34,919 bases of DNA from a virus (taxonomy: Duplodnaviria > Caudoviricetes): IMG/VR virus record IMGVR_UViG_3300034106_003149, positions 1 through 34,919 of that record. One strand, given 5' to 3'. The notes beneath the pieces are model-generated. The model saw only the letters and a program-made list of their open reading frames with translations. It had not been told where the DNA came from and searched no databases. The position numbers and the translations under genes were made by a program. Every line of letters starts with the position of its first letter. Position 1 is the stretch's first letter. Shown here piece by piece: positions 1 to 34,919 of this stretch.

Positions 1-164
1 AGTTTGGTTACCCGCATGGATTGAATTTTTGCGGAAGCCTTCTAATTTTTTCCAAAAAATTTTTGAAAAATTTTTTTCGGAAATTTTTTTTTGAAAATAT
101 TTTTCCATTTTTTATTTTTCAAAAAATTTTTCGCGCTCAAAAAACTTTTCAGCATTTTGTAAAC

Positions 165-701
165 TCACAAAGTTTCATAAAGCTCCACAATCGGCTTCAG
201 CGCGAGTTTCACATTCGTCCGCTCATCCACCCGCCATTCGGCCACAGGACGAGAATTAAACAGTTCAACGAGGCCGCGATTGAGCTTCCCTGCATAACTC
301 AACCAGTGGTTCGGCGCGCCCGTGGTTCTCTCGGGATCATGCTCGCTGCGGTTGGCCGAGCCTGGCGGTGGCAGCAACCCACAGAACTGTGCGCCTACCT
401 TAGCAATGTCCTGCGGCCAGAGTTCCAGTTCAAGCTGCTCACGGTTACGAGCAAGGAACACGGCCTTGTCTGCATCGGCAAGCGGGATACCGAGCGAAAC
501 GATCCACTCGCCCTTCGGCCCCCGGACATGTTCCCTGCCCATAAGCAGCATCTGCCCACAGTCGGCCATGGCAAGCACGGCATCCCGTGCGGCGTCCTTT
601 GCTGTGGCAGCGAGATGCTGCGCCAGCGTGTATTGTTCTTTTGCTCTTTGCTCTATCGCTTCAAGCGTGAGCGTTGCTGTTTGTTGTTCTACGATTTCCA
701 T
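165..701 (-). CDS. phage protein, DUF3102-like
   Basis: 178 aa ORF coupled to the upstream gene; the segment 'AMADCGQMLLMGREHVRGPKGEW' resembles DUF3102-type phage proteins. Confidence 0.5.
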   Translation of the reverse strand: MEIVEQQTATLTLEAIEQRAKEQYTLAQHLAATAKDAARDAVLAMADCGQMLLMGREHVRGPKGEWIVSLGIPLADADKAVFLARNREQLELELWPQDIAKVGAQFCGLLPPPGSANRSEHDPERTTGAPNHWLSYAGKLNRGLVELFNSRPVAEWRVDERTNVKLALKPIVELYETL

Positions 702-1116
702 TTGTCAGTTTGTATGTTTCTTTTGCTTCCTCTGATTTGAGGGCCGGTGACGGTGGAAGCCCCGTCTCAGCCAGAAAGTCGCAGGCTATTTTACTGATCG
801 CCTGCTTAGTGCAGCCCAGGTGCCTAGCGGCTTCAAGCATCGACATGCCTGCCGTCAATGGATGGCCCAGCGCATAGGCCACGCCCCAGAGCGTTTTGCT
901 GCGGCTATAACCGTGGTCGCTAAAAAAGGTGATGAAGCGATTGAGCGTCCCCATCAGCCGCTCGCTTGCTTGGCGGTATGCCGACAGGGGGGCTTCGGTA
1001 GGGAACAACCGCACACCTTGCAACGCATCAGCTTCACCATCACACACCGCCGCAAAATCAATTTCGTATGACGCTTCGTCGTAATCACTCGCGTCTCGGG
1101 GTTCGTGGCGGCTCAT
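661..1116 (-). CDS. HTH DNA-binding protein
   Basis: 151 aa; helix-turn-helix-like 'SMLEAARHLGCTKQAISKIA'; ATGA overlap with the upstream ORF. Confidence 0.6.
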   Translation of the reverse strand: MSRHEPRDASDYDEASYEIDFAAVCDGEADALQGVRLFPTEAPLSAYRQASERLMGTLNRFITFFSDHGYSRSKTLWGVAYALGHPLTAGMSMLEAARHLGCTKQAISKIACDFLAETGLPPSPALKSEEAKETYKLTNGNRRTTNSNAHA

Positions 1117-1415
1117 GTTTGTTGAAAGTTCTTATCGGTTTTTTCAACCTGTGTCAAGTGCCACATGCTGCAATGTTCGCACAAGTGGGCACGCAGGCTT
1201 TCTTTGTTTACGCGCTTGCGCCGGGCTTGCCAAGCATAAAATGCCGTGGGGTATTTTTTGTGCAGGGTGTGGCGGCACAGGCCGGTAAGCACCGGCACTT
1301 CCCTGCTCGTGAACTTGTGGCCGTTTGCACACACCCTGCGCCGGCGGGTGGAGCCGTCAAGTTGTTCTCGCGAGTCGCAAACTATGGTTTGGGTTTTGCA
1401 GGCTGGGCAGTTCAT
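1113..1415 (-). CDS. zinc-ribbon protein (NrdR N-terminal-like) with a second Cys/His motif
   Basis: Start re-called at ATG 1415: MNCPACKTQTIVCDSR...TRRRRVCANGHKFTSRE matches the NrdR-type Zn ribbon; C-terminal CEHCSMWHLT. Confidence 0.7.
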   Translation of the reverse strand: MNCPACKTQTIVCDSREQLDGSTRRRRVCANGHKFTSREVPVLTGLCRHTLHKKYPTAFYAWQARRKRVNKESLRAHLCEHCSMWHLTQVEKTDKNFQQT

Positions 1416-1422
1416 TTGGGAA

Positions 1423-2712
1423 TTATTGTTTCTCAATGTGGCGTTCTTCAAACCGGCTGATGTCGCCGCGCATGTAGAGCGAAACGATCTTGTCCCGCTC
1501 ACCCGAGCGGTTCTTTTCAATACGAAGGATTGGGCCGTCTTCGTTTGGCACGATCAGCCACACATGATCGGCATGGTGGCCGATGGCGCGGCTTTCGCGC
1601 AAGCGCCCGTCTTCGTTGAGTTGCGAAGCCGTGGCAACGGCAATGTTAAGCGTAAGGGCAAGCGCCTTGAGTCGCCGGGTGATTTCAGAAACATGCTGCT
1701 CGCGCGTTTCGTTCTTTGCCAAGTCGCGAAGGTGAACAAGCTGGATGTAGTCGAGAACGAGAAAGTCGAGTTTGTCTTTTGAGCGTAGCTCACGCGCGCA
1801 CCCTTCGATGGATTCCCAATCGCCATAGCCGCCTTCGATCTGAAGCGGAAACTGGCTTAACTGCGTGATGCCTGCCGTCACCCTTTCGAGTTCTGAATGA
1901 TTCATGCCTTCATGCATGGCGCGCACCCTGGTGCCGATCAAATTCCCAACCATGCGCCTTGCAACATCCTTCGCTGGCATCTCAAGGGAAAACACGGCGG
2001 TGTTCTTGCCCTTCTGTGCCGCATCGAGTGCCATCTGGAGCAAAAGGATCGATTTGCCACCAGAAGTCTCTGCGGCAACAACGGCAAGCTCTCCACGCTT
2101 GACGCCACCCGTGGTTAATCGATCCAGCGTGGGAATGCGTGCCGGGAAGGCTTCTGTCGGCTCTGCGCGCTCGATGTCAGAGATCACCTCTTCAAGCACG
2201 TTTGCAAGTGTGGCCCTGTTGCGATCAATCGATGTGCTAACCTTTGCAAGCGCGTCTGCCGCGTCAGGGATACTGCCGCGCTGTTGAGCGAATTCCCTGC
2301 TGGCATCCTGCGCAAGTGTGCAGGCTTTGCGGTATCGGGCCACTTCGGCAAGAATCTCGCGGTGGTAGGCAGCAATCCCGGCATCGGCCTTCGGGTATAG
2401 CGTCCAATACTCCATCAGCCCGTGGTGGCCACCCATAGAATCAAGCAAGCTGCGTTCTGTCAGATCGGCTTCGATGGCGAAATAATCGCTCACAGCGCCC
2501 TTTTCCCTGCACCTTTTGGCGCAAGCGAGAAGTTCCTTGTGCTGCGGGTAAAAAAACAAGTCTTCGGGCCAACTCATCGCATCAAGAATTCGCAGGTCTT
2601 GGATGATGCAGGAGATGGCGGCTCGCTCGCTTGGTTCGTTCACGGGCAACGCTGGGCGCATTGGCAGAATGTTCTCTTCGTCTTTGTTGGCCTTTGGCGT
2701 GTAGGTTGGCAT
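1423..2712 (-). CDS. dnaB: replicative DNA helicase, DnaB-like
   Basis: Walker A AAETSGGKS, FSLEM, LDYIQL, SQLN, LRESRAI, IEKNRSG; N-terminal DnaB-like domain. Confidence 0.92.
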   Translation of the reverse strand: MPTYTPKANKDEENILPMRPALPVNEPSERAAISCIIQDLRILDAMSWPEDLFFYPQHKELLACAKRCREKGAVSDYFAIEADLTERSLLDSMGGHHGLMEYWTLYPKADAGIAAYHREILAEVARYRKACTLAQDASREFAQQRGSIPDAADALAKVSTSIDRNRATLANVLEEVISDIERAEPTEAFPARIPTLDRLTTGGVKRGELAVVAAETSGGKSILLLQMALDAAQKGKNTAVFSLEMPAKDVARRMVGNLIGTRVRAMHEGMNHSELERVTAGITQLSQFPLQIEGGYGDWESIEGCARELRSKDKLDFLVLDYIQLVHLRDLAKNETREQHVSEITRRLKALALTLNIAVATASQLNEDGRLRESRAIGHHADHVWLIVPNEDGPILRIEKNRSGERDKIVSLYMRGDISRFEERHIEKQ

Positions 2713-2715
2713 GGG

Positions 2716-3171
2716 TTAAAGGCAGCGTTTGGGGGCAGGCGCAGCCGCCCCTATATTCTTATCTATTCTGGTAACGCTTTTGTAACGCTCAGATCGTTTC
2801 ATTTCTGTTACATCAGCGTTACTTCGATGCTTGTTGACTCTGCGGCTCACAAGCGCCCTGTCTTTAGCGGTTTGGCTGCAATGGCGATCAAAGTTTACAA
2901 AGGTGATTTTTGCATCTTTGACGCGCAACCATCCTGCTTCCACCATGCTTTCAGCGAAACCTTGATGCCCCGCCAATTGATTCAAATGCGAGAGTGCTGC
3001 AATTGTTGTAACGCCGTCAGCGTTACAATTGCGTGACGCCCATCCCCAGACTTTGATGAGCGCGCCGACAACGGCATTCGTGTCGAGATTCGTCAAGCTC
3101 GCGATCTGTAACACTTCCGGCTTTTCGGGAAGGTGGAGTTCGACTTTAATCCATTCAGCGGCCATAATCAT
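2716..3171 (-). CDS. phage replication initiator (DnaT/O-like)
   Basis: 'WIKVELHLPEKPEV..IA...VGALIKVWGWA' typical of phage initiators; directly upstream of DnaB; internal GTAACGC/GCGTTAC repeats. Confidence 0.7.
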   Translation of the reverse strand: MIMAAEWIKVELHLPEKPEVLQIASLTNLDTNAVVGALIKVWGWASRNCNADGVTTIAALSHLNQLAGHQGFAESMVEAGWLRVKDAKITFVNFDRHCSQTAKDRALVSRRVNKHRSNADVTEMKRSERYKSVTRIDKNIGAAAPAPKRCL

Positions 3172-3598
3172 CCTCCGCTTTTAATTCAACTTCTATTCCG
3201 CAATCTTTGGCTATCTCAATTAAATTTGGGCGCATGGCCGGGGGAATGTGCTTCATCCACTTCTTCCAGTTATTCCAAAAGACAAGATGGGATTCGGCCC
3301 ACGATCTATTTGCGTTGCACCACCAGCATGAAGGGACAAGATTGTCTGGATCGTTGTTTGTAGTATCGCCATCAAGATGATCGGCATTTATGACATGCAC
3401 AAATGCAGGATTTAGGTTTGTTTTCCATGTTAATGGATAGTGGCACCAGTGGCATGGGGCGTATTGATTCGCGCATAGTTTTTCAAATAAGACTAGCCGA
3501 TGATATGGTATTCTTCCTCGGGTGCAGGCCAGCGGATGATCGTGCATATCTATAACGCGAAGATATTTTCCATGTTTTTCAATTTTTAGATTTTCCAT
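3155..3598 (-). CDS. HNH endonuclease
   Basis: Start re-called at ATG 3598 (MENLKIEK); CHWC...DHLDGDTTNNDPDNLVPSCWWCN HNH motif. Confidence 0.85.
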   Translation of the reverse strand: MENLKIEKHGKYLRVIDMHDHPLACTRGRIPYHRLVLFEKLCANQYAPCHWCHYPLTWKTNLNPAFVHVINADHLDGDTTNNDPDNLVPSCWWCNANRSWAESHLVFWNNWKKWMKHIPPAMRPNLIEIAKDCGIEVELKAEDDYGR

Positions 3599-3605
3599 AA
3601 TAAAG

Positions 3606-3670
3606 AAAAACCCTCCACACCTTCCGGCTGAAAAATTGGCCCATGCAAAGGCTCCGGTCGGTGTGAAGGG
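3606..3670 (-). terminator. branched hairpin with U-rich tail (terminator/attenuator-like)
   Basis: CCCTCCACACC (3611-3621) pairs with GGTGTGAAGGG (3660-3670), with inner CCGG/CCGG; TTTTTCTTT follows on the minus strand. Confidence 0.5.
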
Positions 3671-3723
3671 CAAAATGTTTGTTGCATGTTGTGATGGGCT
3701 TTTTCACGGCCCGTGTGCAATGT

Positions 3724-3918
3724 CTATTGCAATTTGCGCTTCTTGTCAAGATGCCTTCTCAAGCTCTCATCAGCCTCACTCTCAATAAACCTCGTCGCCT
3801 GCGTCACAACCTCAAGCCATTTGCCATCGATCTGAATCTCCCAATCCCACCGATAACAATCGTCCTGATGGTTAGGCCAGCACCGCAGCGGGTATCCGCG
3901 CCAGGTTGAGCTATTCAT
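3724..3918 (-). CDS. hypothetical phage protein
   Basis: 64 aa, ATG start, overlaps its neighbour in the operon. Confidence 0.6.
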   Translation of the reverse strand: MNSSTWRGYPLRCWPNHQDDCYRWDWEIQIDGKWLEVVTQATRFIESEADESLRRHLDKKRKLQ

Positions 3919-4090
3919 CTTGGTTTGCTAAAAAATTGTCCAGTTTGGCGATGTCGGCTCGCAGCATCGCATTCTCTTCCAGCAACTCATTGCGCTGGCG
4001 TTTGAGTTCTGCAATCAACTCGTTCGCCGCCGCTTGATAGCTAGCGAGAGCGTTTTCGAGAAGCTGAACTTTGTTCGTAATCATTGACAT
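3911..4090 (-). CDS. small coiled-coil protein
   Basis: Start re-called at ATG 4090 (MSMITNKVQLLENAL...); heptad pattern. Confidence 0.55.
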   Translation of the reverse strand: MSMITNKVQLLENALASYQAAANELIAELKRQRNELLEENAMLRADIAKLDNFLANQDE

Positions 4091-4283
4091 ATTGTTTGAT
4101 CCTTTCCATATCATGCTCAGCCAGTGCGCGTCCCTCCGGTGTATCGTCGTAAGTGTATTGATGCCTTGGGAATGGTTTCCCATCCCTGTGCAGCCTTGGG
4201 CCTACCGGCGCATCGTCGTTCGCGCATATAGTCAAGCGAATACTAATCTTCAAATGTGTAGAGTGTTTGCGCGTTGTAGCCAT
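4041..4283 (-). CDS. hypothetical phage protein
   Basis: 80 aa ATG ORF within the minus-strand operon. Confidence 0.55.
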   Translation of the reverse strand: MATTRKHSTHLKISIRLTICANDDAPVGPRLHRDGKPFPRHQYTYDDTPEGRALAEHDMERIKQYVNDYEQSSASRKRSR

Positions 4284-4304
4284 GCGCGCCCCGGCCTTTG
4301 TTAT

Positions 4305-4775
4305 TTAGAACGGGATATCGTCCTCGGATTTCTTGCCGGCAGGATTCGCGGCAGCAGGCTTCGGAGCGCCCGATTTCCACGCCTTCAACTCATCGCCAAA
4401 AATCCATCTGGCAATTGTATTGAATCGCTGATCGGGATTTGTGGCTCCCGGCTCCTCACCGATCTCAGCCACGCCGACAGTGCCGATCAGATCAGCCGCC
4501 TCGACATTGACTTCCTCGCCGGGGACAACGGCCTGCCCAATACTGGCAAGGAACTGATCGATTTTCCATGAGGCTTTGGGAGTAAAGACGAGATGATCCC
4601 AGACTTCCGGCCCCTCGACATTATCTTTGAGCAGCACCTTGCAAACGAGCTTGATCATGTCGTTGCCGTTTTGGCTGATCTTCTCGACGGCATTCTTGAT
4701 CTCGACTCGGTAGATTCCCGGCTCCACGAAATAGGTTCCGGCTTTCTTTGGTTCTTCTTGTTTGTAACTTGGCAT
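4305..4775 (-). CDS. single-stranded DNA-binding protein, DUF669-like
   Basis: 'PGIYRVEIKNAVEKISQNGNDMIKL...VWDHLVF' and acidic C-terminal DDIPF tail. Confidence 0.8.
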   Translation of the reverse strand: MPSYKQEEPKKAGTYFVEPGIYRVEIKNAVEKISQNGNDMIKLVCKVLLKDNVEGPEVWDHLVFTPKASWKIDQFLASIGQAVVPGEEVNVEAADLIGTVGVAEIGEEPGATNPDQRFNTIARWIFGDELKAWKSGAPKPAAANPAGKKSEDDIPF

Positions 4776-4777
4776 TT

Positions 4778-5788
4778 TTATTTTTCTTTCTTTTTGACTT
4801 GGCGCATTTGCGTTGTGCCTGGCGCGCTCTTTACCAGTTTCTCGGGGTTGTCGATGCCGACTTCGGCAGCAACCTCTAAAAAAGCATCAGCAGATATTTT
4901 GCCTCCAGCGAGCATGAAGGCCCGCTCGGGTGTGACTTGTGAAATGACTTTGATCGCATCCTCTGGCTCGACATACCGGCGACTTGCCGCATTCGTCAAT
5001 TTCCACCCCGGCATTTCCTCGCCGGATTGCAGTCGTTCCTTGAGTGCATCAGTCAGCGGCTCGCCAAACTCTTTGACGAACCACTTGTAGCGTGCCACGA
5101 AGTCGCTGTGTTTGGCGGCATCAGCAAGAATACGCTCGCGCATAAGATCGAGTGTCTCGCCGCCGAGATCAGCAAAAGAAAGATCGCGAAGGGCCGTCTG
5201 GCTTTGTGTGACAAGTGCCGGACATTGGTTTTTATTCGCGCACCAATCACAATACTCGCACGGCACCGGCTGGGCTGATGGTGCCGTGGCGCTTGCGATC
5301 ACTTCGCCCACAATGCGCTCGCATTGCTCTCTGGTGAACTCGTAGCTGCGCACTGCCTGTTGATCCACATAAACGACATGGGCTGTCCAGCTTTCCTCCC
5401 AATGTGCATTCATGCAGGCGAGAGCATAGGCCGCGAGTTGCTCACGGTAGTTGCGCACTTGCCCTGTCTTGATGTCGGCCACCCACTTCGCGCCGATGCA
5501 CACCGCATCCGCAGTGCCGGGGCGTGATAGCCCCGGCACATCCATCTGCAAGTATTCCTCACGGGTTTCGATATGGTGGCCATTGGCGAGTTCCAGCAGC
5601 TTAACAACGCCCCAATTTACCGGCTCGGCGTATTCCCCAACATCTGGCAATGTGTCGCCGCTGATTGATTGGCGGATCATGCTGTCGATGGCTGTCCCGC
5701 GTTCTGCCGCTTTGCTCGCGCCAGATGCCCCTACGAAGACAGGACAGGATGCGAGCTTGGGAAGCATTGATGGCGATATTTCTTTCAT
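4778..5788 (-). CDS. PD-(D/E)xK Cas4-like exonuclease (DUF2800-like)
   Basis: SPS..CP N-terminus, GTAID, GTADA, DIKTG, QLAAYA and CEYCDWC...CP cysteine cluster; between the ATPase and SSB genes. Confidence 0.8.
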   Translation of the reverse strand: MKEISPSMLPKLASCPVFVGASGASKAAERGTAIDSMIRQSISGDTLPDVGEYAEPVNWGVVKLLELANGHHIETREEYLQMDVPGLSRPGTADAVCIGAKWVADIKTGQVRNYREQLAAYALACMNAHWEESWTAHVVYVDQQAVRSYEFTREQCERIVGEVIASATAPSAQPVPCEYCDWCANKNQCPALVTQSQTALRDLSFADLGGETLDLMRERILADAAKHSDFVARYKWFVKEFGEPLTDALKERLQSGEEMPGWKLTNAASRRYVEPEDAIKVISQVTPERAFMLAGGKISADAFLEVAAEVGIDNPEKLVKSAPGTTQMRQVKKKEK

Positions 5789-6018
5789 TTCTCTGATATT
5801 TTCCCTGCCGCTTTTATTAAGTCTGCCATCACGGCACGCTTTGCTCGCTCATACATGACGGCCTCGACATAGGCTTTTTCTGTCTCTTCCCACTTCCCCT
5901 CGTATGTATTAACGACTTCGCACTTTTCCTTTAATAGCCTCCATGCCTGTTCTCGCTTTTCCTTTAGGGCGGCTATTGCAGAATCGTTGAATGTCGTAGT
6001 TTCTTTGCTGCGTTTCAT
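5785..6018 (-). CDS. hypothetical helical protein
   Basis: MKRSKETTTF... start overlaps the ATPase stop (ATGA). Confidence 0.55.
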   Translation of the reverse strand: MKRSKETTTFNDSAIAALKEKREQAWRLLKEKCEVVNTYEGKWEETEKAYVEAVMYERAKRAVMADLIKAAGKISEK

Positions 6019-6950
6019 TTCTGTGCCTCTTTCCAATCGCTGACGGTTGCAAGGAACGCAGCGGGATCAGCCTTGATGCGGCCCATTGCCTTCTCGCTGA
6101 CATCACGCCAAGTCTGGCCTTCGTTGATCTGAGATTTGGCAATAAGAAACGCATTCACCATGTCTTCGTGATGCTCAAGCTGTGCGCGAAGTTCAGTTGT
6201 CTCCTTGCCGATTATCTTGACGGCAGGCTCTTGCGCCTTCGCCACTGGCTTCGCAAACAAATGCGCCACACTATCCCAAGCCATCGGCAATTCTTCCGCC
6301 AGCCCAGAGCGAGTTTTGGCATCGTAGGCTGCGCTATGGGTTGTTAAGATAATGCGCTCCTTGCCACCGATACCCTTGCTGCGTCCAGATTCGGATTCCA
6401 CGGTCTTCGTCTTGAACTTAAAGAACCAGAGTTCATCGGCCCACTCTTTAACAAGCGGCGAGCATTGCTTGCTCATCTTGAGTTCATAGCGATCGTAGGC
6501 CGCAAGAAGATCGGGCGGCTCGACGCGCTTGACTTGGCTATGCGCGATCAGCACGACATTCTTTCCGGCGTTGATCAGGGATTCCAGCGAGCCAAGCAGG
6601 CGCGCCATCTTCTCTGCCGTCATCACCCAGCCCTTGCCATATCCAAAATCCTCAACGGATTTCTTCTTATGCTCGGCGAGCAACTGATCGACAAGCATGC
6701 GCTCCGTCCAATCAATCGAGTCGATCACGATCGTGTCATAGCTCGCCGTTTGGCATTCGCGAATGGCGGCGTCGAGTTCTGCGGCATCTGATATTTCAGC
6801 GCGATCGGTCTCCAAGTGAGCCGTGCCACCTTCGACATCGAGAAACAAGGGTCTCGGGAATTGTGCGGCGAAGGTGGATTTGCCCACGCTTTCGACGCCG
6901 TAGATTACCACGCGCTGGGCGCGGGTTTGTTTGCCTTTGGTTATTTTCAT
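6015..6950 (-). CDS. AAA_24 / Sak4-like recombination ATPase
   Basis: Start re-called at ATG 6950; YGVESVGKST Walker A, TIVIDSIDW, GYGKG, LIAHS, EWAD, AKTR. Confidence 0.85.
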   Translation of the reverse strand: MKITKGKQTRAQRVVIYGVESVGKSTFAAQFPRPLFLDVEGGTAHLETDRAEISDAAELDAAIRECQTASYDTIVIDSIDWTERMLVDQLLAEHKKKSVEDFGYGKGWVMTAEKMARLLGSLESLINAGKNVVLIAHSQVKRVEPPDLLAAYDRYELKMSKQCSPLVKEWADELWFFKFKTKTVESESGRSKGIGGKERIILTTHSAAYDAKTRSGLAEELPMAWDSVAHLFAKPVAKAQEPAVKIIGKETTELRAQLEHHEDMVNAFLIAKSQINEGQTWRDVSEKAMGRIKADPAAFLATVSDWKEAQK

Positions 6951-6981
6951 TTCTCTTTCTATTTCTATTTTCGTCTTTTTG

Positions 6982-7326
6982 TTATTCCGCATCTATCGCC
7001 GACGAATCGACAAATGCGCTTTCGCGGATCACCCGCAGAAAATCCTTTGCAGGCAGAATAGCCAACCATTCGTGATCGTTGCGGCGGTGAAGCACCACCG
7101 GCAGCTTGTAGCCTGCATCGCGTTGAGCCTGGCTCACCCAATCGTAAGGGTTGCCCTTCTCGCAGCGCTTCACCTCGAAATGCAGGCCACCCAAAGTCTC
7201 GCACACCACATCGGGCGAGTCTGTGCCGCCAGCGAACTGTTGCCCACGGCGAGCCGGGAAGCCCTCCTCAGTTAGGAACGCGGCAGCCTCACGCTCGCCA
7301 CGCTTGCCTTTTTGTTTAGAGTTCAA
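6982..7326 (-). CDS. Holliday junction resolvase (PD-(D/E)xK type)
   Basis: TTG start at 7326; NSKQKGKRGEREAA...RRGQQFAGGTDSPDV...HFEVKR...PVVLHRRN. Confidence 0.8.
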   Translation of the reverse strand: MNSKQKGKRGEREAAAFLTEEGFPARRGQQFAGGTDSPDVVCETLGGLHFEVKRCEKGNPYDWVSQAQRDAGYKLPVVLHRRNDHEWLAILPAKDFLRVIRESAFVDSSAIDAE

Positions 7327-7474
7327 TGACGAGATTCTGGTTGGAGTTACACAGCGGGCATAGACTAAAGTCCGGCTTGCGCGCCGAGCTACTGATGGCA
7401 AGCGCAAACACGGCAGCAAAGGTTGTGAGCATGATGAACGCGATGATCCCCCAATCTTTCGCTGTGGGTGTCAT
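7316..7474 (-). CDS. small membrane protein
   Basis: MTPTAKDWGIIAFIMLTTFAAVFALAI; one TM segment plus CPLC. Confidence 0.5.
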   Translation of the reverse strand: MTPTAKDWGIIAFIMLTTFAAVFALAISSSARKPDFSLCPLCNSNQNLVIEL

Positions 7475-7629
7475 TCTCTCCAGTTCTTTAGGCGTTGCTC
7501 GCGCTCGAACCACCAGCGCCGCATTGTCTCGGCGCGGGATTCGGCGCGCATTGATCCGAGCAGGTAGCCACAGGCAAACATTAGAATGCCGGCGAGCAGA
7601 TAGGTAATGATGAAATCACTCTGGCTCAT
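7471..7629 (-). CDS. small membrane protein (not in ORF track)
   Basis: Hand translation MSQSDFIITYLLAGILMFACGYLLGSMRAESRAETMRRWWFEREQRLKNWRE; ATGA overlaps at both ends. Confidence 0.6.
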   Translation of the reverse strand: MSQSDFIITYLLAGILMFACGYLLGSMRAESRAETMRRWWFEREQRLKNWRE

Positions 7630-7775
7630 TTGGCCCTCCTCTCACAAATGACGTAGTGGGGCCAGATGTCGTGAAGGTTCTGGAAGGCAAGTTCTGCGGC
7701 GAGTTTGCTATCTGCCCAGATATGGTCGCCGAAGATTCCGAAGGCGGATGTCGCTTGGCAATAATAAAGGTTCAT
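7626..7775 (-). CDS. hypothetical early protein
   Basis: ATG at 7775 (MNLYYCQATS...); its stop overlaps the next ATG. Confidence 0.5.
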   Translation of the reverse strand: MNLYYCQATSAFGIFGDHIWADSKLAAELAFQNLHDIWPHYVICERRAK

Positions 7776-7827
7776 GTCTGTGGGTTGGGGTTGGTGGCGC
7801 AGGGATGGAACCTGCGCCTTGGGGTTG

Positions 7828-8028
7828 TTAGATGCTCTGCAGGATTTCTCGGCCTGCGTTAATTGCTGCATCAGCGCATCTGGTTTTGCCCCTCAAGGCG
7901 GGATTGGAAAAGCCCCATGAAATTGTGTTTGCGCCATTGCCGTCTTTATTTTCTTGCGCGGCCCAGATGCAAAATTCTTTGCCGTATTTGGAGATTGCGT
8001 TGGTAGTTTTTTTGCTGAGTGTTTTCAT
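7828..8028 (-). CDS. hypothetical early protein
   Basis: 66 aa; first gene after an intergenic gap; A-rich leader. Confidence 0.55.
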   Translation of the reverse strand: MKTLSKKTTNAISKYGKEFCIWAAQENKDGNGANTISWGFSNPALRGKTRCADAAINAGREILQSI

Positions 8029-8094
8029 TTTTCTATTTCTATTTAGTGTTTCTGTTTCTGGTTATGCTCGCGGTTTCCCGCTTGCTTGAGTTGG

Positions 8095-8122
8095 ATTCTC
8101 TACATTCCCGCCCGGATGTAAA
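8095..8122 (-). promoter_or_regulatory. putative sigma70-like early promoter
   Basis: TTTACA-16 nt-GAGAAT on the minus strand in the 8029-8191 gap; imperfect palindrome TACAT..ATGTA (8101-8120) over the spacer. Confidence 0.35.
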
Positions 8123-8191
8123 CAAAAATCTTCGCCCCCATGAAAATTATTTTCTTGACGATTTCGAGAAGCTCGTGGAGCCGCTCTGGCA

Positions 8192-8467
8192 TTAGAGCTT
8201 CGGGCGAAAGATCGAGATGTTTCGCGCATATCCGCCATAGATCACGCGAATCTTTTTTTGATCCAATTTGCCCGCGGCGTGCATTCGCTCAAGCCGGTGC
8301 AGGGCGGAAGTTCTCGTGATCCCCACCTTCTCGGCAAACGACATAGACCACATCCACCCTTCGGCCTCGTAGTCCTCAAGCCTGTCGATTTTCGCAACCT
8401 CAAATGCCGCATTCCATGCTGCCGTCAAAGCGGCAGAATCCACGGATTTTCTCTTGTTCTTTCGCAT
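8192..8467 (-). CDS. winged-HTH-like protein
   Basis: Start re-called at ATG 8467; 'FAEKVGITRTSALHRLERMHAAGKL'. Confidence 0.55.
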   Translation of the reverse strand: MRKNKRKSVDSAALTAAWNAAFEVAKIDRLEDYEAEGWMWSMSFAEKVGITRTSALHRLERMHAAGKLDQKKIRVIYGGYARNISIFRPKL

Positions 8468-9147
8468 AGATTTATTGTCATCTGATCGTTTTTGTAATGC
8501 CCATAGGCGAAGCCTTGGCTCCAGGCCAATGTCGCTCGGCGCGTTGCCGCGTATTCCATGTCGAAACGCGCCAGCATCCCAACGCAATATCCACTCACAC
8601 CGTCAAGCGTGCGCGCCCGCTCCTGCCCTACTCGATGAAGGTGGCCAATGACGCAGCGGCCATACGCTTCGGCGTGGTCGCGGATCGCCTGAACATTGAA
8701 CATGTAGCCATGCAAAAATTTGGTTCCTCCAAGCTCGACATAACTGCGAATATGGTAGGGATAGAGTCGCGCCTTGAGCTTCCGCGCCGTCTTTTCGATC
8801 TCGTCAATGACAAGCGTGGCGGCGTGCGATGCAAGCGCATTCGGCCCGCCAGCGAGCTTGAAAAGGCGGGCTTCGTGATTTCCATAAAGGATAAAGTTTG
8901 GCTTTAACTCTTGCAGAAAATCCACGCCGGCCGCCAAGTCCTCTGCCACACTCGCCGCTCTATCTTTCGCGTTGGGATCGTTCATCGCGCCGGTTCGGCA
9001 GGCTGCGGCATCGATGAAATCCCCAAGGTGCAAAATGGTATCAGGCTTGAATCGGTCGCGGAATGTCAGAACGGCCTCACGGGCCTCATTGTCGATGCAG
9101 TCGCCGTGCGAGCAAGATACTGCCATCCACTTCTTCCATCCCCTCAC
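8425..9147 (-). CDS. calcineurin-like metallophosphoesterase
   Basis: Motifs (C)SHG, HLGDFID, YGNHE, FLHG, GHLH. Confidence 0.85.
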   Translation of the reverse strand: MRGWKKWMAVSCSHGDCIDNEAREAVLTFRDRFKPDTILHLGDFIDAAACRTGAMNDPNAKDRAASVAEDLAAGVDFLQELKPNFILYGNHEARLFKLAGGPNALASHAATLVIDEIEKTARKLKARLYPYHIRSYVELGGTKFLHGYMFNVQAIRDHAEAYGRCVIGHLHRVGQERARTLDGVSGYCVGMLARFDMEYAATRRATLAWSQGFAYGHYKNDQMTINLCERTRENPWILPL

Positions 9148-9383
9148 GCCTCTTCCTCCTCCTCGTCCTCTTCATCCTCGTCCTCGCAAGGCCACAAGAT
9201 TTCATCGGCATCCCTTGCAAGCGTGCGCGTGGCGTAGTCATTGCCCCACTTGGTTTCCATGTGGAAAGTCTCTCCTTGTGATTCCCAAGAGACGATGACA
9301 AGGCCGCAATCAAAATTCTCGGCAAGGATTTTTCTCACATCCTCCAAGACATCTTTGCGGTCTTTTGGTGCTGATTTAGCCAT
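9144..9383 (-). CDS. hypothetical protein with acidic tail
   Basis: ATG at 9383 (MAKSAPKD...); poly-D/E C-terminus. Confidence 0.6.
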   Translation of the reverse strand: MAKSAPKDRKDVLEDVRKILAENFDCGLVIVSWESQGETFHMETKWGNDYATRTLARDADEILWPCEDEDEEDEEEEEA

Positions 9384-9807
9384 TCCAGTTCCTGTGCGGG
9401 CCATTATCAATATGAACGAAGCCGGGATAGCGGCCAACGCCGCCATCGAAAATCTTGGCTTCACGCACGGCAATGGCGGCGCGATGTAGATCAGGGATCG
9501 CTATGCGGGCCGTCAAATCGAGTGCGCGGAATTGGGTGTGGAACGAACCCTTCGCGCCACCAATGGCGCGGTTGTAGTTTTCATTCCTATATGCCGAAAG
9601 GATTTTCAACGGCACGCCCACTCTGGCGCGAATCTCGTCAGCGGCTCGCAGCGCGGGAATGATATTCGGCCACAGTGATTCTTCGGGGATCGCGTTGCAT
9701 CGCAAATAGGCGTTCATCGCGCCGAGATACAGAACTTCTCTCGCCGAAAAATATACGATCTTGTTTCGGTCGAGAAATTTCTGGAAGCGCAGATGTTGCG
9801 CGGTCAT
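9376..9807 (-). CDS. endolysin, peptidase M15 family
   Basis: Start re-called at ATG 9807; SAYR..YN..IGGA..SFH....A.D...G.GRYPGFVHID zinc peptidase motifs. Confidence 0.85.
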   Translation of the reverse strand: MTAQHLRFQKFLDRNKIVYFSAREVLYLGAMNAYLRCNAIPEESLWPNIIPALRAADEIRARVGVPLKILSAYRNENYNRAIGGAKGSFHTQFRALDLTARIAIPDLHRAAIAVREAKIFDGGVGRYPGFVHIDNGPHRNWNG

Positions 9808-9962
9808 TTTGTTGATCGTGGTTTCGGCAGTTCGTAGCTGAATGTCCCATAGTCTGTCGAGACTCCGAATCGCAGCGTCTCGCAGCCACACAGAGCCAAC
9901 AGGCAAGCCGTCATCAGGAAGGCAATGGCAAGCACCGTGGCCAAGTTGCTTGGCGGGATCAT
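9804..9962 (-). CDS. small lipoprotein, spanin-like (not in ORF track)
   Basis: Hand translation MIPPSNLATVLAIAFLMTACLLALCGCETLRFGVSTDYGTFSYELPKPRSTK; hydrophobic signal and LCGC lipobox; ATGA overlaps at both ends. Confidence 0.65.
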   Translation of the reverse strand: MIPPSNLATVLAIAFLMTACLLALCGCETLRFGVSTDYGTFSYELPKPRSTK

Positions 9963-10141
9963 TTCTTTTTGCCGCTGTTGCGCAGGAGATTGATTATTCC
10001 CACTGCGCCGATTGCAGTCGCCACGATCTGGTTGGCGAGTTGCGGCTCAAGGACGATCCCAAAGCTGCCTGCGATTAAGATTATCCCGCGCCAGGTTGAG
10101 CTTTGCCCGAGATAGTTAAGTGCTGTATCAATCAATTTCAT
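9959..10141 (-). CDS. putative holin
   Basis: 60 aa, two TM segments, basic C-terminus, 'STWRGII'; upstream of the endolysin. Confidence 0.7.
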   Translation of the reverse strand: MKLIDTALNYLGQSSTWRGIILIAGSFGIVLEPQLANQIVATAIGAVGIINLLRNSGKKK

Positions 10142-10319
10142 TCTTTTGGCCTTTCAGTTTTCGCGACATGTAAACCGCCGTGCAAATGGCAGCGGCTAAC
10201 CCAAAGCAAGCGGTCGCGAATTGAACGCCTGCTGTGAGATGGGGAAGAAGGGAGATGAAAAGCGAGACGCCGGATGCCGTTGTTCCTGCGGTGGCGATTA
10301 GGAAAGGGTGTTCATTCAT
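10128..10319 (-). CDS. two-TM membrane protein (holin/antiholin-like)
   Basis: 63 aa, two hydrophobic helices and a charged tail; in the lysis cluster. Confidence 0.55.
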   Translation of the reverse strand: MNEHPFLIATAGTTASGVSLFISLLPHLTAGVQFATACFGLAAAICTAVYMSRKLKGQKNEID

Positions 10320-10546
10320 GGTTCAACAATTTCAATCCACGGCGGGAGTGGCGTTCCTTCCGGCAGCATCGCACTCCACTCCCAATAGGTTGGTTCGTCA
10401 ACATCGTCGGGTGTCGGCACTAGCGTCACACCCCACTCCATAGGGCGGGTTTGATCGGTGGCGGTTTGATCCCAACAAAACCACGGCAGATCATTGTCGT
10501 GAAGCTCGGTCGCTCGATAGCGTGTCATTGGCGGGTGTTGCGTCAT
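10316..10546 (-). CDS. small fibre-associated protein
   Basis: 76 aa, acidic and Trp/Pro-rich, directly after the fibre gene. Confidence 0.5.
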   Translation of the reverse strand: MTQHPPMTRYRATELHDNDLPWFCWDQTATDQTRPMEWGVTLVPTPDDVDEPTYWEWSAMLPEGTPLPPWIEIVEP

Positions 10547-11337
10547 GGTAGTCCGAGTCCTTGGCCTAGAGTGGATTTGTAGAGATCACGGAACGCTGTG
10601 TTTTGAGCTGATGTTAGCGACTGACCTACAAGGGCGGCGGTAAATGCAATGTCGCCTTTCCAAAGATTGCTAGAGGAGGTTGCGCTCTGTGTCCCAATTC
10701 CAAAATCCCCTGATCCTGTGGCATTGTTTGAAGTTCCAATAAGCGTTGCGTTCGTTGTATTTTGCCAGAGGTTTCCGGTAAACGCTGGTTTGTTCAAAGA
10801 CATGGCCGCAGTCGCCCATGTGTCGTTTGCAACTCCCGAAATGCTTGCAAATTCAGCGCCAGCGGAAAAGGGCAAATAATCTGAATACAAGAAAATTTGA
10901 TTTTCAAAAAGCAGCCGAACGCCTGTTATTGCCATATTCCTATGCCCAAGCAAAGAGCGCACTTCATTCCCCTGCGCGGTTCGTTTGAATACAGTAAATG
11001 CAGAGAACAGTCCCGCGGTGCCATCAATTGAAAGCGCGGTAGAAATCCTATCATCGGTTCCATCAAAAGTAATGCCATTCGCGCCCCAAGTCGGCCCATT
11101 CACCAGCGTCCCGTTGTAGGTTCCAAGCCCGCCGAGCGAGTAAGCTGTTGATCCCGTGCCTGCGTTCTGCGCGGAACGAAGCGGCCAGCAAACCATATCG
11201 TCCCAAAGGCCGAGCCGCTTGATGCCCTTGACGAAATAATTGATCGCCGCACGATCAGCGGCCCCGCTGGTATTTACGAAGTTGCGGGCATCAGGGTCAA
11301 AAGAAGACGCTATGAATGGGAATCCAGCAATCATCAC
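10543..11337 (-). CDS. LamG/concanavalin A-like tail fibre or receptor-binding protein
   Basis: 'NGTLVNGPTWGANGITFDGTDD' LamG signature; start near 11337/11334. Confidence 0.75.
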   Translation of the reverse strand: MMIAGFPFIASSFDPDARNFVNTSGAADRAAINYFVKGIKRLGLWDDMVCWPLRSAQNAGTGSTAYSLGGLGTYNGTLVNGPTWGANGITFDGTDDRISTALSIDGTAGLFSAFTVFKRTAQGNEVRSLLGHRNMAITGVRLLFENQIFLYSDYLPFSAGAEFASISGVANDTWATAAMSLNKPAFTGNLWQNTTNATLIGTSNNATGSGDFGIGTQSATSSSNLWKGDIAFTAALVGQSLTSAQNTAFRDLYKSTLGQGLGLP

Positions 11338-12992
11338 ACAATGTCGCCACCCAGCACCCACTCGTTTGTTCCGAGTTTCACAAGTGTTGCGATGCTATAT
11401 CGGCTGGCAATTTCATCAGCGGAACCCGGCGCATTGATCGTCACTCCTGATCCAGCAGTGATCGCCACGGCACTAACCGCCGAGCGATAGAGAAGCACTT
11501 GCGAGCCTGTCGGGAATGCTGCCGTGGAGAATGGTGGCACGGTGATTGTCATTCCCGTGGTGGCGTTAATCAGCCCGTAGGCATCGGATTGCGCGAGCGT
11601 GTAGCTTGTCGTTGCCACCGTATTGATCGGCAGATTAAACTGCGGCACCGGCGAAAACGAATCCGCATCAATCAACTCTTCCGCCACCGAGCAAACCTGC
11701 AAAATCACCGTCTGGCGAGTGCCGCTCTCTGTCAGCTCAAGCTCAAGATCGAGATCAACAGCGGCACTGTTGCCGAGAAGATCGCGCAAGGCAAATGTGC
11801 TGAAATTGACATCGGCTGTTTTGCCGGGTTTGGCGGTGAGGTTGTGGGAGATGGTGAGCGGAGTAATTACCGAACCCTTACTTTCAAAAACGCTTCCAGC
11901 ATATCCTTTGGCTCCGCTGAATGTGATATCGAAATACTCGCCGGGAATGCCTGTAACAATCACGCCACCTGCGCCGATTGAATCGAGGGCTTGCAGTGCC
12001 GCTTGCACATCTGCCGCGCTGGCGGTGGCGGAAATAGGAGCGGTTTGCCGCGTAATGCTTTCGGTTCTGACATCATTTAATTGTCCAGAAGTTACAGACG
12101 ATGTGATTATCGATCCGCCTGCGGTAATTGCAAGTGTAAAGCTGGTCGGCTGCGGGATTGTTCGAACAAAATAAATCCCTCCATCTACAAGCCCCGTGAC
12201 TGTTGTGGTTAAATCAACTTTGATTGGTTGATTTAATGTTAGTCCATGATTTTCTTGATTTACAAAAACACCGTCGCTCAAGCTGACTAAATTACCATCC
12301 TGCTGCATTTGCACACCACCAAGGGTCAACCGATAAGTCCCCGAAAACGGATCGCGTGTGAATGTGAGCCGTTGCACTTCATTGGTGCTATCATTCCCCG
12401 TCACCGTCGTCGCAATCGTGGCGGTAACGGTTGTGCCAAGATTCGTCCACGAATCCTGATAGACGGCAGGCGTAAGGCGAAGTTGAATCTCCTGGATTTC
12501 TTTGACGCTTGCCGAGCCAGCGATGCGCTCGTCGATAACCGCAACCGTATCGGGGATCAGTTGCGAGACATTGGCGGTGATCGATCCTTGCGTGCCTGCT
12601 GTCGTGAAGCGCACGGTGAAATGATCTGAAAGCTCACCTGTCACGGAGACTCCACCTGCGCTGGAGATCGCCGAGAGCGCGTTGAGCGCCGTCTGGATCG
12701 CACCTGCCGTGGCAGCGGCATCGATGGCGCTGGTGGTATCGCCGCCGAATGTGAGCGTATAGGTTCCTGTCTCGGGCACGCCGAGCCGTGAGCCGATGCC
12801 CATCTTCACGCTTGCGCTAGATTTATCGACAACTTCAAAAGGCCGGTTGATGACGCCCGTGGCTTCAAGAAAATAGAGATTGAAGGCCCCGTTGTCGCCC
12901 TTGGTGAAGGTAGCCAGCCCCACGGGGGCCGAGTTTGTTTCGCTGGCGACAAGTCGCCTGTTGGTTAAATCGATGAAAAGGTCGCGTGCCAT
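11334..12992 (-). CDS. tail/baseplate structural protein
   Basis: 552 aa Thr/Gly-rich with internal repeat (TSAIDAAATAGAIQTALNALSAI / TAPISATASAADVQAALQALDSI); C-terminal 'TNEWVLGGD' fibre-type motif. Confidence 0.7.
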   Translation of the reverse strand: MARDLFIDLTNRRLVASETNSAPVGLATFTKGDNGAFNLYFLEATGVINRPFEVVDKSSASVKMGIGSRLGVPETGTYTLTFGGDTTSAIDAAATAGAIQTALNALSAISSAGGVSVTGELSDHFTVRFTTAGTQGSITANVSQLIPDTVAVIDERIAGSASVKEIQEIQLRLTPAVYQDSWTNLGTTVTATIATTVTGNDSTNEVQRLTFTRDPFSGTYRLTLGGVQMQQDGNLVSLSDGVFVNQENHGLTLNQPIKVDLTTTVTGLVDGGIYFVRTIPQPTSFTLAITAGGSIITSSVTSGQLNDVRTESITRQTAPISATASAADVQAALQALDSIGAGGVIVTGIPGEYFDITFSGAKGYAGSVFESKGSVITPLTISHNLTAKPGKTADVNFSTFALRDLLGNSAAVDLDLELELTESGTRQTVILQVCSVAEELIDADSFSPVPQFNLPINTVATTSYTLAQSDAYGLINATTGMTITVPPFSTAAFPTGSQVLLYRSAVSAVAITAGSGVTINAPGSADEIASRYSIATLVKLGTNEWVLGGDIV

Positions 12993-13012
12993 GGTCTGAA
13001 TTGGTTAGGATG

Positions 13013-13234
13013 TCAAATGTAATTGCGGGCCGAATCACAGCACCCGCTCACGCGGGGGGCGGAACTTGGGTGGCTGCGTTCGGCCTTGGCGAAGAGTTCT
13101 TTTGCGTAGGCTTCGTTGTTTTGGCCCTTTTCGATGCAAAGTTTGCAAGTGCCGTGGCTGGGTTTGCCGCCGTATAGATTAAGAGCGCAAACATTGTATT
13201 CTCGGGTGCTGGTTGTAATATGTTGACATGTCAT
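13013..13234 (-). CDS. small Cys-rich tail-region protein
   Basis: 73 aa with CQH, CAL, CKLC and GCC. Confidence 0.6.
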   Translation of the reverse strand: MTCQHITTSTREYNVCALNLYGGKPSHGTCKLCIEKGQNNEAYAKELFAKAERSHPSSAPRVSGCCDSARNYI

Positions 13235-13932
13235 GCGAAAGAAATGCTTCCGTTTTCTGCTGTATAATTTCCAGAAGGAGTATTGGAATGTGGTGTTTTT
13301 TCAGCAATAATTGGATCAGTTAATCCCCCTACATCCCTACTATAAAAAGAATAAAATTTAAATGTATCATTGCATACATCTGATGGAATTGGGCCAACGC
13401 TAGGGCAGTAAAAGATAGATACAGTTTGAGTTCCAGCAAATGGCGTATTATATTGCCCTTCCCAGTAACATAAAGAAGTTCTTGTTAATATGGTTCCAAT
13501 TGCACTTGGTTCTGAACATGATGTTACCGTATAAGTATCCGCGAATTGGTCTTCGATATAAGCATTTCCCGCTAAATTAGGATCAAAGATCAAGCAAGCA
13601 TTGGGTGATCTGTCTTGAGGCTCAAGCCAGCCGTCTTCCGGAGACAATGTTTGAAATTCCCATGCGTTATCATCGTTGATAATAATCCGACTTTGTTCTC
13701 CTTCGCATGTTCCGGAATAATACGGCGATGACCCGTTTGTTTTTGTCACTAAACATGAATATGGCGTTCCTGCACTTCCAATAACAACAAGAGTATCTGG
13801 CAAATCATCAACAGTATAAAGCCCATCAAGCAACGCTTGCGCAGAATACATGCAGCACCCACCCTCGCAACAAGTGCAACTCACCTTCCCGTCCTTCGTG
13901 ATCACCTTCCCGTCTTGAGTCTTGATCGTCAT
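13231..13932 (-). CDS. Cys-rich tail-region protein
   Basis: 233 aa; N-terminus KVITKDGKVSCTCCEGGCC. Confidence 0.65.
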   Translation of the reverse strand: MTIKTQDGKVITKDGKVSCTCCEGGCCMYSAQALLDGLYTVDDLPDTLVVIGSAGTPYSCLVTKTNGSSPYYSGTCEGEQSRIIINDDNAWEFQTLSPEDGWLEPQDRSPNACLIFDPNLAGNAYIEDQFADTYTVTSCSEPSAIGTILTRTSLCYWEGQYNTPFAGTQTVSIFYCPSVGPIPSDVCNDTFKFYSFYSRDVGGLTDPIIAEKTPHSNTPSGNYTAENGSISFA

Positions 13933-14198
13933 TAGCAGCCTTCAGTTTCGATCCATTGCACCACGCCATCCTTGGCCCCAAGCACCCAAGTCCCGCTTGC
14001 TGGTGGCTTTAGCCTGCGCTGGCGATAGCCGCCTTCACCGCTGAATTCTTCAACTACATTGCCGGGAATATCAAGTGCCGCATAGACAAAGTTTTTCATT
14101 AAGTCTTGCGCCTTGATTGCATAAGGGTAATCACCATTGGTTCCGCCTTTCGGCAGGCGAACTTTTTCCTCGAAGTTTATTGGGTGGCGGGTTGGCAT
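13932..14198 (-). CDS. tail-region protein
   Basis: 88 aa; C-terminal 'GTWVLGAKDGVVQWIETEGC'. Confidence 0.6.
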   Translation of the reverse strand: MPTRHPINFEEKVRLPKGGTNGDYPYAIKAQDLMKNFVYAALDIPGNVVEEFSGEGGYRQRRLKPPASGTWVLGAKDGVVQWIETEGC

Positions 14199-14202
14199 TT
14201 AA

Positions 14203-14895
14203 TTAGCCTTGAAATGATGTTAAACGAACAGTAGCGCTTGCGCGCAACTTATAAACCACTTCCTTCCATATTCCAAATACAGTGCCCGGCGAATCTTCAA
14301 TGATATTTTCAATCGTTACTGAAGTTCTGTCTGTTATAGAACCAAATGTTGGGCTTGGGCTTCTATTATCACCAGGAACATATACGCTTTCAATGGGAAC
14401 TAGCTGCGAGCCTTGTCGCACATAAACGCGCAATGGAATATCTCGCGGTAAATTATTTATTGGCTCGTTAGTGTTTGGAGCTACAAAGCTAACAATTGCA
14501 ATTTCATTCACACAGGGTCTTTGGAATATGTTAGTTTGTGAAGCAGGCGGCAACAGACTACTTGCGATTATTGTAAAAGTCCCTTCCTCAAAAAACGACT
14601 GCACCGTTCCCGTAGTATTCACCCGCCCATAAGCGCTAACGCTAAAGCGAACAAATCCATCATCCCCCCGTTCTTCTTGCGGCTCTGGGAAAATGCTCAT
14701 CTGATCAATCGATGGCGTCCCATCATCAAATGGCAAAGGACTCCCAACCGCAAACTGCTGGCGGAATCGCCCCGCATCAGCAGCACGGCAGGCATAAGTG
14801 CGATCCACACGCACAAGGCCAGAAGGGAAGGTTTGCACCGTGCGCCCTGGCAGGGCGATCAAGTCACGGGTTCCGTGGTATGTATAATTGCTCAT
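14203..14895 (-). CDS. tail tip protein
   Basis: 230 aa beta-rich ORF directly downstream of the tape measure gene. Confidence 0.6.
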   Translation of the reverse strand: MSNYTYHGTRDLIALPGRTVQTFPSGLVRVDRTYACRAADAGRFRQQFAVGSPLPFDDGTPSIDQMSIFPEPQEERGDDGFVRFSVSAYGRVNTTGTVQSFFEEGTFTIIASSLLPPASQTNIFQRPCVNEIAIVSFVAPNTNEPINNLPRDIPLRVYVRQGSQLVPIESVYVPGDNRSPSPTFGSITDRTSVTIENIIEDSPGTVFGIWKEVVYKLRASATVRLTSFQG

Positions 14896-14899
14896 ATTT

Positions 14900-17455
14900 T
14901 TATGCCAAGGCTCGCATTGGCAGGCGATCCCGAATGGCTGTAATCATGTCAGTCCATCCGTTGAGTATTGCAGTTATCGATGTTACATCGGCGCTTGCAT
15001 CGCCGCCAGCGCCGCCAGCGCCGCCAGCGCCACCAGCGCCACCAGATCCTCCTGAGCCGCCCTCTCCGCCCTGGCCTCCTGTAAATTCATTCGTGATTTC
15101 GGCTTGCATTTGAGACACGGCATCGTTTAGCGCGGCCTGATCGACCTCGGCAACGATTTCGGGACGTTGGCCTTCAATATAATCAGTCACATCGTCAACC
15201 TTTTTTTTCGATGCCGATTCATCAATGACTTCTTGTTTTGCATTGGGAATTTGAGATTTAATATAATCCACGATGGCATTGATTTGCTCTGAGCCTGTCA
15301 TGCCCATTGTATTAATGCCGAGTTTTTTCGCAATATCTGGAAATGACATTCTGCTTAAATCTTGACCTATGTAATCCCCAAAGGCCTCGATTTCATCGCG
15401 GGCATCTTTTGTTTTTTGAGACAAAGATTTTACGACATTTGGCGTATCTTTATCTTTGAGCAAATCTACAAAAGAATTGGCAGCTTTTAGATTTTCAGAT
15501 GTATCCTCGGTTTCAGATTCTACATCAGCAGCAGCAATGCGGCTCGCTACAAGTTGCTCGGCAAGTTTGCGGGCTTCCTCTTCGCTTGTGCCTGTCTTAT
15601 CAATAATGTCTTGAATAATGCTTGGAATTTCTGCTTCAATATCTTTTGCTTTTTGCGCTGCCTCGACTTGTTTTTGTTTTTCTTGCAGTCGCTTAACTTC
15701 TTCTGCATTCCCATTGGCGATGGCATTATTTAATGCAATCTCATTTTCAATTTGCTCAAAAGCTTTTTCAGCAGCTTTGCCCTTGGCATCTGCTGATGCA
15801 ATTTCTGCCGCAAGTTTCTTTTGCTCTTCCTCTAATAATTTTTGCACTGAATTTGTGGCAGCGTCAATGGCAGGAGCATGCTTTGCCGCTGCCACCGCAA
15901 CCTCTTCCTGCTTGGCGGCAAGTGCGGCGGCTTGTTCTTGAAGGCCGGGGAACAGACTTCCGGCAGAGGTCAGATTTTCTTTGAACTTTTCTGGCGCATT
16001 ACCAAGAACTGTTCCAATATCTTCAGCCGCGAGTTCTGCTGCAATTGGGATTCTTTGCAATGCTAACTCGGCGGCGGTGGCGCCCGCCTCTGCATGTTGT
16101 TTTAAGCTCTCTGAAATACTTGCAAACGCTGGCCCCATGCTAGCAAACATTTCAGACAATGCGCCAGCAACTTTTTCTTTTATGTATGAAGCTATAAAAT
16201 CAAATGCCGACTTGATAACCATCATGGCAGGCCCGTCGCCGCGAAACACTTCTCCAAGAACTTGACCAACTGTAGTAAATGCTGCGGAAAGATTATTGTA
16301 AATCGCATCTGCCGTTTGCATCGCTTGCAATTTCACGGATTCCCACAAAAGCGAAAGCGCCTCCTCAATGTTTCCTGTCTTGAAGGCATCTACTGCTGCT
16401 TGAAATCCATTCATGGCCGAAATGCCACCCGTGAACATATCAGCAAATTTCTGCCCGATGGCGGCAGCATCAATCCGTGAAAGGGCTTCTGTCACGGCAT
16501 CAAGGGCGGGTGATACTTTATCAAGAACACCCGCTGCAAACTCCATGAATTTGCCGCCGATGATGTCCACCTTGTCGCTAACGGCATCAAATGTCGCCGC
16601 ATTGCGATTCATTACATCCACCATTCCGCCAAGCTGATCCTGCGCGGTTCCAAGTTCGCCGCTGAAATTTGTAAGCAGGGGAAGCAGCTCGCCGCCAGCG
16701 CGGCCAAAAACTTCCATTGCAAGAGCCGCACGCTTTCCTGGGTCTTCGATGTCGGAAATCTTTTGCGCGAAAGTTTGCATCTGCTCGGTTGGCGTTTTGC
16801 CTGCCAACTCTTCAAGCGTGAGCCCTAAGCGGCCCATCACCTCGATCTGAGGGGCCGCACCGGTTCCTGCATCTTCAATGAATTTTTGCAGCTTGTTGAT
16901 CGACTGCCCAACCTTATCGGCTCCGGCGCCGCTATTGTCGAAGGCGCGTTCCAATAAAAGCAAATTGCCTGCTGTCTCACCAGTGCGCTCTGAGAGATCG
17001 GAGAGCCTGCCACCAAGATCAAGGGCCGCGCCAAATTCGTCAATGCTACCTTTAACGGCATTGAATGCTGCGCCAATTGCTGCTGTGGCAATGTTTACAG
17101 CAGCCTGCCCAACGGCAACTGCCGATGCCATTTTTAAGAACCCGCCTTCTGATTTATCACCGACATCCTTCGCCTCGTTCCCGGTCTTCTTCATCTCATT
17201 GCCAATGGCATCGACTTTGGGCGTTGCTGATGTTGCAGCATTCCCTGCTGCATCAATGCCTGTTGCCATGCCCTGCAATTGCTCTTGTAATTTTTCAGCC
17301 TGCGCCACTTTGCGCATCGTCTGCTGAAGCTCATCAAAGGAAAGCGTGCCGCTCTTTACCTCTTCTTCCAAAGAAGTAAGCTGCGCCTGCACAGTCTTAA
17401 GCGTCTGCTCTAAACCTGTGTCCTTCGCTCCAAATTCTACGCTAACATCGGCCAT
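14900..17455 (-). CDS. tail tape measure protein
   Basis: 851 aa, Ala-rich and helical; 'LSDLSERTG', 'AMEVFGRAGGELLPLL'; longest gene in the tail module. Confidence 0.9.
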   Translation of the reverse strand: MADVSVEFGAKDTGLEQTLKTVQAQLTSLEEEVKSGTLSFDELQQTMRKVAQAEKLQEQLQGMATGIDAAGNAATSATPKVDAIGNEMKKTGNEAKDVGDKSEGGFLKMASAVAVGQAAVNIATAAIGAAFNAVKGSIDEFGAALDLGGRLSDLSERTGETAGNLLLLERAFDNSGAGADKVGQSINKLQKFIEDAGTGAAPQIEVMGRLGLTLEELAGKTPTEQMQTFAQKISDIEDPGKRAALAMEVFGRAGGELLPLLTNFSGELGTAQDQLGGMVDVMNRNAATFDAVSDKVDIIGGKFMEFAAGVLDKVSPALDAVTEALSRIDAAAIGQKFADMFTGGISAMNGFQAAVDAFKTGNIEEALSLLWESVKLQAMQTADAIYNNLSAAFTTVGQVLGEVFRGDGPAMMVIKSAFDFIASYIKEKVAGALSEMFASMGPAFASISESLKQHAEAGATAAELALQRIPIAAELAAEDIGTVLGNAPEKFKENLTSAGSLFPGLQEQAAALAAKQEEVAVAAAKHAPAIDAATNSVQKLLEEEQKKLAAEIASADAKGKAAEKAFEQIENEIALNNAIANGNAEEVKRLQEKQKQVEAAQKAKDIEAEIPSIIQDIIDKTGTSEEEARKLAEQLVASRIAAADVESETEDTSENLKAANSFVDLLKDKDTPNVVKSLSQKTKDARDEIEAFGDYIGQDLSRMSFPDIAKKLGINTMGMTGSEQINAIVDYIKSQIPNAKQEVIDESASKKKVDDVTDYIEGQRPEIVAEVDQAALNDAVSQMQAEITNEFTGGQGGEGGSGGSGGAGGAGGAGGAGGDASADVTSITAILNGWTDMITAIRDRLPMRALA
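15001..15077. repeat. 9-bp tandem repeat encoding a Gly-rich tract in the tape measure C-terminus
   Basis: (CGCCGCCAG/CGCCACCAG)n encoding GGSGGAGGAGGAGGAGG. Confidence 0.8.
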
Positions 17456-17470
17456 ATAGAGATGCTTTCG

Positions 17471-18268
17471 TCAATCCGCTACTTCGTCGGCTTTTTTGCG
17501 TTTCTTTAGAATCTGCGTCATCTGAGTTTTCATTTTAGAAATAACGACAGATACCGCTCCTGCCCGCTCGGTTGCAGGGCAAATGCGATCAATCCACGGC
17601 GTTGAGTTGGTAAGCGTGACGGTTGGGTTCGTGATATTGCTTGTATTATTTTGCGCAGAGCCGCTGCCGCGACTCATGTTGTCTTTTACAAACTGCGGGA
17701 AGTCGTAGCTGCTGCGCTTGTTTGCCACGGTGGAAGGCAAGCCCTCGGCTGCCACAGCCCAGCCCGCCTTGGAAAGCCCAACTCGCTTGGCAACCTCCTC
17801 GATATAGCTACCAATATCGCTGGCGGCAATATAGAGCGCGTCAGTCTTGCCGCGCGTGCGTCCTGTGCGTGGATCGCGATTGGCGCGGTGCGGGCCTTTA
17901 AAGTCGGTAACAAATTGCATGTCGCCATATTTGTTTAAGAACCCGATATTGCGAAAGACAGTCTCCAGAACATCAAAGCGCCGGGCATTCCAGAGTTGCT
18001 TGAGCCGAGCGGCAATGCGGCCATCGTTTACCTTGTCGATCATCTCTTCGAGCTTGGAATCGCCCTTGATCACTTTGCCAATATCGTTGCGAACCCGCTG
18101 CATTCCTGCATCTGGCTTCGTGCCGAATGGCTGCGTGCGCCGAGCAAGTTCTTTTGCCAAGAGTCGCCCGTTGATCAGCACCGCCTTAGGCACTTCGACT
18201 TCACGAATCTTGGCGTATTCCTTCAGAATCTCTTCGAGCTTGTGGGCTTCAAATTTGAACTTTGGCAA
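17471..18268 (-). CDS. neck/tail-completion protein (HK97 gp10-like)
   Basis: Start re-called at TTG 18268 with GGAGG 6 nt upstream; basic protein with 'VGLSKAGW', 'LTNSTPW'. Confidence 0.6.
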   Translation of the reverse strand: MPKFKFEAHKLEEILKEYAKIREVEVPKAVLINGRLLAKELARRTQPFGTKPDAGMQRVRNDIGKVIKGDSKLEEMIDKVNDGRIAARLKQLWNARRFDVLETVFRNIGFLNKYGDMQFVTDFKGPHRANRDPRTGRTRGKTDALYIAASDIGSYIEEVAKRVGLSKAGWAVAAEGLPSTVANKRSSYDFPQFVKDNMSRGSGSAQNNTSNITNPTVTLTNSTPWIDRICPATERAGAVSVVISKMKTQMTQILKKRKKADEVAD

Positions 18269-18482
18269 AGGCTTCCTCCAATTGGGCGAGAGCGTCAACA
18301 TCGGCAACCTTGCTATCTCGCAACCAGGCCCGCCGCTTGCCTTGGGCGGCATCGTCGCAAAAAATGATTTGAAGTCCCGCGCTGAACGGCAACTCTTCGG
18401 TGATCTCGCGCCAGCCCCAGCCGGTGGCTTTGGCAATGCGGTAAACATATCCAGCCAACCAGCCGGGGCTGTTTAGTTTCCC
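18249..18482 (-). CDS. tail assembly chaperone, -1 frameshift extension (gpT-like)
   Basis: Frame is open from the slippery heptamer G GGA AAC (18482-18476) into ...WLAGYVYRIAKATGWGWREITEELP... Confidence 0.75.
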   Translation of the reverse strand, partial: GKLNSPGWLAGYVYRIAKATGWGWREITEELPFSAGLQIIFCDDAAQGKRRAWLRDSKVADVDALAQLEEAFAKVQI

Positions 18483-18877
18483 CCTGCGGAACCTTTCGCG
18501 CCCAAGATTTCACTTGCGCTCGCTGCGTAGCGTCGGAACGCCGCATTCATTCCTGCGGCGATCTCGCCAGTCTGAAGGTGATGGGAAATGTTCTCATCGA
18601 TCCATTCATCCACCGCTTCGGCAAACTCCGCCTTGTCGTTCACGACGGCGCGGATTTCGGGCTTTGGTGCCGAATGGAGATAGGCAAACGCACAGGTCTT
18701 CCAGATCAAATCCTTGACATCGGAAAACACCTCGTTGCGCTGCATCCACGATACCGAGAGTGCGGTGATAGGCCGAAGCTCAATCCCTGCAACTTTTGTC
18801 GACCCATCGGCCATGCCTTCTTCGCGAAGGATTTCATCGTCCTTCACGAGTTCAATGTTTTGGTTTTTTCTTTTCAT
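18473..18877 (-). CDS. tail assembly chaperone (gpG-like)
   Basis: 134 aa between the tail tube and tape measure genes; ends GGG GGA AAC TAA. Confidence 0.75.
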   Translation of the reverse strand: MKRKNQNIELVKDDEILREEGMADGSTKVAGIELRPITALSVSWMQRNEVFSDVKDLIWKTCAFAYLHSAPKPEIRAVVNDKAEFAEAVDEWIDENISHHLQTGEIAAGMNAAFRRYAASASEILGAKGSAGGN

Positions 18878-18880
18878 AAA

Positions 18881-19321
18881 TTATTTTTTACAAACCTTGG
18901 ATTGCCCCGTAGTCGCTGATGCGTCCGCACCCTTGATGCCCCGAACCCCCTTTTTCCCGTCTTTCCCTTGTAGCTTTTTCGCTGCTGCTTTTATCTTTGC
19001 GCCGCTTGTCGCATCAGGCCGCGCTGAATTACTTGATCCAGATATGCGTTGATTTATTTTCTGAATTTGCCAATCAATGTATTCAGAAATATCTTTTGCA
19101 TCTTTTTGTTGAATTTTTAATTGTTCAATTTTTTCTTTATATTCAGGCGAAAGCGGCAAGCATGGATCGTTTTGAGCTGCATTCTGGAGGCCCTGCAATT
19201 CAGCTCCAATGTTTTCAATGCCGGCCGCAATTTTTTGTTTCTTTTGCTTTAAAGCCTCAAGCTGAAATTTTAAGGTATTAAGAAAATCGTCCGGCCCTGG
19301 ATCAACGCCGTTCATAGTCAC
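18881..19321 (-). CDS. hypothetical coiled-coil protein with Lys-rich C-terminus
   Basis: 146 aa, coupled to its neighbours; AT-rich core. Confidence 0.55.
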   Translation of the reverse strand: MTMNGVDPGPDDFLNTLKFQLEALKQKKQKIAAGIENIGAELQGLQNAAQNDPCLPLSPEYKEKIEQLKIQQKDAKDISEYIDWQIQKINQRISGSSNSARPDATSGAKIKAAAKKLQGKDGKKGVRGIKGADASATTGQSKVCKK

Positions 19322-19731
19322 AGTATTTTAGCAATCTGCGCCTTATCCTCTTCGGTTGCATCCTCACGAACTGCGATGCGTTTCCCATTGCGCTCGATCA
19401 CGATGTGTCGGGGTGTGCCGCGAATGATGTCCACCAGCGCATCGCGGTTGGCGGCGTAGGCTCGCAAGTAATTAACGAGATGTTCAGGATCGCGCTTCTC
19501 CAAGTCTTCCCCACCCTTCGTCATCCAGAGCAAAATTTCTTCAGCGTGATCGCCTTTGTCATTGGTAGAGTTAAACCAGAAAACCGTGGATTCCTTCTTA
19601 TCGGAACGAATCGTGCGCGTGACGGGGTTTGGGTATTTAAGCCCAAAGCCAAGCGTGGCAAGGGCAGTGGCGGCTTTAAGGTTTGCCGTCCAAACAAATT
19701 CCTCTTTCGTGTTTATTGTCTCTGTAATCAT
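19318..19731 (-). CDS. hypothetical tail-region protein
   Basis: 137 aa ATG ORF downstream of the tail tube gene. Confidence 0.65.
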   Translation of the reverse strand: MITETINTKEEFVWTANLKAATALATLGFGLKYPNPVTRTIRSDKKESTVFWFNSTNDKGDHAEEILLWMTKGGEDLEKRDPEHLVNYLRAYAANRDALVDIIRGTPRHIVIERNGKRIAVREDATEEDKAQIAKIL

Positions 19732-19792
19732 ATTCTCTAAAAGCGAGGCAGACTTTTTTCAAGCCGGTCTGCCAGCGGCGCGTCGCCGGAAA

Positions 19793-20164
19793 TTACAGGC
19801 TCGGGTATTGAGTCGCCTCAATCGTCACTGTGCGGAACGCATCGCTGCCAGATTCGGCAGAAACGCTATCAACAACGATCTTCCCGCCAGTCACGCCATG
19901 TGCAGTGGTCGGGTTGGCGAGGGTCAAGAGTCCTCCAACAGAAGCAGTGGCAAGGCCGGACGATCCATTGATCGCACCGGAAACAGAAATGGTAGCGGTT
20001 GCCCCATAATACGAAACAGCAACAATGTCGCCGTCCTCGTCCATTAGCTCGGATTTGGAGCTTTGAACGCTACGGGAGAAAGAAGAAAGGATGATGCCAG
20101 TTTCGGCGGTGGCGCCAAAAGTGACACCTGAAGCGGCGGAAGAAGTGATTACGGTTGCGGCCAT
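19793..20164 (-). CDS. major tail (tube) protein, putative
   Basis: 123 aa, Ser/Thr/Gly-rich and beta-type; follows the tail terminator-like gene. Confidence 0.65.
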   Translation of the reverse strand: MAATVITSSAASGVTFGATAETGIILSSFSRSVQSSKSELMDEDGDIVAVSYYGATATISVSGAINGSSGLATASVGGLLTLANPTTAHGVTGGKIVVDSVSAESGSDAFRTVTIEATQYPSL

Positions 20165-20179
20165 ATTTGGCCGAAAATG

Positions 20180-20665
20180 TCAACTCACAAGCGCGGAATG
20201 AACCCTGAGAGAAACTGAGCGCAAGAAGTGTCGCTCGGTAGTCTGGAGAGAAACCCCGCCATCGCGAATCACGCCGTAAACATAACAATACTGCGGGCGG
20301 ATGGAGTTAAGTTTGTCCACAATATTGTCCACATCGTAGGCAACGCACAGCACCTCAGCCCAAAGGCTTTCCAATACCTGCGGATCAGAATCGTCGGCTT
20401 GAATGGCTAAAGAAATGTCCACCGAGAATTGGAAGATTGCCGAGTTAATGATTGATTCTTGTTGGCGTGTTGCCTTGACGAAGCAGGCCGGAAGCGCGAT
20501 GGCATCGAAATTCTCGGCAGCGGTGACGGTGAGTGCTGTCCCGAGTTCAGCTTGAAGTGCCTGGATGAAGGCATCAGTGAGTGCCTTTTCAAGCGTGAGT
20601 GTCGTTGTTGCTGGCGGCTTGATTGGCTGAATTGGTTGCTGTGGTTCTGGAAAGAAAAGGCTCAT
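20180..20665 (-). CDS. tail terminator-like protein
   Basis: 161 aa; position between head closure and tail tube; 'LPACFV'. Confidence 0.55.
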   Translation of the reverse strand: MSLFFPEPQQPIQPIKPPATTTLTLEKALTDAFIQALQAELGTALTVTAAENFDAIALPACFVKATRQQESIINSAIFQFSVDISLAIQADDSDPQVLESLWAEVLCVAYDVDNIVDKLNSIRPQYCYVYGVIRDGGVSLQTTERHFLRSVSLRVHSALVS

Positions 20666-20970
20666 TTGTTTACATCCTCCAGTTGGAAATCCACGCTCAC
20701 GCCATCCTGCGCGAGTTCGGCGCTCATTACTCGGAATGGCGCGCCGGCCACCAGCACCCGATCCCCAAGCGAGATTGCCTGTGTCACCGAATTATAGGGA
20801 GCTGTCAGGGTCATCGCCACCGAGCCAAAAAAACCACCGTCTTGAAGTTGATTGTCTCGCCGGAATGTTGATCGGTTGGCCGTGAATGCCTGTCCGTTGA
20901 ACGAGCAGGATACAGGCAACTCGGCACTAACAGCAGCAAAATCAGCGGCAAAAATATCAAGCAGACTCAC
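20662..20970 (-). CDS. head-tail joining (head closure) protein
   Basis: 102 aa beta-rich, 'LGDRVLVAGAPFRV'; synteny. Confidence 0.6.
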   Translation of the reverse strand: MSLLDIFAADFAAVSAELPVSCSFNGQAFTANRSTFRRDNQLQDGGFFGSVAMTLTAPYNSVTQAISLGDRVLVAGAPFRVMSAELAQDGVSVDFQLEDVNK

Positions 20971-20985
20971 AAAAGGGACAGAGCG

Positions 20986-21675
20986 TCAAATCAACTTGCA
21001 CTCTTTGCAGAGCCGCTCGTATTCGCTACCCTTCACCGGCTTTTCTTTGCTGGTGTTGTGGGTGGCGTTTGACCAATGGATCACATCGGCCTTGATTGCG
21101 TGCGTGTATGGCGAGACATCTACGCCCCCGCAGTCGATGTAGCTTGGAAGTGTGGAATACTGGATTCCATGGCGCTGAAGTCCGTGATGAATCGCAAGCA
21201 TCGCCTCATGCCAATCACGGCCCGCCATGCCATCGGCCAACATGTCGCGTAGCCTGCCGGCCACATCGACGGCGAATGCACTACCCTCGGGGATTTTCAT
21301 CACCACAGGCGAGATGGTGGAAAGCCAAGGCGAGAAGGTATAATCGGTCAGGTCGAGCTTGCAGTTCACCGCGCAATCCATCTGCACCCAGGTTCCGCCG
21401 TGGCGGTAGAGTGTTTCAAGCGCGAAGTAATCACTCCAATGCGCGAAGCTGCCGATGCCGCCATTGGGAATATAGGCATGCGGATTGCCTGCGAATCCGA
21501 TCGGCTTCAGAATGTCTTTTGGCAGTTGCTTCACTTCCACGCCATCCGGCACGCCTTCCACTTTGCCTTGAGTCCACAGGATCACATCGTGTCCGTGATT
21601 TACTAAAATCGTGAGAGTTAGTTTTTCCATCAGCCCGAGCTTGGGGCCGATCCATACGGAATGCGTTGCGCTCAT
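20986..21675 (-). CDS. glycosyltransferase, DXD sugar-binding (GT32-like)
   Basis: 'HSVWIG', 'SFAHWSDYF..ETLYRHGGTWVQMD' match the GT32-type motif SD..R...LY..GG.W.D.D with substitutions. Confidence 0.75.
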   Translation of the reverse strand: MSATHSVWIGPKLGLMEKLTLTILVNHGHDVILWTQGKVEGVPDGVEVKQLPKDILKPIGFAGNPHAYIPNGGIGSFAHWSDYFALETLYRHGGTWVQMDCAVNCKLDLTDYTFSPWLSTISPVVMKIPEGSAFAVDVAGRLRDMLADGMAGRDWHEAMLAIHHGLQRHGIQYSTLPSYIDCGGVDVSPYTHAIKADVIHWSNATHNTSKEKPVKGSEYERLCKECKLI

Positions 21676-22838
21676 TGTCTTGAAAGAATTGTCAAGCCAT
21701 TGTTATGTTCGTAATGCTCGAAAAGCACCCAATGCGGATTGTCTCGCATGAATTCTTGAATGGCGAGATTGATGCCGGGGCCAAAATCCTCGCCGCTCAC
21801 ACCGAATGCCACGGTATCGTGGAAAGCGATATATTTCCTCGCTTGGTTGCCGTGTTTCTCAAGCTCACCTTTCACCTGTGCGTAGGTATGGAGCGTGTCG
21901 ACAAAGAGCATATCTGTCTCTTCGATCGTCGGCGCGTCGAGCGTCGAGCCATGTGCGAATGTCCAGTCGATTTCGATATGCGGTCGGATCGATGCATAAA
22001 GGTTGTAAGGATCGCCCAGATCATAGCTGCGAAGCGTGGCGCGGCTCTTATTGGAAAGCCCATGCATGAATGCGAAGGTGGACATCCCACTTCGCACACC
22101 AAACTCGGTGACATGGTTGCATTCGCGGGCGAGTTGCGCGAGCCGCAACAGGTGCGCGTGGATGTCGCTCTCAACGCTCCGGCATCGATTAAAAGTCTGC
22201 AAAAGCGGCCACATTTTCATAAATGTTGCGCCGCCGTAGGCATATGCCTCCTTGCTGTTCTGGTGTCGAACAATGGTATCTTCCGGCCTGCCGCCATTGC
22301 TTGGGTGATCATGGTTCCACTTTAGCCCTTTCACTTGAAGGATCGATGCCTCTAATTGTGTGCGCGCCGTGAAATCGTTGTCACAGAAAACGCCATAGAA
22401 GTCTGGATGGAAAATGTATCCTCTGCGGGAATAAAGCTCGCGAGAGAGAACAGGGTGGCACATCAAGCCATCATCGCGCACTGTATCCGGAACATAGCAG
22501 GCCCAAGGCAGTTTGCCAGAAGGAAGTTTACGAAGCTCATCGTCCCAGCCAATCGGTGGTGTGAGATCATCAGCGATCACGACAAGAATCTCGCCTGTTG
22601 AGAGTGCGGCAGCGGTGTTCCAATTCGCCACGCTCGATGATGCCCACTCTGGCGGCGGCACACTCACGCCATAATTCATGTCGCTAAAAGCCTTCATGCT
22701 ATCTTGATCATCGGCCTGTATGCCGAAAATATGCTCGATGTCTTCTGGGTGGCTTGCCCTTTCAAACCAGATTTTCCTTGTCGTTAGCGCGCGCACAGGC
22801 GTGCCACGGGTTGCGTGTAGTAGTGTTATTTTTTTCAT
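21672..22838 (-). CDS. GT-A glycosyltransferase fused to a class I SAM methyltransferase
   Basis: N-terminal HATRG...ADD...WD...FCDNDF; C-terminal EFGVRSGMST, FVDTLHTY, IAFHDT, NNGLTIL (Methyltransf_24-like). Confidence 0.8.
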   Translation of the reverse strand: MKKITLLHATRGTPVRALTTRKIWFERASHPEDIEHIFGIQADDQDSMKAFSDMNYGVSVPPPEWASSSVANWNTAAALSTGEILVVIADDLTPPIGWDDELRKLPSGKLPWACYVPDTVRDDGLMCHPVLSRELYSRRGYIFHPDFYGVFCDNDFTARTQLEASILQVKGLKWNHDHPSNGGRPEDTIVRHQNSKEAYAYGGATFMKMWPLLQTFNRCRSVESDIHAHLLRLAQLARECNHVTEFGVRSGMSTFAFMHGLSNKSRATLRSYDLGDPYNLYASIRPHIEIDWTFAHGSTLDAPTIEETDMLFVDTLHTYAQVKGELEKHGNQARKYIAFHDTVAFGVSGEDFGPGINLAIQEFMRDNPHWVLFEHYEHNNGLTILSRQ

Positions 22839-24511
22839 GTTGTTAATTTTTCAAAGATTGCTTTAGCGCGTTCACGCTCTTGCGGATCGCTGACACGGCG
22901 ATGCGTATCATCCACAGGAACACTCGGCTCGAAAGCAGGATGATGATGAGCGAAAACAATATCCCGCGCATCCACAATCGCGCCCGCCTTCGCCGCACGA
23001 ACGGTGAACTCGGCATCGCTGAATTGGTTTTTGAAGAGCGGGTTGAATAATGCGTGTCGATCATAGAATTTGCGCGTCACGATTGCCATTTGCAGCAACT
23101 CATCGGTGCGATGGCCGTCAGAAATTCGTAGGCACTTTTCTGACGAAATATCAAGACGATCAAGGATCATTTGATCCCAGCCCGGCGGGCATTCCCAATC
23201 GTCACTCATCTGGATTAGGATGTCGCCAACGCAATGCGATGCCGCCAAGTTCCAAGCGCCTACGGAACCGGCATCACCTTCCTGCGCCACGCCGCCAAAG
23301 CGTTGCAACTGCGCGGCGGTGGGATCATCTGCATCCACGGCAAAGATGTATTCGATGGCGGCAGGGTTCTTGGCGCGAGATAGCCACAGACTCATCGTTT
23401 GCACGGCTTGCATAGGCCTTCCCCTTGTCGCGTGAAGAATGCTGATCTTTGGGCCTTGTGAGCTATTGAGCAAATCCTGCTCAAGCGCGAAGGCTTCCTT
23501 GGCTTTTCCTGCCATGCGAAGCGCCCAAGCGCGAAGGCGCGTGGCTTTCCACCCATAGTATTCGGCGCGGTGCGTCCATTGCGGGAATGATGGCACGGGA
23601 ATCTTCTCCATGCGATCAAGCGCGGCGAGCGATTCTTTTGCCTTGCCTTGGTCGAGAAGAATTGATGCCTGCAACGCGATAGCTTCGCGGCGATTCGGAT
23701 CGAGCTTTTCGGCACTGGCGGCGAATCGCAGGGCCGTATCGCCATCCGTCATGTTGCTCATATTCACCATCGTCTCGTAGCGATGCACGGCATCCAGGCT
23801 TTTAAGCGCAAGAGATTCCGCGCCGTAGCGGATTGCCTGCTCGCGCTGGCCTTGGATCATTTTTTCGTAGTGCAGGTAAAACTTGATGTTCGGCGTGAAT
23901 TGATCGTTGAACTCAAGGATTCGCGTGTTTCGCTCATTGCTTGGGCGGCGCCCAAGCGGCGGCTTGTGGTGCGCGGTTTCGAGATCGCGGCGGCTCCAGA
24001 TTTTGATCGTTTTGGTTGGATGCATGTTCTCATGCACCGGTCTCCACCACCAGCCGCTCTTGTAGCGAAAGAATCGTTCCCGTGGCGCACGCTTGTGCTG
24101 CTCGGGGATCACATAGTCGGTAAGAATCCAATCGCAATCTTCTGGGCATTCTGTCAGCGCCTTCAGGTGCGGCTCGACTTGAGACTCTGGCAGGATGTCA
24201 TCAACATCAGCCCACATCACCCAGCCATCTTCGCCTGTAAGATCATAGGCAAGAGCGAACGCTTGATTGCGAGCGTTGGCGAAGTTGTCCAAGTGAAGCC
24301 AATCGGCGCAGAGTGGCGAGTTGCTGTATTTGGCGGTAACGCACCCAAGTTCCTTGGCAATGTCGAGAGTGCGATCTGGTTTGAGCGACCCTACAGCGCG
24401 AACGACAACGATCTCGTCGCAGATTTTCTTGTAGCTCTCAACGCATCGAGCGATGCGTTCTTCTTCGTTCCCTGCAATGAATGCAGCGACCAGTTTCTTT
24501 TTTTGGTTCAT
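22835..24511 (-). CDS. GT2 glycosyltransferase + TPR + second GT-A domain
   Basis: Start re-called at ATG 24511; NEEERIARC, FANARN, WADVDD, VHE (GT2); TPR-like 'LDPNRREA'; C-terminal HATRGR...SDD...FSDAEF. Confidence 0.85.
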   Translation of the reverse strand: MNQKKKLVAAFIAGNEEERIARCVESYKKICDEIVVVRAVGSLKPDRTLDIAKELGCVTAKYSNSPLCADWLHLDNFANARNQAFALAYDLTGEDGWVMWADVDDILPESQVEPHLKALTECPEDCDWILTDYVIPEQHKRAPRERFFRYKSGWWWRPVHENMHPTKTIKIWSRRDLETAHHKPPLGRRPSNERNTRILEFNDQFTPNIKFYLHYEKMIQGQREQAIRYGAESLALKSLDAVHRYETMVNMSNMTDGDTALRFAASAEKLDPNRREAIALQASILLDQGKAKESLAALDRMEKIPVPSFPQWTHRAEYYGWKATRLRAWALRMAGKAKEAFALEQDLLNSSQGPKISILHATRGRPMQAVQTMSLWLSRAKNPAAIEYIFAVDADDPTAAQLQRFGGVAQEGDAGSVGAWNLAASHCVGDILIQMSDDWECPPGWDQMILDRLDISSEKCLRISDGHRTDELLQMAIVTRKFYDRHALFNPLFKNQFSDAEFTVRAAKAGAIVDARDIVFAHHHPAFEPSVPVDDTHRRVSDPQERERAKAIFEKLTT

Positions 24512-24533
24512 GTCTAAAAGGGTTGGCTTGTCA

Positions 24534-24571
24534 ATAAAACAAAAAACCCGCCCTCTTGCAAGGGCGGGTTT
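24534..24571 (-). terminator. rho-independent terminator after the major capsid gene
   Basis: AAACCCGCCCT-TGCAAG-AGGGCGGGTTT hairpin followed by a T-run on the minus strand. Confidence 0.85.
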
Positions 24572-24598
24572 CTGCAAACAAAAACCAACTGTCTAAGC

Positions 24599-25558
24599 TT
24601 ACAGGCCAGTTGTGATGCGGATGATCGAGCTTCCGTCAACAACCTTCTCGGCCACATGCTGACGCACGCGGAGAACATTGCTGCGGCGGGCTTCGTCGCG
24701 ATAGGTTTCTGCCACGAAGGGAACCGGAGAATCAGCGCCCCACAGGATCGAGCGGCCAAATCCACCAGCGGCGAATTCGCCACCGGCGATGTAGGCAAGA
24801 GCCATGTAGGTATCGCCCCAGACAAATCCACCAGAGTAGGCTTGGCCCTTCTTGGCGGTGTTCTTGGGTGCGCGGCCAACGAGAACTTTCTCGACGCCGA
24901 CTGCCTGGGCAACTTCCTGCTCGGAGAGCAAGCGGGTGCTGTTGGTAGCAACAACGCCGAACATCTGGTTCTGAACTTTTGTGCTGCGGCGAACGCGCTC
25001 GAACAGAGTTGCAGACATGACGAGCGCATTGGGAAGCACGCCATACTTGGCGAGTTCCAACTTGCCAGCGGCCACATCGGCGGGAAGGTCGAATGTGGTG
25101 ATATTGGCCTCGGTGTAAGCGGCAGTCGAGCCAGTTCCAGAGATGGCAGTCAAGCCATTCGCGGCATAGGTGAGAGCGGCAACGCGGGCTTCGTGGCCGA
25201 TCTGAATTTGCGAGAGCAGCATGTCGGCAACGGCAACCTCGACATCGAGGAAGCGAGCCAAGTCGCGCTGCGTGGCATCAGGAAGGATTTCCTCAAGGCC
25301 GTATTCCGTGGCGGCAAAAGTGTCAGAGACAAATTTGCGGGACACGCGGGGATAGGCGCTGCCAGCGGCGATCTTCGTGGCATCGTCATTAAGAGCTTCG
25401 GACTGCCCAAGATTGATCTTGAGATATTCGCCGCTCTTCACGTCAGCTACGTAGATCGGCATGACTTCTGCGCCGATGAAAAGGTTTTGCTTATTGCTGC
25501 GGCCCTCGAAAACGGCCTGGGCAATGTCGCCTCGGATGGTGGTGGTTGTTAGTGCCAT
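24599..25558 (-). CDS. major capsid protein
   Basis: 319 aa after the scaffold and cement genes; AAGGA SD; followed by a strong terminator; lambda-E-like features (PNALVM, ETYRDE..RS.V.RVR). Confidence 0.85.
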   Translation of the reverse strand: MALTTTTIRGDIAQAVFEGRSNKQNLFIGAEVMPIYVADVKSGEYLKINLGQSEALNDDATKIAAGSAYPRVSRKFVSDTFAATEYGLEEILPDATQRDLARFLDVEVAVADMLLSQIQIGHEARVAALTYAANGLTAISGTGSTAAYTEANITTFDLPADVAAGKLELAKYGVLPNALVMSATLFERVRRSTKVQNQMFGVVATNSTRLLSEQEVAQAVGVEKVLVGRAPKNTAKKGQAYSGGFVWGDTYMALAYIAGGEFAAGGFGRSILWGADSPVPFVAETYRDEARRSNVLRVRQHVAEKVVDGSSIIRITTGL

Positions 25559-25577
25559 GGTATTGGTTCCTTAAAAA

Positions 25578-25931
25578 TTAGAGCTTGGGAGCGTATTCGA
25601 TCACGTCACCGGTTGCGCCACTATTGATCGCGGTGCCAAGGGTGAGAGCCGATGTAACAAGCGTGCCAACAATGACGCCGCCAGTGGTGGCGAAAACATT
25701 GAGTCCCGCAGTCACGGGGCCGGGAGAGACCAAGCCGAATTGGGTTGGGCTGAAAAGTTTCACGCTGCCGATGCCGGTAGCAGAAACATCTTCTTGAACA
25801 ACGCCGATTGCCTCACTCGCAGTGACGAGCGCGGCGGCTGCATTGTCGCCGGAGACGCGCACCAGCGTGTTTGCCGAAATCGCACTCGCGAAGGAGAACG
25901 AACGGAATGTATTGTCGATTTGTGTAGCCAT
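25578..25931 (-). CDS. capsid cement/decoration protein (DUF2190-like)
   Basis: 117 aa Ala/Gly/Thr-rich; 'AIGV', 'GTAINSGATGDVIE'; directly upstream of the capsid gene. Confidence 0.7.
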   Translation of the reverse strand: MATQIDNTFRSFSFASAISANTLVRVSGDNAAAALVTASEAIGVVQEDVSATGIGSVKLFSPTQFGLVSPGPVTAGLNVFATTGGVIVGTLVTSALTLGTAINSGATGDVIEYAPKL

Positions 25932-25936
25932 GATGA

Positions 25937-26812
25937 TTAGAGATTGGAGAGTTGGTTGGAATCGCGAAGAGCGATGTATTCGGCGGGATGATTGGTCATC
26001 GCGAATTTGATCGCGGCGGTCTTGCTGCCGAGTTCGGAAGTTTTCGCTTCGATGAGTGCCTTAAGGTCGAACTTCTCGACGGGCTTCTCTTCGGCGGCTG
26101 CGCTGCCCTTCATGGGAGCGGATCCGAAATTTGCGATGATCGTATCCATCTTAGCTTCAAGCTTGGAGATAGGAGAGGCAGATTGGCAGTTGCACATTTC
26201 GTCCTTTTTCTCTTCAGCCATTTTCTCTTCGGGCTTCTCTTCCATCTTGTTCTTGTAGTCGCCAAAGGCGGTCTCAAGAGCGGAGAGGCGGGAGAGGATG
26301 TCAGCGATATCGATCTCGTCTTCTTTGACGATCTCTTCAGCTTGGGTCTTTTCGTCTTCCATATTGGTGAGATTTTTGTCAACTGCCTTTGCCTCGAAAC
26401 TGAACAAGCCGGTAGGATTGGCGGCAGGGGTTTGGACGAGATCGGCGCTGTAAAGCTCTTCACATGATGCGAAGCGTTTGCCATCGATCTCGCGCACAGG
26501 GCCAGAGAAAGCGATCGAGATACCGAAGGTGTCTGGCAACTTCTCGGCGATTTCGAGAACATATTCCCGGCGCTCGGCGTTCTGGAGAAGGTTTAGATCG
26601 GCGACGAGTTTATCGCCTATGATGCGAAAATTGTCGCAGAATCCAACAATGTCTTTGATGCCCGCGCCGTGATCCAAGTTTACTTTCACACCGCCCGCGT
26701 AGGTTTCCGCGCAAGCCTTGACTTCGCGCAGGGTTTGAGCGTCCACGAAAAGGCCGTGGCCTTTGGCTTCGCCCACAGAAATAACAGAAACGCCTTCGAT
26801 GATGTCGCTCAT
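25937..26812 (-). CDS. prohead protease/scaffold protein
   Basis: N-terminal GEAKGHG, NLDH, FGISI, SADLVQTPAAN..GLF; acidic coiled-coil C-terminal scaffold region. Confidence 0.75.
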   Translation of the reverse strand: MSDIIEGVSVISVGEAKGHGLFVDAQTLREVKACAETYAGGVKVNLDHGAGIKDIVGFCDNFRIIGDKLVADLNLLQNAERREYVLEIAEKLPDTFGISIAFSGPVREIDGKRFASCEELYSADLVQTPAANPTGLFSFEAKAVDKNLTNMEDEKTQAEEIVKEDEIDIADILSRLSALETAFGDYKNKMEEKPEEKMAEEKKDEMCNCQSASPISKLEAKMDTIIANFGSAPMKGSAAAEEKPVEKFDLKALIEAKTSELGSKTAAIKFAMTNHPAEYIALRDSNQLSNL

Positions 26813-26831
26813 GCGAAGGCGCGAGTGTCAA

Positions 26832-26875
26832 AAGAAGAACCCCCGAATTACGCATTGTTAAGAGGCGCGGGGGTT
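26832..26875 (-). terminator. hairpin with U-rich tail downstream of RNA element copy 1
   Basis: AACCCCCG (26838-26845) / CGGGGGTT (26868-26875), then CTTCTTTT on the minus strand. Confidence 0.5.
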
Positions 26876-26887
26876 ATGATAAAGGTA

Positions 26888-27145
26888 GGTGCGATGGAGT
26901 CCAGGTCGCTCGGCTGCTCTATGTTTGTCCTTGGAGTAATAACGCACGAATGCGCCAAGTAGGGTAGGGGTCAACCATGCGGATGCCGTTCTACCTCCCT
27001 AGAGCTACGACCAATTAGCGTGCCGCCCTCAATGCCCCACCGCAAATTGTTTACCCTGCCGCGATGCTCTTCCGGACAACCAGAAGCCTTGCCACATCGC
27101 GCTTTTCAGTTCCGAGAACCTACTTCGTCCGGCATAGGAACGGGG
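26888..27145 (-). ncRNA. candidate structured ncRNA, copy 1 (two domains: 27054-27145 and 26890-27044)
   Basis: Intergenic; homologous to 29880-30158; nested stems, UUCG loop and G-U pairs on the minus strand. Confidence 0.7.
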
Positions 27146-27150
27146 AAAGA

Positions 27151-27636
27151 TCAATCCTTGTATCGATTAACGATATCGTCAAGGTAAAATTCTTCCAAAG
27201 CAGCCTGCGCGAGCATCAGAATCTCAAGCTCATTTTCTTCGCGGCAGCCTACAATCTCGAACGATGTCGAGATTTCTGGCTTGATTCGGTTGGCTGAGAT
27301 GTTGGTTGCCATGCCCGTCACGGGAACCTGCGCGGAGATGGAGAGCGCCACCGGCCCGGCCGCCGGTGACGCCTTTATTCCACACACAGCAACCGCACTG
27401 GAAATCTGAACCTGCGGCGAGCCGACTTTGAGCTTGCCGGTAACGCCGCGCTTGATCTCGACAACCACTCGCTGACGCTCGCGGTAGAAGCCCCCCGGCA
27501 GATCGCGGGCCACGATGGGCGGCGGTGGCGGGGGGCCGCTATCGATCTGAAGCAAACCCTGCGAGCCGATCGAGAGCGGCGTCGGGCTTGGCAGCAAGCC
27601 CTGCGTGGCGATGAGCAAGCTGGTAAGAATTGTCAT
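27151..27636 (-). CDS. hypothetical virion-associated protein
   Basis: 161 aa with a poly-Pro linker; coupled to the upstream gene. Confidence 0.6.
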   Translation of the reverse strand: MTILTSLLIATQGLLPSPTPLSIGSQGLLQIDSGPPPPPPIVARDLPGGFYRERQRVVVEIKRGVTGKLKVGSPQVQISSAVAVCGIKASPAAGPVALSISAQVPVTGMATNISANRIKPEISTSFEIVGCREENELEILMLAQAALEEFYLDDIVNRYKD

Positions 27637-28421
27637 CAGTCGCGAGAAACTGTCGTCGTTGTTGTCCCATCACCGCCGATCGTTTGCGCGATCGCACCAG
27701 CGGTGCGGCTCGTTGGCGTGACGGTGAGCGTGTCTCCGGTCTTCAGCCCGTGGATGAGATACATTTCATCGATCTCCGCGCCGACAGTTCCAGTGGGGTG
27801 ATCGCCCCGCGTAACGAGCGGATCGCGCACCGTGGTGAGTAAATACTCGTCGCCTGCCGTCGGCACAACGCACCAGTTGGAATCCACGGTGGCAGTGTCG
27901 GTGCCGGTATCGAAAGCAAGAATGAATCGCGCCTGTTTCTCGTCGGTGTCTTGGTTTGTGACGACGATTGTTTGCCCGACGCACAAGGTTCCGATTGGCT
28001 CAAGCGTGATTGTATTCGTAGTCGCTGAAACCGTCTGTCCATCTGCGATGATACGCTCGTCGGCAATTTGGCGAAGCCTCTTCCCCGCCGATCTGTTGAC
28101 GTTGTGCGTTGCACCTGTGAGAACTTCATCCCACACTGCGTCGGCGATGCCTGCGGTGGTGGCGGTGGAGAGATCGTTCACAAGAATTTCGGCGCTACCA
28201 TTCCATGCTATAAAGCCAGAGGATACAGGAGTGATCGCGCTTGAATAAAAAACAACCTGATAGGTTCCCGCCGTAATTGCTGGCATGTCGCCAGAGTAAA
28301 ATCTCGTTGTGCCGACTTCGCCGCAAGTGATCGCTGCGCCGACCGTGATGCCGGTTTGGAAAAGTTGCGCGGTGATCGAAAGCCCGCTTGTCGGTTGTGC
28401 TGTGTTTAGTTCTTTTGCCAT
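27636..28421 (-). CDS. hypothetical virion structural protein
   Basis: 261 aa Thr-rich; 'IADAVWDE', 'SAGKRL' motifs typical of phage virion proteins. Confidence 0.65.
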   Translation of the reverse strand: MAKELNTAQPTSGLSITAQLFQTGITVGAAITCGEVGTTRFYSGDMPAITAGTYQVVFYSSAITPVSSGFIAWNGSAEILVNDLSTATTAGIADAVWDEVLTGATHNVNRSAGKRLRQIADERIIADGQTVSATTNTITLEPIGTLCVGQTIVVTNQDTDEKQARFILAFDTGTDTATVDSNWCVVPTAGDEYLLTTVRDPLVTRGDHPTGTVGAEIDEMYLIHGLKTGDTLTVTPTSRTAGAIAQTIGGDGTTTTTVSRD

Positions 28422-28426
28422 GCTTA

Positions 28427-28663
28427 TTAGTTAGTTGGTTCCCATTGCCGCTCTACACGATCCTCAAACCACACAACAACCGGATTCCATTCGCCAGACT
28501 CGGGTTTATCAATCTTTACCAATGGAATGATCGTTGGTTCAACCCAATCCTCCGGTGTCGGGTATGGAGCCAAGGTATCCATACGCGGGTTCCCCTCGTC
28601 ATCCAATACAATTGAAATAAGTTCCTTCCTACCGTCAGCGAATACTACTCCGTATGTTTTCAT
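28427..28663 (-). CDS. small fibre-associated protein
   Basis: ATG at 28663 (MKTYGVVF...); acidic, Trp/Pro-rich; follows the fibre gene. Confidence 0.6.
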   Translation of the reverse strand: MKTYGVVFADGRKELISIVLDDEGNPRMDTLAPYPTPEDWVEPTIIPLVKIDKPESGEWNPVVVWFEDRVERQWEPTN

Positions 28664-28673
28664 ATTTTTAAAA

Positions 28674-29765
28674 TTATGCTCCGTAGGCAACCTCTACGAC
28701 GTCTACCGCCGCAACCCAGCGCCATGTCTCTGACGTGATTCCAGTAACTTCAACCTTTAGTGCATCGTTGGTGTCGTTTGCTGTGATGCTGATACTGGTG
28801 CTTGCCGCTTCATCCGTGCCGATGGTATTCACGGTTCCTACAAGTGAAGTAGTTCCAGCGACATTCTTGATAGAGAACTGGCGGATGTAGCTTGCCGCCG
28901 CCGTTCCATCACTCTTGATGCCAGCGATGTTGATTGTGCCTGTGAGGTATTTCCCAGAGGGGATCGTGAGGCGGGTGCTGCTGCCGTCGAGGAATAGCTC
29001 GACTGCGCTGTTCGTTGTCGTCTTGTTGCGAAGAACGAAACGAGCGCGCTGGGCATCGCCGTTGGCTGCGAACCTTCCAAACGCATGGGCTTGCATTCCC
29101 TGTCTGTCAGCAAGAGTTGCAACACCGTTAAGTATTCCGCTAAAATTAGCAGTTGCTTGATTTCCAAGTGTTGCTGCCTCGTTACCCCCACCGCAAATCA
29201 CAGAGTGATTTCCACTTGCTGTCCCAAAATAGCCTCCACCAACATAAGAATAATTTCCACTAGCTGTATTTTCTTGTCCTCCACCAATTACAGAATACTG
29301 TCCAGAGGCAATTCTTGTATTTGCATTTTTTATTACCTGTAAGTCAACTGCATAAATTCCTCTAGCATTTCCTGTTGAAGCTGCACCAGTTGGCTTTGGC
29401 CCGAGGATGAACGCCCCCGTGCCTTTAGGCGATAGGACGAGGCTGGAGTTGGTCTGACCGGAGTGCTGGTTGGTGATGGCAATGTTATTCTGTGTAGATG
29501 TGGTAGCATCATCAATCACGATGTCGCTCCCCTGCGCCGTCACGCCACCAGTTCCATCCGCCCTTGGCACAGCATTGTCCACCGTGCCCAGCGTTCCGGC
29601 AATCGTTCCTGTCCCACCTACGATGACTTCCGCTCCAGCAGAGTCTTTAATATAGGCTTTATTATCACTCTTAATGTAGAGAGCCGCGTCTCCGCTGTTG
29701 GGAGTCAAGCCAGTGGATTGCGTAAAAATTGCGGCTGTTGCGAAATGTCGGTCTGGTGAAGGCAT
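28674..29765 (-). CDS. fibre/adhesin-like virion protein
   Basis: 363 aa; beta-roll repeats (ASGQYSVIGGGQENT / ASGNYSYVGGGY.GT / ASGNHSVICGGG) resembling YadA-head-like repeats. Confidence 0.7.
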   Translation of the reverse strand: MPSPDRHFATAAIFTQSTGLTPNSGDAALYIKSDNKAYIKDSAGAEVIVGGTGTIAGTLGTVDNAVPRADGTGGVTAQGSDIVIDDATTSTQNNIAITNQHSGQTNSSLVLSPKGTGAFILGPKPTGAASTGNARGIYAVDLQVIKNANTRIASGQYSVIGGGQENTASGNYSYVGGGYFGTASGNHSVICGGGNEAATLGNQATANFSGILNGVATLADRQGMQAHAFGRFAANGDAQRARFVLRNKTTTNSAVELFLDGSSTRLTIPSGKYLTGTINIAGIKSDGTAAASYIRQFSIKNVAGTTSLVGTVNTIGTDEAASTSISITANDTNDALKVEVTGITSETWRWVAAVDVVEVAYGA

Positions 29766-29879
29766 AGTCTTGTTAAGTTAGTTTTTATCGCTTGTGTTTG
29801 CAAGCAAGATTTTGTGTTTAAGATTTACGCTGCAACTCAAGTCTTGCTTGAACTATACAGCGATTTCTAAACAAAAAGT

Positions 29880-30158
29880 GGTGCGGTGGAGTTCAGGTCG
29901 CTCGGCTGCTCTATGCATTTCCTTGGAAAATAACGCACGAATGCGCCAAGTAAGGGTAGTGGTCAACCATGCGGATGCCTATCTACCGCTCGTAGAGCTA
30001 CGACCAATTAGCGTGCCGCCCTCAATGCTCCACCGCAAATTCTTTTCCCCGCCGTAATGCTCTTCCAGAATCCAGAAGCGTTGCCGCATCACGCTTTGCA
30101 TAGCCCTGTCCTCAATTTTGGGCAGTCGGCATTTGCATCGTCCGGCATAGGAACGGGG
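29880..30158 (-). ncRNA. candidate structured ncRNA, copy 2 (two domains: 30047-30158 and 29882-30037)
   Basis: Homologous to 26888-27145; perfect 10-bp closing stem TGCGGTGGAG/CTCCACCGCA; longer variable hairpin in the upstream domain. Confidence 0.7.
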
Positions 30159-30190
30159 TGGACTTTTGTCCTAAGTGTCTTAAAGATCAA

Positions 30191-30373
30191 TTACTTCCCG
30201 CGAGAGAACCCGCGAAGAGTTTGTGCAAGGCGAGCGCGTTGTCCCATCTTGCCGGGTGCTTTCGCTGCTTTAGCAAGTTTGCCCGCAGGGATTGTCTTGC
30301 CCTTTTTGGTTCCGGTTGCCTTGCGTAGCGCTCCGGGCTTCTTGATTGCTTTCTGTATCCATTTTTCAGCCAT
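30191..30373 (-). CDS. small Lys/Arg-rich basic protein
   Basis: ATG at 30373: MAEKWIQKAIKKPGALRKATGTKKGKTIPAGKLAKAAKAPGKMGQRARLAQTL. Confidence 0.75.
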   Translation of the reverse strand: MAEKWIQKAIKKPGALRKATGTKKGKTIPAGKLAKAAKAPGKMGQRARLAQTLRGFSRGK

Positions 30374-30614
30374 TATGTTCACCTTCTTTCTTTTGATCCA
30401 ATATCGCATCTACTCGTCGTGTTGCAAGTTGTTTTTCGATGAGCTTCTTGGCGAGCAGCATGGCTTTAAGCCACTCCACGTTGTTAGCGAACGTCGCTGG
30501 CGCAGACCACAGCATCCTCTCGCAGCACTCCCTCCATTCATCTCTTTCCCTTTCAAGTGTTTCGCAGCGATATACAAGCTCCATCATCGCCAGCGTTTCT
30601 TCTATTCTATTCAT
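30366..30614 (-). CDS. hypothetical protein
   Basis: ATG at 30614 with GAGG upstream; overlaps the helicase stop. Confidence 0.55.
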   Translation of the reverse strand: MNRIEETLAMMELVYRCETLERERDEWRECCERMLWSAPATFANNVEWLKAMLLAKKLIEKQLATRRVDAILDQKKEGEHNG

Positions 30615-31878
30615 AACTGGCCTCCTCAAATCTGGCTTGGGACTTCACGAACCTTACCGGAATCATCGTGGTCGCTCCGTGGCGGTTGTGTGTTATTGTT
30701 AGACAATAAGCGTATGGGTCTGTGTTCTCCTCGTCCTTGTGGACTTTTGTAAAGGAATCGCAGTCCATGTAGAATGTCCTCGACTCGCGGACGGCCCCAT
30801 TATCGTTTAGCTGGGCTAGGAGGACAATGCAGACGTTGAGTTCCTTTGCGAGAATCTTCGCTGTTCTGCTAACCTCTGCTACCTCCCGTTCCCTATTCTT
30901 GGGATCGCCGGATGCCTCCATCAACTGAGCGTAGTCGACCATGATGATCTCTACCTTGTTCTCGGACACGAGCCTCCTGCATCTCGCCTTGAATTGCGTC
31001 ACTGTCATACACGCCTCGTCTGCAATGTAAATAGGCAGCTTTGAGGATTTTGCGATGACTTGAGACATCCTCTCGTGCGCTCCATGATCCAGCCTTCCGT
31101 CCAGTAGATCGGAGATATTCACTTTGGCTTTCTGCGCGATATACTTGTCGAGGAGTTCTTCCGCACCCATCTCCATCGAGATCAAGGCAACAGGCACGTT
31201 TTTCTCAAAAGCTGGGTTTGTCACCATCTGCAACGCAGAAGTAGTCTTTCCTGCCTTAGCTGCACCCGCAATAACGTGCAAGGTTCTGGGTCTGAATCCT
31301 CTAGTAGCCTGATCCCACCTGCTGATCCCCGAATCGTGACCGCGATTAACCGCACCTCCAGAGTTCGCTGCCTCCTCCCATCTTGTAATACAATTGCTCA
31401 GAACTGCCGATATGTGACGGTTTTCGGCATTTGTCGCACTTAGCGAGACAATATCCTTACTCGCATTCTCTTGCAGTTCTTCGATCTTCTTTCCTTTGTC
31501 GAGCGCGCCTTCGATCATTTTTTGTGCTGCGGCGTGTATCTTCCTGCGAACGAAGCACTCGTGGATATTTTGCAGGTATTCTTTCCAATGCGAAGGCGTA
31601 AGGCAATACTCTACGGTTTGGGTTAAATACTCCTTCCCCCCAGCTTCTTCAAAGACACCAGCCTTCTCAAGACTTCCTGCTACAGTAATCGGGTCTACGG
31701 CCCGCCTCTCTTGCCACAGGGCTAACGTAGCTTTCCAGATTTCGCGGTTGCCGAAAGAAGTGAAATGCTCTTCGGTTACGCGGTCAACGGACTTGTCGAT
31801 TATCTTCGGGTTTGTAATGACGGAGCATAGGAATCCCTGCTCCGACGCCAGATCGGCGGGTAGGTTGGTGTTCATCAC
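30607..31878 (-). CDS. dnaB: replicative DNA helicase, DnaB-like (second copy)
   Basis: Walker A GAAKAGKT, ISMEM, VDYAQL, REREVAEVSR, AQLN, VRESR, NRHG; N-terminal DnaB domain. Confidence 0.92.
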   Translation of the reverse strand: MMNTNLPADLASEQGFLCSVITNPKIIDKSVDRVTEEHFTSFGNREIWKATLALWQERRAVDPITVAGSLEKAGVFEEAGGKEYLTQTVEYCLTPSHWKEYLQNIHECFVRRKIHAAAQKMIEGALDKGKKIEELQENASKDIVSLSATNAENRHISAVLSNCITRWEEAANSGGAVNRGHDSGISRWDQATRGFRPRTLHVIAGAAKAGKTTSALQMVTNPAFEKNVPVALISMEMGAEELLDKYIAQKAKVNISDLLDGRLDHGAHERMSQVIAKSSKLPIYIADEACMTVTQFKARCRRLVSENKVEIIMVDYAQLMEASGDPKNREREVAEVSRTAKILAKELNVCIVLLAQLNDNGAVRESRTFYMDCDSFTKVHKDEENTDPYAYCLTITHNRHGATTMIPVRFVKSQARFEEASYE

Positions 31879-31883
31879 CGAGG

Positions 31884-31912
31884 AGCATACGAAATGCTTG
31901 GCATCCCGTCAA
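31884..31912 (-). promoter_or_regulatory. sigma70-like promoter for the second helicase
   Basis: TTGACG-17 nt-TATGCT, ending about 5 nt before the GTG start. Confidence 0.6.
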
Positions 31913-32155
31913 CTATCTCCGCATACCAAACATTCCAAGAAGCTCCTCAACGCTCGCTGTATTAGCTGTATACGCGGGCGAAAATTCTTCCTCGTGTTCG
32001 TCGGTGTCGGGCTGTTGATTGAACCCCTGCTTGTATGCCGCGTCGTAGGTGGTGTTGAAGAACTTTCTCAGACCTTCTTGCGTGAACGTAATCGTCTCGC
32101 TGCTGAAGCCGGGATTTTTCGCAAGATACAGCGCAAAAAGTTTTTCTTTACTCAT
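31913..32155 (-). CDS. hypothetical protein
   Basis: ATG at 32155 (MSKEKLFALYLAKNP...). Confidence 0.55.
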   Translation of the reverse strand: MSKEKLFALYLAKNPGFSSETITFTQEGLRKFFNTTYDAAYKQGFNQQPDTDEHEEEFSPAYTANTASVEELLGMFGMRR

Positions 32156-32203
32156 CCATTTTATTGTATGACAATAAAAATTAAAATCAATTGTTTCATT
32201 TAA

Positions 32204-32398
32204 ATGAAAACACTTATCCAAGGATTCAAAACAAAACCATCTGGCTCGTCGCAATCAGATGATGAGTATGAAGAGTCTGTCGAAGAAATGCGTCAAAAGA
32301 TGCTAAGCCCGCTTGGATATTGGCGCAAAACAGAACAATCCAAGTATCCGTCGTATATTGCTAGTGCGTATAAACGTATGCGCGGTTCGGAGGAATAA
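32204..32398 (+). CDS. hypothetical protein
   Basis: 64 aa; first of three abutting plus-strand ORFs. Confidence 0.5.
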   Translation: MKTLIQGFKTKPSGSSQSDDEYEESVEEMRQKMLSPLGYWRKTEQSKYPSYIASAYKRMRGSEE

Positions 32399-32400
32399 AA

Positions 32401-32547
32401 ATGAAAAAGAAAGAATCCAATTACGAGAATTATCCGCCTAAAAAGGACATCCCAAAATACACGGATAACTATCGCAGCATCTACGACAAGCGCCTTGCTA
32501 AAAAGAAGCTGAAAGACAAGACGTTCCAATCTCTTAACTCGCAGTAG
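32401..32547 (+). CDS. small basic hypothetical protein (not in ORF track)
   Basis: GGAGG upstream; MKKKESNYENYPPKKDIPKYTDNYRSIYDKRLAKKKLKDKTFQSLNSQ fills the gap between its neighbours. Confidence 0.5.
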   Translation: MKKKESNYENYPPKKDIPKYTDNYRSIYDKRLAKKKLKDKTFQSLNSQ

Positions 32548-32548
32548 T

Positions 32549-32965
32549 ATGGCAAAAAGACTTCGCACTTACAACCTTACTCCCGAGCAAATGGCTCGCA
32601 GCAATGCCCGCAGGGAAGCCAAAGGACTCGCTCAAAGGGTGGATGCTCGGATGATGGGAGATACTCCATACTCCGAAGCGTATCGCGTTGCAATGTCGCG
32701 GTATTCTTCCAAAGAACCCACGGCCTCTGAAATGAAAAAACAAAAGGAAGATATGGCATTTTCGGAGATGGCTGCTGGAATGCGCCTTGGTGCCCAGCAA
32801 CGCGAGCAAAAGCGTCAGGGGATGATGGGGGCGCAGGCAGAGTATCGCCGTCGTAAAGCCGCAGGAGAAGACGTGGACTGGGAAGAGATCAAACAACTGC
32901 GAATGGGGCCGAGGGTTTTGAACTCGCCTATTGCGACAGGGGCGATGAATCGCTTTCTCGCCTAA
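32549..32965 (+). CDS. hypothetical helical protein
   Basis: 138 aa rich in R/M/E/A; converges on the deaminase gene. Confidence 0.6.
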   Translation: MAKRLRTYNLTPEQMARSNARREAKGLAQRVDARMMGDTPYSEAYRVAMSRYSSKEPTASEMKKQKEDMAFSEMAAGMRLGAQQREQKRQGMMGAQAEYRRRKAAGEDVDWEEIKQLRMGPRVLNSPIATGAMNRFLA

Positions 32966-33351
32966 AGCTGGATTAGCTCGATGCCAAACTTGTCGGCAAT
33001 CAGTTCGCTGGAAGAGTCACGCTCGTAACAGTCGCGGTAGACAATTCGCTTGATCCCGTAAGAGGCAATCGCTTTCAGACAATCGTTGCAGGGTAGCGTC
33101 GTAACAGCGATTAGCCCGCACTCTTCAGGTCTGATATATCGCAGTGCATTCTGCTCGGCATGCACGACAAACAATCTTCTCTTCTCGCGGTCTGACCAAT
33201 CTTCAGTCATCCCCGCCGGAAACCCGTTATACCCTACGGAAGCAATCGAGTTGTCGTGCCGCAGGATACAGGCACCCACTTTTCTCCAAGGGTCTTTACT
33301 CTTCTGCGCTACCGTCTCGGCAATACTTAAAGCGTATTCTCCGTATCGCAT
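32962..33351 (-). CDS. dCMP deaminase
   Basis: SKDP..KVGA, GYNG, HAEQNA, PCNDC, GIKRIVY zinc deaminase motifs. Confidence 0.92.
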   Translation of the reverse strand: MRYGEYALSIAETVAQKSKDPWRKVGACILRHDNSIASVGYNGFPAGMTEDWSDREKRRLFVVHAEQNALRYIRPEECGLIAVTTLPCNDCLKAIASYGIKRIVYRDCYERDSSSELIADKFGIELIQL

Positions 33352-33410
33352 GTTTTGTTAATAGATTTTCCAAAGTGTATACATTTTTGTCGAATGTTAT
33401 ACGGGTTGCA

Positions 33411-34109
33411 TCAAAACGGGCAAAGGTCTTCTTGAACATTAGCACTTCGTAATCCGAGACTTATATTTAGTTTGCGTAGCTTTTCTTTTTCTTTGGCGCT
33501 CTTCTTGGTTTGTTTTTTGTTGTTCTTGTATTTCCAACCGTCTTTGGTCGGCCTTGTCTTTTCTACCCATCGCAAGTAATCAATCTGTTCTTGAGTCGCT
33601 TTTAGGTTTGCTGGAATCGAGCAAAACGTGCTGTGGGTTATCTTTAGTTTGGCACACGCCAAACAGATACCATGAGAAGTTCCGTTCTTAACGATATTGC
33701 TAATCAACATCATTGGAACAAGTTCTTTCTTTTTCGATCTACTCAATCGCTTCTTTAGGGCTTCATCCGTCAGAGCAATAACATCTTCTTTGTGATGCGG
33801 AAACCGAAGTAGTTTACAGTCTATCGCCTTGTGAACCGTATTATGACAGCTTCTGCAAAGAAGCATCAATCGCTGTTTTTGTTCCCACTCTGTTTCTTTG
33901 AACTTGTAGGCTATATGATGAACATCGCAGCCGGGCTTTTTACATCTTTCGCAAAGTCCGTTATGCCACTCCAAAAACGATTCGCGTAGTGCCTGCCACT
34001 CTGGTGACTTTAGATACTCATTGCGATATTCCCAGCGAGTCATCTTAAAGCCACCGATTTTGCTAATCCTTCCGCGATCACCTCTTTTTATTTTGGTGGT
34101 ATATTTCAT
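33411..34109 (-). CDS. HNH endonuclease
   Basis: YLKSPEWQALR...CERC...VHHIAY...LMLLCRSCH..VH. Confidence 0.8.
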   Translation of the reverse strand: MKYTTKIKRGDRGRISKIGGFKMTRWEYRNEYLKSPEWQALRESFLEWHNGLCERCKKPGCDVHHIAYKFKETEWEQKQRLMLLCRSCHNTVHKAIDCKLLRFPHHKEDVIALTDEALKKRLSRSKKKELVPMMLISNIVKNGTSHGICLACAKLKITHSTFCSIPANLKATQEQIDYLRWVEKTRPTKDGWKYKNNKKQTKKSAKEKEKLRKLNISLGLRSANVQEDLCPF

Positions 34110-34151
34110 ACAAATCTCCCATTAAAACAACAAAAGCAACATGACGGTTCT

Positions 34152-34598
34152 TTATAACGGTTCTATAGACGGTTCATTATAGACCCTATGAACGGGTTCA
34201 TACCTACCCCCTATGAACATGTTCATACCTACCCCCCTCTGAACTGGTTCATACCTACCCCTCCCCCGCCTTTTGCTTTTCGGTATGACAGAATACAAAG
34301 TTTTATGCTCCAGCGAATCCCTTCCGAGCATTTCGAGGTTGATCGTATAGACGTTGGATGTTCGCCTTCCTCCAACATCATATCGCTCTTCCGAAGAGAT
34401 AAGCCCAATTGCCTCAAAAGCGTGGAGATACTTGCGAACCGTTTCTTCAGATACGCCTGATTTCTTTTTCAGTTTCCGCAGCGAAGGCCAGCATGCCCCA
34501 TCTTCGCTTGCACAGTCAGCCAACGCGAGAAGCACAAGCCTCGCATTGCCGCTCGTAAGGCTTTTGTCGAATACCTCCGACAGAACTTTTACACTCAT
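34152..34598 (-). CDS. phage replication initiator, HTH_36-like
   Basis: 'ARLVLLALADCASEDGACWPSLRKL', 'TSNVYTI', C-terminal EPSIEP; internal iteron-like repeats. Confidence 0.8.
   Translation of the reverse strand: MSVKVLSEVFDKSLTSGNARLVLLALADCASEDGACWPSLRKLKKKSGVSEETVRKYLHAFEAIGLISSEERYDVGGRRTSNVYTINLEMLGRDSLEHKTLYSVIPKSKRRGRGRYEPVQRGVGMNMFIGGRYEPVHRVYNEPSIEPL
34188..34261. repeat. iteron-like direct repeats (putative origin)
   Basis: GTTCATACCTACCCC at 34196, 34221 and 34247, each preceded by TGAAC to form TGAAC-N2-GTTCA palindromes. Confidence 0.75.
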
Positions 34599-34610
34599 AC
34601 ACAATAAATT

Positions 34611-34693
34611 GACCCCTCTTTTGGCGCATCTGAAGAGTTAGAGATTTTTAGCAAGCAACTGCGGAATCTCCAGAATACGCCAAAAGAAGGGTC
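34611..34693 (-). promoter_or_regulatory. long leader hairpin upstream of the initiator gene
   Basis: GACCCCTCTTTTGGCG (34611-34626) / CGCCAAAAGAAGGGTC (34678-34693) with inner GAGATT/AATCTC stem. Confidence 0.55.
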
Positions 34694-34919
34694 TTACATT
34701 TATTGTTCGGTGTTGCTTGCTATGTTTATCGTCGTGGCTCTCTATTTCCACGACAAGGCAAGTAAACACCACTTCTTTGAACTTCGCAACAATCTTTTTG
34801 ACGGAAAAAGCACCTTGAATTTCCGTCAAAACTTTTGAAAGGAAAAGTGACTTGTTTTTCTTCCACGCTTGTTCAACAATAAGACAGGTGAACGCATTCC
34901 ATTCCGGCTGCATCGGCGA

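Follow-up and report, generated by a model that had tools for sequence, protein, structure and literature searches.

What does a phage do with a long, structured, intergenic RNA that resembles no common RNA class? The question is raised by a 34,919 nt stretch of tailed-phage DNA (the window), in which a first-pass annotation marked two copies of an RNA domain, termed domain A, at 26890-27044 and 29882-30037. These coordinates are exact, and the identity of the copies, judged by eye at about 90%, is 88% over 221 nt by BLAST, with ungapped pieces at 90-96%. The unit had been given as ~155 nt; both copies are confirmed, but the repeated unit is bigger, taking in a further module upstream and reaching 27145 and 30158. 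The two copies lie among the following features.

24599..25558, minus strand: major capsid protein gene (PHROG 1005, E 3e-30)
25937..26812, minus strand: gene resembling those for head maturation proteases, downstream of the site that takes the cassette (PHROG 7015, E 1e-5)
26826..26831, minus strand: TTGACA motif, 13 nt ahead of the head protease ATG and retained in empty-site relatives; a promoter-like element by its letters
26838..26874, minus strand: abiF RNA (Rfam RF03085; 43 bits, gathering score 37)
26888..27044, minus strand: domain A RNA copy 1, closing stem 27044/26890 with a CC tail next (covariance model R1, 136.7 bits as a training sequence; structure counts)
27054..27145, minus strand: module U upstream of copy 1, a second conserved closed RNA module
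27151..27636, minus strand: 161-aa gene with no PHROG or Pfam match; the cassette begins right past its stop codon
29828..29862, minus strand: hairpin module S, 3′ of copy 2 (z = -3.05); found downstream of domain A in 6 of 55 variants
29879..30037, minus strand: domain A RNA copy 2, closing stem 30037/29882 with CCA next, a second phage being its likely source (R1, 150.5 bits, also a training sequence)
30047..30158, minus strand: module U upstream of copy 2, its middle hairpin differing from that of the copy-1 module

The family comprises 52 distinct cores, and its structure was examined in 35 representatives. The stems proposed earlier (the closing stem, GGUCG/CGACC, GCUCUA/UAGAGC, GGUAG/CUACC and CUUGG/CCAAG) are all consistent with the family structure. 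Of 1399 cells in predicted pairs, 96.6% are paired, a level that none of 500 shuffles reached, and slid controls are 30-44% paired. Compensatory change is seen at 20 of the 40 pairs, none of it in P2 or P3. Co-changes that keep a pair on the same branch number 59, compared with a mean of 5.1 and a maximum of 21 in 5000 partner permutations. The predicted fold is supported by covariation, folding of single sequences being mixed (z = -3.30 for copy 2 and 0.05 for copy 1). The minus strand is the RNA strand, as had been proposed: G-U occupies 121 cells and A-C 19 across the 35 sequences, counts that rule out a plus-strand RNA. On this comparison of sequences, purifying selection acts on the pairs, and the G-U pairs are strand-specific.

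Three details of the earlier structure did not hold. A 19 nt loop described as invariant is found in 3 of 35 representatives and belongs to a variable hairpin. A 22 nt bulge, also called invariant, occurs in 4 of 35, and its sequence is base-paired, partly lengthening P1 and partly making up a small hairpin, P2. The GCGG/CCGC pseudoknot proposed between them is rejected because the partner is rarely strict (CCGC in 10 of 35; 24 of 35 with G-U, mostly within the variable stem) and because GCGG is taken up by P2. The invariant part of domain A is its junction, which consists of a CA bulge, GAG, P2, an ACUAA linker and a 3′ GAGCGACCUG segment; P5 and P6, the outer hairpins, show free variation. 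The 3′ segment is retained despite an altered 5′ partner in four loci (L244, L381, L540 and L308), although this 10-mer doubled as a selection anchor and its invariance is therefore partly built in. The 3′ tail opens with CC in 27 of 35 representatives (CCT 18, CCA 6, CCC 3); a conserved CCA end was considered and dropped, given CCA in only 6 of 35. A likeness of one segment to SRP RNA helix 8 was likewise discarded, as domain A does not match the SRP model at E<=10 and the segment pairs otherwise here.

Known RNA classes do not account for this structure. Scanning the window against Rfam 15 left domain A unmatched both at the gathering threshold and at E<=10, and its relatives gave nothing at the gathering threshold in 15 loci and no match in 18 loci at E<=2. 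That domain A was not recognised earlier as tRNA, tmRNA, 6S, RNase P or a common riboswitch is borne out: ARAGORN and Rfam (E<=10) were negative, with no tRNA or tmRNA call for domain A from either. Known ribozyme models were unmatched in the window and in the 15 and 18 relative loci. There is no reverse transcriptase among the 52 window ORFs, as would accompany a retron or DRT ncRNA, and no tandem array of the ToxI, CptI or TenpI type at the locus, whose neighbours have no toxin family match. In the four supplementary files searched of a catalogue of candidate viral structured RNAs (PMC10690425), the motif was unmatched, and a literature search that lay largely outside subscription journals yielded no account of domain A or of orphan phage abiF RNAs. 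The suggestion of a possibly undescribed phage ncRNA is thus upheld by strong covariation and by the lack of an Rfam match; judged by these alignments, domain A forms an RNA family that covaries well and that Rfam lacks. BLAST against GenBank phages and plasmids gave nothing meaningful, and a scan of a genome collection gave one true match of nine. Few homologues were recovered when the 19 nt loop served as search pattern, and the metagenome diversity of domain A is under-sampled because the sole metagenome scan used such a loop-based pattern (2 true matches of 19).

Does one genome carry two copies? The duplication described at first within a single genome probably reflects two co-occurring phages joined in assembly, and the window is likely a chimera. 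Three features bear on this.

28674..29765, minus strand: 363-aa gene common to both phage types, with no family match; its product may be fibre-like by composition
28825..28937, no strand assigned: likely chimeric join, at a short shared unitig with raised depth (18.6), a diverging continuation and a loose end at 28852
30607..31878, minus strand: second DnaB-like helicase (PHROG 19), on the second phage's side

Positions 1-29064 match a complete 37-kb record (G005) at 98.6-100%, and this record has a single domain A copy plus a portal and a terminase. The window has two helicase/initiator modules, with portal and large terminase unmatched, and its 29.6-34.9 kb region matches other phages piecewise at 85-99%. 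In run X1 the portal side of G005 is identical, with a depth of 11-13 as in the left part of the window; the right part has 14-18. Among the contigs listed, none spans the join. Two domain A copies in one fetched locus were seen in the window only (the other loci being mostly partial), and ten of ten further records gave one match each. A natural recombinant is disfavoured. The window thus illustrates a viral contig whose 'duplication' probably arose by mis-assembly.

To place domain A among related phages, we used the major capsid protein gene as a marker for collecting relatives. Of 73 capsid-linked loci, 60 have the insertion site ahead of the head protease gene; domain A occupies it in 22, the site is empty (17-37 nt) in 31, a different 135 nt module fills it in 5 and the upstream gene is missing in 2. 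On the capsid tree, the domain A label must change at least four times on starred branches. Domain A is an optional cassette gained and lost by lake phages. The tie to a downstream structural gene implied earlier is unsupported. Only 19 of 55 variants have a protease start in the 260 nt downstream of domain A. Domain A occurs at many unrelated sites, preceding other RNAs, terminators and unrelated genes, and forms arrays together with tRNAs and further RNA modules; a tRNA-Cys lies 3′ of it in L205 and a weak tRNA match 5′ of it in L381. Module U, which has no Rfam match in the window or in 18 loci scanned, precedes it in 12 of 55 variants. TTGAC stands immediately ahead of its 5′ end in 7 of 55 variants and an extended -10 motif in 3 of 55, and a terminator-like hairpin with a U-tract follows it in 5 of 55. 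In L426 domain A is inverted and divergent from the head protease gene. This optional, inverted and array occurrence, with motifs of its own, points to a trans-acting RNA rather than a leader or packaging RNA.

An indication of function comes from a neighbour. An abiF-type hairpin lies directly 3′ of domain A in 10 of 55 variants, exceeding the Rfam cut-off in the window, L205, L286, L311 and L417 (44-49 bits in the relatives) and falling under the 37-bit cut-off in L327 (36.2 bits). The first-pass annotation had noted this hairpin after copy 1 and missed its abiF identity. The Abi_2/AbiF toxin (PF07751) was absent from all five phage records tested, four of which carry abiF RNA, and a complete AbiF toxin-antitoxin locus in the phage was accordingly discarded. 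abiF RNA scores above the cut-off in 16 of 121 relatives of a Verrucomicrobia metagenome-assembled genome (MAG); of 13 ORFs tested downstream of it, 10 are Abi_2. Verrucomicrobia are the likely host, an assignment resting on one contig of one MAG. According to one report, RNA with abiF motifs neutralises AbiF in cis as well as in trans (PMC12373285).

We favour, at a probability of roughly 40%, the reading that domain A is a trans-acting, stable, protein-binding decoy, aimed most probably at an RNA-controlled protein with which its likely Verrucomicrobia host defends itself against phages. The RNA would be transcribed from its own promoter or, as part of a transcript with several RNAs, be excised at the foot of the long closing stem, after which stands a CC(A/U) tail, as in RNase P substrates. 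Once excised, it would offer its invariant junction to a putative protein, and this RNA-controlled defence protein would be blocked by domain A as a free decoy. The decoy role is proposed because of association with one neighbour, the abiF RNA, which is found in a minority of loci. More tentatively, and with some doubt, freshwater Verrucomicrobia phages may have modular counter-defence cassettes made entirely of RNA, with interchangeable, processed members (a stolen abiF antitoxin, tRNAs, A, U, B, S and others) of which each would act against a different immune protein, domain A being the decoy for an undescribed RNA-controlled defence.

The same evidence for trans action (inversion, optional site, own motifs) would fit a host-takeover RNA with no defence role, one whose binding partner would be RNA polymerase, an RNA chaperone or a factor associated with the ribosome, or whose invariant 3′ segment would base-pair with host RNA. 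This alternative, which we regard as unlikely, gains from the fact that searches found no defence-linked host homologue of domain A. A covariance-model search covering 4 x 151 genomes around the MAG, sets that overlap in part, with 19 candidates scored per genome, found no host-side domain A, which speaks against the decoy reading; it matched only a contig of the MAG itself that has phage genes and, weakly, 74 nt (29.9 bits) by an IS110 gene (L459), a match that we treat as chance. Model R1 had no match beside host reverse transcriptases (30 top and 20 other loci) or beside 15 abiF loci, and at the DNA level host relatives had only short, chance-level matches to A, U, B and the tRNA-like modules. 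However, the 6S, SRP, tmRNA and RNase P models are unmatched at E<=10, and patchy gain and loss of interchangeable modules would suit an arms race better than a takeover role that stays constant.

It is improbable that domain A is a new ribozyme of a self-cleaving or processing kind, serving to cut up RNA arrays or to part transcription units from one another. An invariant junction core with a variable periphery would suit a catalyst, as would locations at gene borders and within tRNA-containing arrays, but known ribozyme models find no match and stand-alone promoter-RNA-terminator units leave nothing to process. It is also quite improbable that the fold does no more than help domain A itself to spread or stay stable, as in a selfish or near-neutral mobile cassette or an element acting at the DNA level. 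Domain A is cleanly present or absent at one site, occupies numerous unrelated sites and has broken copies (interrupted by an insertion in three loci, deleted in one), all of which fit this idea, but the pairs are under purifying selection with strand-specific G-U pairs, and the flanks read hold neither a mobility gene nor a terminal repeat. The insert in L298, considered as a group II intron and rejected, is ~630 nt long, lies between 11 nt direct repeats and has a gene for a PHROG 419 protein.

That domain A is a cis-regulatory leader (riboswitch or attenuator) for late structural genes is very improbable. The protease start close downstream in some variants and the U-tract past the stem recall such a leader, but domain A is missing from 38 of 60 loci at the protease site, is inverted in L426, elsewhere precedes RNAs, terminators and unrelated genes, and lies upstream of the TTGACA motif that empty sites retain; constant position and orientation 5′ of related genes were not observed. 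A prohead, packaging or structural virion RNA is scarcely probable, despite frequent location among head, portal and terminase genes, since a phi29-type prohead RNA would be essential and present in all group members, and at the site domain A is missing in 31 of 60 loci that share a capsid family (records mostly read as flanks of <=8 kb).

Domain A has several relatives in kind. RNA anti-CRISPRs are decoy RNAs in phage accessory regions, and the tRNA clusters of T4 and T5 include stable, processed non-tRNA RNAs with tRNA-like ends, whereas the CC tail of domain A is not a conserved CCA. GOLLD and ROOL RNAs are linked to phage tRNA regions and are several times longer than domain A. Like it they are orphan, ornate RNAs, GOLLD being named after its lake sources, but domain A has no Rfam match at E<=10. 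Compared with the type III-like abiF RNA/AbiF system (RF03085, PF07751), the 37 nt hairpin after copy 1 passes the family cut-off, whereas the phage abiF copy is single and without a toxin gene, and domain A itself is dissimilar. To our knowledge, phage counter-defences are nearly all proteins, with RNA mimics in few cases. One is Pseudo-ToxI of phage PhiTE, a phage ncRNA reported to mimic an RNA antitoxin and suppress abortive infection (PMC3475682). Pseudo-ToxI is our working model for the domain A cassette; it consists of a short tandem repeat and its target is known, whereas domain A is a single 150 nt multi-junction RNA with a putative one.

Swappable RNA cassettes, one member of which matches the antitoxin belonging to a defence system that occurs in the likely host group, make silencing of host AbiF by the orphan abiF RNA directly testable. 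Even without a counter-defence role, domain A would add a new covarying RNA family beyond Rfam. The family may represent RNA bait for unknown RNA-binding immune proteins and, if the decoy reading is true, domain A would itself be usable as bait for its undescribed defence system.

We regard domain A as a real and new family within a broadly known kind of RNA, the phage accessory non-coding RNAs; its function is inferred, and it sits in a modular RNA cassette of an unusual type. In the window, a phage contig, genes lie on the minus strand, and both copies of domain A proposed in the first-pass annotation are present at the positions given there. They are listed here with modules that adjoin them in the window and in fetched loci (L-numbers).

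26890–27044, minus strand: domain A, copy 1
29882–30037, minus strand: domain A, copy 2
27054–27145 and 30047–30158, minus strand: module U, a closed module (also L427:948–1068 and L432:783–877)
26838–26874, minus strand: orphan abiF RNA (also L205:778–814, L286:5566–5602, L311:6670–6706 and L417:737–773)
L256, L267 and L434–L436, downstream of domain A, and L244 and L417, upstream of it: further non-coding modules
L003, L005, L205 and L327, upstream of module U: further non-coding modules

The copies are 88% identical over 221 nt, close to the earlier estimate of ~90%, and their common unit includes the upstream module U, reaching 27145 in copy 1 and 30158 in copy 2. In Rfam 15, neither the gathering threshold nor a limit of E ≤ 10 gave a match to domain A; GenBank phages and plasmids yielded nothing meaningful, and no description was found in the literature searched, mostly judged by listings. 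These results support the suggestion of a possibly undescribed phage non-coding RNA. ARAGORN called no tRNA or tmRNA in the window. The motif was not found in four supplements of a viral RNA candidate catalogue (PMC10690425), which could hold domain A unnamed.

Searches with patterns from a loop previously described as invariant recovered mostly near-identical copies; this loop occurs in just 3 of 35 representatives, and a proposed GCGG/CCGC pseudoknot has its strict partner in 10 of 35. Divergent members were reached via relatives sharing capsid and fibre-like genes and via patterns from the true core, and the family now comprises 52 distinct cores and 55 core-plus-flank variants. The 35 representatives, each below 96% identity (mean 69%, minimum 47%), were aligned from sequence alone. 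Because two anchor motifs were required for selection, broken copies and a 96-nt variant lie outside this alignment. In this minimal variant (L308:6669–6764), P5 and P6 are missing, P1 is kept along with the CA bulge and 3′ core, and a near-copy of the core motif lies on the 5′ side. At L298:132–772 (also L299 and L301), domain A is split by a ~630-nt insertion that is flanked by 11-nt direct repeats and carries a 101-aa PHROG 419 gene.

The structure model starts with P1, the closing stem of 10 bp, followed by a CA bulge and two more 2-bp steps into a three-way junction, where the hairpin P2 (4 bp) and the linker ACUAA sit; beyond it come P3, an asymmetric loop, P4 and another junction that bears the variable hairpins P5 and P6. 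Pairing in this model, which was drawn from the same aligned sequences with RNAalifold, extends to 96.6% of 1399 cells, and 20 of 40 pairs have changes on both sides; 0 of 500 shuffles came as high, and slid controls were 30–44% paired. On the tree, 59 same-branch double changes keep a pair, whereas 5000 partner permutations averaged 5.1 and never exceeded 21. Covariation is present for P1, P4 and P6 and absent for P2 and P3, and the weakest stem is P5 (84.9% paired). The excess of G-U over A-C cells (121 versus 19) fixes the RNA strand as minus, as first assigned. CC directly follows the closing stem in 27 of 35 representatives. We place the probability that domain A is a real functional RNA near 0.9.

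Domain A behaves as an optional cassette. The site before the head protease gene was contained in 60 of 73 capsid-linked loci; in counts that include near-duplicates, domain A occupies 22 of these sites (interrupted in 3, short in 1), 31 are empty, another module of 135 nt occupies 5, and the upstream gene is missing from 2. On a capsid tree of 46 distinct rows, at least four changes are required on well-supported branches. Elsewhere, domain A lies after terminase or helicase regions, or ahead of terminators or other RNAs; in L426 its orientation is reversed, pointing away from the protease gene. The 135-nt module (L268–L272) is stem-closed, lies in the same cassette site, between a 161-aa gene and the head protease gene, and belongs to one capsid clade.

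The duplication within one genome is probably an artefact. Window positions 1–29064 match the complete phage record G005 at 98.6–100% identity; beyond this, G005 enters a portal gene, and it also has terminase genes and carries domain A once. At its right end the window matches other phages (G003, G004, L204), and a second DnaB and a second initiator are encoded there. In the best DNA run (X1), the portal side of G005 is covered without differences at depth 11–13, the same depth as the left part of the window. A short unitig at ~28825–28937 reaches depth 18.6, and a loose end at 28852 leads into a different continuation; two phages that cross at a common stretch would leave this pattern. The contig is likely chimeric, with one part from a G005-type phage and the other from a second phage. 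Since no listed contig spans the join, a natural recombinant joining both sides retains some, if low, probability. Even so, the presence of both copies shows that the U+A cassette is exchanged between dissimilar phages. The window has two helicase/initiator modules and no portal match; three ~26-nt direct repeats within the replication initiator gene (34184–34261) are iteron-like and may mark an origin, and two glycosyltransferase-like genes directly follow the capsid gene (21672–24577, minus strand).

Motif counts over the 55 variants, which are lower bounds, place module U upstream of domain A in at least 12, an abiF-type hairpin downstream in at least 10, TTGAC just 5′ of its start in at least 7, hairpin S in at least 6, module B and a terminator-like hairpin in at least 5 each, and an extended −10 motif and an upstream tRNA-like 5′ half in at least 3 each. 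The array in L205 reads U, A, abiF, tRNA-Cys. Module U (92–121 nt; 10 distinct variants) has no Rfam match; its first 21 nt hardly vary, and its middle hairpin is exchangeable. The RNA-like module B (110–190 nt, with a long closing stem) lies directly downstream of domain A in L055, L014, L244, L215, L547 and L575, followed in several cases by ACC, and some of its versions share the CAUCGAGG motif with domain A; related modules lie upstream of domain A in L413 and L415. Upstream of domain A in L055 and L417 are ~150-nt tRNA-shaped modules, in which parts resembling acceptor, D and T arms occur together with a large insert, called neither by Rfam nor, for L055, by ARAGORN. At least four further conserved non-coding modules of 60–130 nt occur in the same arrays. 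TTGAC(A/T), which lies 13–14 nt before start codons in the window (26831, 21695 and 20183, minus strand) and many relatives and precedes the domain A 5′ end in several loci, is possibly a promoter element for leaderless transcripts.

The sequence comparisons show the fold, strand, optional cassette behaviour and neighbours of domain A. The RNA would be transcribed and processed at the base of its closing stem, and its invariant junction may bind a protein. Action in trans is probable. By analogy with the neighbouring elements, domain A may have a counter-defence role, and a defence decoy is our tentative best reading. Searches for a host counterpart found none in 4 × 151 genomes that partly overlap (with 19 candidates scored per genome), in a DNA search of 301 genomes, or next to 50 RT loci or 15 abiF loci, which counts against a decoy. 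That domain A serves host takeover is doubtful; that it is a ribozyme is improbable, that it persists as a selfish cassette slightly more so, and that it acts as a cis-leader less probable again. A packaging RNA is highly implausible.

The abiF RNA, which lies 13 nt after copy 1, is the sole Rfam match in the window (43 bits; cut-off 37). Four of five phage records have this RNA and none of the five has an Abi_2 gene. In the genome collection, one of nine matches is a true domain A member; flanked by terminase and portal genes, it sits on a contig from a MAG labelled Verrucomicrobia, the likely host group. Among 121 genomes around this MAG, 16 have abiF RNA above the cut-off, and 10 of 13 downstream ORFs scanned, from 15 host loci taken, encode Abi_2. 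Host abiF RNAs in L461, L462, L472 and L473 have no Abi_2 match after them; two precede type I restriction-modification genes. An abiF-motif RNA is reported to neutralise AbiF in trans via direct binding (PMC12373285), and a phage RNA mimic of the ToxI antitoxin has been reported (PMC3475682). The phage abiF RNA may also act as a terminator. Its occurrence without toxin, AbiF in relatives of the likely host, and these precedents suggest that the phage abiF RNA is likely a stolen antitoxin and candidate RNA mimic. Set against AbiF from the likely host's relatives, the orphan phage abiF RNA offers a putative RNA mimic that can be tested directly.
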